DNA of 61,983 nucleotides, counting the filler. It is 6 parts of 6 records of this genome, joined end to end, with 100 filler letters (N's around TTAATTAATTAA, not from the genome) between each part and the next. Parts side by side here need not be neighbours in the genome. Positions count along the whole stretch, not along the records: positions 1 to 15,409 come from SRR20825006_2793; 5 more parts are not named here. The stretch is one strand, 5' to 3'. The notes under the pieces were generated by a model that searched no databases, was not told the DNA's origin, and saw nothing but the letters and a program-made list of their open reading frames with translations. Positions 1 through 61,983 of this stretch are shown in pieces (position 1 is the first letter of the stretch; each line of letters begins with the position of its first letter). Made by a program: the position numbers and the translations under genes.

Positions 1-45
1 GGACGGGAGCGAAGCGACCGGTGGCGGCAAGAAAAGAGAGACATT

Positions 46-1461
46 ATGGCACAACGAAAAATCTTCGCGGGCGTCAAACTCCGCGCCCTTCGGGAACAGC
101 AAAAACTAACCCAGGCCGAATTCGCCACGCGGCTGGACATTTCCACATCTTACATCAACCAGCTCGAAAACAACCAACGCCCCGTCACTGCGGCGATTAT
201 GTTGTCGCTGGCGGAGAATTTTAATGTCGATGTGACCAGCCTCCTGGCCGACAAATCGGACCGACTGATCATTGATCTGAAAGAGATTTTTGCTGATCCC
301 CTTTTCGCCGATAACCCGCCCGGACTGCAAGAACTGAAGTCCCTCGCCACCAACACCCCGCAAACCGCACATGCTTTTATGCGGCTTTATGAGGCCTATC
401 GGAAATCCAATGAGCGCATGGCCGGGGTGGACGATGTGCTGATGCGCGAGCAGGCTGGCAATTTGCAAACCTCTTATGAAGAGGTGCGCGATTTCTTTCA
501 TTATGCCGATAATTATATCGACCCGTTGGACCGCGCGGCCGAGGATTTGGCTGGCGAGCAGGCTCTGGATGGCCACGACAAAATGGAGCGGCTCGTCAAA
601 TATTGCGAGCGGGTGCACGATTTGACGGTTGAATTTGTGATGCCCAACAAGCGCGACATGATCCGGCAATTTGACAGGACGCGGCGCGTGATCCGGCTCA
701 ACACCACCTTGGACAAATCGACCCAGTTTTTCCAGCTCGCCAACCAATTGGCGCTGCTGGAGCAAACCTCGCTGATCAACCAAATCTTGACCGACGCCAA
801 TTTCAAGCGCGACGAAGCCCGCGCCATCTGCCGCATCGGACTGGCCAATTATTATGCGGGCGCACTGCTGATGCCCTATAGTCAGTTTTTGAAAGAGGCG
901 CAGGCCGTTCGTTATGACATTGAAATCATGGCCCAGCGCTTTGGCGCCAGCTTAGAGCAAGTGGCCCACCGCCTCTCCACATTGCAACGCCCGCAATTGC
1001 GGGGCATTCCGTTTTTCTTCGCCCGGGTAGACCAAGCAGGCACCATCACTAAGCGCCACTCCGCCACTGCTTTGCAATTCGCCCGGTTCGGCGGCGCTTG
1101 CCCCTTATGGAATGTGCACCGCGCGTTTGAATCCCCACAGAGGATCATCCGCCAGCGCGCCGAAACGCCAGATGGCAAACGCTATTTGTGCCTGGCCTGG
1201 GCCAGCGAAAAACGCGCCGGCGGCTTTCGCCAACCCACCCGCCGCTATGCCTATGCATTGGGGTGCGAAATCGATCATGCAAGCGAATTGATCTATTCAG
1301 ATGATTTGGATATTGGCGCGGACGCCGCGTTCGACCCCATCGGCATCTCCTGCCGCACTTGCGAACGCCGAATTTGCACCCAACGGTCCGTGCCGCCCAT
1401 CGCCGCAGAAATTTCCATCACCCCAGACGAGCGCAGCGTGGTGCCCTACGAAATTAACTAG
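46..1461 (+). CDS. pccR: ScfR-family (short-chain fatty acyl-CoA) transcriptional regulator, PccR/PrpR-like
   Basis: N-terminal XRE HTH (LTQAEFATRLDISTSYINQLENNQRP), IrrE-like middle region without HExxH, C-terminal EQVAHRLSTLQRP, GGACPLW and CRTCERRIC motifs. A PccR-type operator lies just downstream. The family is secure; the exact orthologue is less certain. Confidence 0.8.
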   Translation: MAQRKIFAGVKLRALREQQKLTQAEFATRLDISTSYINQLENNQRPVTAAIMLSLAENFNVDVTSLLADKSDRLIIDLKEIFADPLFADNPPGLQELKSLATNTPQTAHAFMRLYEAYRKSNERMAGVDDVLMREQAGNLQTSYEEVRDFFHYADNYIDPLDRAAEDLAGEQALDGHDKMERLVKYCERVHDLTVEFVMPNKRDMIRQFDRTRRVIRLNTTLDKSTQFFQLANQLALLEQTSLINQILTDANFKRDEARAICRIGLANYYAGALLMPYSQFLKEAQAVRYDIEIMAQRFGASLEQVAHRLSTLQRPQLRGIPFFFARVDQAGTITKRHSATALQFARFGGACPLWNVHRAFESPQRIIRQRAETPDGKRYLCLAWASEKRAGGFRQPTRRYAYALGCEIDHASELIYSDDLDIGADAAFDPIGISCRTCERRICTQRSVPPIAAEISITPDERSVVPYEIN

Positions 1462-1516
1462 CACCCAGATGATTACCTGCACCACACAACCTAAAATGGC
1501 AAAAATCGACCGTAAA

Positions 1517-1536
1517 GTTGCAAATCTTGTTGCAAA
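1517..1536. promoter_or_regulatory. PccR/ScfR-type operator GTTGCAAA-N4-GTTGCAAA
   Basis: Exact 8-bp direct repeat with a 4-nt spacer. Each half is one mismatch from the Rhodobacter PccR motif TTTGCAAA-N4-TTTGCAAA. Confidence 0.65.
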
Positions 1537-1854
1537 CCCAACAATTTTCTGGCAGCATAATCAAACGGAATATGGTTCTTGGAAACGCGAGAACTACCAG
1601 ATGTATCAATGGGTTAAAACCTTTTCGCACTTGCCAAAAGCATAGCCTCGCGTTCAAAGATTAAACCACGCCCGCCAAAAACTGTTCTTTATGCAGAATG
1701 TCGACTTCTGGATGGTTTGGTGCGTCCGCACTTCCCGAAAATAATTATAAATCATCGCTAGAAATTAGTTGGATCTTCCTCGGAAGACGATCTTTTACTG
1801 CCTTATAGCTAGTGCAAGAATCTGCTAATTTGAAACCTCTACTTTGGGGGGCTT

Positions 1855-2895
1855 ATGGGCAAGAAACTGGTTTTTGTTGTGGGTGCGGGAGCAAGTGCAG
1901 AGGTAAAATTACCAGTTGGCACCACGCTCAAAGGAGAAATAGCCAACTTACTCAATCTCAAATCAGATGGTTTCAACTTAGTCAGCGGAGATGCCGTTGC
2001 TTGGGAAGCGGTTAAGATATTTGCGAAAGAGAAGCAGATATCTGATGTAAACCTACTGCGCACAAAATGCGTGCATATAGCGGAAGCAATGCCATTGGCG
2101 GAGTCGATTGATAATTTCGTTGAAAACAAGAAAGACGATGAACTTCTTTCATTTTGTGCAAAATTGGGTATCAGCCGCGCGATATTACAAGCAGAAAAAA
2201 ACTCAACACTTTATAGGGTTGCCAAGCAACACAAACCAGATTTTAGCGAGCTCAACAACACTTGGTATATCGCACTTTTTAGAAAAATTGTGGAACAATG
2301 CAGTCGCGACGAACTTGAACAACGTTTAGATCAGCTGGCTTTCATCGTTTTTAATTACGATCGTTGCCTTGAAACTTTTTTGGAAGTTTCAATTTCTAAC
2401 TACTATCAAATAAGTATTGAAGAAACGCGCCTCGTACTGCGACATCTAGATATTTATCATCCTTACGGAAAACTAGGCAGTATTGAGCCGTCAAATGCCG
2501 AGGGCCCTATTAAGTTTGGCACCAGTGCAACTCCAATAGAATTAATCAAATCTGCTTCTCAAATCAGAACTTTTACCGAGGGTATTGATGAGCAAAATAG
2601 TGACATTCTGAAAGTAAGAGATATTTTCCGCGAAGCGGAAAAAGTATGTTTTTTGGGTTTCAGTTATGTCCCACTAAATCTTAAGCTCTTGGATGCACAC
2701 GAAGCAGTCCACGAGCGAAACACAAATACATATATTGGGACTTCAATGGGCCTTTCTGAAAACACCCGCACGTCCATAGAGAGCTTTTTGGGTAAAGGGC
2801 AAAGGATACACAGATCAAAACTCATTGAACTGAAAGATACAACCTGCTGCAATCTATTTCATGAATTTGATCGCCAACTTTCCCTAGTGACATAA
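1855..2895 (+). CDS. SIR2-like (SIR2_2-type) domain protein, stand-alone
   Basis: Motifs VFVVGAGAS, FNYDRCLE, IYHPYG and FLGFSY in sirtuin-fold order. Visibly more AT-rich than the flanking genes. Confidence 0.7.
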   Translation: MGKKLVFVVGAGASAEVKLPVGTTLKGEIANLLNLKSDGFNLVSGDAVAWEAVKIFAKEKQISDVNLLRTKCVHIAEAMPLAESIDNFVENKKDDELLSFCAKLGISRAILQAEKNSTLYRVAKQHKPDFSELNNTWYIALFRKIVEQCSRDELEQRLDQLAFIVFNYDRCLETFLEVSISNYYQISIEETRLVLRHLDIYHPYGKLGSIEPSNAEGPIKFGTSATPIELIKSASQIRTFTEGIDEQNSDILKVRDIFREAEKVCFLGFSYVPLNLKLLDAHEAVHERNTNTYIGTSMGLSENTRTSIESFLGKGQRIHRSKLIELKDTTCCNLFHEFDRQLSLVT

Positions 2896-2928
2896 AAAAA
2901 GCGCGGGAACTTGCCCGCGCTATCTTTT
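2894..2928. terminator. Bidirectional intrinsic terminator
   Basis: A-run, AGCGCGGG-aacttg-CCCGCGCT stem and T-rich tail, between convergent genes. Confidence 0.75.
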
Positions 2929-2943
2929 CTGATGCTTCAGAAT

Positions 2944-3144
2944 TTAAACCTGAATATCAACCAATCGCCCGGTGCCATCGGCAGGTGGCGCTTTGGTTTC
3001 GTCAGTTTTCTTTTCAGCAAACTCCTCAACCGCCGTTTTCTTGGCTTCGAGTTGCTCCACTTCGCCCTTTTCCTTTGCAGGCGGCGCTGGTGGCTCGGAA
3101 CGTACATATTGTACGGGCTGACTCACCGGTGAAATTGAACTCAT
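2944..3144 (-). CDS. Small hypothetical protein (66 aa)
   Basis: Good RBS (GAAGGAG) before the ATG; ends GRLVDIQV; followed by the terminator. Confidence 0.6.
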   Translation of the reverse strand: MSSISPVSQPVQYVRSEPPAPPAKEKGEVEQLEAKKTAVEEFAEKKTDETKAPPADGTGRLVDIQV

Positions 3145-3253
3145 ATTGCGTCTCCTTCGATCAGCATGGGTTGATTGCCTTCGTGAAAAGACAATGCTCC
3201 ACCGCGAAGCCTACGCGTTGGCTGATAAGGAGCTATTAGGAGTTTGGGTAAAA

Positions 3254-4192
3254 TTAGCTGAAAACTTTATTGAACGATTTCCCCGCCCCGCTCCAGCGTT
3301 CCCCTTCGGAGAGAAGGACCATCTTTTCTTCCAAGAAGCTGCGGAACGCCCGCACACGGGTGGGCATAAGGCGGCGATCGGCATAGACCATGAACACGTG
3401 CCGCATTTCAGTTTCATATTCCGGCAAGAGCTGCACCAAACGGCCATCGCGCATGGGCTGCCGCATGTAAAAGAGCGGGCCATACATGATGCCCATGCCA
3501 TTAATTGCCGCCTGCACAACCGTGCGGATGGAATTGATGCTATAGCGTGGTGTGGGGAAAAACTCGAACCGTTCCCCATCGACCCGAAAGCCCCAGCCCT
3601 TTTGCGGATCAGAGGTGAGTAGGTCAAAATTTGGCAAATCCTGCGGCACAGTCGGCTTGCCCTTTGCTTCGATATAGCTCGGCGCAGCGCCGACGCACAT
3701 TTGCGTGTCGAGCAATTTCCGTTGCACCAAACTGGGCTGGGTGGGCGGCACCACCACCAAAGACAAATCCAACTGATCTTCAACAAAATGCTGATCGGAA
3801 ATGGCAAACTTGATCTGAATATCCACCTGAGGATGCTGCGCCAGAAACTCAAGCGACCAATCATGCAAATAATCAATCGCCATGCTCTCCGGGCAGGAAA
3901 TGCGGATTGAGCCTGACAGGACATCCGCCCGATCATTCAAGGCAGAAAGTTGCTCCTGAAGTTGCGAAAAATCATCGCTGAGCGAATTGTAATAACGCTC
4001 CCCATCAATTGTGAGCTTGAACTGCTTGGCATGGCGATGCACCAGCTTGTGCCCCACCTGCTCCTCCAATTGTGCCAAATGGCGCGACAAGGTGGGGGCG
4101 GAAATATTCAGCTTCTGCGCCGCTTTGGTGAGACTGCCCTCGCGCACAATTTCACAAAAATGGTGCAGCGCATTCAAATCCAATGATTTCAT
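3254..4192 (-). CDS. LysR-family transcriptional regulator
   Basis: N-terminal HTH GSLTKAAQKLNISAPTLSRHLAQLE plus a CrgA-like substrate-binding domain. Confidence 0.93.
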   Translation of the reverse strand: MKSLDLNALHHFCEIVREGSLTKAAQKLNISAPTLSRHLAQLEEQVGHKLVHRHAKQFKLTIDGERYYNSLSDDFSQLQEQLSALNDRADVLSGSIRISCPESMAIDYLHDWSLEFLAQHPQVDIQIKFAISDQHFVEDQLDLSLVVVPPTQPSLVQRKLLDTQMCVGAAPSYIEAKGKPTVPQDLPNFDLLTSDPQKGWGFRVDGERFEFFPTPRYSINSIRTVVQAAINGMGIMYGPLFYMRQPMRDGRLVQLLPEYETEMRHVFMVYADRRLMPTRVRAFRSFLEEKMVLLSEGERWSGAGKSFNKVFS

Positions 4193-4281
4193 TTTTGAAA
4201 TTTAAACTTCCAAAATTCGATATTTATCCAACAATAATGAAAGCATATATTTTCCTCATCACCAAGAAAAAAGGTTTTGAG

Positions 4282-4518
4282 ATGAACAAACTTCCCGCAA
4301 AATTTCGCCAGCCAATTGTCGGCCTCGGCATCATGATTGTTATGCTATCAAGCTTGCCCGCCATTCTGGTTTCGCAAAATTTGCCCCCGCAAGCAGACTT
4401 TGGCAGCGCCTATTTTAACGCAATCGGCCAAATTGCACCTTATGCCATTCCGTTGGGCATCGGCTCAGCCATCCTGTTCAATTTGCTGGCAAATTTCTTT
4501 ATCGAGAAAGTGCGATGA
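4282..4518 (+). CDS. Small two-TM membrane protein (DUF2798-like), divergent from LysR
   Basis: ATG at 4282 gives MNKLPAKFRQ followed by two hydrophobic segments. Confidence 0.5.
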   Translation: MNKLPAKFRQPIVGLGIMIVMLSSLPAILVSQNLPPQADFGSAYFNAIGQIAPYAIPLGIGSAILFNLLANFFIEKVR

Positions 4519-4611
4519 GCATTTAAGGCAAGAGTGACAAAGCGTCACCCTTGCCTTTGGGCCCGATAAGCGATAGCGCTAGTGCATAGATTGTCTGACA
4601 AAGGCGAACCC

Positions 4612-5268
4612 ATGGCGAAGGCGCAAGAAACCGACACACAGCACAAATGGCATGAAGATATTCAAGCCCTTGTTTTAGGCACACTTTTGGTGGCCCTTGG
4701 CGTGAGCATGTATAAAGCCGCCATGCTGGGCACCGGCGGCATTAACGGCCTTGCCCTTTTGCTGTCTTACACTTCGCCATTTGAATTCGGCCTGCTGTTC
4801 TTTGTGTTGAACCTGCCTTTTTACTGGCTGGCCTATAAACGGCTCGGCGTAGCCTTCACCGTCAAAACATTCGCGGCTGTGGGCCTTGTGTCACTGTTCG
4901 CGCAACTCACCCCGCAATGGATCAGCTTTGATATGCTGCACCCGGTTTATGCCAGCCTTGTGGGCGGTGGCATAATTGGCGTTGGCTTGCTGATCTTGTT
5001 TCGCCATAAATCCGGCTTGGGCGGGGTGAATATTTTGGCGGTTTATCTGCAAGATCGCTATGGCATCCGCGCTGGCTATTTGCAAATGGGTGTGGACGCG
5101 GCAATTTTGTGCGGCTCATTCTTCGTGCTGAGCTGGCAGCAGGTTGCCCTGTCTATCATGGGTGCTGTGGTGCTGAACCTCGTGATCGCCACCAACTTCC
5201 GCCCCGGCCGCTATGTTGGGTTTTCCGGTGCCTTTTTTGCACAAAGCAAAGACGACAAAACGGATTAA
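4612..5268 (+). CDS. YitT-family membrane protein
   Basis: HKWHEDIQAL, TGGINGLALL, LNLPFY and SGLGGVNILA motifs. Start inferred at MAKAQ. Confidence 0.88.
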   Translation: MAKAQETDTQHKWHEDIQALVLGTLLVALGVSMYKAAMLGTGGINGLALLLSYTSPFEFGLLFFVLNLPFYWLAYKRLGVAFTVKTFAAVGLVSLFAQLTPQWISFDMLHPVYASLVGGGIIGVGLLILFRHKSGLGGVNILAVYLQDRYGIRAGYLQMGVDAAILCGSFFVLSWQQVALSIMGAVVLNLVIATNFRPGRYVGFSGAFFAQSKDDKTD

Positions 5269-7979
5269 ACTTCACCCTCATAAAGCGGCAGGCTGACCCT
5301 GAAACAGGCGCCATCGTCTGCCCCTTTAACAAGGTCAATCTTACCCTTCATCCGCGCAATAATTTGCGAGGAGATGGCAAGGCCAAGGCCAGACCCAGTT
5401 TGCCCGCTGCTGGCGCCACGCTGGCCCCGTGCAAATTTTTCAAACACGCGTCGCCGATCCTTTGCAGCAATGCCTGGCCCATTATCCTGAAATTCAATCA
5501 ACAGCCGTTTGCCGCTGGTGCTGAACCGCACCTCAACAAATGGGTGATCCGCATCATTATATTTAATCGCATTGGTGATGAGATTGATAAACACTTGCGC
5601 CAGACGGTCAGCATGCCCCAGCACCAGCGCTTCGGCGGGCACATTATGGCGCTTTATCTGCATCTTCTTCTGCCGCGCCAGGCTTTCACAAACAGATACG
5701 GCACGGTCCAACGCGCTCACCACGTCGACTGGCACATTGGTCCAAACCTTTTCGCCGCGCTCCAACGCGCTGAGATCCAAAATCTCGTCTAACAACTGAG
5801 TTAGCCGCAAACTCTCCGTATGGATGGTCGACAGAAAACGCTGGCGATCATGCGCATCCAATTCATCAGGCTCCAGCAGAATTTCAGAGAAGGAACGAAT
5901 GGAGGTCATCGGGGTGCGCACTTCGTGGCTCACTTGCGACAAAAACTCGTCCTTTTGCTGATCAAGCTCACGCAGCTTGGCATTGGCATCTTGCAATTTC
6001 TCAGCTGTCAGCCGCAGCTCCTCAGACTTCTGCTCCAACTGTTGCGAATATTCTATCACTTGCTGAGTTTCGTCAGCAATCTTCATCACTTCCTGCAAGG
6101 AGATATTGTCGCCAGAAACCACTTGTGAAATCATGACGTGCGCCGAGGCGGCACCGATAGAGCCTGCCAATTCCTTTTCCAGCAAGGCAATAAATTCAGG
6201 CGTGGGTTCCAAGTTGGAACGGCTGCGCCCCTGCTCACGCGCAAAACTGTCGAAAACCGATCCGGCCCGCTCTGCTCCCAGCACGCGCTGAGCCACAAAG
6301 AACAAATCATTGGTGGCAGCGGAAGTGCGCATGAACCGCGTTTCAATGCCCGGCATCCGCCGAAACGCATCCACAAACAACGCGCTTTGAATACGCTCAA
6401 GCACCGATTGGGAGGTAGAAAGCGACACAACGATCAACGCAATCGTGTTGGCAAACAAGCTCCAAAAGACCGAGTGCACCAATGGGTCCAAACCGGTGAG
6501 GCCAAACAAGGCCTGCGGTTTCAAAAACTCAATGCCATAAGGGCCATTTTGCACCCAATGGGCAACGCTGATGCTCGATTCCTCAAAGCTGGGAACGAAC
6601 ATGGAATATGCCCAAACCACAAAGCCAATGGACAGCCCTGCCCCTGCACCCTTTGCCGTGGCATCGCGCCAAAACAAAGCGGCAATGATGGCGGGCAAGG
6701 TTTGGGCCACCCCTGCAAAGGAGATCAGACCAATGCGCGCCAACGCGCCAGAACCATTGGTGAGCCAGAAATAAAGAAAGCCAAGCCCCAAAATCACACA
6801 GATTGAGATACGGCGGCTGGTGAGCAGTAAATCCGTTACCCCACCACTTTCCTCATCATCTCGCCGCCCAGGCAACCGCAACGCAATGGGCACCACAATA
6901 TGGTTGGACACCATGATCGATAGCGCAATGGAGGCAATAATGATCATGGACGTCGCGGACGAGAACCCACCAATAAAGGCAAACAGGGCCAACCCCTCCT
7001 GCCCAAAACTCAAGGGCAAGGTCAATACAAACATGTCTGGGTCACTACCCGGCGGCAACATAGCGGTGCCCACAATGGCGATGGGCAATGTGAAGATGCT
7101 GATCGCAAACAGATAAAGCGGAAATGCCCAACTGGCCGTGCGCAAATGGTTTTCGTTGGAATTTTCAACAACGGTAATCTGAAACTGGCGTGGCAAACAA
7201 ATGATGGCAGCGGCGGAAAGTACCGTCATCGCCACCCAGCGTGAATTGAAGCCACCATATTCAAACGCATTGATCTGCGCCGCATCCGCGCGGGCAAACA
7301 CCTCAGAAAAGCCATCGCCCAGCCCAAACACCACAAATATGCCGACCGCCAACAAGGCAATTAGCTTGATGATCGCCTCGAACGCAATCGCAGCCACCAC
7401 CCCATGATGCTGCTCCTTCGCGTCCACATTTCGCGTGCCGAACAAAATGGTGAAGATGGCCATGGCCACCGCAACGCCTAGTGCCAACCGCACATCGTCC
7501 ACATTCAAGCCCGGTTGATCGACATTATCGCCCAACGTCATAACGTTGAGGCTGGAGGTGATCGCTTTAAGCTGCAGCGCGATGTAAGGCGTGGTGCCGA
7601 TCACAGCAATCAAGGTCACCAACACAGCCAAGCTGGAGCTTTTGCCAAAGCGTGACGAAATCAAATCGGCAAGCGATGTGATCCGCTGAGTACGACCCAC
7701 CCGCACCAGCTTGCGCAACCCGAACCACCAGCCCACAAACACCAAGGTGGGGCCAAGATAAATGGTGAAAATCTCATAGCCCGTGCGGGCGGCAGACCCC
7801 ACGGCACCATAAAAGGTCCAGCTGGTGCAATAAACGGAAATGGCGAGCGTATAAATAAGGGGTGAGCGCAAGAACTTGCCAGCGGACCCTTTGGCCCAGC
7901 GCTCGCTGAAATAAGCCAGCGCAAACAACAGCACTACATAGCCAAGCGCAATCAGAATGATGAGATTGGTGGCGATCAT
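5265..7979 (-). CDS. CrbS/CbrA-like sodium:solute symporter (SLC5)-STAC-histidine kinase
   Basis: SLC5 motif YCTSWTFYGAVG, STAC-like LAGSIGAASA segment, H-box SHEVRTP (His685), and N/G boxes (NAIKYN, DNGPGI, GSGLGL). No PAS or receiver domain is evident. Confidence 0.92.
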   Translation of the reverse strand: MIATNLIILIALGYVVLLFALAYFSERWAKGSAGKFLRSPLIYTLAISVYCTSWTFYGAVGSAARTGYEIFTIYLGPTLVFVGWWFGLRKLVRVGRTQRITSLADLISSRFGKSSSLAVLVTLIAVIGTTPYIALQLKAITSSLNVMTLGDNVDQPGLNVDDVRLALGVAVAMAIFTILFGTRNVDAKEQHHGVVAAIAFEAIIKLIALLAVGIFVVFGLGDGFSEVFARADAAQINAFEYGGFNSRWVAMTVLSAAAIICLPRQFQITVVENSNENHLRTASWAFPLYLFAISIFTLPIAIVGTAMLPPGSDPDMFVLTLPLSFGQEGLALFAFIGGFSSATSMIIIASIALSIMVSNHIVVPIALRLPGRRDDEESGGVTDLLLTSRRISICVILGLGFLYFWLTNGSGALARIGLISFAGVAQTLPAIIAALFWRDATAKGAGAGLSIGFVVWAYSMFVPSFEESSISVAHWVQNGPYGIEFLKPQALFGLTGLDPLVHSVFWSLFANTIALIVVSLSTSQSVLERIQSALFVDAFRRMPGIETRFMRTSAATNDLFFVAQRVLGAERAGSVFDSFAREQGRSRSNLEPTPEFIALLEKELAGSIGAASAHVMISQVVSGDNISLQEVMKIADETQQVIEYSQQLEQKSEELRLTAEKLQDANAKLRELDQQKDEFLSQVSHEVRTPMTSIRSFSEILLEPDELDAHDRQRFLSTIHTESLRLTQLLDEILDLSALERGEKVWTNVPVDVVSALDRAVSVCESLARQKKMQIKRHNVPAEALVLGHADRLAQVFINLITNAIKYNDADHPFVEVRFSTSGKRLLIEFQDNGPGIAAKDRRRVFEKFARGQRGASSGQTGSGLGLAISSQIIARMKGKIDLVKGADDGACFRVSLPLYEGEV

Positions 7980-8227
7980 TGATCACGATCCCGCTCGGAT
8001 CGCCCGGCACGCGGTTCAGGCTCGTCACGCGGCAACAAGCGCGCCAATGCAAATGAAGATGCAATCAAAAAGAACCAAACGCCAAACAGATAGGCAAATA
8101 TGGTGGGCAGGCCAAATATGGTGCCCCCACGATCAAACAAATGCACAATTGGCGGCATAATCAAAATCGCACCAAAGATTGGCAAAAAGAAACCAAACCC
8201 TTCGCTGCGCCGCCTGTTCGCCATCAA
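7976..8227 (-). CDS. Small two-TM membrane protein, probable partner of the SLC5 kinase
   Basis: 83 aa with two hydrophobic helices and a GLP motif. Overlaps both neighbours by 4 nt, suggesting translational coupling. Confidence 0.7.
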   Translation of the reverse strand: MMANRRRSEGFGFFLPIFGAILIMPPIVHLFDRGGTIFGLPTIFAYLFGVWFFLIASSFALARLLPRDEPEPRAGRSERDRDQ

Positions 8228-8607
8228 TCCACCCTTTGCTCGTCACCGATCAGGGCTTTAACAGCGCCCACCACATCGCTATTCGCATAGGGCTTGGTGA
8301 CAAAACTGTTGGCCCCCAACTCCTCGGCAATTTTCCGATCTTGCGCTTGCCCCTTTGCGGTGAGCATCAGCACCGGCAACTTTGCCGTAGCTTCATCTTG
8401 CCGCAATTGTTTAAGCACCTCAAAGCCAGACTTTTTGGGCAACATCACATCCAAGACAACAATGCGCGGCTTGATTTCGCGCACTGCCCGCAATGCGGCT
8501 TCCCCATCTTGAGCGGATCGCGTCGACCACCCCGCACGACGCAAAATAAAGTCGAGAGAGTCCAGAATACTGGGCTCGTCCTCAACGATTAGGACATCTA
8601 TGGTCAC
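8224..8607 (-). CDS. Stand-alone response regulator receiver domain
   Basis: GTG start after a GGAGGAGG RBS. VLIVED, VLDVMLP (phospho-Asp), LTA and TKP motifs are intact. No output domain. Confidence 0.92.
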   Translation of the reverse strand: MTIDVLIVEDEPSILDSLDFILRRAGWSTRSAQDGEAALRAVREIKPRIVVLDVMLPKKSGFEVLKQLRQDEATAKLPVLMLTAKGQAQDRKIAEELGANSFVTKPYANSDVVGAVKALIGDEQRVD

Positions 8608-8669
8608 AAATTCCTCCTCCTCGCAATCGAACCTCCCAATTCGATTACCCGCGAAACATAGGGCGAAAA

Positions 8670-10295
8670 TTACGTCTCGCCAATATCGAAATTTATTTCT
8701 GTCAGGGGTAGCCGCACTGTGTGCGCACCACCCGCCCCTGTAAACATCTCTTCCTGCCGGCTTTCGCACGAGCGACGAATACACATACGGCAGGTGGGAC
8801 CAACCGGCACATCCACCTGTGGATTATCAAGGCTCATGCCTTTGCCATAAACCGTTTGATCCGCATAAAGCACATCACACACCAACATCACCGATGTATA
8901 AAGCGGGCGCGATTGAAACCGATCTGCGCGCTTGGCAAATGATTTTGCCAACATCAAATAGCGCCCTCCATCGGGATAGCTCACCGTTTGCCGCACAACT
9001 TCATTTGGATGACGAAACGCGTCAAACAATGTCCAAAGTGGACAACCATGCCCCGCATTTGGCCATGCCATACCGGGCAGCGGAAAATGCTTCGACAAGC
9101 GACCAGAAGGATCGGCACGAAGAAAGCCAAACGGAATGCCCTCTTCCCCGGGGCGCCGCAGCGTGACCAACCGATGGGCAACCTGCTCATAGCTGGCCGC
9201 ATATCGCTGGCTCAGATAATCAATGTCATAAGAGCTTTGCTCAGCTTCACGCAAAAAATCCTCATATGGAAAAATCAGCGCCCCTGCCAAATAAGAGCCA
9301 AGCGCCCGAATAGCCAACCGCCTTGACGCGGGTGTGCTCAACCGATCATCTTTGACCAATGCGGTGAGTTCTTCCCGCGCTTTCAACTCGCCATAAAGCC
9401 GCGCCATTTGAAACTGTCGAGTGGCCAAGGTGGCGCTGCCTTGAAACCAAAGCACCTTATCTTTCGCATCAAACCGATATTGCATCGGGAAACCTGTTTC
9501 TGATCGCGCCAACTGCGCAACCCGCTTGATCTCAATGCCAAATTCACCACGCAACTGCGCCACCAAATCCGCCTCAACCACGCTGCCGCGTTGCGAAAAC
9601 CCTTCGCGCAATTGCGCCGCCTTGTCTTCAAGCGAAGGAAAATAATTCTTCTGCTCAACGATCAAATCATCCAGCTCGCGCGCAGGCGTAAGCGAACGGT
9701 TACGACCCGCCTCACCCTCAAATTGATCAATCAAGGTCTGCGCCACATCAGAAAGGGCACGACTTTCCCGCGAGACCATGGAATGAAAGCGCTGCTGCTC
9801 TTCAGCTTCCAAATCTGGCACATCTGTCAAAATCTCCGCAGACGACCGCACCGCGGTAATCTGAGACAACATTTGGTGCAAAAGGTCCGCTAAAAGCGGA
9901 TCAGATTTAAGCCGATTTGAATAGGCTTCTGCCTCCGCCACCGCGTCAGCATATGCCTGATAAGTTTGGTGAAGCGCACGCGCTGCCCGCGGATTGGTCG
10001 CCACCAACTCCCGAGCTTCAGCCGCCCCCATTTTGAGCGATTCTAATGCTGGATCGGAGAAGATTTCTTCAAGCGCACTGAGCAATCTTTGCTCATTTTC
10101 CCCTGTCAATTCATCCAGCGCCACATTCAATTTTTGTGCAATCGCCTGCAAAAGCGAGCCACCAACATCACGTTTATTGGCTTCAATCAGATTGAGATAG
10201 CTTGGCGAAATGCCCACCAATTTCGCAAAATTACTCTGCGAGTATCCCAAGGATTTCCGCTGGTTACGGATTTTCAGACCGATTGGCGCCCGCAT
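8670..10295 (-). CDS. ScfR/RamB-family regulator with inserted HisKA(DHp)-like segment
   Basis: XRE HTH (GISPSYLNLIEANKR), EQVAHRLVTLRRP, GCPLW and CRMCIRRSC. It is 70 aa longer than the paralogue at 46-1461, largely because of a DHp-like insert. Confidence 0.85.
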   Translation of the reverse strand: MRAPIGLKIRNQRKSLGYSQSNFAKLVGISPSYLNLIEANKRDVGGSLLQAIAQKLNVALDELTGENEQRLLSALEEIFSDPALESLKMGAAEARELVATNPRAARALHQTYQAYADAVAEAEAYSNRLKSDPLLADLLHQMLSQITAVRSSAEILTDVPDLEAEEQQRFHSMVSRESRALSDVAQTLIDQFEGEAGRNRSLTPARELDDLIVEQKNYFPSLEDKAAQLREGFSQRGSVVEADLVAQLRGEFGIEIKRVAQLARSETGFPMQYRFDAKDKVLWFQGSATLATRQFQMARLYGELKAREELTALVKDDRLSTPASRRLAIRALGSYLAGALIFPYEDFLREAEQSSYDIDYLSQRYAASYEQVAHRLVTLRRPGEEGIPFGFLRADPSGRLSKHFPLPGMAWPNAGHGCPLWTLFDAFRHPNEVVRQTVSYPDGGRYLMLAKSFAKRADRFQSRPLYTSVMLVCDVLYADQTVYGKGMSLDNPQVDVPVGPTCRMCIRRSCESRQEEMFTGAGGAHTVRLPLTEINFDIGET

Positions 10296-10319
10296 TTTTC
10301 ATGCCCTCAAACCACACGG

Positions 10320-10390
10320 CTTGTAAAATAATTTACAAGCATTTGTAAAAATATGTACACGATTTTACAAAATTTTCCTTATATTACAAG
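10320..10390. promoter_or_regulatory. Cluster of TTGTAAA/TTTACAA sites in the divergent promoter (probable ScfR operator array)
   Basis: Perfect CTTGTAAA-N4-TTTACAAG (10320-10339), TTTGTAAAA-N12-TTTTACAAA (10342-10371) and ATTACAAG (10383-10390). Confidence 0.7.
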
Positions 10391-10491
10391 CATCTATTGA
10401 AAAGTTTTCAAAACTACCTCTTAATTTAGCACGATGCAGCGCATGGGAGTTCATTTTATGGAAGCGCGCATCAATTCAAAGGAGGAGAATA

Positions 10492-11841
10492 ATGACTGAA
10501 CGCAATGATGGCCCTTCACGCCGTCGAGTTCTTAAGGGCGCAGCAGCTGGTCTTGTGACAGCTGGTATTGCCCCGACAATCATCACCAGCCGCGCCTATG
10601 GCCAGGAATATCGCAACAAACCAAGCGGTGACACAGTTACCCTTGGCTTCAACGTGCCTCAAACCGGCCCATATGCCGATGAAGGCGCGGACGAGTTGCG
10701 CGCTTACGAACTCGCTGTTGAACATTTGAATGGCGAAGGCGACGGCGGCATGCTGAACACCATGCAGCCATCTAACCTTAAAGGGAACGGCATTTTGGGC
10801 AAGAAAGTTGCCTATGTGACCGGTGACACCCAAACAAAATCTGATGCTGCGCGTGCTTCTGCCAAGCGGATGATTGAAAAAGATGGCGCACTGATGATCA
10901 CTGGCGGTTCATCATCTGGCGTTGCGGTTGCGGTGCAAGGCCTTTGCCAAGAGATGGGCACCATCTTCATGGCCGGCTTGACCCACTCAAACGACACCAC
11001 AGGTAAAGATAAGCGGCGCTATGGTTTCCGCCACTTCTTTAACGCTTACATGTCTGGTGCTGCTTTGGGCCCTGTTCTGGCCGACGAATATGGCACAGAA
11101 CGCCGCGCATATCACCTAACAGCCGACTATAACTGGGGCTGGACGCAAGAAGAATCCATGAAAAACGCCACTGAGGCATTGGGTTGGGAAACAGTGAACA
11201 CTGTTAAAACCCCTGTGGGCGCTGGTGACTTCTCTCAATATATCACCCCTGTGTTGAACTCAGGCGCTGATGTATTGATCCTGAACCACTATGGCCGTGA
11301 CATGGTGAACTCTTTGACCCAGGCTGTTCAGTTCGGCCTGCGCGATAAGCAAGTGAACGGCAAAGATTTCCAAATTGTTGTGCCGCTCTTCTCACGCTTG
11401 ATGGCGCAAGGTGCTGGCGACAACATTAAAGGCATTTTGGGTTCAACCAACTGGAACTGGTCTTTGCAAGATGCTGGTTCACAAGCCTTTGTGAAATCAT
11501 TTGGTGCAAAATACGGCTTCCCACCATCAATGGCGGCGCACACTTGCTATGTGCAAGCGCTTCTTTACGCCGATGCATGTGAGCGGGCAGGAACATTCTA
11601 CCCACCAGATGTGATCCGTGCGCTTGAAGGCCACAAATTTGATGGCATGGGCAATGGCCCAACTGAATATCGTGCAGAAGATCACCAATGCTTCAAAGAC
11701 GTGTTGGTTGTGCGCGGTAACGAAAACCCAACATCTCAATTCGACTTGCTCAATGTGGTGCAACAAGTGCCGCGTTCACAGGTTGAATATGATGCCTCCA
11801 TCTTCGGTGGCGAGTTGGGGCCATACGAAGTCTCCATGTAA
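10492..11841 (+). CDS. ABC transporter substrate-binding protein (LivK/Peripla_BP_6 type), Tat-exported
   Basis: Tat motif SRRRVLK; PQTGPYA, ITGGSSSG and ADYNWG motifs; GGAGGAG RBS. Confidence 0.9.
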   Translation: MTERNDGPSRRRVLKGAAAGLVTAGIAPTIITSRAYGQEYRNKPSGDTVTLGFNVPQTGPYADEGADELRAYELAVEHLNGEGDGGMLNTMQPSNLKGNGILGKKVAYVTGDTQTKSDAARASAKRMIEKDGALMITGGSSSGVAVAVQGLCQEMGTIFMAGLTHSNDTTGKDKRRYGFRHFFNAYMSGAALGPVLADEYGTERRAYHLTADYNWGWTQEESMKNATEALGWETVNTVKTPVGAGDFSQYITPVLNSGADVLILNHYGRDMVNSLTQAVQFGLRDKQVNGKDFQIVVPLFSRLMAQGAGDNIKGILGSTNWNWSLQDAGSQAFVKSFGAKYGFPPSMAAHTCYVQALLYADACERAGTFYPPDVIRALEGHKFDGMGNGPTEYRAEDHQCFKDVLVVRGNENPTSQFDLLNVVQQVPRSQVEYDASIFGGELGPYEVSM

Positions 11842-11858
11842 TCTTGGACTTTTGGTTT

Positions 11859-11883
11859 GTCGGGGCGGCAGCGCTGCCCCGGC
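11859..11883 (+). terminator. Intra-operon hairpin after the substrate-binding gene
   Basis: GTCGGGGCGGC-agc-GCTGCCCCGGC stem. Confidence 0.5.
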
Positions 11884-11916
11884 CTTTAGATTTTGCCGGT
11901 GGGGGGAGTTAACCAC

Positions 11917-12945
11917 ATGGATGCGATATTACTGCAATTGTTAAACGGGCTGGATAAGGGCGGCGCCTATGCGCTGATCGCCTTGGGCCTGACACTGGTT
12001 TTCGGCACTTTGGGCGTGGTCAACTTTGCCCATGGTGCTTTGTTTATGCTCGGCGCTTTTTGTGCGGTCACCCTGCGCAAATTGCTGACCTTGGAGCAAG
12101 TTGTTTTAGACACAGAAAATTTGACCGCTTGGGGCACCCCCACTGAAATTCGCACCCCCTATGTGGAAGCATGGTTTGGCGATTTTGGCGCCGTTTTGGT
12201 CAATTATTCTGTGCCGCTCGCCATTCTCTTGGCCATCCCCGTTATGCTTGCCGTTGGCGTGGCCATGGAACGCGGCTTGATCAAACATTTTTATCGCCGT
12301 CCCCACGCAGAACAGATTTTGGTGACCTTCGGTCTGGCCATTGTTTTGCAGGAAATCATCAAACATTTCTTTGGCGCGAACCCTATTCCGCAGCCAATGC
12401 CTGAAAACTTCTCTGGTGCGGCTGACATCGGCGTGATGCTCGGCATGGACCCGAATGTGATCGTTTACCCATGGTGGCGCCTTGTTTACTTCGCTTTCTC
12501 CGTAATCGTGATCGGCGCAGTATTTGCCTTCTTGCAATTCACCACCTTCGGCATGGTTGTGCGCGCTGGCATGGCGGACCGAGAAACCGTTGGCCTGATT
12601 GGCATCGATATCGACAAGCGCTTCACCGCAATGTTCGGGCTTGCCGCCGTGGTCGCTGGCGTCGCAGGCGTCATGTATACGCCGCTGTTGCCGCCTGATT
12701 ATCACCTTGGCATGGACTTCCTTGTGCTCACCTTCGTCGTGGTTGTTGTGGGCGGCATGGGCTCTTTGCCCGGCGCGGTTGCCGCAGGCTTCCTGCTCGG
12801 TATTTTGCAAAGCTTCGCCTCAATGACTGAAGTGAAAGCCATTATTCCAGGCATCGACCAAATCATCATCTATCTTGTTGCCGTGATCATTTTGCTGGTG
12901 CGTCCTCGCGGGCTTATGGGCCGCAAAGGCGTGATGGAAAGCTAA
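11917..12945 (+). CDS. Branched-chain amino acid-type ABC permease (LivH-like)
   Basis: YALIALGLTLVFG, VNFAHG and VVGGMGS motifs. Confidence 0.92.
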   Translation: MDAILLQLLNGLDKGGAYALIALGLTLVFGTLGVVNFAHGALFMLGAFCAVTLRKLLTLEQVVLDTENLTAWGTPTEIRTPYVEAWFGDFGAVLVNYSVPLAILLAIPVMLAVGVAMERGLIKHFYRRPHAEQILVTFGLAIVLQEIIKHFFGANPIPQPMPENFSGAADIGVMLGMDPNVIVYPWWRLVYFAFSVIVIGAVFAFLQFTTFGMVVRAGMADRETVGLIGIDIDKRFTAMFGLAAVVAGVAGVMYTPLLPPDYHLGMDFLVLTFVVVVVGGMGSLPGAVAAGFLLGILQSFASMTEVKAIIPGIDQIIIYLVAVIILLVRPRGLMGRKGVMES

Positions 12946-12957
12946 GGGAGAACAACA

Positions 12958-14121
12958 ATGAACCTTCAAGGCATCTTTTCCATGTCACGCAAAGATTTGA
13001 CCACACTGGTGATCTTTTCAATCGTTGTGTTGGCACTACCCATCTGGCTGCAACCGTTTGGTGCAGCCTATCCCGACCTGATGCAGCGCTTTGCCATCTT
13101 CGGCATTTTGGCCATCGGCTTCAACATTCTGTTCGGCCTGACAGGATATCTCAGCTTTGGCCACGCAGCGTTTCTAGGCGTTGGCTCTTATACCGCGGTT
13201 TGGACATTTAAACTGTTCTCGATGAACCCAATCCCAGCGCTGTTTTTCGCTGTGATCATGTCTGGCCTCTTCGCCTTCATCATCGGTTTTGTGAGCTTGC
13301 GCCGCTCAGGCATCTACTTCTCGATCCTGACGCTCGCCTTCGCGCAAATGTCGTACAATCTGGCTTATTCCGTGTTGACCCCAATCACCAATGGTGAAAC
13401 AGGCTTGCAACTGGAATCCAGCGATCCACGCATCATCGACAGTATGTTTGTGGGTGAACAAGCTGGCCTGCCCGTTTCCAACTTCTTCGGTTTGGAAATG
13501 TCAGGCATCCCCGGCTTTTACTTCTGCGCGATCTTCTTGATCATCGGGTTCTTCATTACCCAACGCATCTTTGCCTCACCATTCGGCATGATGCTGCGTG
13601 GCATCAAATCCAACCAAACCCGGATGAACTATACCGGCTTCAACACACGGCCCTATACGCTGACCGCCTTTGTGATCTCTGGCATGTATGCTGGCTTAGC
13701 TGGTGGTTTGATGGCTGTAACCGACCCATTGGCAGGCGCTGAGCGTATGCAATGGACAGCTTCAGGTGAAATCGTGTTGATGACCATCCTTGGCGGTGTG
13801 GGCACCCTGTTGGGCCCGATTGTTGGCGCATGGTTGATCAAATATTTCGAAAACATCTTCTCAAGCTTCAACGAGAACGTTTTGCACAATCTCTTTGGCT
13901 TCCTGCCTGATGGCGTTGAAAGCGTTGTGGTGGAAATCACCTCAATGTTTGTTGGCGAAGGCTGGCACCTCACCCTTGGCTTGGTGTTCGTGCTTGTCGT
14001 GACCTTCTTGCCCGGCGGCATCATGGAAGGCTATCGCCGGATCACTGCAATGTTCACTGGCGGCGGCGGAGATGGCAAAAAAGCCAACGCCGACGACAAG
14101 CAAACACAACCAGCCGAATAG
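12958..14121 (+). CDS. Branched-chain amino acid-type ABC permease (LivM-like)
   Basis: [24 protein letters not shown] and [11 protein letters not shown] motifs. Confidence 0.92.
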
Positions 14122-14138
14122 CTAAAGGAGCACATATT

Positions 14139-14909
14139 ATGACGACCGCTAACGAAAATGTCGTTCTTCACGTTGCCGATGTGCACAAAACCTTTGGCGG
14201 GTTGCACGCACTGAGCGACATTGACCTTCAAATCGAAGAAGGCAAAACCCACGCCATCATCGGCCCCAACGGCGCCGGCAAATCCACTCTCCTAAACGTT
14301 GTGGTGGGCCGCTTGGCCCCCACACGTGGCGCGGTGGTATTTGATGGCCAAGTGCTGACAGGAAAGCAGCCACACGAAATCAACCAGGTTGGCGTGGCCC
14401 GCGTGTTCCAAACACCGGAAATTTTCCCCGAGCTTTCCGTGCTGCAAAATGTGATGGCACCTGCTTTCGCAAAGCGTGACGGCGCGTTCAAGCTGAACTT
14501 CTTGTCATCATTGGCAGACGAAAAGCAAATCCGCGAAGAGGCGGAGCATATGCTGGAAGATATCGGCCTGATCCACCAAAAAGACATGCATGCTGGCTCC
14601 CTTTCCCGCGGCGATAAACGCCGTATGGAACTGGCCATGTGCTTGATGCAGCATCCAAAGCTTTTACTGCTGGACGAGCCAACCGCTGGCATGTCTCGCC
14701 ACGACACAAACACCACCATTGAGCTTTTGAAAAAGATCAAAGAGCGCGGCATGACCAAGGTGATCATTGAGCACGACATGCATGTGGTGTTCTCGCTGGC
14801 CGATAAAATCTCGGTGCTTGCAGGTGGGCGCATTATCGCCGAAGGTACGCCTGAGGAAGTGCGCAACAATCCAAAAGTGCAAGAAGCATATTTGGGAGGA
14901 GCACACTAA
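14139..14909 (+). CDS. ABC ATP-binding protein (LivG-like)
   Basis: GPNGAGKS, LLLDEP, IEHDM and C-terminal VQEAYLG. Confidence 0.93.
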   Translation: MTTANENVVLHVADVHKTFGGLHALSDIDLQIEEGKTHAIIGPNGAGKSTLLNVVVGRLAPTRGAVVFDGQVLTGKQPHEINQVGVARVFQTPEIFPELSVLQNVMAPAFAKRDGAFKLNFLSSLADEKQIREEAEHMLEDIGLIHQKDMHAGSLSRGDKRRMELAMCLMQHPKLLLLDEPTAGMSRHDTNTTIELLKKIKERGMTKVIIEHDMHVVFSLADKISVLAGGRIIAEGTPEEVRNNPKVQEAYLGGAH

Positions 14910-15409
14910 TGAATGCAATGACAACGGAAAGCAATATGATGAGCGATGCACAACCAAAACAAAAAGAGGCACAGCCTTTTCTGTCGGTAAAGGATGTGCA
15001 CGCCTATTACGGTGAAAGCTATATCGTGCAAGGCGTGAGCCTTGAATTGCCTCATGGTGAGATTCTAGCTTTGCTGGGCCGCAACGGCGCGGGCAAAACC
15101 TCTACCCTGCGCACGTTAGCGCGGGTGGACGACCCACAACTGACCCAAGGTGAAATTTGGCTGGATGGCCAACCCCTGCACAAAATGCGCGCCCACGAGG
15201 CGGCGCAAGCAGGCTTGCAATTGGTGCCGGAAGATCGTCGCATCATTCAAGGCCTAACCGTGGAAGAAAACCTGACCCTTGCCCAAGTGGCACCGGGCCA
15301 TGGATGGACCATCGAACAAGTTTATGAGCGTTTCCCACGCCTCGCTGAGCGCCGCAACCAGGAAGGCGTGACCCTTTCTGGCGGTGAACAGCAAATGCTG
15401 GCCATTGGC
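14909..15409 (+). CDS. ABC ATP-binding protein (LivF-like), truncated at contig end
   Basis: GRNGAGKT, VPEDRRI and LSGGEQQML. Confidence 0.9.
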
Positions 15410-15509
15410 NNNNNNNNNNNNNNNNNNNNNNNNNNNNNNNNNNNNNNNNNNNNTTAATTAATTAANNNNNNNNNNNNNNNNNNNNNNNNNNNNNNNNNNN
15501 NNNNNNNNN
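15410..15509. other. Artificial contig spacer (N-run with TTAATTAATTAA)
   Basis: 100 nt of N with a six-frame stop linker; genes on both sides are truncated. Confidence 0.98.
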
Positions 15510-16127
15510 GGCACCAAGGAAATCAATCGCGACAACTGGAACTGGGACGAGGTTGATAACAATCCGTTCTTCTGCCCCGATGCAGCCGCTGTTCCGGTGT
15601 TCGAGGAATATCTTGATGGTCTGCGCAAGGACGGATCATCGGTCGGTGCAGTAATAGAAGTTGTCTGTTCGGGCGTTCCGGTCGGGCTGGGTGACCCGGT
15701 CTATGACAAACTTGATGCTGATCTGGCCAAAGCGATGATGACAATCAACGCAGTCAAGGGTGTTGAAATTGGCAACGGGTTTGAGGCCGCCGAACTGACC
15801 GGCATCGAAAATGCCGATGAAATGCGCATGGGCGAAGATGGCAAGCCGGTCTTTGGCTCCAACCATGCAGGCGGCATTCTGGGCGGGATTTCATCCGGGC
15901 AGGATGTTGTTTTGCGCTTTGCCGTCAAACCGACCAGCTCGATCCTGACACCGCGCAAAAGTGTTGATATTTACGGCAAGGATGTCGATGTCGTCACCAA
16001 GGGCCGCCATGATCCGTGTGTTGGCATTCGTGCCGTTCCGGTTGGCGAGGCCATGGCAGCCATCGTTCTGGCTGATCATCTGTTGCGCCATCGCGGCCAG
16101 TGTGATGGCTGGAACAGCAACAAGTAA
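15510..16127 (+). CDS. aroC: Chorismate synthase, C-terminal part (5' truncated)
   Basis: [32 protein letters not shown] and GRHDPCVG motifs; frame open from the contig edge. Confidence 0.96.
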
Positions 16128-16199
16128 TCAACAACTAATTCCTGCGTGAAATCGCACAAATAGTCTGTCACAAGCAGCCTGTTGCACCGTCATCGGTGT

Positions 16200-17423
16200 A
16201 TGAACCCGACATTGTACAAAGCCCTGATTCTGCTTGCATCCGCGAACAAACCGGCCCCGGCCTCCAAGGCAGCCGGTCGGGATGCTGGCTTGGGCAATAG
16301 AACAGTTCTTTATCCTGATGAGCCGGTCGATCTGCCCGATTGGGGCATTGCGGCCCTGCCCGCCATGATCCTTGGCGCGGCGCCGCAAAGCTGCCTTTTC
16401 GTCAGCGATCTGACCATCGAGCAACCCGAAGGCGACGGCGATAGCAACGCCGGTTCCTCTGATGACGAAAAAGACGAAAGCGTGGGCAGCGTTTCCTTCT
16501 CGCTCACGGTCGACAGTGCCCCTGATCCAACCGCCAAAATCACTCAACGCCAGATCACCTGGCGATTGGCGATGCCGGTGACCGCCTTCCGACAGGTTAC
16601 CACCAACGCCAACAGCACACCGGTGCGTGCGCCTGTAATCAGAACGAAACTGGTCCTGCGCGACGTCGTCTGTGATGTCGAGCTTGGCCTGCTTGAAATG
16701 GCGGGCATCACCCAGCCGCTTCTGGTCGGACGCGATATTCTGTCCAATCGCTTCCTGATCCGCCCGGATCACGATAAGACATCATCAAACCCACCCTCAC
16801 CCTCGGCAACGCTTGCCCCGACGCCCGAGGACAAACCTGCCGAAACGGCGTCTTCTGCGCCATTGGCATCAGATACAGGCACCAGCAACCAACAATCCGC
16901 TGCAACCACGCCAGACATGCCGTCGAGCACGACCGATACTGGCAATGCGACACCAACCGCAGCCGATGCCCGCCCAAAAGCCCCTGCACCTTCTGCAACA
17001 GGCGACAGCACCAATACGGTAACGGATAGCGGCACCAACAGTTCGGCCACACAGCCTGCCGGTCAAACCGGTGCGGACGCAGGAAGCACGTCCGTCTCAT
17101 CTGCAGCAGGTTCGATACCAACAGATGACACAACGGCATCTTCTAAGCCCGACGCCACCACTGGCACACTTGCCGATACCACGGCGGCAGAGTCTCCAAC
17201 GGGCAGTAATGCGCCAGCGCCAACCGAAAACGGAACAGAAGCCGCAGCCACAGCGATAACTGCGCCCAAAAATGACGCTGCAACCGATGACAGCAAAGCC
17301 GACGATAACAGCCAGGACCCTGCCACAACTTCAACGGCAACCGTTAACGATGACGCATCCTCAATATCTGGGGCCCAGAATGAAGATGATGAATCCACAT
17401 CATCGCCGCCTCCGGCAACCTAG
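16200..17423 (+). CDS. RimK-associated (ATP-dependent Zn protease/retropepsin-like) domain, degenerate, with long T/S/A/D-rich tail
   Basis: Resembles the family at EPVDLPDWGI, RAPVIRTKLVL and PLLVGRDILSNRFLIRP but has no DTG motif; about 210-aa low-complexity C-terminus. Start uncertain. Confidence 0.5.
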   Translation: MNPTLYKALILLASANKPAPASKAAGRDAGLGNRTVLYPDEPVDLPDWGIAALPAMILGAAPQSCLFVSDLTIEQPEGDGDSNAGSSDDEKDESVGSVSFSLTVDSAPDPTAKITQRQITWRLAMPVTAFRQVTTNANSTPVRAPVIRTKLVLRDVVCDVELGLLEMAGITQPLLVGRDILSNRFLIRPDHDKTSSNPPSPSATLAPTPEDKPAETASSAPLASDTGTSNQQSAATTPDMPSSTTDTGNATPTAADARPKAPAPSATGDSTNTVTDSGTNSSATQPAGQTGADAGSTSVSSAAGSIPTDDTTASSKPDATTGTLADTTAAESPTGSNAPAPTENGTEAAATAITAPKNDAATDDSKADDNSQDPATTSTATVNDDASSISGAQNEDDESTSSPPPAT

Positions 17424-17543
17424 CGTTCAGGATTTTACCGGTGCTTTAAGCCCGGCTCGACGATTCCACAATCCCCGACAGCGCCAAACTGGACCGTCAC
17501 ATTGACGGTCCTTTTTTGCTTGTGTCATGGCCTATCGATTGTT

Positions 17544-17563
17544 AAAGTTAACAAAGTTAACAT
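17544..17563. promoter_or_regulatory. Probable TetR operator GTTAAC-AAA-GTTAAC
   Basis: Palindromic and tandem AAAGTTAAC x2, about 25 nt before the TetR ATG. Confidence 0.55.
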
Positions 17564-17585
17564 AAGAAAATCGAGATACGAGTTT

Positions 17586-18191
17586 ATGGGGAAATACCAC
17601 CACGGCGACGTCCGTAATGTCCTTCTACAGCAAGCTGAAAACATCCTGACCGAAGAAGGCCCAAGTGGCCTGTCGTTGCGACGTCTGGCGCGGCTTACCG
17701 GTGTTTCGGAAGCAGCGCCCTATCGCCATTTTGACGGTAAGGATGGCATTTTGGCGGCAGTAGCGATTGATGCATTTGAACGCTTTGCCGAACGGCTTGA
17801 AAATGTTGCTGCAAATATCAAAAAACACGAAGAGCGCATCATGGCGCTTGGTGCGGCCTATGTGCATTTCGCAGTCGATTTCCCGCAACATTTCCGCCTG
17901 ATCTTTGGCCGGGAACGCCCGCCATTGGATCAATATCCCGAACTTCGCGAAGCAGCCGATAATGCGTTTGATGTGTTGCAGCGCGCCGTTACATCGGTTG
18001 ATCGCCGTGCCGACATGACCCTGAACGAGGCGGCCACCGCCTATAACCGCGCGCTGGCCGCATGGAGCCGCGCACACGGTATCGCCATGCTGGTGATTGA
18101 CGGCATGATTGTCCCGCCTGCCGATCAGGAACTGGACGATTTTGTTCTGGGCCTGCTTGCCGAGGACCTGACCGCACCGGACAATACCTGA
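17586..18191 (+). CDS. TetR/AcrR-family regulator with WHG-type C-terminal domain
   Basis: YHHGDVR, LSLRRLARLTGVSEAAPYRHF and WSRAHG. Confidence 0.92.
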   Translation: MGKYHHGDVRNVLLQQAENILTEEGPSGLSLRRLARLTGVSEAAPYRHFDGKDGILAAVAIDAFERFAERLENVAANIKKHEERIMALGAAYVHFAVDFPQHFRLIFGRERPPLDQYPELREAADNAFDVLQRAVTSVDRRADMTLNEAATAYNRALAAWSRAHGIAMLVIDGMIVPPADQELDDFVLGLLAEDLTAPDNT

Positions 18192-18238
18192 TCTGAAATT
18201 TCCGATTCCGATATCCCAAAATTCGAAGGCTGTCCGCG

Positions 18239-18706
18239 ATGGAATATACCACCGTTAAATTCATTCACCTTCTGGGTGCCGTACTGTTTCTGGGCAATAT
18301 CATCGTTACGGCGGTATGGAAAAGCCTGGCCGACCGCACCAGAAACCCGGTGATCATCGCCTTTGCCTGCCGGTTGGTGAATGTTACCGATCTGGCCTTT
18401 ACCGCCTTTGGCGCGGCTCTGGTCGTGATTGGTGGGGTTGGTCTTTTTCATGCCGGGGGCATTTCGCTTTCCGATAGCCCGCATCTGACGATTGGCATCA
18501 GTCTGTTTGCCATGGCGGCAACCCTTTGGCTGGTCGGGCTTTTGCCCTTGCAACTATATATGTCGCGGATTGCCGCCAAGACGGTGGCGGCGGGTGAAAC
18601 CATCATGCCAGATGCCTATGATAAATGTGTAAGGCTTTGGACGATGCTCGGCATTGCAGCAACCCTGATGCCGGTTGGCACCCTTTGGTTCATGATTGCC
18701 AGATAG
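18239..18706 (+). CDS. DUF2269-like integral membrane protein
   Basis: KFIHLLGAVLFLGN N-terminus, about four TMs, ends WFMIAR. Confidence 0.8.
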   Translation: MEYTTVKFIHLLGAVLFLGNIIVTAVWKSLADRTRNPVIIAFACRLVNVTDLAFTAFGAALVVIGGVGLFHAGGISLSDSPHLTIGISLFAMAATLWLVGLLPLQLYMSRIAAKTVAAGETIMPDAYDKCVRLWTMLGIAATLMPVGTLWFMIAR

Positions 18707-18709
18707 TCC

Positions 18710-19705
18710 TCAGAGCGTACGGCGGCGACGCGTCGCGATCAGAAGGGCCACAACCACCGCCGCACTGCCCATGATGTGCCACTGATTGAGCAGCTCGCCC
18801 AGGATGACAGCCCCAAGGATCGAGGCGACAAAGGGCTGCAACAGCAGGATCATTGATCCGGTCGCCTCGTCCACGCGCTTCAGCCCGACCGACACCATCC
18901 CCTGCCCCAAAACATGCACCAGCATCGCAAGACCGATCAGCGCCAGCCAGCCTGTCATATGCGGCGGCAGGACGAAATTGCCTTTGATCACCATCATCAC
19001 GCCCAAGGCAATCATGGTGGTCAGGGTGCTCCAAAACATGATTGATGCAGCACTGTGATTGCGGCGCAACCGGCTGATGACAATCAGATATCCGGCATAG
19101 AAAAAGGCCGCCAGAACGGCAAAGGCATCACCCTGCATCGATCCTGCGCCGGTTTCACTGGCCCGAAACAGGAAATAACCGCCGATAATCGCAAACGGCA
19201 CCCCGCACCAGAACATCACGCCGGGTTTGCGCGCGATGCCAAACAGACCAAGAAACCCGATAATCACCGGTGCAAGGTTGTTAAGCAAAATCGCATTACC
19301 GACCGTCGTCATTTCGATCGCCATATGACAGGCGACCAGATCGGCGGCAAATAAAAGACCGGCAAGGATCATCAAACCCGTATCACGCTTGCGCACGGAA
19401 ACACCATTTCCGACCGCTGGTTTTGATGATCCTGCCGGCATAAAGAAGACGGTCGCGCCCAGCAAAGGAGCAGCAAGCGCAACACGCCAGAAAGCCGAGG
19501 CATCGGGTGACACACCGCTGAACCGCACAAAAATCGGCCCCAGCCCCATAAGGATTGCCGCAACTACGAGGGTTAAAATGGCCCAGAGTGATGACTGGAC
19601 CATCGGCGTGACCCTTTCGGTTCCCGGTGCAATTTCCGTGGTGGCGGAGGGAATAGCAGATGCGTTTCCGGTATTGCGCAGGATGTCGGGCAAGACATGG
19701 GGCAT
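18710..19705 (-). CDS. DMT/EamA-family transporter
   Basis: About ten TMs with AFWRVALA, GDAFAVLAAFFYAGY and LQPFVASILG. Start moved to MPHV to avoid overlap with LysR. Confidence 0.88.
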   Translation of the reverse strand: MPHVLPDILRNTGNASAIPSATTEIAPGTERVTPMVQSSLWAILTLVVAAILMGLGPIFVRFSGVSPDASAFWRVALAAPLLGATVFFMPAGSSKPAVGNGVSVRKRDTGLMILAGLLFAADLVACHMAIEMTTVGNAILLNNLAPVIIGFLGLFGIARKPGVMFWCGVPFAIIGGYFLFRASETGAGSMQGDAFAVLAAFFYAGYLIVISRLRRNHSAASIMFWSTLTTMIALGVMMVIKGNFVLPPHMTGWLALIGLAMLVHVLGQGMVSVGLKRVDEATGSMILLLQPFVASILGAVILGELLNQWHIMGSAAVVVALLIATRRRRTL

Positions 19706-19811
19706 GGTCTGGTCTTTCGGAACGGGGGCGATGTGCAGGTTGTGCAAAATGCGCCTTGGCTGATAGCGCTTATCTTGCAGCGGTGCTATATCGATGTGAA
19801 ATTGCTTCGCC

Positions 19812-19826
19812 TTATCGTCGGGATAA
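19812..19826. promoter_or_regulatory. LysR box TTATC-N5-GATAA (T-N11-A)
   Basis: Dyad in the divergent DMT/LysR intergenic region. Confidence 0.45.
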
Positions 19827-19835
19827 ATTGCGCTT

Positions 19836-20708
19836 ATGGCCCTTCTCAATGTCGATATTGATCTGCTCAGAACGTTTCTGACCGTGCTGGATACCCAAAG
19901 TTTCACACGCACAGCCGAACGACTTTTCCGCACGCAACCAGCCATCAGCCAGCAGATCAAAAAGCTTGAAGATACCGTTGGTGCGCCGCTGATCACGCGT
20001 GATCGCAATGCCATTACCCCGACCACGACCGGCCTTGTCGTCAAATCCTATGCCGAAGGGATCATCGGCCTGAATGACAAGATGCTGGCCGATCTTCTGG
20101 ATGCTGCCCCCTCGATTTTGCGCATCGGCCTTCCGGATGATTATGCCGCGATTTACCTGCCGGAAATCTTGCGGATTGCGGCGATCCGCCTGCCGGACAC
20201 GGAAATCAGCTGCCACGCCGATATCAGCCGAAATCTTGGCAAACGGGTTGCCAATGGCGATCTGGATCTGGCCATTCTGACCGCCGATCCCGACACGCCT
20301 AGCCTGCATGTCACATCCGAACCCTTGGTCTGGGTGGCCGATGCCGGTTTTGATCATCAGGCGCGGCCGTTACGGCTGTCGCTGTTCCACGATGGCTGCG
20401 TCATTCGCCATTACGTGACCGATGCCCTGTCGCGCCAGGATATCGCGTTTCGGATCAGCCACAGCAGCGACTCCAATTCCATGATCATCACCGCAGTTGA
20501 CGGCGGCCACGCCATCGGCGCAATGCCCAGATGCACCGCGGAATATGCCGGAATGCAGATTATCGATGATCCATCATTGCCCGGCTTGCCCAAGGTCGAT
20601 ATCGCCCTTCTGGTCCGCGAACAGGCCAATCCGGCGGTTCGGGAACTGGCACTTGGCGCAATTGCCGCCCTTGCGCCAGCCCGAAGCACCACCAGCGAGC
20701 GGGTCTAA
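19836..20708 (+). CDS. LysR-family regulator (LrhA-like)
   Basis: DIDLLRTF, SFTRTAERLFRTQPAISQQIKKLE and RIGLPDDYA. Confidence 0.93.
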   Translation: MALLNVDIDLLRTFLTVLDTQSFTRTAERLFRTQPAISQQIKKLEDTVGAPLITRDRNAITPTTTGLVVKSYAEGIIGLNDKMLADLLDAAPSILRIGLPDDYAAIYLPEILRIAAIRLPDTEISCHADISRNLGKRVANGDLDLAILTADPDTPSLHVTSEPLVWVADAGFDHQARPLRLSLFHDGCVIRHYVTDALSRQDIAFRISHSSDSNSMIITAVDGGHAIGAMPRCTAEYAGMQIIDDPSLPGLPKVDIALLVREQANPAVRELALGAIAALAPARSTTSERV

Positions 20709-20840
20709 ACCGACCCCGTGATTGCGCATGCTTCCACCATGTGAAAAGACGTTTTATCGGGTTGATCGAAGAAGACGGCAAACAATAAGATGCCCCGGCA
20801 TAATGCGTGATTTTAACGATAAACCTGCCGGAGAAGCCCG

Positions 20841-21269
20841 ATGCTGACCATCAAACGCCTGTCGATCGATGATGCCGAAATCCTGATCGAAGGTGCACGC
20901 AACCGTGCAACTGAAATCGGCGTTCCGATGTGCATTGCCATCACCGATGAATCCGGTGTTTTGATTGCCTTTGAACGCATGGATGGCGGCAAGGTCACCA
21001 GCACCACGATTGCCCAGGATAAGGCATTCACCGCCGCGGGTGCGCGCAAGGCGACCCATGAATATGCCGCTGCAGCCCAGCCGGGCATGCCAGCATTCGG
21101 TATCGATTCCGAAGTCGGCGGTCGTCTTTCGATTGTCGCCGGTGGATTGCCGGTATCGGTTGATGGCGATGTTGTCGGCGGAATCGGCGTCAGTTCAGGC
21201 ACTCCGCCGCAGGATCAGGACTGCGCCCAGGCCGGGATTGATCATTTCATGAAAGTGATCGGTAAATAA
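20841..21269 (+). CDS. GlcG/HbpS-family heme-binding protein
   Basis: IAFERMDG, AQDKAFTA, GGLPV and GGIGVSSG..QD motifs. Confidence 0.9.
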   Translation: MLTIKRLSIDDAEILIEGARNRATEIGVPMCIAITDESGVLIAFERMDGGKVTSTTIAQDKAFTAAGARKATHEYAAAAQPGMPAFGIDSEVGGRLSIVAGGLPVSVDGDVVGGIGVSSGTPPQDQDCAQAGIDHFMKVIGK

Positions 21270-21282
21270 GCCCATCACTATT

Positions 21283-21317
21283 GGCGGGAATCGGTAATGA
21301 TTACGCCGATTTCCGCC
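21283..21317. terminator. Hairpin between convergent glcG-like and tlyA genes
   Basis: GGCGGGAATCGG...CCGATTTCCGCC, overlapping the tlyA stop. Confidence 0.4.
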
Positions 21318-22041
21318 CGCCGATCAGAAATTCGACATTGCCTTCGGGCCCGGTGATCGGGCTTGTCGCGATGCCAAGCACCTCCCAGCCCGGCAGATTT
21401 GCCAGCCAGTCGGAAATGGTGTCGCAGACTTCCTGATGCAGTTCCGGTTCACGGACCACGCCCTTTTTCCCGACGCGTTCCTTGCCGACTTCAAATTGCG
21501 GCTTGATCAATGCAATCAGCCAACCGCCCGGTTTGACCAGATCGAGGCTTGCGGGCAACACGGTGCGAAGGCCGATAAAGCTGGCGTCGCAGACGACGAT
21601 ATCAATGGGGTCGGGAATTTGTTCGGACGTGATGTGACGCGCATTGGTCTTTTCCATCACGACAACCCGGTCGTCATTGCGCAGTTTCCAGTCAAGCTGC
21701 CCCTGCCCGACATCAACGGCAAAGACCTTGGCCGCACCGTTTTGCAAAAGCACATCGGTAAAACCGCCGGTCGAGGATCCGACATCAATGCCGGTAAAAC
21801 CGGTGACATCGACGCCAAACTCGGCCAGACCCTTTTCAAGCTTGAGCCCGCCGCGCGACACCCATGGATGGGGTTGCCCGCGCAGGGTCAGCGAAATGTC
21901 TTCCTTGCATTGCAGCCCCGGCTTATCGAGTCGTTGCTCGCCACTAAAGACATTGCCTGCCATGATGAAAGCCTGTGCCTTGGACCGGGTTTCCACCAAT
22001 CCGCGTTCAACAAGCAACTGATCCAAACGTTTCTTTGCCAT
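21301..22041 (-). CDS. tlyA: TlyA-family rRNA 2'-O-methyltransferase
   Basis: S4 domain RLDQLLV; VSRGGLKL, DVGSSTGGFT, LIKPQFE and GNVEFL. Confidence 0.96.
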   Translation of the reverse strand: MAKKRLDQLLVERGLVETRSKAQAFIMAGNVFSGEQRLDKPGLQCKEDISLTLRGQPHPWVSRGGLKLEKGLAEFGVDVTGFTGIDVGSSTGGFTDVLLQNGAAKVFAVDVGQGQLDWKLRNDDRVVVMEKTNARHITSEQIPDPIDIVVCDASFIGLRTVLPASLDLVKPGGWLIALIKPQFEVGKERVGKKGVVREPELHQEVCDTISDWLANLPGWEVLGIATSPITGPEGNVEFLIGGRKSA

Positions 22042-22161
22042 GCGCGGGTTTTAGCTCAAAGTTCCGAAGAAATCTAGCTTGCCAGCGGCTCAAGGTAACC
22101 ACGCGGCACAATGGCTAGAAGATCGTTTAACGCCTCGCCCTGAACCGCGACATGCTGATGC

Positions 22162-22261
22162 NNNNNNNNNNNNNNNNNNNNNNNNNNNNNNNNNNNNNNN
22201 NNNNNTTAATTAATTAANNNNNNNNNNNNNNNNNNNNNNNNNNNNNNNNNNNNNNNNNNNN
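22162..22261. other. Artificial contig spacer
   Basis: N-run with TTAATTAATTAA. Confidence 0.98.
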
Positions 22262-23086
22262 GCCTTTCAGCTTGCCGATGGCATCGGCGTGCGACTTGAC
22301 CATCAGGGCTGGGTCCCAGGCGAGCCAGTTTTCCCAGCGTTCGGCGATGATCTCGCAGGTGTCGAGCGTCACCGGCAGCCTCAGGCCCAGATAGGCGTCG
22401 GGATCGGGATCGAAGCTGGCGGCCTGGCAGAGGAACATCAGCGTCATGGTGTCCTTGCCGTCAAGCTTGGGCTTGGCCTCGAAGGCCTTCATCCACTCCT
22501 CGATGGAATTGTCCTTCTTGGCCAGGGCCATCAGGACGTCCGGAAAACCCGCAAGGTAGAGGTGCTCAAACCCGGCATCGCCGGAATGGCTGGCGGCGGC
22601 GGCCCATACATCGGGGTGGCGCATGGCGTGGACGAGGCTACCAAACCCGCCTGATGATTTGCCGAACACTCCGCGCCGGCCTGTGCCGCCGCAGGAAAAT
22701 TTGCTTTCCACCGCCGGCAGCATTTCCTCGATCAGGAAGTCCTCGTAATTCCCCATCACCGGAGAGTTCACATACTGATTGCCGCCCAGCCGGGTGAAGC
22801 AATCGGGGAAGGCGACCACCACCGGCGCCATCTTGCCCTCACCGATCAGGCGGTCGAGGCGTTCGGGCACATTTTCGGTAAAGGCCTTCCAGGCCGTATG
22901 GGCCGGACCGCCAGCCGTATAGCCGACAAGATCAACCAGCAGCGGCAGATCCTTGCCGTCATGGCCGGCGGGCACATAGACATCGACAATGCGCGTCGTG
23001 TCATCGCCGAGGCGGTTATTGGCCAGCGCCTTGCTCTGGATGGTCAGGCGATGGATGGTGCCGGGGGCGTGGGTCGTCTTGCGCAT
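22262..23086 (-). CDS. Enterochelin esterase-like alpha/beta hydrolase (3' truncated)
   Basis: VYVP, FPDCFTRLGGNQY and nucleophile elbow GKSSGG. Start MRKTT after a GAGGAG RBS. Confidence 0.85.
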
Positions 23087-23246
23087 GGCGGGCTCCTCGT
23101 TTTCATCCGGTCTGGAACAATGCGATTGATAAGGCAAGGGCGGATCGCGGGCCGGCGCCATGCTGACACCGACTGGCGCTGGCAGGGTGCAAAAGCGGCG
23201 GTGAAAGCGTGAACCGGGTCTCGCATCGCTGCGTTTTGATAGAACC

Positions 23247-24248
23247 ATGAGCTTCATCCTCGACCGCAATCTCTACGTGCCCGCCATCGACGCCTGGATT
23301 GATCCAGGCGAACCGAAGCCGCGCGCCATCATCACTCATGGCCATGCCGACCATGCTCGGTCGGGCCATGGGGCGGTGCTGGCAACGCCGGAAACCATCG
23401 CCATCATGCAGGTCCGCTATGGCGCAGACTGCGCCGGGCGGTTCGAGCCGCTGCGCTTTGGTGAGGTGCTGACCATGGACGGAGCCAAGGTGAGCCTGCA
23501 TCCCGCCGGGCATATCCTGGGTTCGGCGCAAGTACTTGTCGAAGCCGAGGGACAGCGCGCATTGGTCACCGGCGACTACAAGCGTCTGCCGGACCGCACG
23601 GCCGAGCCCTATGAGGCGGTCGATTGCGACCTGCTGGTCACCGAAGCCACGTTTGGCCTGCCGGTCTTCCAGCATCCCGCGCCGCAGGACGAAATTGCGC
23701 GGCTGCTCAAATCGGTGGCCGATCAGCCCGAGCGCTGCCATCTGGTGGGGTGCTATGCGCTGGGCAAGGCACAGCGGGTCATTGCGCTGTTGCGCGATGC
23801 GGGCTGGGACCGGCCGATCTATCTCCATGGCGCGATGATCGAGCTGTGCGCACTCTATGAGACGTTGGGCGTGGCGCTGGGCGAGTTGCTGCCGGCGACC
23901 GGCATGCCCAAACCCGCCATGGCCGGGCAGATCGTCATTGCGCCGCCTTCTGCCATCCGTGACCGGTGGAGCCGGCGCTTTCCCGATCCGGTGGTCTGCC
24001 AGGCTTCGGGCTGGATGAGCATCAAGCAGCGGGCGCGCCAGGCCTTGGTGGAACTGCCGCTGGTGATCTCCGACCATTGCGACTGGGGCGAGCTCAACAG
24101 TTCGATCCTGGACAGCGGCGCGAGCACGGTCTGGGTGACACATGGGCGCGAGGATGCGCTGGTCTATTGGTGCCTGCAGCAGGGGCTCGAGGCCGAACCG
24201 CTGGCCCTGCCGGGGCTGGATGATGATGGCGGGGAGGGCGGGGCGTGA
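23247..24248 (+). CDS. Ligase-associated DNA damage response exonuclease (metallo-beta-lactamase fold)
   Basis: ITHGHADH, AGHILGS, TGDYK, EATFGLP, SDHCDW and VTHG motifs. Confidence 0.93.
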   Translation: MSFILDRNLYVPAIDAWIDPGEPKPRAIITHGHADHARSGHGAVLATPETIAIMQVRYGADCAGRFEPLRFGEVLTMDGAKVSLHPAGHILGSAQVLVEAEGQRALVTGDYKRLPDRTAEPYEAVDCDLLVTEATFGLPVFQHPAPQDEIARLLKSVADQPERCHLVGCYALGKAQRVIALLRDAGWDRPIYLHGAMIELCALYETLGVALGELLPATGMPKPAMAGQIVIAPPSAIRDRWSRRFPDPVVCQASGWMSIKQRARQALVELPLVISDHCDWGELNSSILDSGASTVWVTHGREDALVYWCLQQGLEAEPLALPGLDDDGGEGGA

Positions 24249-25810
24249 AACGATTTGCCGACCTGCTCGAACTCCTCGCTCTTACGCCCTCGCGCACGCG
24301 AAAAATCGCGGCGCTGGCGCAGTATTTCGCCGAGGTGCCGGACCCGGATCGTGGCCTTGCGCTGGCGGTGCTGACCGGAGAACTCGACATTGCCAATGTC
24401 AAACCGGCGCTGCTCAAACAAACCGTTTTGGCCCAAGTCGACGAGACGCTGTTTGCGCTCTCCTATGACTATGTCGGGGATCTGGGCGAAACCATTGCGC
24501 TGATCTGGCCGCATCACGGGACTGGTGAGTTGCCGCGGCTGAGCGCCTTGGTCGATCTGCTCAACACCACCAGCAAGGCGGAGCTGCCCAAGGTCATAGG
24601 TGGCCTGCTGACGCAAGCCGCGATCCATGAGCGCTGGGCGCTGATCAAGCTGGCCACCGGCGCGCTGCGGATTGGTGTGTCGGCGCGGCTTGCCAAGACG
24701 GCACTGGCTGAGATGAGCGGGGTGGAGCTGCAGGCCATCGAAGAGGTCTGGCATGGATTGAAGCCCCCTTATGCCGAATTGTTCGCCTGGCTGGAGGGCA
24801 AGGCCGGGCGGCCGGAAGTGGATCATACGGCGCGGTTTCATCCACTGATGCTGTCCACGCCGATCGAGGAGAGTGACTTTGCAAAACTCGATCCGCGTGA
24901 CTTCGCCGCCGAATGGAAATGGGACGGCATAAGGGTGCAACTCGTCCTGGGTGAGCAGGGCGCATCGTTGTTTTCGCGCACGGGCGACGACATCGCCCAG
25001 AGCTTTCCAGATGTGGTCGAAGCGGCCATGGGGCGGGCGGTGCTGGATGGCGAATTATTGGTGGGACATGATTTCGCGCCGCGCAGCTTCAACGATCTCC
25101 AACAGCGGCTCAATCGCAAGGTGGCCAGCACAAAACAAATGGCCGAGCTGCCCGGCTTCGTGCGGGTCTATGACATGCTGTTTGATGGCGACGAGGACAT
25201 AAGGGCGCTGGGTTGGGCCACCCGGCGGGCGCGGCTGGAAAGCTGGTTCGCGGCAAATCCGCAGACCCGGCTGGATCTCTCCGAGGTGCTCGATTTTGCC
25301 GCCTGGGACGATGTCGCCAGCTTGCGTCGGCAGGGGGCGGAAAGCCACGGCCATGAAGGTGTGATGCTCAAGTTGCGCACTGCGCCCTATGTGCCGGGCC
25401 GACCCAAGGGGTTCTGGTTCAAGTGGAAGCGCGATCCCAATGTGGTCGATGCGGTGCTAATGTACGCCCAGCGCGGGCATGGCAAGCGCTCGTCCTTTTA
25501 TTCCGACTACACATTCGGGGTGTGGAAGGGCAATGAGATCGTGCCCATCGGCAAGGCCTATTTCGGCTTCACCGATGAGGAATTGAAGCAGCTCGACCGC
25601 TGGATCCGGGCCAATTCGATCGGCAGTTTCGGTCCGGTGCGCGAAGTGAAGAAGGAACTGGTGTTCGAGGTGGCGTTCGACAGTGCGCAGAAAAGTGCGC
25701 GGCACAAATCGGGCGTGGCGCTGCGCTTTCCGCGCATCAATCGGATACGATGGGACAAGCCGGCCGCCGAGGCGGCACGGCTTGAGGACATGGACGCATT
25801 TGTGGGGTGA
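24245..25810 (+). CDS. ATP-dependent DNA ligase (cisplatin damage response type)
   Basis: YDYVGDLGET, motif I EWKWDGIR, EGVMLK, KWKRDP and ALRFPRI. Confidence 0.95.
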   Translation: MKRFADLLELLALTPSRTRKIAALAQYFAEVPDPDRGLALAVLTGELDIANVKPALLKQTVLAQVDETLFALSYDYVGDLGETIALIWPHHGTGELPRLSALVDLLNTTSKAELPKVIGGLLTQAAIHERWALIKLATGALRIGVSARLAKTALAEMSGVELQAIEEVWHGLKPPYAELFAWLEGKAGRPEVDHTARFHPLMLSTPIEESDFAKLDPRDFAAEWKWDGIRVQLVLGEQGASLFSRTGDDIAQSFPDVVEAAMGRAVLDGELLVGHDFAPRSFNDLQQRLNRKVASTKQMAELPGFVRVYDMLFDGDEDIRALGWATRRARLESWFAANPQTRLDLSEVLDFAAWDDVASLRRQGAESHGHEGVMLKLRTAPYVPGRPKGFWFKWKRDPNVVDAVLMYAQRGHGKRSSFYSDYTFGVWKGNEIVPIGKAYFGFTDEELKQLDRWIRANSIGSFGPVREVKKELVFEVAFDSAQKSARHKSGVALRFPRINRIRWDKPAAEAARLEDMDAFVG

Positions 25811-25813
25811 GCG

Positions 25814-26125
25814 ATGTCATCGCGGACCAATCATCAGCGCCTGGTGGCGCTGGAAAAGCAGATGGACGCAGCCGCTGCGGCCTTCGATTTCGAAACAGCG
25901 GCCGCCCTGCGTGACGAGATCGCCCGGCTCCGCGGCGAATATGGCGAGGCCACCGAAGTGCGCGATGCAGATGGCGAGGCGGTGCGCGTGGTGGTGGGGC
26001 AGGCGCCACCCGGGCAGATTGGCCTGGGATCCAACGCCCCCTTGCGGCAGCCCCCCAAGGGCTGGGTGAAGCCGAAAAAGCCAGATCTGATGACCAGGAA
26101 CCACAAGGGGCGCGGGGAGCGTTAA
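25814..26125 (+). CDS. Small UVR (UvrB/UvrC motif) protein
   Basis: LEKQMDAAAAAFDFETAAALRDEIARL; basic tail ending KPKKPDLMT. Confidence 0.8.
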   Translation: MSSRTNHQRLVALEKQMDAAAAAFDFETAAALRDEIARLRGEYGEATEVRDADGEAVRVVVGQAPPGQIGLGSNAPLRQPPKGWVKPKKPDLMTRNHKGRGER

Positions 26126-26514
26126 CCCGCCTTCTGCAGCCGATCCTGGGCCAGCTGCTTGATCTGGCGCAGCTCGCGGATCGTGGTCTCGAGATCGTCG
26201 CGCTGGCGCTCGAGCAGGGCCAGGCGCTCGTCGACCTTGTCGGCCAACAGGCTCACCTGCTGGTTGCGGTCGGCGTCATAAAGGCTGAGATAGTCGGAAA
26301 TGTCGCGCAAGGTGAAGCCGAGGCGCTTGCCGCGCAGGATCAGGATCAGCCGGGCCCGGTCGCGCTTGCGGAAGATACGGGTGGCACCGACCCGTTCGGG
26401 CGAGAGCAGGCCCTTGGATTCGTAGAAGCGGATGGCGCGGGTCGAGATGCCGAATTCGCGGGCGAGTTCGGCAATGGCGAAGAGGTCCTGGCTGTCGGGC
26501 GGCGTGTTGGTCAC
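26122..26514 (-). CDS. MerR-family regulator, LiuR-like
   Basis: IAELAREFGISTRAIRFYE and RARLILILRGKRLGFTL. Confidence 0.9.
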   Translation of the reverse strand: MTNTPPDSQDLFAIAELAREFGISTRAIRFYESKGLLSPERVGATRIFRKRDRARLILILRGKRLGFTLRDISDYLSLYDADRNQQVSLLADKVDERLALLERQRDDLETTIRELRQIKQLAQDRLQKAG

Positions 26515-28226
26515 GATTTTCCGGCTTTCATCTGAGCGTATTCTTCCCGCAACTCCTTCTTGGACAGCTTGCCGATCAGGGTCTTGGGCAAGGCATCCTT
26601 GAAAATGATCTGGCGGGGCATTTCAATCTTGTTGAGCTTTTCGGCGAGGAAGGTTTTGAGGTCCGCTTCGCTGACCGATTTCCCCTCCTTGAGCTTGACG
26701 AAGGCCACCGGCGCTTCGCCGCGATACTCATCCGGCACGCCGATGACATTGACCTCGTCGATGGCCTCATGGGTCATGATGGCCTCTTCAATGGTGCGCG
26801 GATAGACATTGAAACCCGAGCAGATGATGAGGTCCTTGATGCGATCGACCAGGAACACGTAGCCGTCTTCATCCATATGGCCGACATCGCCGGTGCGCAG
26901 CCATCCATCCATGAAGGCGTCCTTGCTGGCTTCCGGGTTCTCGTAATATCCCGCCATGACTTGCGGGCCCTTGACTTGCAATTCGCCATTTTCACCGATG
27001 CCGACCACCTTGCCTGAATCCACATCGACAAAGCGGATATCGGTGCCGGGCAATGGCAGGCCGATGGACATGGGCTTGGAGGGTACGCGCAGCGCCGCGC
27101 AGCAGACCACGGGCGAGGCTTCGGTCAGGCCATAGCCTTCGGCCAGCAGGGCCTTGGACTTTTTGGAGAAGGCGTGGCGCACCTCGTCGGGCAGGGCGGC
27201 GCCACCGGAAATGGCGACTTCCAGGGTTTCGATCTGCGCCTGGGTGACGGCGTCGGCCCGCGCCAGGGCGCTGAGCAGTGTCGGCACGGCGGGCAGCACA
27301 TTGGCGCCGGTCCGGTTGAAGATGCCCAGCAGGGCCTTCAATTCGAAGCGCGGCAGCATGATCACCGGGGTCCCATTGCACAGCGGCACGTTCATGCAGA
27401 CGGTCATGGCGAAGATGTGGAAGAAAGGCAGGACCGCGATCACCTTGGAGGGCGGGTAGAACAGCCCGCACCCCCATTTATCGATCTGGCTCATATTGGC
27501 CGCGATATTGGCGTGGGTCAGCAGCGCCCCCTTGGGAATGCCGGTGGTGCCGCCGGTATATTGCTGCACGGCAATGTCGGTTGCCGGATCGATGGTGACC
27601 GGCGTCGGCGAGTCCTTGCGGGCAAGCAGGTCTTCGAAGCTGGTGATGACGCCGGCATGGGCCGAGCGGCCGGGGTGGGCCAGATCCTTGCGCTTGGCGA
27701 CCGAGAACAGGATTTTCTTGACCAGCGGCAGGGCATTGGGAAAATGCGCCACCACCAGTTTCTTGACATGGCCGGCGGCGAGCAGGGCCTCGGCTTTTTC
27801 AAAGATCTGCTGCAGGTCCAGCGTCACCATGATGTCGGCGCCGGCATTGGCGGTGATGTGCCCCAGCTCGGATACGGTGTAGAGCGGGTTGCAATTGACC
27901 ACCGTGCCGCCGGCGCGCAGCACGCCATAATAGGCAATCGGGTAAAAGGGCGTATTGGGCAGCATCAGGGCGACGCGCGTGCCCTTGGTCACACCGAACT
28001 GGCTTTGCAGCGCCCCGGCAAAGGCGACGATCTTTTCGGCCAGCTCCCCAAAACTGGTTGTGCCGCCCAGAAAGTCCAGGGCCATGGCGCCCGGGTTTTT
28101 GGCACAGGCGGCCAGAACTTGTTCATGCACCGGGGATGTGTCGATTTTGTCGTCCCAGACAATGCCCTCGGGATAGCTGGCGATCCAGGGGCGAAGCCCG
28201 TCATTGCTGGTGGCTGGCGTGTCCAT
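26511..28226 (-). CDS. fadD: Long-chain fatty acid-CoA ligase
   Basis: YTGGTTGIPKG, EGYGLTE, GWLRTGD and GFNVYP. Confidence 0.9.
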   Translation of the reverse strand: MDTPATSNDGLRPWIASYPEGIVWDDKIDTSPVHEQVLAACAKNPGAMALDFLGGTTSFGELAEKIVAFAGALQSQFGVTKGTRVALMLPNTPFYPIAYYGVLRAGGTVVNCNPLYTVSELGHITANAGADIMVTLDLQQIFEKAEALLAAGHVKKLVVAHFPNALPLVKKILFSVAKRKDLAHPGRSAHAGVITSFEDLLARKDSPTPVTIDPATDIAVQQYTGGTTGIPKGALLTHANIAANMSQIDKWGCGLFYPPSKVIAVLPFFHIFAMTVCMNVPLCNGTPVIMLPRFELKALLGIFNRTGANVLPAVPTLLSALARADAVTQAQIETLEVAISGGAALPDEVRHAFSKKSKALLAEGYGLTEASPVVCCAALRVPSKPMSIGLPLPGTDIRFVDVDSGKVVGIGENGELQVKGPQVMAGYYENPEASKDAFMDGWLRTGDVGHMDEDGYVFLVDRIKDLIICSGFNVYPRTIEEAIMTHEAIDEVNVIGVPDEYRGEAPVAFVKLKEGKSVSEADLKTFLAEKLNKIEMPRQIIFKDALPKTLIGKLSKKELREEYAQMKAGKS

Positions 28227-28352
28227 TGATATCTCCTCCCAATGCCTGAAACAGACAAACGGGCGTTCCCATTATTGGATGCAGTGGCGCGTTTCCCGCC
28301 CCGGCGCTCTTGTGGCGCCTGTCCTGTCATCATCGCGAAACTATCACACTTG

Positions 28353-28368
28353 TTTACGTTAGCGTCAA
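28353..28368. promoter_or_regulatory. LiuR-type operator TTTACGTTAGCGTCAA
   Basis: Matches the TTkACGT-N2-rCGTmAA palindrome; lies in the fadD/fadE divergent region. Confidence 0.75.
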
Positions 28369-28425
28369 TTGGCTGCCCAAGACTTTGGCCAGTTCCGGCC
28401 TGGCGCGACCCCTATCGGCATCTAG

Positions 28426-28441
28426 TTGACGTATGCGTCAA
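28426..28441. promoter_or_regulatory. LiuR-type operator TTGACGTATGCGTCAA
   Basis: Near-perfect 16-bp palindrome; second copy of the motif. Confidence 0.8.
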
Positions 28442-28593
28442 TCTGAGTAAACTGTCTTCAACAAGTCCCTGTCGTGGCGCTAAGCTGCGCTCGGCGAGGG
28501 GTAGCGGGTCGAAACCTTCGTGGCGGTCCGGCATTTGGTTGAAGACGGCGTTGCACCAGCATGGGGCAGCGTTGCAAGAGGAGGATGTGGGCG

Positions 28594-31059
28594 ATGACCC
28601 TGTTGCTGGTTGCGATCAGTCTGGTGGCGTTTGGTGCTCTGGCCATGCGGGAAAGCCCGCTCTGGCAGTGGGGTGCAGCATTGGTCGTGATCGGCGTGGT
28701 CTCGGGGCTCGACTTCACCCAGTCCGGCGCGGTCTATGGCCTGGGCTGGTTCTCCTGGGTGTTGATCGTCCTCGGCGCCCTCCTGCTGGTGCTTTCGGTC
28801 AAGCCGATCCGCATGGCCGTGCTCACCACGCCGATTTACGGCGCTGTCAAATCCATCCTCCCCAAGGTCAGCCGCACCGAACAGGAAGCGCTCGATGCCG
28901 GTACCGTGGGCTGGGATGCCGAACTGTTCTCCGGCCGTCCGGACTGGAACAAGCTGACCGGCATTCGGCCGCTGACCCTGACCGATGAGGAACAGGCCTT
29001 TCTGGACGGGCCCACCGAAACCGCCTGCAAGATGATCGACGATTGGGATATTCGCCACAATCGCGCTGATCTCAGCCCCGAACTCTGGGACTTTCTCAAG
29101 TCCAAGGGGTTCCTGGGCATGCTGATTGCCAAGGAGCATGGGGGCTTGGGCTTTTCAGCCCAGGCCCAGTCGATGATCGTCTCCAAGATTGCGAGCCGTT
29201 CGGTCGCCGCCGGCATCACCGTCATGGTGCCCAATTCCCTCGGGCCGGGTGAATTGCTGGAAAAATACGGCACATCGGCCCAGAAGGAAAAATACCTCCA
29301 TCGCCTTGCTGATGGCCGCGAAGTGCCATGCTTCGCGCTGACCGGGGTGCATTCGGGGTCCGACGCCGGTGGCATGCGCGATATCGGCATTGTCACCAAG
29401 GGCATGCATAACGGGCAGGAAGTGCTCGGCGTGCGCCTTTCCTTCGACAAGCGCTATATCACCCTTGCACCCATCGCCACCCTTGTGGGGCTGGCCTTCA
29501 TCCTCAAGGATCCCGACAATCTGCTCGGTCGTGGCCCCGATATCGGCATTACCCTGGCGCTGATTCCGCATGATCATCCCGGCCTCGATATCGGCCGCCG
29601 CCACTACCCGGCCCGCCAGGCTTTCATGAACGGCCCAGTGCGCGGCACCGACATGTTCGTGCCCATGGACTTCCTCATCGGCGGCACCGATTATGCCGGG
29701 CAGGGCTGGCGCATGCTGATGGAGTGTCTCTCCACGGGGCGCGCCATTTCGCTGCCGGCCATCGGCACCACCTCGATCAAGCAGACCCTGCGCGCCACCT
29801 CTGCCTATGCGCGGGTACGCCGCCAGTTCGGCATTCCGGTGGGCATCATGGAAGGCGTGGCCGAGCCGCTCGGCGAGATGGTCAAGCGCGCCTATATGTA
29901 TGAGGCGACACGCCGCCTTACCGCCTCGATGGTCGATGAAGGCCAGCGTCCGGCCGTTATCGCGGGCCTGCTGAAATACACCACCACCGAGGCCATGCGC
30001 GACAGCATGGATGATGCCTTCGACATCCAGGGTGGCCGCGCCATCCAGGACGGGCCGGGCAATTATCTGTTCGGCGCCTATCAGGCCCTGCCGGTGGCGA
30101 TCACGGTGGAAGGCGCAAACATCCTCACCCGCACGCTGATGACTTTTGCCCAGGGCGTGCTGCGCGCCCATCCTTATCTGCTCAAGGAAATTCAGGCGGC
30201 GCAGAACAAGGACAAAAAAGCCGGGCTCGAGGCGTTTGATGCGGCCTTTGGCGGCCATACCGGCTTCATGCTGCGCAATATCGTGGCGAGTTTCCTGCAT
30301 GGCCTCACCAATGGCGCCTTCGCTTCGGCGCCCAATGAAGGCTCGATGGCCCGTTGGTACCGGCGCCTGCATCGCTATACCCAGGACTTTGCCCTGGTGG
30401 CCGACTGGACCACGGTGGTGCTGGGCGGCGCGCTCAAGCGCAAGCAGAAGATTTCGGGCCGCATGGCCGATATCCTGGGTGACCTCTATCTGATGTCGGC
30501 GACCCTCAAGCGCTTCGAGGAAGAAGGCGCGATCGCCGAGGACAAGGAACTGGTCGAGGCCATCATGGCCGATCGGGTCGCCTCGCTCGAAGCCAAGTTC
30601 GCCGAGGTTTTCGCCAATTTCCCCAATCCGGTGTTCGCCTGGGCCATGCGGTTCCTGTGCTTCCCGCTGGGCCGCCACGCCCGGCCGGCTTCGGACCGCG
30701 TCAACTATCGTTTCGTGCGTTCCGTGCTCCGGCCCGGTGCCTTCCGCGACCGGCTGACGACGGGTGTCTATGTCTCGATGGACCCAAATGACGTGACGGG
30801 CGTTCTGGAAGATGCCTTCCTCAAGGTGACCGAGGCCGAAGAAATCGAAGCCAGGTTCATCAAGGCCGCGCGCCGTGGCGTGATAGAGCGCCGGCTGGAT
30901 CGCGACGCGATTGCCGATGCGGTCGAGGCCGGTGTGTTGAGCGACAACGAGGCCGGCATCATGCGGGCCGCCGACGAAGCCACCAATCGGGCCGTGCATG
31001 TCGATGATTTCGACCAGGACGTGCTCAAGCCGACCGAGGAACGGGCTGCGGCGGAGTAG
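28594..31059 (+). CDS. fadE: Membrane-anchored acyl-CoA dehydrogenase (E. coli FadE type)
   Basis: N-terminal TMs; VPNSLGP, GSDA, KRYITLAP, RRQF and ITVEGANILTR. Start placed after a GAGGAGG RBS. Confidence 0.93.
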   Translation: MTLLLVAISLVAFGALAMRESPLWQWGAALVVIGVVSGLDFTQSGAVYGLGWFSWVLIVLGALLLVLSVKPIRMAVLTTPIYGAVKSILPKVSRTEQEALDAGTVGWDAELFSGRPDWNKLTGIRPLTLTDEEQAFLDGPTETACKMIDDWDIRHNRADLSPELWDFLKSKGFLGMLIAKEHGGLGFSAQAQSMIVSKIASRSVAAGITVMVPNSLGPGELLEKYGTSAQKEKYLHRLADGREVPCFALTGVHSGSDAGGMRDIGIVTKGMHNGQEVLGVRLSFDKRYITLAPIATLVGLAFILKDPDNLLGRGPDIGITLALIPHDHPGLDIGRRHYPARQAFMNGPVRGTDMFVPMDFLIGGTDYAGQGWRMLMECLSTGRAISLPAIGTTSIKQTLRATSAYARVRRQFGIPVGIMEGVAEPLGEMVKRAYMYEATRRLTASMVDEGQRPAVIAGLLKYTTTEAMRDSMDDAFDIQGGRAIQDGPGNYLFGAYQALPVAITVEGANILTRTLMTFAQGVLRAHPYLLKEIQAAQNKDKKAGLEAFDAAFGGHTGFMLRNIVASFLHGLTNGAFASAPNEGSMARWYRRLHRYTQDFALVADWTTVVLGGALKRKQKISGRMADILGDLYLMSATLKRFEEEGAIAEDKELVEAIMADRVASLEAKFAEVFANFPNPVFAWAMRFLCFPLGRHARPASDRVNYRFVRSVLRPGAFRDRLTTGVYVSMDPNDVTGVLEDAFLKVTEAEEIEARFIKAARRGVIERRLDRDAIADAVEAGVLSDNEAGIMRAADEATNRAVHVDDFDQDVLKPTEERAAAE

Positions 31060-31066
31060 GTGACAG

Positions 31067-31192
31067 GCGCCCTCGTGCCTTTCGAGGCCTTGCTGTGCAA
31101 GGCTCCTTGGCATGAGGGCTGACGATAAACCGGTGTTCCCATAGCCCTCATGGTGAGGCGGGAGCAAAGCGATCCTCGAACCACGGGGGCGC
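31067..31192. repeat. Inverted pair of REP-like alphaproteobacterial palindromic elements
   Basis: The reverse complement of 31067-31120 reads AGCCCTCATG...CTCGAAAGGCACGAGGGCGC; 31143-31192 reads AGCCCTCATG...CTCGAACCACGGGGGCGC. Confidence 0.7.
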
Positions 31193-31214
31193 GGCTACGG
31201 AGGACCGAACGAAC

Positions 31215-33176
31215 ATGATCGCCCCACAGGCAACCGAAACCAGACATTGGCGCTTTCACACCGATCTCGAAAAGATCGGCTGGCTGACCATCAACACACC
31301 CGGGGCCTCGGTGAATACGCTGAGCCGCGAGGCCATTATGGAGCTCGAAACGCTGGTGGCGCGCTTCGAGGACCTGGCCAGTTCCGACGAACTGGCAGGC
31401 GTAGTCATCCTGTCGGGCAAGGATAGCGGCTTTATTGCCGGCGCTGATGTCAGCGAGTTTGACGCGATGAGCGATTTTTCGGTGCTGCCCGAGGCGCTCC
31501 GGCGCACCCATGCGCTGTTTGCCCGCATCGAGTCGCTGCCCGTGCCGGTGGTCGCCGGCATTCACGGCTTCTGCCTCGGCGGTGGGCTGGAACTGGCGCT
31601 GGCCTGCCACTACCGCATCGCGGTCAATGACGAGAAGACCCGTATCGGCTTCCCCGAGGTGAACCTGGGTATCTTCCCCGGCTTTGGCGGCACCGGCCGC
31701 TCGATCCGCCAGGCGGGGCCGGTCGACGCCATGGGCATCATGCTCACCGGCAAGATGCTGCGGGCGGGTGCCGCGCGCGGCCTCAATCTCGTCGACAAGC
31801 TGGTGCGCCATCGCGACCAATTGCGCTGGGAAGGCCGCAAGGCCGTGCTGACGAGGAAGAAGTCGAGCGAGGCGCCGGCGATCAAGAAGGCGGCTGCCCT
31901 GCCGCTGGTGCGCGAAGCCATCGCCAACCAGATGCGCAAGCAGGCCGGCAAGAAGGCCCGCAAGGAGCACTATCCCGCCCCCTATGCGCTGATCGCCCTG
32001 TTCGAAAAGCATGGCAATGACTGGCGCGCGATGATCCGCGGCGAAGTCGACGCCTTCGTGCCGCTGATGGGCTCACCCACCGCCGGCAATCTCAGACGCG
32101 TGTTCTTCCTCTCCGAAGGCCTCAAGAAACAGGGCCTAAAGGGCGCGAAATTCTCCCGCGTGCATGTCATCGGGGCGGGCGTCATGGGCGGCGATATCGC
32201 TGCCTGGTGCGCCTATCGCGGCATGAGCGTGACGCTGCAGGATCTCGACATGGAACGGATCAAGCCGGCACTCGATCGGGCCAAGAAGCTGTTCAGCAAG
32301 CGCTACAAGAAGAAGCGCGAGGTTGATGCCGCCATGCTGCGCCTTGTCGCCGACCCCAAGGGCACCGGCGTGTCCCGCGCCGATGTCATCATCGAGGCCG
32401 TGGTGGAAAAGCTCGAGATCAAGCAGAAGATCTTTTCTGGAATCGAGGATCAGCTCAAACCCGGCGCGATCCTGGCTACCAATACGTCCTCCATCGAACT
32501 GGAACGCATCGCCGAGGCACTGAAGGACCCGGCCCGGCTGATCGGGCTGCATTTCTTCAATCCGGTGGCGCAGTTGCCGCTGGTCGAGGTGATCCGTTCG
32601 GCCTTCAATTCCGATGAGGAGATCGGCAAGGGCGCCAGCTTTGCCCAGGCCATCGGCAAGTCGCCGGTGGTGGTAAAGTCCGCGCCCGGCTTCCTCGTCA
32701 ACCGCGTGCTGATGCCCTACATGCTGGGCGCCGTGGAGCGGGTGGAAAAAGGCGAGAGCAAGGAATTGCTCGATGCCGCCGCCGTCGCCTTCGGTATGCC
32801 GATGGGCCCGATCGAATTGATGGATACGGTGGGTCTCGACGTAGGCAAGTCGGTCGCCACCGAACTGGGCCACGATATTCCGGCCGACAGCAAGTTTGCC
32901 AGGCTGATCGCCGAAGGCAAGCTCGGCCGCAAGACCGGCGAAGGCTTTTACAAATGGGAAAAGGGCAAGGCCCAAAAGGGCGAAACCCCCTCCCATCCTG
33001 ATCTGGCGGGCCTGGGCAAGGAACTGGTCAAGCCGCTGGTCGACATGACCGAAGTGGTGGTTGCCGAAGGCGTCGTCGCGTCGCCCGAGCTGGCCGATAT
33101 CGGCGTCATTATGGGTACCGGCTTTGCTCCCTTCTTGGGTGGGCCGATGAAGGCCCGTGCCGATGGCCGCGCGTAA
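31215..33176 (+). CDS. fadJ: Fatty acid oxidation complex alpha subunit (enoyl-CoA hydratase/3-hydroxyacyl-CoA dehydrogenase)
   Basis: FIAGAD, GGGLELALAC, PEVNLG, GAGVMG, TNTSS and HFFNP. Confidence 0.9.
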   Translation: MIAPQATETRHWRFHTDLEKIGWLTINTPGASVNTLSREAIMELETLVARFEDLASSDELAGVVILSGKDSGFIAGADVSEFDAMSDFSVLPEALRRTHALFARIESLPVPVVAGIHGFCLGGGLELALACHYRIAVNDEKTRIGFPEVNLGIFPGFGGTGRSIRQAGPVDAMGIMLTGKMLRAGAARGLNLVDKLVRHRDQLRWEGRKAVLTRKKSSEAPAIKKAAALPLVREAIANQMRKQAGKKARKEHYPAPYALIALFEKHGNDWRAMIRGEVDAFVPLMGSPTAGNLRRVFFLSEGLKKQGLKGAKFSRVHVIGAGVMGGDIAAWCAYRGMSVTLQDLDMERIKPALDRAKKLFSKRYKKKREVDAAMLRLVADPKGTGVSRADVIIEAVVEKLEIKQKIFSGIEDQLKPGAILATNTSSIELERIAEALKDPARLIGLHFFNPVAQLPLVEVIRSAFNSDEEIGKGASFAQAIGKSPVVVKSAPGFLVNRVLMPYMLGAVERVEKGESKELLDAAAVAFGMPMGPIELMDTVGLDVGKSVATELGHDIPADSKFARLIAEGKLGRKTGEGFYKWEKGKAQKGETPSHPDLAGLGKELVKPLVDMTEVVVAEGVVASPELADIGVIMGTGFAPFLGGPMKARADGRA

Positions 33177-33192
33177 GAGGAGAACAACACAA

Positions 33193-34476
33193 ATGACTGA
33201 ACTCAAGCGCGTTGCCATTGTCGGCTCGGCCCGCATCCCCTTTGCCCGCGGCGGCACCGCCTATGCGGATGAAACCAATCTGTCCATGCTCGGCACGGTG
33301 CTGGGCGGGGTGGCCGACAAGTTCGGCCTCAAGGGCGAAAAAGTGGATGAGGTGATTGCCGGTGCGGTGATCAACCATTCGCGCGATTTCAACATTGCCC
33401 GCGAAGCCCTGCTCGATGCGGGCCTCAGCCCCCGCACCCCCGGCACCACCATGCAGATCGCCTGCGGCACAAGCCTGCAGGCGGCGCTGGTGCTGGCCGG
33501 CAAGATCGCCTCGGGCCAGATCGAGAGCGGCATTGCCGCCGGCTCGGATACGGTTTCGGACAGCCCCATCGTCTTTGGGCCAAAATTCCAGCACCGTCTG
33601 CTCAATGCCAATGCCGCTAAAACGACGGGCCAGAAGCTGGGCGCCTTCAAGGGCTTTTCCTTTGGCGAACTGACTCCGGTGGCCCCTTCGGTCAACGAGC
33701 CGCGTACCGGCCTGTCCATGGGCCAACATTGCGAGTTGATGGCCCGCGAATGGGGCATCAGCCGCAAGGATCAGGATGCGCTGGCCGTGGCCAGCCATCG
33801 CAATGCCGCGGCGGCCTATGACGAGGGGTTCCATGATGACCTCCTGGTCTCCTGCGCCGGGCTGGTGCGGGACAATAATGTCCGCGCCGATGCCAATCTG
33901 GACAAGATGAGCACGCTCAAGCCCGCCTTCGACAGGGCGAGCGGCCACGGCACGCTGACTGCCGGCAATTCGACGCCACTCACCGATGGCGCGGCCGGGG
34001 TGTTGCTGGCCAGCGAAGACTGGGCGAAAGCGCGTGGCCTGCCGATCCTGGCGTACCTGACCACGGGCCGCGTGGCCGGCAATGACTTCGCCCATGGTGA
34101 GGGCCTGCTGATGGCGCCGACCATCGCGGTTTCCGAAATGCTGGACAAAGCTGGCATTGGTTTTGACGATATCGATTATTTCGAACTGCACGAAGCCTTT
34201 GCGGCGCAGGTGCTGTGCACGCTCAAGGCATGGAAGGATCCGGCCTATTGCAAGGACGTTCTCGGGCGCGACAGCGTGATGGGAGAAATCGACCCGGCCA
34301 GGATCAATGTGAAGGGCTCGAGCCTGGCCTATGGCCACCCCTTTGCGGCAACCGGCGCGCGCATTCTGGGCCTGACGGCCAAGATGCTGTCGAACCAGGC
34401 CAACAAGAAAGCACTGATTTCGGTGTGTACGGCAGGTGGCATGGGCGTAGCGGCTTTGGTAGAAAGCGCTCTATGA
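33193..34476 (+). CDS. fadI: Acetyl-CoA C-acyltransferase (thiolase, FadI type)
   Basis: IACGTS, HEAFA, GHPFAATG and CTAGG. Confidence 0.9.
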   Translation: MTELKRVAIVGSARIPFARGGTAYADETNLSMLGTVLGGVADKFGLKGEKVDEVIAGAVINHSRDFNIAREALLDAGLSPRTPGTTMQIACGTSLQAALVLAGKIASGQIESGIAAGSDTVSDSPIVFGPKFQHRLLNANAAKTTGQKLGAFKGFSFGELTPVAPSVNEPRTGLSMGQHCELMAREWGISRKDQDALAVASHRNAAAAYDEGFHDDLLVSCAGLVRDNNVRADANLDKMSTLKPAFDRASGHGTLTAGNSTPLTDGAAGVLLASEDWAKARGLPILAYLTTGRVAGNDFAHGEGLLMAPTIAVSEMLDKAGIGFDDIDYFELHEAFAAQVLCTLKAWKDPAYCKDVLGRDSVMGEIDPARINVKGSSLAYGHPFAATGARILGLTAKMLSNQANKKALISVCTAGGMGVAALVESAL

Positions 34477-34631
34477 GCGACAATGTCATCAAATTCCAGC
34501 GGCCCGAGAAGAAGCCCGAGCCGCCCGTCAAGAAACCGCGCGGCCCCTTGCCGGGCTGGGTGCCCTTTGCCGTCCTGGTCGGGGTGGCCCTCATCATCTT
34601 TTTTGTGCAGGGCGGCGTGCAGCCGGGCTGA
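34473..34631 (+). CDS. Small single-TM protein (52 aa)
   Basis: MSDNVIKFQRP, Pro/Lys linker and a TM helix; ATGA overlap with the thiolase stop. Confidence 0.6.
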   Translation: MSDNVIKFQRPEKKPEPPVKKPRGPLPGWVPFAVLVGVALIIFFVQGGVQPG

Positions 34632-34944
34632 CCGCTGCGATGCGGCCAATTAGCACGCGCTTGCGCGTGCCGAAGATTGATCCGGACGCCGTAGTATCTG
34701 AATCCATCATTGCCTTATCCGGCAAAATTTCATGCCTCCCAGCGCCATGGAAACAGGATATTCACAATCGACCGCCCGATGACGTTTAGGTCAATCTTTT
34801 GCTTGTCAGTGGACGGATATGCGTAATACCGTCCACCATCTTGCTCGCCGGGCCCTGCCTGGCGGCGAAGAAGAATGAGCTGCCCGACGTCAAAGGCGGC
34901 CAGTCAGAGAAACGCGAAGAATTCCACAAGGAGATGGGACGATA

Positions 34945-36519
34945 ATGAAATTCACAACAGCCCTTAAGGCCGTTGCGCTGGCCAGCGTGTTCAGCTTGAG
35001 CTTCGGCGCCGTGCAGGCACAGACACTGCACATGATGAATGGTGGCGAACCCGCTTCGCTCGATCCGCATCGCGTTTCCGGCGACTGGGAAAACCGGATT
35101 GTCGGCGACTATATCGAAGGCCTGATGACCGAAGACGCCGAAGGCGCGCCGATCCTGGGTGCTGCCGAGTCCTACGAAGTTTCCGAGGATGGCCTGGTCT
35201 ATACCTTCAAGATCCGCGAAGATTCGGTGTGGTCCGATGGCGAGCCGGTGACTGCCGGTGATTTCGTTTTCGCCTTCCAGCGCCTGATGAATCCGGAAAC
35301 CGCAGCCGGCTACGCCTATCTGCAGTACCCGATCAAGAATGCCGAGGCCGTCAATGCCGGCGACATGGAACTGAGCGAGCTCGGTGTTGCCGCGATCGAC
35401 GACAAGACGCTTGAGATCACGCTGGAAAATCCGGCGCCGTTCTTCCTGGGCGCCCTGACCCACTACACCGCCTATCCCGTGCCGCAGCACGTGGTTGAAG
35501 AGTTCGGCGATGACTGGATCCAGCCCGAGAACATCGTTGGCAATGGTCCTTACACACCGACCGAATGGGTGCCCGGTTCGCACATCAAGGCTGTGAAGTC
35601 CGAGAGCTATCACGACGCTGAGAACGTACAGATCGAAGAGGTCATGTACTACGCGCTCGATGACCTGACCGCTGCGGTCAACCGCTACCGTGCCGGCGAA
35701 TTCGATATCCTGACCGACTTCCCGGCCGATCAGGTGACAGCCCTTGGTGACGACGCTGCCGTCGCAGCCTTCCAGGGCGTGCACTACTACGTGATGAACC
35801 AGACCGCCGAGAAGCTGCAGGACGTCAATGTCCGCAAGGCGATCTCGATGGCGATCAATCGTGAAGTGATCGGCCCCGATCTGTGGGGCACGGGCGAAGT
35901 GGCCGCCTATTCGTGGGTGCCGACGGGTACTGCAAACTATGTCGATGACGCTTTCCGCTATGACTGGGCCGACATGCCTTATGGCGAGCGCGTTGAAGAA
36001 GCCCGCGCGCTGATGGAAGCGGCCGGTTACTCGGCAGACAATCCGCTGCAGTTGACCATCAACTACAACACCAACGACAATCACCAGCGCCTTGCGGTGG
36101 CGATTTCCTCGATGTGGGAGCAGATCCACGTCACCACCGAGCTGTCCAATGCCGAAGTGGCCGTGCACTATGATGCACTGCAGAACAATGACTTCGACTC
36201 GATCGGCCGTGCCGGTTGGCTGATGGACTACAACGATCCGATCAACATGCTCGAACTGCTACGTAGCGACATCCAGTACAATTATGGTCGCTACAACAAC
36301 CCTGAGTTCGACCAGTTGCTGCGTGACTCGGCTACCGAGCTCGATCTTGAGGCCCGCGCCGAGATTCTGGCCCAGGCCGAAACCATCGCCATGGAAGACT
36401 ATGCGGCCCTGCCGCTGGCCTTCTATGTGTCGCGTAATGCCGTTGCGGACCGCATCGAGGGCTTCGTCCCCAATGCCCGTGACGTGCATCGCACCCGCTG
36501 GTTGAGCAAGTCCGAGTAA
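34945..36519 (+). CDS. oppA: Oligopeptide ABC transporter substrate-binding protein
   Basis: Signal peptide; EPASLDPH, WSDGEPVTAGDF, GNGPY and RAGWLMDY. Confidence 0.92.
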   Translation: MKFTTALKAVALASVFSLSFGAVQAQTLHMMNGGEPASLDPHRVSGDWENRIVGDYIEGLMTEDAEGAPILGAAESYEVSEDGLVYTFKIREDSVWSDGEPVTAGDFVFAFQRLMNPETAAGYAYLQYPIKNAEAVNAGDMELSELGVAAIDDKTLEITLENPAPFFLGALTHYTAYPVPQHVVEEFGDDWIQPENIVGNGPYTPTEWVPGSHIKAVKSESYHDAENVQIEEVMYYALDDLTAAVNRYRAGEFDILTDFPADQVTALGDDAAVAAFQGVHYYVMNQTAEKLQDVNVRKAISMAINREVIGPDLWGTGEVAAYSWVPTGTANYVDDAFRYDWADMPYGERVEEARALMEAAGYSADNPLQLTINYNTNDNHQRLAVAISSMWEQIHVTTELSNAEVAVHYDALQNNDFDSIGRAGWLMDYNDPINMLELLRSDIQYNYGRYNNPEFDQLLRDSATELDLEARAEILAQAETIAMEDYAALPLAFYVSRNAVADRIEGFVPNARDVHRTRWLSKSE

Positions 36520-36534
36520 TCGGACTGGTCTTCG

Positions 36535-36570
36535 GTCCGGTCGCCCCAACGGGCGGCCGGACTCTTTCTT
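36535..36570 (+). terminator. Hairpin with T-rich tail after oppA
   Basis: GTCCGGTCGCCC-caac-GGGCGGCCGGAC-TCTTTCTT. Confidence 0.65.
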
Positions 36571-36702
36571 CTCCGGCATGGTGCGATCTATCGACAGTGC
36601 CGGTGACCGCTGTACGGGTTCGTACGTTTTAGATTATTCGAGAGCAGATCCAGCCGACAGCCAGTGGCCGTGTTGGTTTGCTCGCTCAGGTCCCTAAAGA
36701 AA

Positions 36703-37626
36703 ATGCTGCGCTATGCAACGCGGCGCGTGCTTTCGGCGCTGCCGATCGCCTTTATCGCCGTTACTGTCTGCTTCTTCATCCTGCGCGCTGCCCCGGGTGG
36801 GCCGTTCGACTCCGACCGGCCGCTTCCGCCCGAAGTGCTGGCCAATGTCCGCGCCTATTACAATCTCGATCAGCCCCTGTTCATGCAGTACCTGCTCTAT
36901 ATCGGCGGCGTGCTGCGCGGGGATCTGGGCCCGTCCATGTCGTCCTACGACTTCTCGGTGTCCGAGTTGATGGCGATCGGCATGCCGTTTTCGCTGCAAT
37001 TGGGGCTGACCGCCTTCGTGATTGCGACCGCGATCGGCGTGATCACCGGGATGATCGCAGCCGTCTACAAGAACAAGTGGCCAGATTATATGCTGGTGCT
37101 GGTGGTGATGATCGGCGTGATCGTCCCCAATTTCCTCATCGGCGCACTGCTTCAGCTCTGGTTCGGCGTCTATCTGCGCTGGCTGCCGGCGGGCGGCTGG
37201 GTGCCGGGGAGCTGGGCGCATCTGGTGTTGCCCGTAGCTGTGCTCTCCTGGGCCCATGCGGCGCGCATTTCGCGGCTGATGCGGGGCTCGATGATCGAGA
37301 CGCTGGGCACCAATTATGTGCGGACCGCCCGTTCCAAGGGGCTGGGCGAACGGCTGGTGCTGGCGCGGCATGCCATCAAGCCGGCCCTGATCCCCGTGGT
37401 CAGCTATCTGGGGCCTGGCCTGTCCTATCTGCTCACCGGCTCGCTGGTGGTCGAACAGATTTTCGGCCTGCCCGGCATCGGCCGCTACTTCATTCAGGCC
37501 GCTCTTAATCGCGACTACGGCATGGTGCTGGGCACGACGCTCTTCTACATGCTGCTGATCATTGCGCTCAATCTGATCGTGGACCTCGTCTATGCCTGGC
37601 TCGATCCCAAGGTGAGGTACCGCTGA
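36703..37626 (+). CDS. oppB: Oligopeptide ABC permease
   Basis: APGGPF, YVRTARSKG and VEQIFGLPGIG. Confidence 0.92.
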   Translation: MLRYATRRVLSALPIAFIAVTVCFFILRAAPGGPFDSDRPLPPEVLANVRAYYNLDQPLFMQYLLYIGGVLRGDLGPSMSSYDFSVSELMAIGMPFSLQLGLTAFVIATAIGVITGMIAAVYKNKWPDYMLVLVVMIGVIVPNFLIGALLQLWFGVYLRWLPAGGWVPGSWAHLVLPVAVLSWAHAARISRLMRGSMIETLGTNYVRTARSKGLGERLVLARHAIKPALIPVVSYLGPGLSYLLTGSLVVEQIFGLPGIGRYFIQAALNRDYGMVLGTTLFYMLLIIALNLIVDLVYAWLDPKVRYR

Positions 37627-38546
37627 TGGCCGGGTTGACACAAAAAGACGAGGTGCTCACCCGCTATGCGGAAAAGCTGAGCACGCTCAAGGCGCCCAAG
37701 GGCCGCTCGCTGACCGATGATGCGATCCGGCGCATGCTGGCCAACAAGGCCGCCATGGTGTCGCTGTTCGTGCTGGCCGCCATTGTGCTGTTCGCCTTTG
37801 TGGGTCCCTATTTCGTACCCTGGGGCTATTCCGAGGTTGACTGGGCCGGCATCCGCAAGCCCCCCGATTTCGAGGCCGGGCACTATTTCGGCACCGACCA
37901 TAATGGCCGGGACCTGTTGGCCCGCACCATGTTCGGCACGCAGATGAGCCTGATCGTGGCGCTGGTGGCCACCACCGTATCGGTGGTGATCGGCATCGCC
38001 TATGGCGCCATTGCCGGCTATTTCGGCGGCCGGGTCGATGCGGTGATGATGCGTATCGTCGATATGCTCTATGCGCTGCCCTATATCCTGTTCGTCATCA
38101 TCCTGGTGGTGATCTTCGGCCGCAACCCGATCCTGCTGTTTGTGGGCATCGGGGCGATCGAATGGCTGACCATGGCCCGCATCGTGCGCGGCCAGACGCT
38201 GACGCTCAAGGAAAAGGAATTCGTGGAAGCGGCCCGGGCGGGCGGTGCCAAGCCCTGGACCATCATCTTCCGGCACATTGTGCCCAATCTGACGGGGCCG
38301 GTGGTGATCTATGCCACGCTGACCATTCCCGAGATCATCATCGTGGAGAGTTTCCTCTCTTATCTGGGCCTGGGTATCCAGGAACCCCAGACCTCGCTGG
38401 GCACGCTGATTTCCACCGGTGCGCCGGTGGCCGAGGTGACGCCCTGGATGCTGATCTATCCCGGCATCATTCTGGTGTCGCTGCTGTTCTGCCTGACCTA
38501 TGTCGGCGACGGGCTGCGCGACGCGCTCGACCCCAAGGACCGCTGA
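37626..38546 (+). CDS. oppC: Oligopeptide ABC permease
   Basis: FGTDHNGRD, EFVEAA, ESFLSYLGLG and GDGLRDALDP. Confidence 0.92.
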   Translation: MAGLTQKDEVLTRYAEKLSTLKAPKGRSLTDDAIRRMLANKAAMVSLFVLAAIVLFAFVGPYFVPWGYSEVDWAGIRKPPDFEAGHYFGTDHNGRDLLARTMFGTQMSLIVALVATTVSVVIGIAYGAIAGYFGGRVDAVMMRIVDMLYALPYILFVIILVVIFGRNPILLFVGIGAIEWLTMARIVRGQTLTLKEKEFVEAARAGGAKPWTIIFRHIVPNLTGPVVIYATLTIPEIIIVESFLSYLGLGIQEPQTSLGTLISTGAPVAEVTPWMLIYPGIILVSLLFCLTYVGDGLRDALDPKDR

Positions 38547-38547
38547 C

Positions 38548-38689
38548 ATGTCCGATTTTGTACTTTCCATCCAGGACCTGTCGGTCACCTTCGCCTTGCA
38601 CGATACCGAGGTGCAGGCCGTGCGCGAGATGAATTTCGACCTGCGGGCGGGGGAGACCCTGGCCGTGGTGGGCGAAAGCGGCTCGGGCA
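38548..38689 (+). CDS. oppD: Oligopeptide ABC ATP-binding protein, truncated
   Basis: GETLAVVGESGSG Walker A start. Confidence 0.85.
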
Positions 38690-38789
38690 NNNNNNNNNNN
38701 NNNNNNNNNNNNNNNNNNNNNNNNNNNNNNNNNTTAATTAATTAANNNNNNNNNNNNNNNNNNNNNNNNNNNNNNNNNNNNNNNNNNNN
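38690..38789. other. Artificial contig spacer
   Basis: N-run with TTAATTAATTAA. Confidence 0.98.
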
Positions 38790-38839
38790 TGCGTTGGCGA
38801 GTTCGGTGAGCTTTCGCATGAGTGCTGTGAGAGCGGCTT

Positions 38840-39232
38840 TTACGGGTAGAGATAATACTTGTCCCAGTCAGACCGGGGCACGATCTTGCCGATCTTGAAA
38901 CTGAATTTTCTGACCTTGAGCTCGGTGGAATCTGCTTCGCAGTGATAAGAAAGACGATACCAGGTTTCGCGCGAACGAAAGACGGCACCGTTGGCATCAA
39001 TCGTCGTGCCAACGACTTTCGGCGCTGCAAAGCTATAGGCAATCACCTTGTTCGGCGAAAGATCAGACCGGGCAGCCTCAATGCGGTTAAGTGCCTCAAT
39101 ATCACAGCGCTGCTCCAACTCTTCCTCGGGCGAAAGCCGCTCCAACTCGCTGATAACGCGCTTATTCAGCGCCAATGCCTGCGAACTCCACCCCGTAGCG
39201 ACAGCAAGACCAATCGCCAACCAAACTTTCAT
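38840..39232 (-). CDS. DUF930-like exported protein
   Basis: Signal peptide; EQRCDIEA, GAVFRSRETWYRLSYHC and VPRSDW. Confidence 0.75.
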   Translation of the reverse strand: MKVWLAIGLAVATGWSSQALALNKRVISELERLSPEEELEQRCDIEALNRIEAARSDLSPNKVIAYSFAAPKVVGTTIDANGAVFRSRETWYRLSYHCEADSTELKVRKFSFKIGKIVPRSDWDKYYLYP

Positions 39233-39390
39233 TCCTTATCCTCACGCAACCAACTGTGTAACAACATAACGTTTTAGCTTTATCTGAAACTTCATCATGT
39301 CAAGATCAAGGCAACACGCTTTCGCCTTGATGAAGACAGATCCAGCCCCTATCTTCCAGCCTCCAGTCCAACCAGAGGTCGGTCAACATC

Positions 39391-41505
39391 GTGACACGCT
39401 TTTCCAATCTGCCCCAGCCACCAAAAGCCCGCAAACAGGCCGTTTCCGATACGCACCACGGAAAAACGCGAACAGATGATTACGCCTGGCTGCGTGCAGA
39501 AAACTGGCAGGCCATGTTCAAGGATCCAACGATTCTTGAACCCGCCATCCGTAAGCATCTGGAAGCGGAAAACGACTATATGAAGGCGGCGACGGCTGAC
39601 ACCGAAGCCCTGCAGAAAAAGCTGTTTGCCGAAATGCGTGGCCGAATCAAGGAAGATGACAGCTCTATCCCGATGAAGGATGGGCCTTACGCTTATGGCA
39701 CCGCATTTCGCACCGGCGGAGAACAGCCCTATTTTTTTCGCATTCCGCGCGATGGCGATATCCACGACCCGGATTTGCGCGAAATTCTGCTCGATGGTGA
39801 CAGGCAGGCAGATGGCAAGGCCTATTTTGATATCGGCGATTTCGATTGCACGACCGATCACAGCCGCGCCAGTTGGAGTTATGACGACAAGGGCTCGGAA
39901 TTTTACACGATCCGGATCCGTGAACTTGCTTCCGGCAAAGATCTGGAAGACAGGCTTGAAAACACCGGTGGCGACGCCGTCTGGGCACCGGACGGAAAGA
40001 GCCTGTTTTATACCGAGGTCGATGATAACCACCGCCCATCGAAGGTATTTCATCATGTCGTCGGCACAAAACAGCACGAGGACCGGCTGGTTTACGAAGA
40101 AGCCGATCCGGGGTTTTTCGTCGGCATTGATGGCTCACTGATCGATGATTTCATCTATATCGACATCCATGACCACCAAACGTCCGAAGTCCGGTTAATC
40201 CCGACCGGCGACCTGACACGCAAGCCGGAAATCGTTGCCGAGCGCGAGACCATGGTCGAGTATGACATGACCGAAGGCGGTGATGTTTTCTACATTCTGA
40301 CCAATGACGACGGTGCCAAGGACTTCAAGATCATGGAAGCACCGGTCACAGCACCGGGCAAGGAAAACTGGAAAGAGGTTGTCCCGCATGAACCTGGCCG
40401 GCTTATCCTCAGCCATGTTGCCTACAAGCGGCACCTGATCTGGCTGGAACGCTTCAATGGCCTGCCGCGCATCATGATCCGGGAGCGCGCCACTGGCGAT
40501 GAACACGCCATCGCCTTTGACGAGGAAGCCTACTCTCTGGGCCTTCAGGGCTGGGCGGAATATGACACCGACGTCATCCGCTTCTCATACTCATCCATGA
40601 CAACCCCGAGCCAGCTTTTCGATTATAACATGGTCACGCGGGAGCGGACGCTTCTTAAAACACAGGAAGTTCCGTCAGGGCATGATCCGGATGATTATGT
40701 CACCCGCCGCATCCACGCCAAAGCTGAAGACGGCGAACTTGTGCCCGTCAGCCTTGTCTATCACAAGGACACACCGCTGGATGGCTCCGCTCCGTGTTTG
40801 CTTTATGGCTACGGCGCCTATGGCATCTCGGTTCCCGCCTCGTTTTCCACCAATTGCCTGTCTCTCGCGGACCGGGGTTTTGTCTATGCCATCGCCCATA
40901 TTCGCGGCGGCAAGGACAAGGGTTTTGCCTGGTATGAGGCTGGCAAGATGTTCTCCAAGAAGAACACCTTTTCCGATTTCATCGCTGCAGCGGATGCACT
41001 TGTGGCCGAAGGCTTTACATCACACGGCAACATCGTTGCTGAAGGCGGCTCTGCCGGCGGCATGTTGATGGGTGCGATTGCCAATATGGCACCTGAAAAA
41101 TTCTCCGGTATTGTCGCGGCTGTTCCGTTTGTCGATGTCTTGACCACGATGCTTGATGATACGCTGCCACTGACCCCGCCTGAGTGGCCCGAATGGGGTA
41201 ATCCGATCAAATCCGAAAGTGCTTATGATTATATCGCCAGCTACAGTCCCTATGACAACGTAGCCGCCAAACCCTACCCGGCTATTCTGGCTCTGGCGGG
41301 CCTGACAGACCCGCGCGTGACCTACTGGGAACCGGCGAAGTGGGTCGCCAGGCTGCGTGAGTACACGACAGGAAAGGAGCCGATCCTGCTGAAAACCAAT
41401 CTGGATGCCGGCCACGGCGGAGCATCCGGCAGGTTCGAGCGCTTGAATGAGATCGCACTGGAATACGCCTTCGCAATCAAGGTTGCGGATAAAGTCGATG
41501 CGTGA
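39391..41505 (+). CDS. ptrB: Oligopeptidase B (S9A)
   Basis: DDYAWLR, YGYGAYG, GGSAGG, EWPEWGNP, DPRV and AGHGG. Confidence 0.95.
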   Translation: MTRFSNLPQPPKARKQAVSDTHHGKTRTDDYAWLRAENWQAMFKDPTILEPAIRKHLEAENDYMKAATADTEALQKKLFAEMRGRIKEDDSSIPMKDGPYAYGTAFRTGGEQPYFFRIPRDGDIHDPDLREILLDGDRQADGKAYFDIGDFDCTTDHSRASWSYDDKGSEFYTIRIRELASGKDLEDRLENTGGDAVWAPDGKSLFYTEVDDNHRPSKVFHHVVGTKQHEDRLVYEEADPGFFVGIDGSLIDDFIYIDIHDHQTSEVRLIPTGDLTRKPEIVAERETMVEYDMTEGGDVFYILTNDDGAKDFKIMEAPVTAPGKENWKEVVPHEPGRLILSHVAYKRHLIWLERFNGLPRIMIRERATGDEHAIAFDEEAYSLGLQGWAEYDTDVIRFSYSSMTTPSQLFDYNMVTRERTLLKTQEVPSGHDPDDYVTRRIHAKAEDGELVPVSLVYHKDTPLDGSAPCLLYGYGAYGISVPASFSTNCLSLADRGFVYAIAHIRGGKDKGFAWYEAGKMFSKKNTFSDFIAAADALVAEGFTSHGNIVAEGGSAGGMLMGAIANMAPEKFSGIVAAVPFVDVLTTMLDDTLPLTPPEWPEWGNPIKSESAYDYIASYSPYDNVAAKPYPAILALAGLTDPRVTYWEPAKWVARLREYTTGKEPILLKTNLDAGHGGASGRFERLNEIALEYAFAIKVADKVDA

Positions 41506-41554
41506 TCAGAAACCGACCTTTTGACGCCATCAAGCGCTAAGGAGCACCTGCCGC

Positions 41555-42850
41555 ATGAAGTTTGAGATGTCCCGGCGCCTGTGGGTGCTTTCACGGACCA
41601 TGCGGCAGATATGGTTCATAGCTGCAATCTATTGCGTAGCCGGAATTGCGACTGCCCTCATCGGAATTCTGCTCGACCCTTATATTCCGCCTGGAATCGG
41701 CAAGACAATCGGTGCGAATTCGGTCAGTTCATTGCTGACGATCATTGCCAGCAGTATGCTGACAGTGTTGATTTTCTCTTTGAACACGGTGGTTCAGGCA
41801 ACCTCGGCCGCCGCCAGCAGTGCAACGCCGCGTGCGGTTGGCACATTGCTGGAGGATCGCACCACCCAATCAGCCCTTTCTACCTTTCTGGGCTCCTTTA
41901 TCTTCAGCCTCGTCGGACTGATTGCGCTCAACACCAATCTTTATGGTGATGGCGGCCGTCTGGTGCTGTTTGTCGCCACGCTGGCGGTCATCGTTCTGAT
42001 CGTTGTGATCCTGCTGCGCTGGATCAACTACCTCGGCAAGCTGGGCAAGATCAGCCGCACCATTGAACAGGTGGAATCATCAGCAAGAACTGCCATGCGC
42101 ACCTATCGTGGCAACCCATATCTTGGCGGAACACCGTATGACGATCCGTTACCGGCGGGCCTGCATATGGTTGAACTGGATAAGATCGGCTATCTGCGCT
42201 TTGTCGATATCACCGTACTGGATACAGTCGCAGAAAAGCTGGACGCCGACATCTATTTGCTGGCACGCTCCGGCGCACTGGTTGCGCCGGGCCGTTATGT
42301 GGCCGGCATATTGCTGAAGGAAGGACAGGCCCTGCCGGATGACGATACTCTTGCCACCCTGCACAGTGCCTTTACCATCGGCAACGAGCGCTCCTACACG
42401 CAGGATCCGCTTTACGGGCTGACCGTCCTTTCGCAGGTCGCTGTCAGAGCACTTTCGCCTGCCGTCAATGATCCTGGAACCGCCATTGATGTGACAGGAC
42501 ATCTGCTGCGGGTGATGACCGAAGGCAAGGACTTGGAGCCCGTTTCAGAACCGGACTACCCGCGTATTCATGTCCGTGAGATAGAGGCTATCGACTTATT
42601 TGACGCCGCCTTCACCGCAATTTCGCGCGATGGCGCAGGTATGGCGGAGGTCGGTGTTTATCTTCAGCACGCATTTCATGCGCTCAGGTCCGTAGCAATC
42701 TCCGGTTATGAAGATGCAGCCAACGCCTTTTCGATCGTGGCACTGGAGCGCGCGCGCGAAACACTCGCCTTCGATAGCGATATAGAGCGGCTTGAGCGGC
42801 TCGTTGAGGGGCGCAATACAGCACAGCATATCCTTGAACGGAACAATTAG
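41555..42850 (+). CDS. DUF2254-like membrane protein
   Basis: IASSML, ATPRA, QDP and RALSPAVNDPGTA motifs. Confidence 0.85.
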   Translation: MKFEMSRRLWVLSRTMRQIWFIAAIYCVAGIATALIGILLDPYIPPGIGKTIGANSVSSLLTIIASSMLTVLIFSLNTVVQATSAAASSATPRAVGTLLEDRTTQSALSTFLGSFIFSLVGLIALNTNLYGDGGRLVLFVATLAVIVLIVVILLRWINYLGKLGKISRTIEQVESSARTAMRTYRGNPYLGGTPYDDPLPAGLHMVELDKIGYLRFVDITVLDTVAEKLDADIYLLARSGALVAPGRYVAGILLKEGQALPDDDTLATLHSAFTIGNERSYTQDPLYGLTVLSQVAVRALSPAVNDPGTAIDVTGHLLRVMTEGKDLEPVSEPDYPRIHVREIEAIDLFDAAFTAISRDGAGMAEVGVYLQHAFHALRSVAISGYEDAANAFSIVALERARETLAFDSDIERLERLVEGRNTAQHILERNN

Positions 42851-43114
42851 TTCGCGTCGCCGTTAAATGTCTAAGATGGTCGGGAGAGTTCCCGTGCATC
42901 TGAAATATAAGGAGTTCGGGGGCGAAGGCTGTCTGGGGCAGTATCTTAATTCTGAATCTTAATTTTTAAGTGTCCGGATTTCACGCCCCGATGCTGGAGC
43001 GCCATGCAGTCTCTGCTGCAAAACAACTATGGCCGCTCTGGTTCACTGCAGAAACGCACCATTCCGAATGACGATTTCCTCGTTTTCGGCCGGTGCGTCG
43101 GGAGACGATGAACC

Positions 43115-45436
43115 ATGATATTTCTGACGAGCCTCGTTTTTGCTCTCATCGGCCTTTTTCTGGGCGGTGGCGGCATCTGGCTGATCACCCTTGGTGGCAG
43201 CTGGTATTACCTGTTTTCTGGCATCGCATTTCTTGCGACTGCTGTTTTGATCTTTATCCGCAGCCCGCTGGCCTACTGGATTTACGGTCTGACGATCCTG
43301 ACCTCCCTTGTCTGGGCACTTTGGGAGGTTGGCTTTGACTGGTGGCAGCTTGGCACGCGCGGCGGCCTGATCGTGCTGCTGGGACTCTGGATGCTGACGC
43401 CATGGATCCGAAAACCGATCCTGGCAAACACCAGAAATGAAACTTTGGCAAAAGGTGCAGCATGGCCAACCGCAATTGCGACGGCTGCCGCAATTATCGT
43501 TGCCGGCATTTCTCTGACAACAGATCCACATGCGATCTCCGGCGAACTGCCGGGCATTCGCAATGCGAATACCAGCGCCACTGAACGCGTTCCCGATAAC
43601 GAGTGGCACGCTTATGGCCGGTCAGAAAAGGGCCAGCGTTATTCGCCACTAGACCAGATCAATACAGAGAATGTCGCCAATCTTGAGCTTGCATGGCAGG
43701 CACAGACTGGTGACATGAAAGTGCCCAATGATGTGGTTGAGACCACGTATGAAAACACGCCGCTGATGGTGAATGACACGCTTTATGTGTGTACCCCGCA
43801 CAGTTGGGCCATGGCATTCGATGCGAAAACCGGTGAGCAGAAATGGAAATTTGACCCTGAGGTGCCGGTTGATGGAAACCGTCAGCATCAGACCTGCCGA
43901 GGCGTTACCTATTATGATGATCCTGACATTTCAGACGGCGAGCGCTGCAAGGAGCGGATCTACCTGCCAACGTCGGATGCCCGGTTGATTGCACTGAATG
44001 CAGCCGACGGCACGATCTGCGAATCTTTTGCGGATAACGGTACGCTGCATCTTCAACAGAACATGCCTTACAAGACGCAAGGGTACTACTACTCAACTTC
44101 GGCACCTCTGGCAATTGCGGGCAAGATTGTTGTCGGCGGCTCGGTGAATGACAACTATTCGACCGACAGCCCGTCCGGCGTCATACGTGCTTATGATATC
44201 GACACAGGCGAACTGGTATGGAACTTCGATAGCGGCAACCCGGCGCAAACCGAACCTCTCGGGCCGGATGAAACCTACACCAAAAACTCACCGAACAGCT
44301 GGTCTGTCATGTCCGGTGACAGCGATCTCGGCCTCATCTATGCGCCGATGGGCAATCGTACGCCCGACCAGCTCGGCATGAACCGGTCGCCTTCAGAAGA
44401 AAAATACTCTTCCGGCATTCTGGCGCTGGATGCAGAAACCGGCGAACCGGCCTGGTTCTTTCAGGGCGTCCACCATGATCTTTGGGACATGGATGCCCCC
44501 GCACAACCGGCACTACTGGATCTGACCATCGATGGCGAAGACGTTCCGGCCTTGGTGGCGGCGACGAAGCAGGGTGAGATATTCGTGCTGAACAGGCAGA
44601 CAGGCGAACCGATCCTGCCGGTGGAAGAAGTGCCTGCGCCGCAGGAAGGCGGCATTCCGGAAGAAAAGGAGCTTTCACCGACTCAACCGGTTTCCGCCCT
44701 GTCCTTCAACCCGCCAAAGCTGACAGGCAAGGATATGTGGGGCGTCACGCCACTTGATCAGTTGGCTTGCCGGATCAAGTTGAAGCAATATAACTACGAG
44801 GGCCGGTACACGCCGCCGTCAACCAAGGGAACGATTGTCTATCCCGGTAATTTCGGCACCTTTAACTGGGGCTCGGTCGCAGTTGACCCGGAACGCCAGA
44901 TCATGTTCGGCATGCCGGTTTATATGGCCTACACCTCGACACTCGTGCCGAAAACCGACCCCAGGGCACCGACACAAGGCATCAACTCCAATAACGGCGC
45001 ACCTTATGCCGTCGCCTTCTCGACCCTGCTCGGCCCACTGGGCATCCCCTGCCAGGCGCCACCATGGGGCTATGTTGCGGGTGCTGATCTGACAACAGGT
45101 GAAATCGTCTGGAAGCACAAGAACGGCACCATTCAGGATATGAACCCGCTGGGCCTCAAGATCAAAATGGGCGTTCCCGGCATCGGTGGTCCGATTGTCA
45201 CCAAGGGCGGTGTCGCGTTTCTTGGCGCAGCGATGGATAACTATATCCGCGGCTATAATGTGACGAATGGTGAACAACTGTGGGAAGCCCGCCTTCCCGC
45301 TGGCGGACAGGCAACACCCATGACCTATGAAACAAGCGATGGCACACAGTATGTGGTGATTGTCGCCGGTGGGCATGGCTCTGTCGGCACAAAAAGCGGA
45401 GATTACATAATGGCCTACAAACTGCCGGAAAGCTGA
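43115..45436 (+). CDS. gcd: Membrane-bound PQQ-dependent glucose/quinate/shikimate dehydrogenase
   Basis: Five N-terminal TMs (GGSWYY); RYSPLDQIN, TCRGV, HHDLWDMD and GGQATPMTY. Confidence 0.93.
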   Translation: MIFLTSLVFALIGLFLGGGGIWLITLGGSWYYLFSGIAFLATAVLIFIRSPLAYWIYGLTILTSLVWALWEVGFDWWQLGTRGGLIVLLGLWMLTPWIRKPILANTRNETLAKGAAWPTAIATAAAIIVAGISLTTDPHAISGELPGIRNANTSATERVPDNEWHAYGRSEKGQRYSPLDQINTENVANLELAWQAQTGDMKVPNDVVETTYENTPLMVNDTLYVCTPHSWAMAFDAKTGEQKWKFDPEVPVDGNRQHQTCRGVTYYDDPDISDGERCKERIYLPTSDARLIALNAADGTICESFADNGTLHLQQNMPYKTQGYYYSTSAPLAIAGKIVVGGSVNDNYSTDSPSGVIRAYDIDTGELVWNFDSGNPAQTEPLGPDETYTKNSPNSWSVMSGDSDLGLIYAPMGNRTPDQLGMNRSPSEEKYSSGILALDAETGEPAWFFQGVHHDLWDMDAPAQPALLDLTIDGEDVPALVAATKQGEIFVLNRQTGEPILPVEEVPAPQEGGIPEEKELSPTQPVSALSFNPPKLTGKDMWGVTPLDQLACRIKLKQYNYEGRYTPPSTKGTIVYPGNFGTFNWGSVAVDPERQIMFGMPVYMAYTSTLVPKTDPRAPTQGINSNNGAPYAVAFSTLLGPLGIPCQAPPWGYVAGADLTTGEIVWKHKNGTIQDMNPLGLKIKMGVPGIGGPIVTKGGVAFLGAAMDNYIRGYNVTNGEQLWEARLPAGGQATPMTYETSDGTQYVVIVAGGHGSVGTKSGDYIMAYKLPES

Positions 45437-45726
45437 AAACGAAAAGACAGGCCGGATTGAGGAAGCGTCGCCCCGTGCGGCGCTTTTCTTGCCCCGCGGC
45501 ATTGCCATCAGCGCGCAAGGTGGCGCTGACCAGTTTCTGGCATGAAAAAGTGCATCCGATGCCGCATCAAGAGCACCAATAAAAACCGAAACGCACCGGA
45601 TTACGGATAGTTCCACTCCGATGTGCCGGTATTTTGACATTTTTCAGGTTGCCGAAAATGCCTGTGGCACCTATGTAAAAGGCAAGCGCCAATTAACAAT
45701 TAAGGCTGCCAAAAGGAGTATTAACG

Positions 45727-46241
45727 ATGGCTTTTGAACTTCCTGAACTGCCCTATGCATATGATGCACTTGCGCCCTACATGTCGGCAGAGACACTCGA
45801 ATTTCACCATGACAAGCACCACAACACCTACGTAACGACAGGCAACAAGCTGGCTGAAGAAGCCGGTCTCGGCGACCTTTCGGTTGAAGATGTCATGGTG
45901 AAGGCCTACGGCTCCAACCAGCCGCTGTTCAACAATGCTGCCCAGCACTTCAACCACATGCACTTCTGGAAGTGGATGAAGAAAGATGGCGGCGGCAACA
46001 AGCTGCCAGGCGCACTGGAAAGCGCGTTTTCCTCCGATCTCGGCGGTTTCGACAAGTTCAAGGCAGACTTCATTGCTGCCGGTGTTGGCCAGTTCGGTTC
46101 TGGCTGGGCCTGGGTTGCGGTCAAGAATGGCAAGCTTGAAATCATGAAAACGCCGAACGGTGAAAACCCGGTCGTCCATGGAGCCAAGCCGATCCTCGGC
46201 GTCGACGTGTGGGAGCACTCCTACTACATCGATTACCGCAA
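45727..46241 (+). CDS. sodB: Fe/Mn superoxide dismutase (3' truncated)
   Basis: HHDKHH, NNAAQHFNH, FGSGW and DVWEHSYYIDY. Confidence 0.94.
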
Positions 46242-46341
46242 NNNNNNNNNNNNNNNNNNNNNNNNNNNNNNNNNNNNNNNNNNNNTTAATTAATTAANNN
46301 NNNNNNNNNNNNNNNNNNNNNNNNNNNNNNNNNNNNNNNNN
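46242..46341. other. Artificial contig spacer
   Basis: N-run with TTAATTAATTAA. Confidence 0.98.
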
Positions 46342-46396
46342 CACGCACCCCCTCTCGCTTTTCGGGTCGCGATAATAAACGGGCTTTCGCCGAGCG

Positions 46397-46852
46397 CTAC
46401 TGCGGCTTGACCGTGATCGCCAGGATCATGATCCCCGACTTGTACCGCAATCCAGCCTGGAAGAACGTGCTCCCGGGAGAAACGCGCAGGGTCGTGTTCA
46501 TCTTGTCCGAGATGCCCAGACCCAACTTGACCAGATCTCCGGCATAGCCGTTGAAGGTCAGCGTCAAGCGGTCGTTGTTTGGCAAGCTCACCGACTTCGA
46601 GGAGCCCTGCGCGAGCGACACCGACCGGGAGCCGAGCTGCTTGAAGTTCGTGTACCCAGCAAACGTCACGTTCAGCGTCGACTGGATGTCTTTAAGCTTT
46701 GGATCGACCGACTTCCCATCCTTGGAAGCTGCGATCGAACGCACCGTCACGCTGATATCAGCTGCAGCAGCCGTAGGCGTGAACCCTGTCAGCCCCACAA
46801 ACACCACCCCGAGCAGGAGCAGCATTTGAACGAGCACTCGTTTGGTCTTCAT
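46397..46852 (-). CDS. Exported hypothetical protein, third gene of the ECF locus
   Basis: Sec signal peptide ending AAA, beta-rich mature region, GAGG RBS. Confidence 0.7.
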   Translation of the reverse strand: MKTKRVLVQMLLLLGVVFVGLTGFTPTAAAADISVTVRSIAASKDGKSVDPKLKDIQSTLNVTFAGYTNFKQLGSRSVSLAQGSSKSVSLPNNDRLTLTFNGYAGDLVKLGLGISDKMNTTLRVSPGSTFFQAGLRYKSGIMILAITVKPQ

Positions 46853-46945
46853 CGCTCACCTCGCTGGTGGCCCCGTGATGCTCTCGCATCACTCCCTGGT
46901 CACCAAATCGTTCGTTCTTCGTATCGTATCGCGACCGGGCTGGCA

Positions 46946-48247
46946 TCAGATCGGATTCTTCTGCCAGTCAGGTTTCTTCTCTTTCGCGTCGCCCCCGTCA
47001 GCGGGAGCTTCTTTCGAAGGCTCGGCCTTCTTCGCCCCATCCGCAGCCTCATCGGACTCGTCTGCGGCGCCGTCGCCTTCTTCGGGGACTTCATTCGGAT
47101 CGATCAACCAGATGACGGTAGGAGCTTCGGGTTCAGCGTTCTCTGCCCCTTCTGCGTCCTCCTCGCTCTCGGTGGTCATGCTCGCCTGCTGCATCGGGCC
47201 CGTCACGATGACAGATTTGCCATCCCCGTACTCGACGCTGTCGACAATGACGACCGTCTTCTCGACCACGCGCGGACCAAAGAGTTTGTCCCCAAAGAGA
47301 CCCATCCCGAGCACTGTGACCAGCACCGCAGCGAGCGCGATAAACGCCTCGCGTCGATGGCTCGTCCCTGTCTCCTCGGGCTTCTCCTCCGCCTTCTCGG
47401 TGCGCTTTTGCTCGAGCGAGATGACCTGCGCCTTGCCGCCGAACTCATCCGCGAGTTCGGCGCTCACGCCTGCCCACACAGAGCTCAAATCGACACGTTC
47501 CTGAGCTTGCTCCATGGCCACTGTCGCAGCCAGTGAAAGCTCCTCGAGCGCGCCGAGCGTCTCGGCGATCTCCTCGTCGATCTCGGCCCAGGCCATCACC
47601 TGCGCGCGCTCGTGCTCGCTCACCTCACCGTCGTGGTAGCGGTAGAGCAAGACTTGATGATCATCCTGCGTGAACGCAGGACGCTCCGCGGTGGTCGACT
47701 TCTTCTTGGGCTTTTTGGGGAAAGCCACGACCTCGGCCGCTGGTGATGCCTGCTCTTCTTGCTCGAGCCGCGCCGAGAGCGAATCCCAGAAGCCGCCAAA
47801 GTCTACCTCGGCGACCTCTTCCTGATGTCCGCGCTCGAAGACCTCGCCAAGCTCGGTCATCCCGAGCAAGTACTCGGCGACGTCCTCTCTCGCCTCGAGC
47901 AAGAGCTCGACCTCGTCCATCTCCTCTGCGGTCGCCTCGCCATCGTGAAAGCGATCGAGCAAGCCGATGAGATCCTCCAGGGGAAGCTCCATCGGCGAAC
48001 GCTCACCTGCGATCGCAGGCGCTGCCACAGCGCTGACCGCAGGCGCATCCACGCGCTCCCAAGCCTCTTGCTCGGCAGCGCATGTGGCGACATGCACTTC
48101 TTCGAGCGAGTCGACGAACGCGACGGCCTCCTCGCTCTCCTGCAACAACGCGCGCGCTTCGGCCTCCTGTGCGGTGCTCAAGTCACCGTCCTGGAGTCGC
48201 TGCAACAAGACACGCTGTTCGTATGTCAATTTCTCGAGCGCTTTCAT
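46946..48247 (-). CDS. Transmembrane anti-sigma factor with three Cys-less zf-HC2-like repeats
   Basis: LLQRLQDGDLS, LLDRFHDGEAT and LLYRYHDGEVS repeats plus one TM; directly downstream of an ECF sigma. Confidence 0.75.
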   Translation of the reverse strand: MKALEKLTYEQRVLLQRLQDGDLSTAQEAEARALLQESEEAVAFVDSLEEVHVATCAAEQEAWERVDAPAVSAVAAPAIAGERSPMELPLEDLIGLLDRFHDGEATAEEMDEVELLLEAREDVAEYLLGMTELGEVFERGHQEEVAEVDFGGFWDSLSARLEQEEQASPAAEVVAFPKKPKKKSTTAERPAFTQDDHQVLLYRYHDGEVSEHERAQVMAWAEIDEEIAETLGALEELSLAATVAMEQAQERVDLSSVWAGVSAELADEFGGKAQVISLEQKRTEKAEEKPEETGTSHRREAFIALAAVLVTVLGMGLFGDKLFGPRVVEKTVVIVDSVEYGDGKSVIVTGPMQQASMTTESEEDAEGAENAEPEAPTVIWLIDPNEVPEEGDGAADESDEAADGAKKAEPSKEAPADGGDAKEKKPDWQKNPI

Positions 48248-48287
48248 GACGTTTTGCCGGGGTTGGAATGGTCACTCTGCTGTCCGA

Positions 48288-48320
48288 TTGAATAGACGCG
48301 ACCCATTCCTCACTATTCAA
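48288..48320 (-). promoter_or_regulatory. TTGAATAG-N17-CTATTCAA inverted repeat overlapping an ECF-like promoter
   Basis: Perfect 8-bp inverted repeat; the minus strand reads TGAAT-N16-CGTCTA upstream of the anti-sigma gene. Confidence 0.4.
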
Positions 48321-48380
48321 AAGTTTTTTCGGGGTTTCATGCGGTTTTCTGTCCGATCGCGAAGCGATCGAACAGCGCGC

Positions 48381-48986
48381 TCATGAGACCTTCAAATCAC
48401 CCTTGAGATAATCCTTGATCGCCTCCTGGAAGTAGCGCCTCGCGTGGAACAGACGACTCATCACCGTCCCCTTGGAGATATTGAGCACCTCGGCGATCTC
48501 CTCATAGCTCAGTCCTTCGACCTCGCGCAAAATCAAGATCGTGCGGTGCTTCTCCGAGAGCGACTCGAGCGCCTCGAGCATCTTCTCGCGAAGCTCCTTG
48601 CGCCCGTATACCTTGTCGGGATGAATGCCCAGTCGCGAGGGGAGGATGTGCTCCTCGCCCTCGATATCGCCGGAGTCATGCGAGAGGCGGTCGTCGTACT
48701 CGACGCGCTGCACCTTGGAGTTCTTGCGGATGTAGTCGATGCACATGTTCACCGTGATCCGGTAAAGCCATGTGTAGAAGCTCGACTCGCGATTGAACTT
48801 CTCCAGGTAGCGGTAGACCTTGATGAAAACCTCCTGGCTTACATCAAGGCTCGCCTCCTGATCCTTGAGCATCCCGTAGCAGATCGAATAGACCTTACGC
48901 TGGTAGCGCTCGACGAGTTCCTTGAACGCATCCTGATCTCCACCCTGGATGCGCTCGATTAGTTCCAGATCTTCGTTCCCTTCCAC
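48381..48986 (-). CDS. ECF sigma-70 factor (RpoE-like)
   Basis: DVSQEVF, FYTWLYRI, LSYEEIA and GTVMSRLFHAR; GTG start after GGAGAG. Confidence 0.93.
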   Translation of the reverse strand: MEGNEDLELIERIQGGDQDAFKELVERYQRKVYSICYGMLKDQEASLDVSQEVFIKVYRYLEKFNRESSFYTWLYRITVNMCIDYIRKNSKVQRVEYDDRLSHDSGDIEGEEHILPSRLGIHPDKVYGRKELREKMLEALESLSEKHRTILILREVEGLSYEEIAEVLNISKGTVMSRLFHARRYFQEAIKDYLKGDLKVS

Positions 48987-49169
48987 ACGCTCTCCAAGGG
49001 AAGGCCTGCGCCACGCGCACGCGATTCGAGGTGCTCGTGCCCAAACATCATCACCCAAAAAAAGTAACCCGAGGTCCCCGCCCTGTCCCTAAAAACACAC
49101 GCGGCCCTCTTCGCGCTGCACTCTAAACCAAGATCACGCGTTCGGCCAGCAGCCCAAAACCGAGGCAGC

Positions 49170-49565
49170 TCAATCGAACTCGATCCCCTGATCCTCCGCG
49201 CGGTACTTCTTGACGCACGCATAGATTTCCTCACAGAGCTCCGCCTCGGGGCGATCGCAGGGAGGGAGGTTCAGACAGGCGCGCGCCTCTCCGACCGTGA
49301 TCGCGTCACAATCCGGCCCCGTGTAACTGTATCGATTGTCTTCTTTAAAGCGCGTGAACGTGTCCACGCACTCCTGCAAGGAGGCGAACCCCGCCTGCCA
49401 GCCGCCATCACACGCCACCACGGCGTGATCGTACTGCTCGCACATCAGGCGAATATCCCCCTCGGTCAGCTCGGTCATGGCGAGCTCGTTGTTGAGGATC
49501 ACACAGCCGGCCAAAGCAAAGCTGGCGCCAAACGCCAGCAACGGCATCCACCCGCGTCGAATCAT
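49170..49565 (-). CDS. Cys-rich putative lipoprotein
   Basis: Lipobox-like LAGC followed by eight further Cys. Start uncertain. Confidence 0.6.
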   Translation of the reverse strand: MIRRGWMPLLAFGASFALAGCVILNNELAMTELTEGDIRLMCEQYDHAVVACDGGWQAGFASLQECVDTFTRFKEDNRYSYTGPDCDAITVGEARACLNLPPCDRPEAELCEEIYACVKKYRAEDQGIEFD

Positions 49566-49655
49566 CGCAACTCCTCTTCCAAGCAAACCGACGCCACCTC
49601 ACCACTCACCACATCACGCGCGCGTGGGTGATGGCGCCCATGCCCTGTTGAACAC

Positions 49656-51215
49656 CTAGGATGCTTGCATCATTCGCCCGGCCAAAGCAAGGCTCTGCGC
49701 CATGATGGTCACCTGCGGGTTCACGCCGAGCGCGGTGGGGAAGAGGCTCGAGTCCGTAATATAGAGCCCCTCGACATCATGGGTCCGGCCATCCTGTGGA
49801 CGCACGACGTTGTGTTCGGGGTCCTCTCCAAGACGACACGTCCCCATCGGGTGTGATGCATAGAGCTGCATCCCCATCGGATCGGTCGCCTGGCGGATAA
49901 AGTCGAAGGCTTCGTTCTGGCTGTAGTAAAAATCTCCGCCCGCGAGCATCGGCCTGACCGCCTGAGCTCCAGCGGCGAAGAACATCTCGGCGATCTTGAG
50001 CAACCCCTTGGTGAGCTTGCGCTGATCGGATGGCAACATGGTGTAGGAAAAGCTCGGCGCGCGCCCCTCATTGTAGGTCACCGATCCCGAGGAGTGATCT
50101 CGAATAAGCAGCCCGCACGCGGCGATCTTTCGCAGGTCCTTGATGAACTGCATCGCCTCCATCCCGACGCTCCCCGCCTGCGCCACAAAAATATCTGGCG
50201 ACGCAGAGAACGTCTCGAGCAAGATCTCCGGATCTTCAGGGTGATGCCCATAGAAGCCCTGCGTGGCTCCTTTCCAGATCAGGATATCCTCGCGAAACTT
50301 CGCGATCGCTCCGACGCCCGGGTGACAGTGGAGGTTCCTGCCAACCATCCCGCTCGAATTTGCCAGGTTCTGCTTCTGCAACAGCAGCGGCGTGTTGACC
50401 GCGCCAGCAGCCAGGATCACACGCGGCGCCATCGCCTTGATCTCGACAACGGGCTTCTTATCCTCCGGCGAACGCATCACCGCGCGCAGCCCCACCGCGC
50501 GAGATCCTTCGAGCAAGATCTCCTCGACGAGTGTATCCGCGTAAACCTCACCACCTGCCCTCAGCATGCGGGGAAGCCACGTATTATCCGCGCTCGCCTT
50601 TCCTCGTGATGGGCACCCTGTCTGGCACGTCCCGCACCCGACGCAACCTGGCGCAGAACGAGGCATATAGGCCGCCTCCATCCCCATCGCCTCGAAGCCA
50701 CGCTTGGCGACCTCGGAGTTCTGGCCCGCGATGCTCGGGTCTGTCGGTTTGGCGCCGATGACCGCTTCGACCTGCGGGTAGAGCTTCTCGCGAGACTCCT
50801 TCTCCCAGAAATCGATCCCTTGCTCTCTGATCCACTGCTCCAGCACGCGATCGGGCGCGCGAAATGTGATCGCCGAGTTGACCAGCGTGCCGCCGCCCAC
50901 GCCGCGACCGCTCTGGAGCGAAATCAGCGTGTTTCCTGTCAACAGACGCTGGCCGCGAGCCTGGTACAGGTGTTCGAGCGCCCAGGATTGCTTGCGCTTG
51001 AACTTGTCACTGGTCCAAAAGCGACCCCCTTCGAACACGGCGACTTTCCAACCAGCCTGTGTCAACGCGGTCGCTGTGGTCAAACCACCAGGTCCGGCGC
51101 CGATGATCACGGCATCGAACGAAAGCTCGAGCGTGGAGGTTCGAGGTTTGAACGTATCCGCGGTGTGAAGTTGGCGTCCGAGATATTGTGGCGCGCTGAA
51201 ATCGAGCTCGGTCAT
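49656..51215 (-). CDS. GMC-family oxidoreductase (FAD)
   Basis: IIGAGPGG, GGGTLVNS, CVGCGTCQTGC, HPMGTC and GVNPQVT. Confidence 0.92.
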   Translation of the reverse strand: MTELDFSAPQYLGRQLHTADTFKPRTSTLELSFDAVIIGAGPGGLTTATALTQAGWKVAVFEGGRFWTSDKFKRKQSWALEHLYQARGQRLLTGNTLISLQSGRGVGGGTLVNSAITFRAPDRVLEQWIREQGIDFWEKESREKLYPQVEAVIGAKPTDPSIAGQNSEVAKRGFEAMGMEAAYMPRSAPGCVGCGTCQTGCPSRGKASADNTWLPRMLRAGGEVYADTLVEEILLEGSRAVGLRAVMRSPEDKKPVVEIKAMAPRVILAAGAVNTPLLLQKQNLANSSGMVGRNLHCHPGVGAIAKFREDILIWKGATQGFYGHHPEDPEILLETFSASPDIFVAQAGSVGMEAMQFIKDLRKIAACGLLIRDHSSGSVTYNEGRAPSFSYTMLPSDQRKLTKGLLKIAEMFFAAGAQAVRPMLAGGDFYYSQNEAFDFIRQATDPMGMQLYASHPMGTCRLGEDPEHNVVRPQDGRTHDVEGLYITDSSLFPTALGVNPQVTIMAQSLALAGRMMQAS

Positions 51216-51739
51216 GTCAGATCTCCGCAGGTGTAAGAGATCCCCATCGCGCCGAGCACCTCGGGCGATTCGCAGTACCCCATGGCGATAAAGAGCTTGA
51301 GGGCGGAAAAAGCGCCGCGGCGAGGAGCCAGCGAGGACTCTTCCCACGCCTTGAGGATCTCGACGCGTTCTTCCATCGGGCGTTTGTGAAAACGCGTGAG
51401 CCCGAAGTCTGCGCCGATCGCCATCTCGTCGATCGCGTGAATCAGCAATCTGACCGCGTTGGCGGTAAAGTCATCGAGGGTGTTGGCCAAAAACTGATCG
51501 AGAAACGCCGGGACACCGACATCGAGCGCGCTCGGTACAGGCGCTGTCACCGAATCTTCGCCGGGAAAAATCGTCGAGGCGATCGCTTCGACGATCTTGA
51601 CCTCGTGCTGGCTGAAAATCTGCCACTCCGGAGCAGCATCCTGATCCCACCACACGCCTCCCACGCGCCAGAGCAAGCCGCCCACGCCAAGCGTGGTCGC
51701 GCTCAGTCCAGTCAATGCCATGAACTTTCGGCGATCCAT
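51212..51739 (-). CDS. Gluconate 2-dehydrogenase subunit 3-like protein (Tat-like N-terminus)
   Basis: MDRRKF; ASTIFP, SALDVGVPAFLD and MGY motifs; 4-nt overlap with the GMC gene. Confidence 0.78.
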   Translation of the reverse strand: MDRRKFMALTGLSATTLGVGGLLWRVGGVWWDQDAAPEWQIFSQHEVKIVEAIASTIFPGEDSVTAPVPSALDVGVPAFLDQFLANTLDDFTANAVRLLIHAIDEMAIGADFGLTRFHKRPMEERVEILKAWEESSLAPRRGAFSALKLFIAMGYCESPEVLGAMGISYTCGDLT

Positions 51740-51897
51740 CTTCTTCTCTCGCGAACAAAGATCCTTCGGGGGTCAGGTCTGTGACTCATGATGCAACAAA
51801 CACCGCCCCGAGCGCACTGGCGAAGGTGTACAACACAACCTTCGATTGCCATTATGCGCCTTTGTCCACCGAATCGTCAAACCGACCGTCTGGTCAG

Positions 51898-53472
51898 TCA
51901 GTCGATTTGATCCAGAGAGACTTTTGCGCGAAGCACGTCTTCGAGAGGGTTGTAGTAGTCTGGCGCGCGCATGACGACGCCATCGAGCCCCTTGCCTCGA
52001 TCTCTTGGGCGGAAGACATCCGCGAAGACACCTCTGGAGAGGACATCGAACATCCCCTCATCGCGCACCTGCTCGAGCAACTCGATCGATTCATCGAGCA
52101 CCTGCTGCGCACGCTTCTGGATGATCCCATCCTTCTTGAACTCGATCTCATCGCCCAACATGCGCGCGTTGTTCATGACATACTGCGCGTTCTCGAGCGC
52201 GAGGTAACGATCTCCCATGTGCGGGGTGTGCATCGCTTCGGTCATCATCCCCAGGAGCTGGATTCCCTGATTGGTCCAAACACCGATGAGGTTGAACAAG
52301 GCATCCTGGATATGACCCTTGAAGATGTTGCCGGTCATGTACTTTGTCGGAGGCATGTATTTGAGCGGCGCTTCGGGGAAGATCTCTCTGGCCATCTGCG
52401 CCTGCGCCAACTCGAGCAAGAATCCGTTCTCGATCGAAGGGTTCATCTCCATGGCGTGGCCCAGGCCCATCTGAGAAGGCTTTAGACCACTGCGCGCCGC
52501 GAACTGTTCGTTAATGAACTGGCTCGCGAGCACCGTATGCGCCGCCTCCACAGCATCTGCCGTGGTCAAGTAGTTATCCTCGCCGGTGTTGATCACTACC
52601 CCCGCGTAGGCATTGATCATGCGGCTGAAGTACTGGTCGACGAAGGTGCGCTGTGGGTTGATATCCCGAAAGAGGATGCCGTAGAGCGCATCATTGAGCA
52701 TCACATCGAGTCGCTCGAGCGCGCCCATCGCTGCGATCTCTGGCATGCATAACCCAGAGCAATAGTTGCAGAGCCGGATGTAGCGACCCAACTCTTCGCC
52801 CACCTCATCGAGACCAGCGCGCATGATCTTGAAGTTTTCCTGCGTCGCGTAGGTCCCGCCATACCCCTCGGTAGTCGCGCCGTAGGGCACGAAGTCGAGC
52901 AAGCTTTGCCCGGTCGAGCGAATCACCGCGATAATATCGGCGCCTTGCCTGGCCGCGGTCTTTGCCTGCACCACATCTTCGTAAATGTTGCCTGTGGCGA
53001 CGATCACATAGTGCAGCGGTGCTTTTCTGGGTTCTGAATTCTCCAGGCGCCGCGCTCGCTCGGCGACCTGCGCGTCCACGCGACCGATTGCCGAGGCGAC
53101 GAGCTCGTCAGAAACCTCGATGATTTCTTCCGGTGAGAACTCAGGCAACGAAGCGATATCGAGTTCTCCCGAAGAAACCGCTTCGGCGACCGTTTGCGCG
53201 CTCCTATTTGTGTGGAGGATTCCGCGGGCGAGCGTTCTGGTGACCCCTTCGCCGAGCAAATCCTGTCGCTGCAATTCCTCGACGACACGGTTCGGGTAAG
53301 GAATCTCCTCCTCATCGGCGCCATCGATTCCGAACAGTCGAAGCACGGTTCGCTCGAGCGCGACGGTGGTTCGCTGCCGGATAAAGGCATCCATATCAGT
53401 AGCGATGGTGTCCGCGGCCTGGCGCGCACGAGTGATGAGGTTGGGATCAAGACCGAGTTTCGACATGCGCAT
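51898..53472 (-). CDS. kamD: D-lysine/beta-lysine 5,6-aminomutase alpha subunit
   Basis: YVIVATGNIYED, RSTGQSLLD, NYCSGLCMPEIA, INTGEDNYL and KYMPPTK. Confidence 0.93.
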   Translation of the reverse strand: MRMSKLGLDPNLITRARQAADTIATDMDAFIRQRTTVALERTVLRLFGIDGADEEEIPYPNRVVEELQRQDLLGEGVTRTLARGILHTNRSAQTVAEAVSSGELDIASLPEFSPEEIIEVSDELVASAIGRVDAQVAERARRLENSEPRKAPLHYVIVATGNIYEDVVQAKTAARQGADIIAVIRSTGQSLLDFVPYGATTEGYGGTYATQENFKIMRAGLDEVGEELGRYIRLCNYCSGLCMPEIAAMGALERLDVMLNDALYGILFRDINPQRTFVDQYFSRMINAYAGVVINTGEDNYLTTADAVEAAHTVLASQFINEQFAARSGLKPSQMGLGHAMEMNPSIENGFLLELAQAQMAREIFPEAPLKYMPPTKYMTGNIFKGHIQDALFNLIGVWTNQGIQLLGMMTEAMHTPHMGDRYLALENAQYVMNNARMLGDEIEFKKDGIIQKRAQQVLDESIELLEQVRDEGMFDVLSRGVFADVFRPRDRGKGLDGVVMRAPDYYNPLEDVLRAKVSLDQID

Positions 53473-53747
53473 CCTCCAGGAGCGAAAGATATCCGAGCTC
53501 GCAGATCATTATAAACGGACGCGAGCGGTGTGATTGAACCCATCAGTGTTGTCCGCGCTAACCTGCGAGCCCATAAAGCTGCGTCAGGCCAGGATCGGAG
53601 CAAGAATCGTGGTGTACCACAAGGAGAGTGTGGTGGGCGAGTCAGGTTCAGCGCGCTGCTCAGCAAGAAGTTGGCGTCGATGCACAGGGGAACTCCGGGT
53701 GTAAAGTTGGCACCAGTGCGTAGAGGAGCTTCGAGCGTGAAGAAGGC

Positions 53748-53847
53748 NNNNNNNNNNNNNNNNNNNNNNNNNNNNNNNNNNNNNNNNNNNNTTAATTAAT
53801 TAANNNNNNNNNNNNNNNNNNNNNNNNNNNNNNNNNNNNNNNNNNNN
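53748..53847. other. Artificial contig spacer
   Basis: N-run with TTAATTAATTAA. Confidence 0.98.
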
Positions 53848-54291
53848 CTCGCGGAAGCGGAGCCGATCCGGGTGCGCAGCGGTTTTGGCGGGGCGCCGAT
53901 GGAATGGCTGTTGACCCGGCACGACCAGCACAGGAAGCGGCGTAAGTTCCGGGCCCCGGCGGGCGCCTTCGTTGCCGCCATCGCCGATAGCGGGCGGGAC
54001 AAGCGCGCGACGCAGGTTTTCACGGCCTATGTCGGCAGCGAGCCGATTGCCGCCATCCTGACCGTCCGGCACGGCAATTCCGCCACATATTATGTCGGCT
54101 GGACCGGGGTGGAGGGGCGTGAGAAGCAGGCCCACAATCTGCTGCTCTGGAAAGCCATCACCAAGCTCAAGGAAACCGGTGTCGAATGGCTCGATCTCGG
54201 CGGTGTTGACGGTCTGCACATGCCCGGCGTCTCCCGTTTTAAGCTCGGCGTTGGCGGCGAGCTGGTGACGCTGGCGGGGACGTATCTTTAG
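53848..54291 (+). CDS. GNAT/FemAB-like protein, C-terminal part (5' truncated)
   Basis: ATYYVGW, HNLLLWKAI, LDLGG and RFKLGVGG. Confidence 0.78.
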   Translation, partial: LAEAEPIRVRSGFGGAPMEWLLTRHDQHRKRRKFRAPAGAFVAAIADSGRDKRATQVFTAYVGSEPIAAILTVRHGNSATYYVGWTGVEGREKQAHNLLLWKAITKLKETGVEWLDLGGVDGLHMPGVSRFKLGVGGELVTLAGTYL

Positions 54292-54602
54292 ATCGTCGCT
54301 TTCAGGTGCCGTGTCAGCCAATCGATATATGCGCCGATGACCGCCTCGTCCCGCTTGCAGTAGGACCATTTCTGGTACCGCCGGACGGTAATGAAACCGG
54401 CCTGCCGCAGCAGATCCAGATGCCGGCTGGCCGTCGGCTGGGCAACGCCGAGCGCGTCCGCGATCAGGGTCATGCAGACCCCGAACTCCACCGGATCGGC
54501 GGACCATTGTTCGCCGAAATGCGTGCCCGGCTCTGCCAGCAGGCTGAGGATTTTCATCCGGGGCTCGCTGGCCAGTGCCTTGATCTGTATTGAACGATCC
54601 AT
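54288..54602 (-). CDS. ArsR/SmtB-family regulator
   Basis: KALASEPRMKIL and GVAQPTASRHLDLLRQAG. Confidence 0.9.
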   Translation of the reverse strand: MDRSIQIKALASEPRMKILSLLAEPGTHFGEQWSADPVEFGVCMTLIADALGVAQPTASRHLDLLRQAGFITVRRYQKWSYCKRDEAVIGAYIDWLTRHLKATI

Positions 54603-54612
54603 GTGATTTAAT

Positions 54613-54640
54613 ATATAGTCATTTCGCTAAATGACTATAT
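54613..54640. promoter_or_regulatory. Perfect 12-4-12 inverted repeat, probable ArsR operator
   Basis: ATATAGTCATTT-CGCT-AAATGACTATAT fills the 36-nt divergent gap and overlaps the hydrolase ATG. Confidence 0.8.
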
Positions 54641-55466
54641 GAAAGTGACAGCGATGCTTGATTTGCCCGAAAGCACGATGGTGAATGGAGACTCGGTCCG
54701 GTGGGGCCGGGTCGGTACCGGGCCGGCGCTTGTCGCCATTCATGGCACGCCGTTTTCATCGCAGGTCTGGCGCCGGATCATTCCGCAGCTGACGCATCGC
54801 TGGACCGTCCATTATTTCGATCTGGTCGGCTATGGCCTGTCGGAGAAGCGTGACGGGCAGGATGTTTCACTCGGTGTGCAGAACCACGTTCTGGCCGCGT
54901 TGCTTGAGGAATGGGGGCTGCAACGCCCGCATGTGCTGGCACACGATTTCGGCGGGGCGACGGCATTGCGGGGGTATTTCCTGAACAATCTGCGCTATGC
55001 CTCCCTGACGATCTTCGACGCGGTGGCTCTGGCGCCCTGGGGCTCGCCCTTCGTGCAGCATGTACGCCAGCACGAAGCGGCTTTCTCCGGCATGCCGGCC
55101 TATATGCATGAAGCGATGCTGCGGGCCTATCTGCAGACCGCCGCGCACCAGCCGCTCTCCGAAGAAGCGCTGGAGGTTTACGCCGCACCCTGGCGCGGCC
55201 CGGTCGGGCAGCCGGCTTTCTACCGTCAGGTCGCCCAGATGGATCAGCGCTTCACCGACGAGGTCGAACCGCTGTACGAGCCGCTGGATTGTCCGGTCAC
55301 GGTGTTGTGGGGCGAACAGGACGACTGGATACCTTTGGCCAAGGGTATGGAGCTGGCGGACCGGATCTCCGGCCAGCCGCTCATACATGTGCCCGAAGCA
55401 GGCCACCTCGTACAGGAGGACCGGCCGGAAGCGATTGTCGCCGCCATGCTTCGGCAGAGAGCCTGA
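54639..55466 (+). CDS. Alpha/beta hydrolase (epoxide hydrolase/dehalogenase-like, Asp nucleophile)
   Basis: HGTP, DLVGYG, AHDFGG, WGEQD and AGHLVQED. Confidence 0.9.
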   Translation: MKVTAMLDLPESTMVNGDSVRWGRVGTGPALVAIHGTPFSSQVWRRIIPQLTHRWTVHYFDLVGYGLSEKRDGQDVSLGVQNHVLAALLEEWGLQRPHVLAHDFGGATALRGYFLNNLRYASLTIFDAVALAPWGSPFVQHVRQHEAAFSGMPAYMHEAMLRAYLQTAAHQPLSEEALEVYAAPWRGPVGQPAFYRQVAQMDQRFTDEVEPLYEPLDCPVTVLWGEQDDWIPLAKGMELADRISGQPLIHVPEAGHLVQEDRPEAIVAAMLRQRA

Positions 55467-55469
55467 GCC

Positions 55470-57881
55470 TCAATCCTCCCGGGCCCTCGCCGCCGCTTTT
55501 GCCCGCAGGGCCGCGAACTCGATCAGTCGGTCTTCCACCAGCCGATTGACGCTGCCCGACGGATATTTCCCGCCGGCTCCGCGCTTGCCGGCCTTCTTGC
55601 CTGTCAGCACCTCGATACCTTCCGCGATGGTGGCAATCGGCAGGATGCGGAATTTCTTCTCCTTGCAGGCCTCGACCACGTCCGCGCGCAACATCAGATG
55701 CTTCACGTTCGAGGCGGGGATCATCACGCCCTGTTTGCCGGTCAGGCCGCGTGCCGCGCAGACATCGAAGAAGCCTTCGATCTTCTCGTTCACCCCGCCG
55801 ATGGCCTGCACCTCGCCCATCTGGTTCACCGAGCCGGTGACGGCGAATGACTGGTCGATCGGCAGGCCGGAAAGCGCCGAGAGCAGGGCATAGAGTTCGG
55901 CGGAAGAGGCGCTGTCGCCGTCGACGCCGCCATAGGATTGCTCGAAGGTCAGCGTCGCGGCCAGCGCCATCGGGGCGTCGGCGGCGAAATTCTGTGCGAG
56001 ATAGCCGGAGAGGATCATCACGCCCTTGGAATGCAGTGGGCCGCCCAGCTCGACCTCACGCTCGATATCGATCACCCGCCCGGCGCCGACCCTGACCGTG
56101 GCGGAAATCCGGCTCGGCTTGCCGAAGGCGAAAGTGCCGATGGAGAGGACCGAGAGCCCGTTGACCTGTCCGACCTTGGCGCCGTCGCTGTCGATCAGCA
56201 CCGTGCCGCGGGTGATCTGCTCCATCGTCCGGTCGCGGATGCGGTCGGCCCGGTGGATCTGTGCGGCGATGGCCTGGTCCACGTGGGCGCGGGAGACTTT
56301 GGTCTTGTCTTCCTCGATGGCAAAATAATCCGCTTCCCGCATCACGTCGGCAATCTGGCCGACACTGGTCGACATGCGTTCCGCATCGCCGGCCAGCCGT
56401 GCCGCATGCTCCATCACCCGTTCAATGGCGGGGCTGGCGAACGGGCGCAGTCCGTTATTGCGGGCAATGGTCGCGATCAGCCGGGCGAAGAGGGCATCGT
56501 TCTCCGGTGTCCGCTCGATGATTTCCTCGAAGTCGGCAGCGACCTTGAACAGGTCCTGGAAGTCCGGATCGGCGGCCGAGAGGGCGAGGTACAGCCGGTA
56601 ATCCCCGAACAGCACGATTTTCAGATCGAGCGGGATCGGGTCCGGTTGCAGGGACACCACGGTTGCCGTCGCGGCAGTCATGTTCGGCGCCTCGATGGTG
56701 ATCTTCTCCGCGTAGAGCGCCCGCTTCAATGCTTCCCAGCTCATCGGGTTGAGCAGCAGCTTGTCGGCATTGATCAGCAGGAAGCCGCCATTCGCGCAAT
56801 GCAGCGCTCCCGGCTTGATTAGCGAGAAGTCCGCGACGAGCGTGCCCATCCGGGCGTAATGCTCGATCCGGCCGACCAGTTTTCCCAGCGCCGGATTGTC
56901 TTCCACCACCACCGGCGCGCCTCCCGACGGCCGGTTCGAGACCAGCACGTTGACCTGATATCGATGCAGCGGGTCGCTTTCGACAGCCGCTTCGCCTGGG
57001 CCGTTGGACGGGGAGTCCGGCCCCTTGTCTTCGGCCCGCAGGAACAGGCCGACATGCTCGACCATGTCCTCGGCAACGACCTTCAGGTGCTTCAGCGCGG
57101 CATCGGCCGCGGCCATTTCCTTTTCGACATCGGCTATTTCCTCGGTGATCACCCGGCGGGCGGTGTCGCGTCCGATTTTCATCAGGGCACGCTGGCGGTC
57201 GCGTTCGACCATCGGCAGGGAGCGCAGGGTTTTCTGCAGCTCCTCCATCATTGTCTGGGTCGCGTCCTGATAGCGTTTCCGGGAGGCTTCCGGGAGTTTC
57301 TGGAAGGTTTCCGGCGCCATCGGCTCCTTGCCGGAAAGCGGCGCGAAACCGAAGCCCTGCTCCGTGCGGATCAGGGTCAGCCCGTGCTTGCCGGCCTGCT
57401 CGTTGACGGTCTTGAGCGCGGCCTGCTGCTTTTCAGCGGCATCCTTGTTTACGGCATCGACCCGCAGCCGGTAATCCTCGCTTTCGAACAGCGTCGGGAT
57501 CACCGCCTTCAGATCGGTCACCAGAGTGTGCATGACGCGCCGGAACGTCTCTCCCCGGCCGGAGGGCAGGGCGATGGCCGTTGGCGTGTAGGGATCTTCG
57601 AAATTATGCACATAGACCCAGTCGGGCGGCGCATCGAGTTCCGTTTTGCGCTGCTCCAGGAAGCGTTTCACCGCCATGTGCTTGCCGGAGCCTTTCGGCC
57701 CGATGACAAAGAGATTGTAGCCGCGCTGCTGCATCCGGGAAGCGAAGCGGACAGCGCCAAGGGCACGTTCCTGCCCGATCAGGGCCTCGATATCTTCAAG
57801 ATCGTCGGTGTTTTCGATCGAGAGCGGTCTGAGACTGGTTCTTGTGTAGAGCGCTTTCGTCGCGAGAGGCTTCACGGACAT
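55470..57881 (-). CDS. LonC/LonB-like S16 protease
   Basis: GPKGSGKH, PGALHCANGG, HSKG, Ser of DGDSAS and Lys of GGVNEK; Walker B degenerate (LLINA). Confidence 0.9.
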   Translation of the reverse strand: MSVKPLATKALYTRTSLRPLSIENTDDLEDIEALIGQERALGAVRFASRMQQRGYNLFVIGPKGSGKHMAVKRFLEQRKTELDAPPDWVYVHNFEDPYTPTAIALPSGRGETFRRVMHTLVTDLKAVIPTLFESEDYRLRVDAVNKDAAEKQQAALKTVNEQAGKHGLTLIRTEQGFGFAPLSGKEPMAPETFQKLPEASRKRYQDATQTMMEELQKTLRSLPMVERDRQRALMKIGRDTARRVITEEIADVEKEMAAADAALKHLKVVAEDMVEHVGLFLRAEDKGPDSPSNGPGEAAVESDPLHRYQVNVLVSNRPSGGAPVVVEDNPALGKLVGRIEHYARMGTLVADFSLIKPGALHCANGGFLLINADKLLLNPMSWEALKRALYAEKITIEAPNMTAATATVVSLQPDPIPLDLKIVLFGDYRLYLALSAADPDFQDLFKVAADFEEIIERTPENDALFARLIATIARNNGLRPFASPAIERVMEHAARLAGDAERMSTSVGQIADVMREADYFAIEEDKTKVSRAHVDQAIAAQIHRADRIRDRTMEQITRGTVLIDSDGAKVGQVNGLSVLSIGTFAFGKPSRISATVRVGAGRVIDIEREVELGGPLHSKGVMILSGYLAQNFAADAPMALAATLTFEQSYGGVDGDSASSAELYALLSALSGLPIDQSFAVTGSVNQMGEVQAIGGVNEKIEGFFDVCAARGLTGKQGVMIPASNVKHLMLRADVVEACKEKKFRILPIATIAEGIEVLTGKKAGKRGAGGKYPSGSVNRLVEDRLIEFAALRAKAAARARED

Positions 57882-57966
57882 GGTCGCATTCCTCCGAAAC
57901 CGGCCCTGCGGATTTTCCGCCGGGCCGTGACAGGTGAAGACCTTAATCCCGCAAGGATTATTCCGG

Positions 57967-58653
57967 CTAGTCTCCGCTTGCGCGAATCTCGACAACCCGG
58001 TCGCGCAGGCGGGTCAGACCCTGATCCGGCATCCCCAACTCATTGAGATGCTCGACCGTATTGAAAAGATAGTCCGAGCAGGGGCCAAGAAAGCCGCTGG
58101 CCCGCTCGATGGTCCGGGCCATCTCTTCTTCCGTGAGTTGGCCGACATAGCGCACATGCTTCCTGTTCATCACGAAGCCGAGCGCCTTGAAGGGGCCATC
58201 CGGCCCGGTCATGGAGAGCCAGCGCGGGATATAGGCGTCGCTCACCATTTCGCGGCGCCAGACTATACTGAGTTCCTCTGCCGCGGTTTCCTTCGGGATA
58301 CGGAAGGCGACGCCACGGCAGCAGCCGCCACGATCCAGAGCCAGCGTCAATCCCGGCACCTCGGGCGACCCCCGGCCGAGATGTGTCTGCAGGCAGAACC
58401 GCCGGTGATATCCATGGGCGGTGGCACAGCATTGTTCCGCGAAATGAATGGACGGGTTCCAGATCAGCGAGCCGTATCCGAACAACCAGACATCGGTCTC
58501 CGGTGCGCCGCTTGGGAACATCGACGCAAGGGAGGCGTCGAGCTCTTCGTCGGACAGGACTTTGTAGGTCGTCGCGTGCTGCCGGATCAGGTCACGGATA
58601 TGGCCTGAGCGGATTGTGTCGCGCGTAAGGGGGATGTGCTGTTGGTCTGCCAT
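57967..58653 (-). CDS. chaC: Glutathione-specific gamma-glutamylcyclotransferase
   Basis: WLFGYGSLIWNP, RGSPEVPGL, WRREM and DYLFNT. Start at MADQQ. Confidence 0.92.
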   Translation of the reverse strand: MADQQHIPLTRDTIRSGHIRDLIRQHATTYKVLSDEELDASLASMFPSGAPETDVWLFGYGSLIWNPSIHFAEQCCATAHGYHRRFCLQTHLGRGSPEVPGLTLALDRGGCCRGVAFRIPKETAAEELSIVWRREMVSDAYIPRWLSMTGPDGPFKALGFVMNRKHVRYVGQLTEEEMARTIERASGFLGPCSDYLFNTVEHLNELGMPDQGLTRLRDRVVEIRASGD

Positions 58654-59021
58654 GTCAGTGACCCTAGCGGACTTGTTGCGTCCGGCAAGTCCGGCACGCG
58701 GATCGGTCTTGTTCGAAATTGAACCTAATGGAAGCCGGACCGGCGGCTGGATGGCGGTCACAAACGCGTGTGCGTGCCACACTGAATGCGCGAATTTTCC
58801 CGTGTTGCGGTGGCGCGCGGCATTTGCCGGTCCCTGTCCCGATCCTGCTTTCAAGACATGCGGAACCGTGCCGGTGGCCGGGAAAGAGCCGCCGGCACTG
58901 GATTTGGTACGGATCGTGCGTAGAAATTTTACGGACCAGCATGGACATTTTTATAGTCCGGCCGCGCGATCACCTTGATTTTGCGGTATAGACAGATTTT
59001 CGGGGGAGGGCGTATCCGTCC

Positions 59022-59507
59022 ATGGCGGAGAAAATAGACTTCAGCAAAGTCCATTTTTTGATCGTTGACGGCAATGCGCTTTCGGCCGACCTGGCGCGTG
59101 ACCTGCTGCTGACAATGGGGGCGAAGACAGTGTTCGTGGCGCATAATTTCGACGAGGGGCTGGAGGTTCTGGGCTCCGGTTCCGTCGATGTGCTGCTGAC
59201 GGAGCTGCATTTGCCGCCACGCAGTGGTCTTGACCTGATCCGTGCGGTGCGTGACGGAAAAACCAAGGCGTCCAAGCAGATGCCGATCCTGGTGATGTCC
59301 GCGATGTCCGCCAAGGAGCATGTCTTCGAGGCCCGTGACGCGGGTGTCACGGAGTTTATTGCAAAGCCATATGGCGTTGAGGGTTTTTACCGGCGCATGG
59401 TTGGTATCGTTGCGCGCCCACGCGCTTTCGTAGACACTAATGAATATTTTGGTCCCGATAGACGTCGACGTCAGGTGCCATTCGATGGGCAGGATCGGCG
59501 GGAGTAG
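59022..59507 (+). CDS. Cle-like CheY receiver with arginine-rich c-di-GMP-binding tail
   Basis: Receiver fold (AKP); C-terminal YFGPDRRRR...FDGQDRR; Glu at the phospho-Asp site. Confidence 0.8.
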   Translation: MAEKIDFSKVHFLIVDGNALSADLARDLLLTMGAKTVFVAHNFDEGLEVLGSGSVDVLLTELHLPPRSGLDLIRAVRDGKTKASKQMPILVMSAMSAKEHVFEARDAGVTEFIAKPYGVEGFYRRMVGIVARPRAFVDTNEYFGPDRRRRQVPFDGQDRRE

Positions 59508-59523
59508 CGGCTAGGGTGTCGAA

Positions 59524-60015
59524 TTGACTGCGGCAAAATCGAAGCTTTTGCCTCCGGCGGAGGATTTGACCCAGCGTGCCGCCAGCAGCACGACCGGTCT
59601 GGATCTGCGCCTCAACCCGGCTCTCCTGCGCCGTCTTGAGGATGTGGTCAACGAGTCCCGTGAACGGTTCGTGGTGGATCTCGCGGCCCGTCTGCGCAAA
59701 TTGCGGGCAAGCACCCAGGCCCGGGTCGATGGCCAGATGAGCGATACGGATCTGCTGCATCTGGTGTTCGAGGAGAGTCTGCAGATCAAGGGCATGGGCG
59801 GCACGATCGGCTATCAGGTGCTCAGCCTGATCGCGACGACCCTGAACGATTTCGTGACCGGACGTCAGACGCTGGGCCGTATCCAGTTTGAAATCCTGCA
59901 GCTGCATATCGATGCCATGTATGTCGTGATCGCGGACCGGATTACGGATAATGGCGGGATTCTGGAAGATCAGGTGCTCAGCGGTCTCAGGATGGCGGTC
60001 AAGAAATTTGGCTGA
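59524..60015 (+). CDS. Hpt-like protein lacking the canonical His
   Basis: SLQIKGMGGTIGY versus Hpt-type aHxlKGxxGxxGy. TTG start uncertain. Confidence 0.65.
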   Translation: MTAAKSKLLPPAEDLTQRAASSTTGLDLRLNPALLRRLEDVVNESRERFVVDLAARLRKLRASTQARVDGQMSDTDLLHLVFEESLQIKGMGGTIGYQVLSLIATTLNDFVTGRQTLGRIQFEILQLHIDAMYVVIADRITDNGGILEDQVLSGLRMAVKKFG

Positions 60016-60096
60016 ATGTAAAACCGGTAACAGAAGCCGGTGACAGAAGGACGCCGTGCCCTTATCTTAGCAGCACGCATTTGACTGGAGCCTTCG

Positions 60097-60486
60097 ATGG
60101 CCGACTTCGACAGAACGGACCGCAAAGCATTGGGCATCCTTTCGGATACGGTTTCCGAGAAATTGGGCCCGTCCGACAAGGTTACCCGGGAAATCCGGCG
60201 TGCCTACACGTCGGGCAAGCAGATCGATCGTTTCATGGCCCGCGCCGCGTTCGATGCCCTGCCGGACTGGCAGCGCAGCGACATCGGTTCGGCCGCCGCA
60301 CATCTGGCGCATGCGATCATCCGGGAAGAGCTCGGCGGGGTCGCGCCGTTCGGCACCGAGCGGGATTGGCGGGATATGGATGTGCCGCAGCGCCAGGCTC
60401 GTCCGGCGGCGCGTCCGGCAAGAAAACAGGATGCCGGTGGAGACATGCAGTCGCCGCCACGGTTTCTGTCCCGCACAACCCGTTAG
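60097..60486 (+). CDS. Hypothetical protein
   Basis: GGAG RBS and coding-like composition. Confidence 0.55.
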   Translation: MADFDRTDRKALGILSDTVSEKLGPSDKVTREIRRAYTSGKQIDRFMARAAFDALPDWQRSDIGSAAAHLAHAIIREELGGVAPFGTERDWRDMDVPQRQARPAARPARKQDAGGDMQSPPRFLSRTTR

Positions 60487-60687
60487 CGAGCCCGGCATGG
60501 GCCGCCATGCCGGTTCGCTTTCCAGATCTGGCTGTTTTGTATGATCGGCATTGTTTTTCGATGCCCGGATCGGCTAGTGTTTGGCGCAATTTGAATATAA
60601 TTTTGATTTTCTGGACGCGGTTGCGATCTATTTAAATATAGGGCTGGTAATTGACCGGTTGAGCGAGCCGGTCCTGTTAAGGAGTTA

Positions 60688-61335
60688 GTGATGCGCGGCA
60701 GGGAGCCGGTGCAACAGTTCGTCGTCGTTGAACATGTTGCCAAAGAATTCGCGCGGTTCCTGAACCGTGTCCAGAATGATGAAGTCGATATCCTGGGCTC
60801 GTTCCTGATCGAGAACGAGTGGGAAAAATACAAGAAAGACAGCGAAGGCGTCGTTCAGTCTCTTGAGCTGGCAGGCTTTGCGATCGTCCCGAAAGAGCCG
60901 ACGGACGCCATGATCGCCGGGGCCGACAAGACTCTTGCCGGCGGCCTGATGGGCCAGCGCGGTGCGCGGGTCTATGTCGAAGCCGTCTTTGGCGCCATGG
61001 TCGATGGCTGGCTCGAGACCTATAATCCGAACCTGATCCTCGACATCTTTTCGATGGCCCTGTCGCGCGCTTCCAATCCGCGTGCGCGCCGCGACAGTGG
61101 CGGCATGGATTCCTCGTTCCAGCGATTCCGCAAGCATTCCCAGGATATGCTGGCCGGGCTGATCAAGAACGGCCAGGTTGTCGTTCCGGACGAGCCGACT
61201 CCTGAGATGGTTTCCGCCGGGGTTGCGGAAACCGCGGAAATTCGCACCAAGACGAACCAGCAGGTCAGTATCGGTGCGGACCCGACCTATCTCGCCAATC
61301 TCTACGAAAACATGGTTGAAGCGCGCCCCAAATAA
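60688..61335 (+). CDS. Hypothetical protein with duplicated VPxEPTxxM motif
   Basis: AAGGAG RBS; two copies of VPxEPTxxM...MV. Confidence 0.7.
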   Translation: MMRGREPVQQFVVVEHVAKEFARFLNRVQNDEVDILGSFLIENEWEKYKKDSEGVVQSLELAGFAIVPKEPTDAMIAGADKTLAGGLMGQRGARVYVEAVFGAMVDGWLETYNPNLILDIFSMALSRASNPRARRDSGGMDSSFQRFRKHSQDMLAGLIKNGQVVVPDEPTPEMVSAGVAETAEIRTKTNQQVSIGADPTYLANLYENMVEARPK

Positions 61336-61350
61336 GGAGCGCCTGCAGCT

Positions 61351-61737
61351 TCAGGATTTGCCGCTGGGCTTGAAGGCGGCTGCCAGAAGGGTCACCGCCT
61401 GCTTATGGCGGGCGCTGCCGGCCTGCGGGGGCGGTGCGGAGTTGCGGGTGCTCGACATGGTCTGGGCGCCAGACTTGCTGATCGCGTCCAGAAGCGTTGC
61501 GGCATTGTCCTTCGGACGTGCGCGTTTGCTCGCGGGTTTCCGGCGGCCAGTGTGACTGGACAGGGCCCTTTGCACGGCGAGGGCACAGAGATTGTTCAGA
61601 AACGGGGCAACAAGCGCGGATTTCAGCTTGTCGTCGCTCTCCGCCCAGACCCTGAGCAGCAAGGCGGACTCACGACGATTGTTCCCTGTCGCCTCGAGTG
61701 CTTCGAGGGCTTTTGTCTGGGCGTAGTCCTTAGCCAT
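61351..61737 (-). CDS. Hypothetical basic protein
   Basis: AGG RBS; helical N-terminus ALEALEATGNNRRESA. Confidence 0.55.
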   Translation of the reverse strand: MAKDYAQTKALEALEATGNNRRESALLLRVWAESDDKLKSALVAPFLNNLCALAVQRALSSHTGRRKPASKRARPKDNAATLLDAISKSGAQTMSSTRNSAPPPQAGSARHKQAVTLLAAAFKPSGKS

Positions 61738-61884
61738 GCGTTACCTGCCTACCCGGGGACCGTTTCCGTTTCCGAACAATAGCATAATCGCCTCAAAACG
61801 CGCATCCGTTAACGTGCGGCCCAAGAGAGGCCGGCGCTTTGGAGACTTGCGCCGCGCCCGGCATATGGAACAATAGCGTCCGGT

Positions 61885-61983
61885 CTATTTGGCGTTCCGC
61901 ATTTCGACCACGCGCTGCGGGAACGGAATTTCGATGCCATTGGCGTCGAGAGCTTCCTTCACCGCCTTGTTGAAGGCGAACAG
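61885..61983 (-). CDS. mscS: Small-conductance mechanosensitive channel, C-terminal end
   Basis: Hand translation LFAFNKAVKEALDANGIEIPFPQRVVEMRNAK*; GIEIPFPQ is the MscS signature. Confidence 0.8.
   Translation of the reverse strand: MFAFNKAVKEALDANGIEIPFPQRVVEMRNAK

Follow-up and report, generated by a model that had tools for sequence, protein, structure and literature searches.

A DHp-like hairpin in an ScfR-family transcription factor encoded with an SLC5-type histidine kinase and a stand-alone receiver

Introduction

Two-component signals are known to reach DNA either by fusion of the receiver to an output domain, or via a second receiver that ends a relay. The locus described here raises the question of how a signal is passed on when neither arrangement is evident: a histidine kinase with a transporter-like membrane domain is encoded next to a receiver that lacks any output domain, and upstream of both lies the gene for an ScfR-type transcription factor. 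The locus is part of a window of 61,983 nucleotides, i.e., the whole stretch of DNA that was analysed, filler included. An initial annotation of this window had proposed that the transcription factor carries a copy of the DHp domain of the neighbouring kinase, on which the receiver docks either to pass its phosphate to His140 or to act allosterically. Here the proposal is examined by homology searches, comparison of loci and structure prediction.

Organisation of the locus

The features of the locus are given in Table 1.

Table 1. Features of the cassette and its surroundings, in window coordinates
Feature	Position	Strand	Basis
SLC5-type sensor kinase, 904 aa	5265..7979	minus	Pfam, solved-chain match
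83-aa protein, long hydrophobic stretch	7976..8227	minus	ORF; tblastn in other loci
Stand-alone receiver, 127 aa, GTG start	8224..8607	minus	Pfam Response_reg, E 4e-26
ScfR-type regulator, 541 aa	8670..10295	minus	Pfam domains; PrpR as best solved relative
DHp-like (HisKA-related) helix-loop-helix, regulator residues 130-198	9702..9908	minus	Homology searches, AF2
Divergent intergenic region, candidate operators	10296..10491	.	Repeated TTGTAAA/TTTACAA boxes
Divergent Liv-type ABC transporter	10492..15457	plus	Pfam, NCBIfam

The kinase contains an SLC5-like membrane domain (approximately residues 1-530), followed by a linker, a HisKA domain (residues 675-742, positions 5754-5957, E 9.7e-17) and a HATPase_c domain (residues 789-900, E 7.8e-25), and has no receiver domain. 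The codon of His685 is located at 5925-5927, counted from the ORF start at 7979. The N-terminal 533 residues match a solved chain described as 'histidine kinase' (10ed_A, E 1.7e-69 over residues 6-464). Pfam gives no solute-symporter match in the kinase at E≤1, and no STAC linker model is present among its Pfam and NCBIfam matches. The kinase may have a DNA-binding partner elsewhere in the genome.

The active site of the receiver is intact, comprising the acidic pair E9/D10, the phospho-acceptor D53, T83 and K105, and all five residues are invariant among 31 orthologues. An output domain is absent from all 31 aligned orthologues, in agreement with the Pfam analysis and with the initial description of a bare receiver without a DNA-binding domain. 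Genome-wide searches were carried out in the genome of Maritalea mobilis, the locus of which (L001) is 99% identical; no close paralogue of the receiver is found there, the nearest other receiver being 35-36% identical. The small ORF adjoins or overlaps both the stop codon of the receiver gene and the start of the kinase gene. Its product has no Pfam or NCBIfam match; by tblastn it is detected in most Devosiaceae loci, and in some others, located between receiver and kinase.

The divergent transporter consists of a TAT-signal substrate-binding protein (10492-11841), two permeases and two ATPases, the last of which is interrupted by a stretch of N. In most loci, and in different orders, the binding protein shows 69-82% identity; its solved relatives are of the generic Liv/urea type only, and nothing on this transporter is found in the available text of two fitness/GapMind papers. 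A Phaeobacter D-lactate ABC transporter was considered as a clue to the substrate and dropped for want of confirmation. Across from most domain-bearing regulators lies a Liv-type ABC transporter, with TTGTAAA boxes in the intergenic region between them. At the present locus TTGTAAA/TTTACAA boxes occur at 10319-10340, 10342-10371 and 10379-10391, and 168 of 181 regions between regulator and binding protein, from all clades, contain the 6-mer TGTAAA/TTTACA. Paired operator boxes are usual in the ScfR family, according to the available text of PMC10370305.

Overall architecture of the regulator

The regulator contains an XRE HTH domain (residues 9-63; Pfam HTH_3, E 4.2e-13, above the cut-off), a helical linker, the DHp-like hairpin (residues ~130-198), an M78/IrrE-like domain (residues 274-376; Pfam Peptidase_M78, E 4.1e-12) and a C-terminal ScfRs domain (PF09856, residues 378-517; E 1e-38, 133 bits against a cut-off of 24). 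PrpR structures are its top matches, both by sequence (6cz6_A, E 1.6e-76) and by Foldseek (E 8e-25). The XRE HTH, M78/IrrE-like and ScfRs domains and the four Fe-S cysteines are common to the regulator and the ScfR proteins MtPrpR, RamB, PccR and MccR. In the regulator these cysteines are Cys418 and C502-X2-C505-X4-C510, all invariant among 29 homologues, and the pattern of an upstream cysteine followed by C-X2-C-X4-C matches the [4Fe4S] ligand set of MtPrpR, given in the accessible part of PMC6765138 as C-X2-C-X4-C plus one cysteine.

The characterised ScfR proteins sense acyl-CoA as one-component regulators, and their DII linker is short and disordered; for MtPrpR the same part of PMC6765138 describes a disordered DII region (residues 81-152) and a tetrameric protein. 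In the present regulator, by contrast, a conserved DHp hairpin makes up DII, and the gene is linked to those of a receiver and a kinase. The RamB equivalog model NF038139 scores 300.5 bits, below its curated cut-off of 700, and its match falls in two stretches that are broken at the hairpin. No HATPase_c domain is found in the regulator with Pfam at E≤1, and the protein is not a kinase. One UniRef entry labels a member of the regulator family 'histidine kinase'. The paralogue at 46-1461, left by the initial annotation as an unspecified ScfR protein, is PccR-like; as had been noted, it lacks the DHp-like segment, both by comparison and in the search with the segment profile.

Relation of the hairpin to the DHp domain of the kinase

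His140 of the hairpin is encoded at 9876-9878 (counted from the ORF start at 10295) and is followed by Ser144 at position +4. The two peptides quoted in the initial annotation both occur in the translated proteins. In a single BLASTP comparison, residues 130-190 of the regulator align without gaps to residues 675-735 of the kinase, with 19 of 61 residues identical and an E-value of 3e-7, which places His140 on His685 as initially annotated. The NCBIfam model CreC matches residues 136-215 (E 2e-5). When used to search the M. mobilis genome, a profile of the segment matches only itself (1e-45) and the DHp domain of the neighbouring kinase (8.4e-9), and misses the other HisKA domains of this genome, which has 22 HisKA matches, 21 of them above the cut-off. 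The profile also recovers the cognate kinase in MAGs of Devosia (1.5e-8) and Limnobacter (2.6e-8) and in the genome of a Thalassospira (1.9e-6); in Leisingera this Devosiaceae-based profile misses the cognate kinase, which counts against the mechanism proposed below. An hhalign comparison of pan-clade profiles of the regulator segment and the SLC5-kinase DHp domain gives a probability of 99.3% and an E-value of 6.8e-21 over 60 columns. From the BLASTP comparison, the CreC match, the M. mobilis search and the hhalign result it is concluded that, at the level of sequence, the likeness between the two segments is real and specific, and not due to chance.

The classification of the segment as HisKA, suggested in the initial annotation, stands by profile-profile comparison and by a Pfam HisKA match at residues 134-190 (E 0.021 in the whole protein, 0.00069 for the excised segment), but falls short of the Pfam gathering score of 26.9 bits (15.3 and 20.1 bits, respectively). 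All 34 orthologous segments likewise remain below this score, 31 of them giving a match (best E 3e-5). A further point against the proposed mechanism is that the segment profile retrieves no kinase from the PDB in a sequence search; its best match, ParG (E 0.011), was judged to be a chance hit.

In the AF2 model, which is of moderate confidence here, the segment forms two helices (residues 133-158 and 164-198), consistent with the predicted hairpin. The pLDDT is about 50-70 in the full-length model and 73.5 for the hairpin alone, which weighs against this assignment. A Foldseek search with a 96-residue hairpin model yields no match at E≤0.001 (best E 0.33) and kinase DHp chains appear among the weak rows only; a helical hairpin is too simple for this search to discriminate.

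Conservation of the hairpin

A DHp-like domain at about residues 120-215 is found in XRE-HTH/ScfR regulators of Alpha- and Betaproteobacteria, with 657 cluster representatives at E≤1e-3. As judged from these sequences, the hairpin is an old domain, present in hundreds of regulators of the Hyphomicrobiales, Rhodobacterales, Rhodospirillales and Burkholderiales. Given this age and an identity of ~26% to the kinase DHp domain, the suggestion that the segment is a recent or lineage-specific copy from this kinase is abandoned.

Residues D132, P133, L134, L139, H140, L143, T147, R150, S151, E154, I155, L156 and F170 are invariant among 29 Devosiaceae sequences. On a wider scale, the expectation that domain-bearing ScfR proteins keep the histidine holds for 206 of 214 loci and fails for eight, which have L, Y, R, N, Q or F; R, Y, L or F is also found in at least six of 149 further representatives. 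Four of the loci without the histidine, L043 (L), L060 (Y), L174 (R) and L211 (N), keep both receiver and kinase. Since the histidine is not universal even where both partners are retained, its phosphorylation is not a general requirement, contrary to one branch of the initial proposal. At position +4, 175 of 179 sequences have S, T or N. Position +1 is more variable (E 73, Q 67, R 14, D 8, S 8 of 179) and acidic in 81 of 179, as expected for a DHp domain without an ATP-binding partner.

Loss of the histidine is associated with loss of the partners: non-His variants occur in 3/6 loci without the receiver-kinase pair versus 7/175 of the others (Fisher p 0.002). In Rhodocyclus tenuis the receiver and the SLC5 kinase are absent nearby, the hairpin histidine is replaced by Q within a degenerate motif, and no kinase DHp domain is found in the genome by profile. 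The hairpin decays in the absence of the kinase.

Among 117 non-redundant pairs, the hairpins of regulator and kinase share on average 16.16 of 61 residues within the same locus and 16.19 between loci (p 0.58), and in the predicted contact columns 6.18 and 6.19 residues, respectively. Similarity is thus no higher within loci, and the comparison shows no sign of covariation on a receiver surface common to both hairpins; this same-locus/other-locus test lends no support to the idea that such a specificity surface co-evolves. The identities at positions +7, +11, +14 and +15, previously taken as a specificity signal, lose this meaning, since these positions are near-invariant in both families with nothing lineage-specific about them. 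They are also near the general HisKA consensus.

Linkage to the kinase and the receiver

The comparison covers 233 unique loci, 214 with the domain and 19 ScfR loci without it; one locus scan was seeded from seven closely related sequences. Among the 181 domain-bearing loci with at least 4.5 kb of downstream sequence, a receiver is present in 174, an SLC5 kinase in 172 and both in 171, whereas a receiver, kinase or binding protein is found in none of the 19 loci without the domain. The co-occurrence of domain-bearing ScfR genes with an SLC5 kinase and a bare receiver, anticipated in the initial annotation, is evident from these counts, and extends over the Devosiaceae, Rhodobacterales, Rhodospirillales and Burkholderiales. 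Ten of the 181 loci, which count against it, have no receiver or no kinase nearby. In one Devosia MAG the regulator gene has been relocated beside isocitrate lyase and a RamB-like gene with its domain and histidine retained, and the receiver, small protein and kinase remain by the transporter, apart from the regulator. A second receiver is not found in the cassette, nor, in a genome check that covered close paralogues, is any above 36% identity. The cassette probably also occurs in Paracoccus, as Pden_1785.

Predicted complex of receiver and hairpin

Co-folding of the receiver with two copies of the hairpin gives a score of 0.73, compared to 0.07 for the best of three controls, which were unrelated proteins rather than other receivers. 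The mark applied is reached by 51 of 78 solved complexes and by 2 of 108 mismatched pairs, a calibration set from which this job, run without custom alignments, differs. The runs share at least 80% of their contacts, with a partner pLDDT of at least 84. The predicted interface involves residues 139-140, 143-148, 150-152 and 154-155 of the hairpin, and helix 1 (residues 11-24) and residues 55, 84-86 and 105-110 of the receiver, which also touches residues 181-189 of the second hairpin copy; the hairpin dimer itself carries no score. The active site of the receiver is lined by residues 11, 55, 84-86 and 105, and it is against these that His140 is placed. In the model the receiver thus sits on the hairpin in a kinase-like geometry. 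The co-fold agrees with the initial proposal of docking, but its score reflects likeness to kinase-receiver complexes and, because such complexes have already been solved, may derive from structures known to the predictor.

Proposed mechanism and alternatives

Taken together, the locus is considered, on balance, to represent a conserved signalling cassette in which the phosphorylated receiver docks on the DHp hairpin of the regulator, joining a transporter-kinase signal with acyl-CoA/Fe-S sensing. The SLC5-type 'transceptor' kinase would phosphorylate the output-less receiver, and the output would be supplied in trans by the ScfR-family regulator, whose hairpin lies between the HTH domain and the putative Fe-S/acyl-CoA-sensing core. 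The receiver, most likely in its phosphorylated form, would bind this hairpin as it binds the kinase DHp domain, such that His140 and Ser144 face its active site. Binding would then alter the oligomeric state of the regulator or its interaction with the candidate TTGTAAA boxes in the region that separates its own operon from the divergent ABC transporter genes. In this way, one factor could merge an extracellular or transport-coupled signal with the intracellular acyl-CoA status that it putatively senses. We infer the physical docking, its dependence on phosphorylation and its effect on DNA binding from the homology to the kinase DHp domain, the gene linkage, the decay of the hairpin without the kinase, the conserved facing residues, the intact receiver active site, the co-fold, the retained Fe-S ligands and the TGTAAA boxes.

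The stronger version of the initial proposal is a special case of docking: a His-Asp-His relay from kinase His685 via receiver Asp53 to His140, the phosphorylation of which would switch DNA binding. DHp-only proteins such as Spo0B and ChpT accept phosphate from receivers, and the prevalence of the histidine, the hydroxyl or amide group at +4, the placement of His140 at the receiver active site in the co-fold and the enrichment of His loss where receiver or kinase is missing are all in line with such a transfer. It is nevertheless held to be possible rather than probable, given the four loci that keep receiver and kinase without the histidine, the further representatives that also lack it, and the absence from the cassette of a second receiver to take the phosphate onward; in addition, we know of no precedent for a relay that ends on a phosphohistidine of a DNA-binding protein. 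The near-invariant S, T or N at +4 would equally suit a phosphatase that hydrolyses the phosphorylated receiver via H-x-x-x-S/T and tunes a pathway with its output elsewhere. In HisKA proteins the phosphatase motif reads H-E/D-x-x-T/N, and the isolated DHp domain of EnvZ is active as a phosphatase, but position +1 is acidic in fewer than half of the hairpins, a simple phosphatase would not be expected in a protein that binds DNA and senses a ligand, and the cassette offers the receiver no other evident output, so that this function seems very improbable.

DHp domains are dimerisation modules, and the hairpin might have been taken from a kinase merely to mediate dimerisation or tetramerisation. 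The link to the two-component system would then be purely transcriptional, with the regulator controlling the two-component operon and the transporter, and with the receiver acting on a target elsewhere. The absence of a covariation signal, the ten loci without a receiver-kinase pair, and the disordered DII (residues 81-152) of the tetrameric MtPrpR in the available text of PMC6765138 fit this explanation. It is thought unlikely, as it does not account for the conservation across orders of the H-box register, the histidine and the Ser/Thr at +4, nor for the specific kinship to the SLC5-kinase DHp domain, the decay of the domain upon loss of the kinase, or the fact that the receiver never carries an output domain. 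Direct pairing of the regulator hairpin with the kinase DHp domain in a mixed four-helix bundle, by which the kinase sequesters the regulator or phosphorylates His140 in trans while the receiver competes or serves as a phosphate sink, is favoured by the homology over both helices and by the RetS-GacS co-complex (7n0e) among the weak Foldseek rows. Heterodimeric DHp pairing does exist, and transporter-linked sequestration of a regulator is a known logic. Since the two hairpins are only 26% identical and differ at core positions, and the receiver co-fold already predicts a confident canonical interface, mixed pairing appears rather improbable.

Comparison with known systems

The kinase of the cassette shares its transporter-like membrane domain, HisKA and HATPase domains with the SLC5/STAC kinases of the CrbS/CrbR, CbrA/CbrB and RpuS/RpuR systems, and the small ORF just upstream of its gene resembles cbrX before cbrA, as far as the accessible sources on the latter describe it. 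CrbS, CbrA and RpuS signal to response regulators that bind DNA, CrbS being a hybrid kinase; in contrast, the cassette kinase lacks a receiver domain and is paired with a bare receiver, and a DHp domain is found on a DNA-binding protein instead. RpuS/RpuR was rejected as being the same system: the available text on it describes RpuR-dependent activation at a promoter repeat and mentions no XRE/ScfR partner.

Spo0B and ChpT contain DHp-type hairpins without kinase activity that exchange phosphate with receivers. They do not bind DNA themselves, and pass the phosphate to a second receiver on a DNA-binding regulator; unlike such a phosphorelay, the cassette has no second receiver. DivL carries a tyrosine in place of the histidine, as do a few of the cassette regulators. 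In Caulobacter the DHp surface of DivL senses the phosphorylation of the single-domain receiver DivK, reversing the flow of information (available part of PMC4211667). DivL is, however, a full pseudokinase that regulates another kinase, whereas here the DHp domain lies inside a DNA-binding, ligand-sensing factor and its histidine is mostly kept. The initial view that the architecture is undescribed agrees with the literature found, which holds one passing remark on the gene neighbourhood and no description beyond it.

If docking occurs as proposed, an output-less receiver would be read by a kinase-type DHp domain inside a one-component metabolite sensor. This would represent a new wiring of a membrane transceptor to a metabolic regulator, providing an AND/OR gate between outside supply and inside acyl-CoA. 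Should the relay exist, the final phospho-acceptor would be a histidine of a DNA-binding, Fe-S/acyl-CoA-sensing factor, in a system widespread among the marine Roseobacter group, Devosiaceae, Rhodospirillales and some Burkholderiales. The cassette is common, with 171 complete loci among those sampled in addition to the 657 cluster representatives of the domain, and occurs in genera that can be cultured and manipulated genetically, among them Ruegeria, Phaeobacter and Thalassospira, which makes the idea directly testable. Family members are at risk of mis-annotation, going by the names 'RamB', 'XRE regulator' and even 'histidine kinase'.

Organization of the regulator locus

The minus strand of the window contains four genes arranged head to tail, which together form a cassette of an ScfR-type regulator, a stand-alone receiver, a small hydrophobic protein and an SLC5-type sensor kinase. 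The ORF of the small protein abuts or overlaps both the receiver stop and the kinase start. The regulator region is 99% identical to Maritalea mobilis CGMCC 1.7002. Pfam assigns Response_reg, and nothing more, to the receiver, in line with its initial annotation as a bare receiver. Residues 1-533 of the kinase match the solved chain 10ed_A ('histidine kinase') with an E-value of 1.7e-69 over 6-464; a Pfam scan of the kinase gave no symporter match. The second ScfR gene of the window (46-1461) lacks the hairpin segment of the regulator, as had been stated before. Its M. mobilis counterpart is divergent from the genes for the propionyl-CoA carboxylase beta and alpha subunits and methylmalonyl-CoA mutase, and the gene is therefore PccR-like.

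Coordinates of the cassette, its domains and the adjacent transporter (nucleotides of the window, or residues for Pfam domains)
Feature	Position	Strand	Remarks
Regulator	8670-10295	-	541 aa
Regulator, HTH_3	residues 9-63		Pfam
Regulator, Peptidase_M78	residues 274-376		Pfam
Regulator, ScfRs	residues 378-517		Pfam
Receiver	8224-8607	-	127 aa; conserved start is GTG at 8607
Small hydrophobic protein	7976-8227	-	83 aa
Kinase	5265-7979	-	904 aa
Kinase, HisKA	residues 675-742		Pfam
Kinase, HATPase_c	residues 789-900		Pfam
Liv-type ABC transporter	10492-15457	+	divergent from regulator

Similarity of the hairpin to the kinase DHp domain

The gap-free resemblance of the regulator to the H-box region of the neighbouring kinase, noticed in the initial annotation, is recovered by BLASTP: regulator residues 130-190 align with kinase residues 675-735 with 19 of 61 identities (E 3e-7), placing His140 opposite the phospho-accepting His685. 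Pfam HisKA matches residues 134-190 below threshold (E 0.021). A profile built from 150 non-redundant regulator segments aligns with one built from 86 such DHp segments of SLC5 kinases (profile-profile probability 99.3%, E 6.8e-21, 60 columns). A PDB sequence search with the segment profile matched no kinase. The NCBIfam CreC model also matches residues 136-215. A profile of residues 120-215 from 34 Devosiaceae sequences, run over the M. mobilis genome, retrieves itself and the DHp domain of the neighbouring kinase (8.4e-9), with no third match at E≤10; this genome has 22 HisKA matches, four of which outscore the cassette kinase against Pfam HisKA. In MAGs of Devosia and Limnobacter and in a Thalassospira genome the profile likewise reaches the cognate kinase; in a Leisingera genome it does not. 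The similarity between the regulator segment and the kinase DHp domain is real. In the Limnobacter MAG, the cognate kinase is equalled as a match to the profile by another, 914-aa protein (contig 2, 119741-119950; 7.7e-9), probably a paralogous kinase of the SLC5 type.

The expected two-helix fold was obtained at moderate confidence. In the AF2 model a short loop connects two long helices (133-158 and 164-198); Foldseek does not distinguish the hairpin from other helical hairpins. In 29 close homologs no part outside the HTH and Fe-S regions is better conserved than the segment, in which D132, P133, L134, L139, H140, L143, T147, R150, S151, E154, I155, L156 and F170 are invariant. The four Fe-S cysteines of MtPrpR, the best solved relative (one Cys plus C-X2-C-X4-C; PMC6765138), are also invariant in these homologs and are conserved in the short class of regulators described below. 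MtPrpR is a tetramer in which DII (81-152), between the HTH domain and DIII, is disordered (PMC6765138), whereas here the hairpin fills that position.

Distribution and gene neighbourhood

Among 1.84 billion cluster representatives the profile matches 657 proteins at E≤1e-3, of which 228 reach E≤1e-10. In the 150 matches listed of these 657, the segment lies at residues ~120-215 and has the consensus DRLxxDPfLxxxxHxmLsxvTAIRSxaEIL...RF. A domain scan of 24 matches found HTH_3 in all 24, ScfRs in 21 and sub-threshold HisKA in six. Hairpin-bearing regulators come in two sizes, a long class (~520-540 aa) and a short class (~420-470 aa) with a weak M78; Microbaculum and Pontivivens have named members, one of which is labelled 'histidine kinase' in UniRef. 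The hairpin is a trait of the regulator family and not a local insert; the original observation is confirmed, with a spread much wider than first seen.

Three scans of contigs, with one genome per species, yielded 238 loci (233 unique). The first recovered Devosiaceae and the second 80 Rhodobacterales loci (Ruegeria, Roseovarius, Sulfitobacter, Leisingera, Phaeobacter and others). The third recovered Rhodospirillales (Thalassospira, Nisaea, Kiloniellaceae), Burkholderiales-type Betaproteobacteria (Limnobacter, Lautropia, Casimicrobiaceae), Hyphomicrobiaceae and Reyranella, together with 19 ordinary ScfR genes without the segment (Sorangium, Acidobacteriota and others). For the 181 of 214 segment-bearing loci with at least 4.5 kb downstream, and calling receivers at ≥40% identity, a receiver is present in 174, an SLC5 kinase in 172 and both in 171, as against no receiver, kinase or transporter binding protein at any of the 19 loci without the segment. 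The co-occurrence proposed in the initial annotation is thereby upheld. In the Rhodobacterales set alone, the receiver is found at 79 and the kinase at 78 of the 80 loci; one contig ends inside the receiver, and another locus lacks both within 8 kb. The cassette is a module conserved in Alpha- and Betaproteobacteria: the ScfR regulator includes a kinase-type DHp domain, and its gene is linked to those of an SLC5 kinase and of a receiver without output domain.

There are ten exceptions among the 181 loci (L011, L090, L173, L176, L177, L180, L206, L207, L210 and L219). In L173 (Rhodocyclus tenuis) the segment is degenerate, with Gln at the His position; no receiver or SLC5 kinase lies nearby, and the profile finds no kinase DHp domain in the genome. 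In L011 (a Devosia MAG) the regulator follows isocitrate lyase, beside a RamB-like gene, while the receiver, small protein and kinase still adjoin the transporter at another site. The clustering of the RamB-like gene, isocitrate lyase and the regulator (L011 4656-9629), at a distance from the two-component genes, is a hint that the glyoxylate shunt is also a target of the regulator.

The intergenic region between regulator and transporter contains repeated TTGTAAA/TTTACAA boxes, the 6-mer of which occurs in 168 of 181 such regions from all clades (a raw count, without shuffled background). At three Rhodospirillales-type loci (L216, L222, L223), minus-strand ORFs of 227-270 aa, ~5.5 kb upstream of the regulator, match the hairpin profile weakly (E 1e-5 to 3e-7) and carry a motif like ITAxRGALEILRD, representing another short HisKA-like protein.

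The conserved histidine

Conservation of the histidine, anticipated in the initial annotation, holds for 206 of the 214 segment-bearing loci; in the remaining eight, the residue is L (twice), Y (twice), Q, R, N or F. Four of these eight keep receiver and kinase (L043, L060, L174, L211), three have no kinase nearby (L173, L177, L219), and one contig is too short to judge. The pair is missing from 3/6 non-His and 7/175 His loci with enough flank (Fisher p 0.002). R, Y, L or F also replaces the His in at least six of 149 further representatives. Of 179 loci, 175 have S, T or N at position +4 after the His, 168 have R at +10 and all have I at +15, while +1 varies (E 73, Q 67, R 14, D 8, S 8). The canonical S-H-E-x-R-T-P is retained in the kinase, and the box of two regulators (L212, L217) is kinase-like, H-E-L-R-T. 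We read this pattern as selection on the His and the +4 hydroxyl for as long as kinase and receiver are there, with a few lineages managing without the His. Such a pattern favours docking or phospho-sensing as the common function of the hairpin, with phosphotransfer or dephosphorylation as a possible additional role.

Receiver and predicted complex

The 31 receiver orthologs, drawn from all clades, are 120-127 aa long and without exception lack an output domain and retain E9, D10, D53, T83 and K105. The nearest NCBIfam types are PhoB/CreB for the receiver and PnpS/PhoR/CreC for the kinase core; the next most similar receiver of M. mobilis is 35-36% identical.

Two copies of regulator residues 120-215 were co-folded with the receiver, independently of the alignments made here. 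The three runs gave a score of 0.73 (range 0.72-0.73), whereas none of the three controls, which were unrelated proteins and not other receivers, exceeded 0.07. In the calibration set, which is unlike this job, 51 of 78 solved complexes pass the mark applied, as do 2 of 108 mismatched pairs. The runs share ≥80% of contacts, with a partner pLDDT of ≥84. The predicted interface is of the classical kinase-receiver type: helix 1 of the hairpin from the His downwards (139-140, 143-148, 150-152, 154-155), helix 2 and the second copy face helix 1 (11-24), residues 55 and 84-86 and loop 105-110 of the receiver. This agrees with the docking anticipated earlier, but since kinase-receiver complexes have already been solved, the co-fold shows likeness to one, not binding.

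If both hairpins shared a co-evolving receiver surface, they should be more alike within than between genomes. In 117 non-redundant pairs identity was 16.16 of 61 within and 16.19 between genomes (p 0.58; within-clade shuffles, p 0.29), and 6.18 against 6.19 in the predicted contact columns. This comparison gives no support to such a surface; the residues common to both hairpins are old and fixed in both families.

Possible roles of the hairpin

The known SLC5/STAC kinases CrbS, CbrA and RpuS signal via DNA-binding response regulators, whereas the receiver here has no output domain. Docking of the receiver on the hairpin of the regulator is the best explanation and, in our judgement, a probable one; DivL provides a precedent for a DHp domain that senses the phosphorylation state of a receiver (PMC4211667). 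The originally proposed relay from kinase through receiver to phospho-His140 is a live but weaker version, which we consider rather unlikely. Three rivals to docking remain: the hairpin may serve merely for dimerization, may heterodimerize with the kinase, or may act as a phosphatase. No description of the architecture was found in literature on ScfR with histidine kinase, SLC5/STAC kinases, single-domain receivers with DHp and XRE, HisKA with HTH and DUF2083, or the probable Paracoccus member Pden_1785, supplements being outside the scope; PMC10370305 makes a gene-neighbourhood remark in passing and does not pursue it.

Other features of the window

At 14909-16127, a run of N separates the last ABC ATPase gene from a chorismate synthase gene, so that the ATPase ORF lacks its end and the synthase ORF matches profile positions 173-327 only; the run probably represents a gap or masked stretch and not a biological feature. 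At 16164-17423, the C-terminal half of a 413-aa ORF (16182-17423) without Pfam match consists of an extended low-complexity tract with abundant Ser, Thr, Ala, Asp and Pro. Another ORF without Pfam match (346 aa, 1855-2895) lies in a stretch of low GC content (0.41 versus about 0.52-0.55 around it), which may be foreign DNA.
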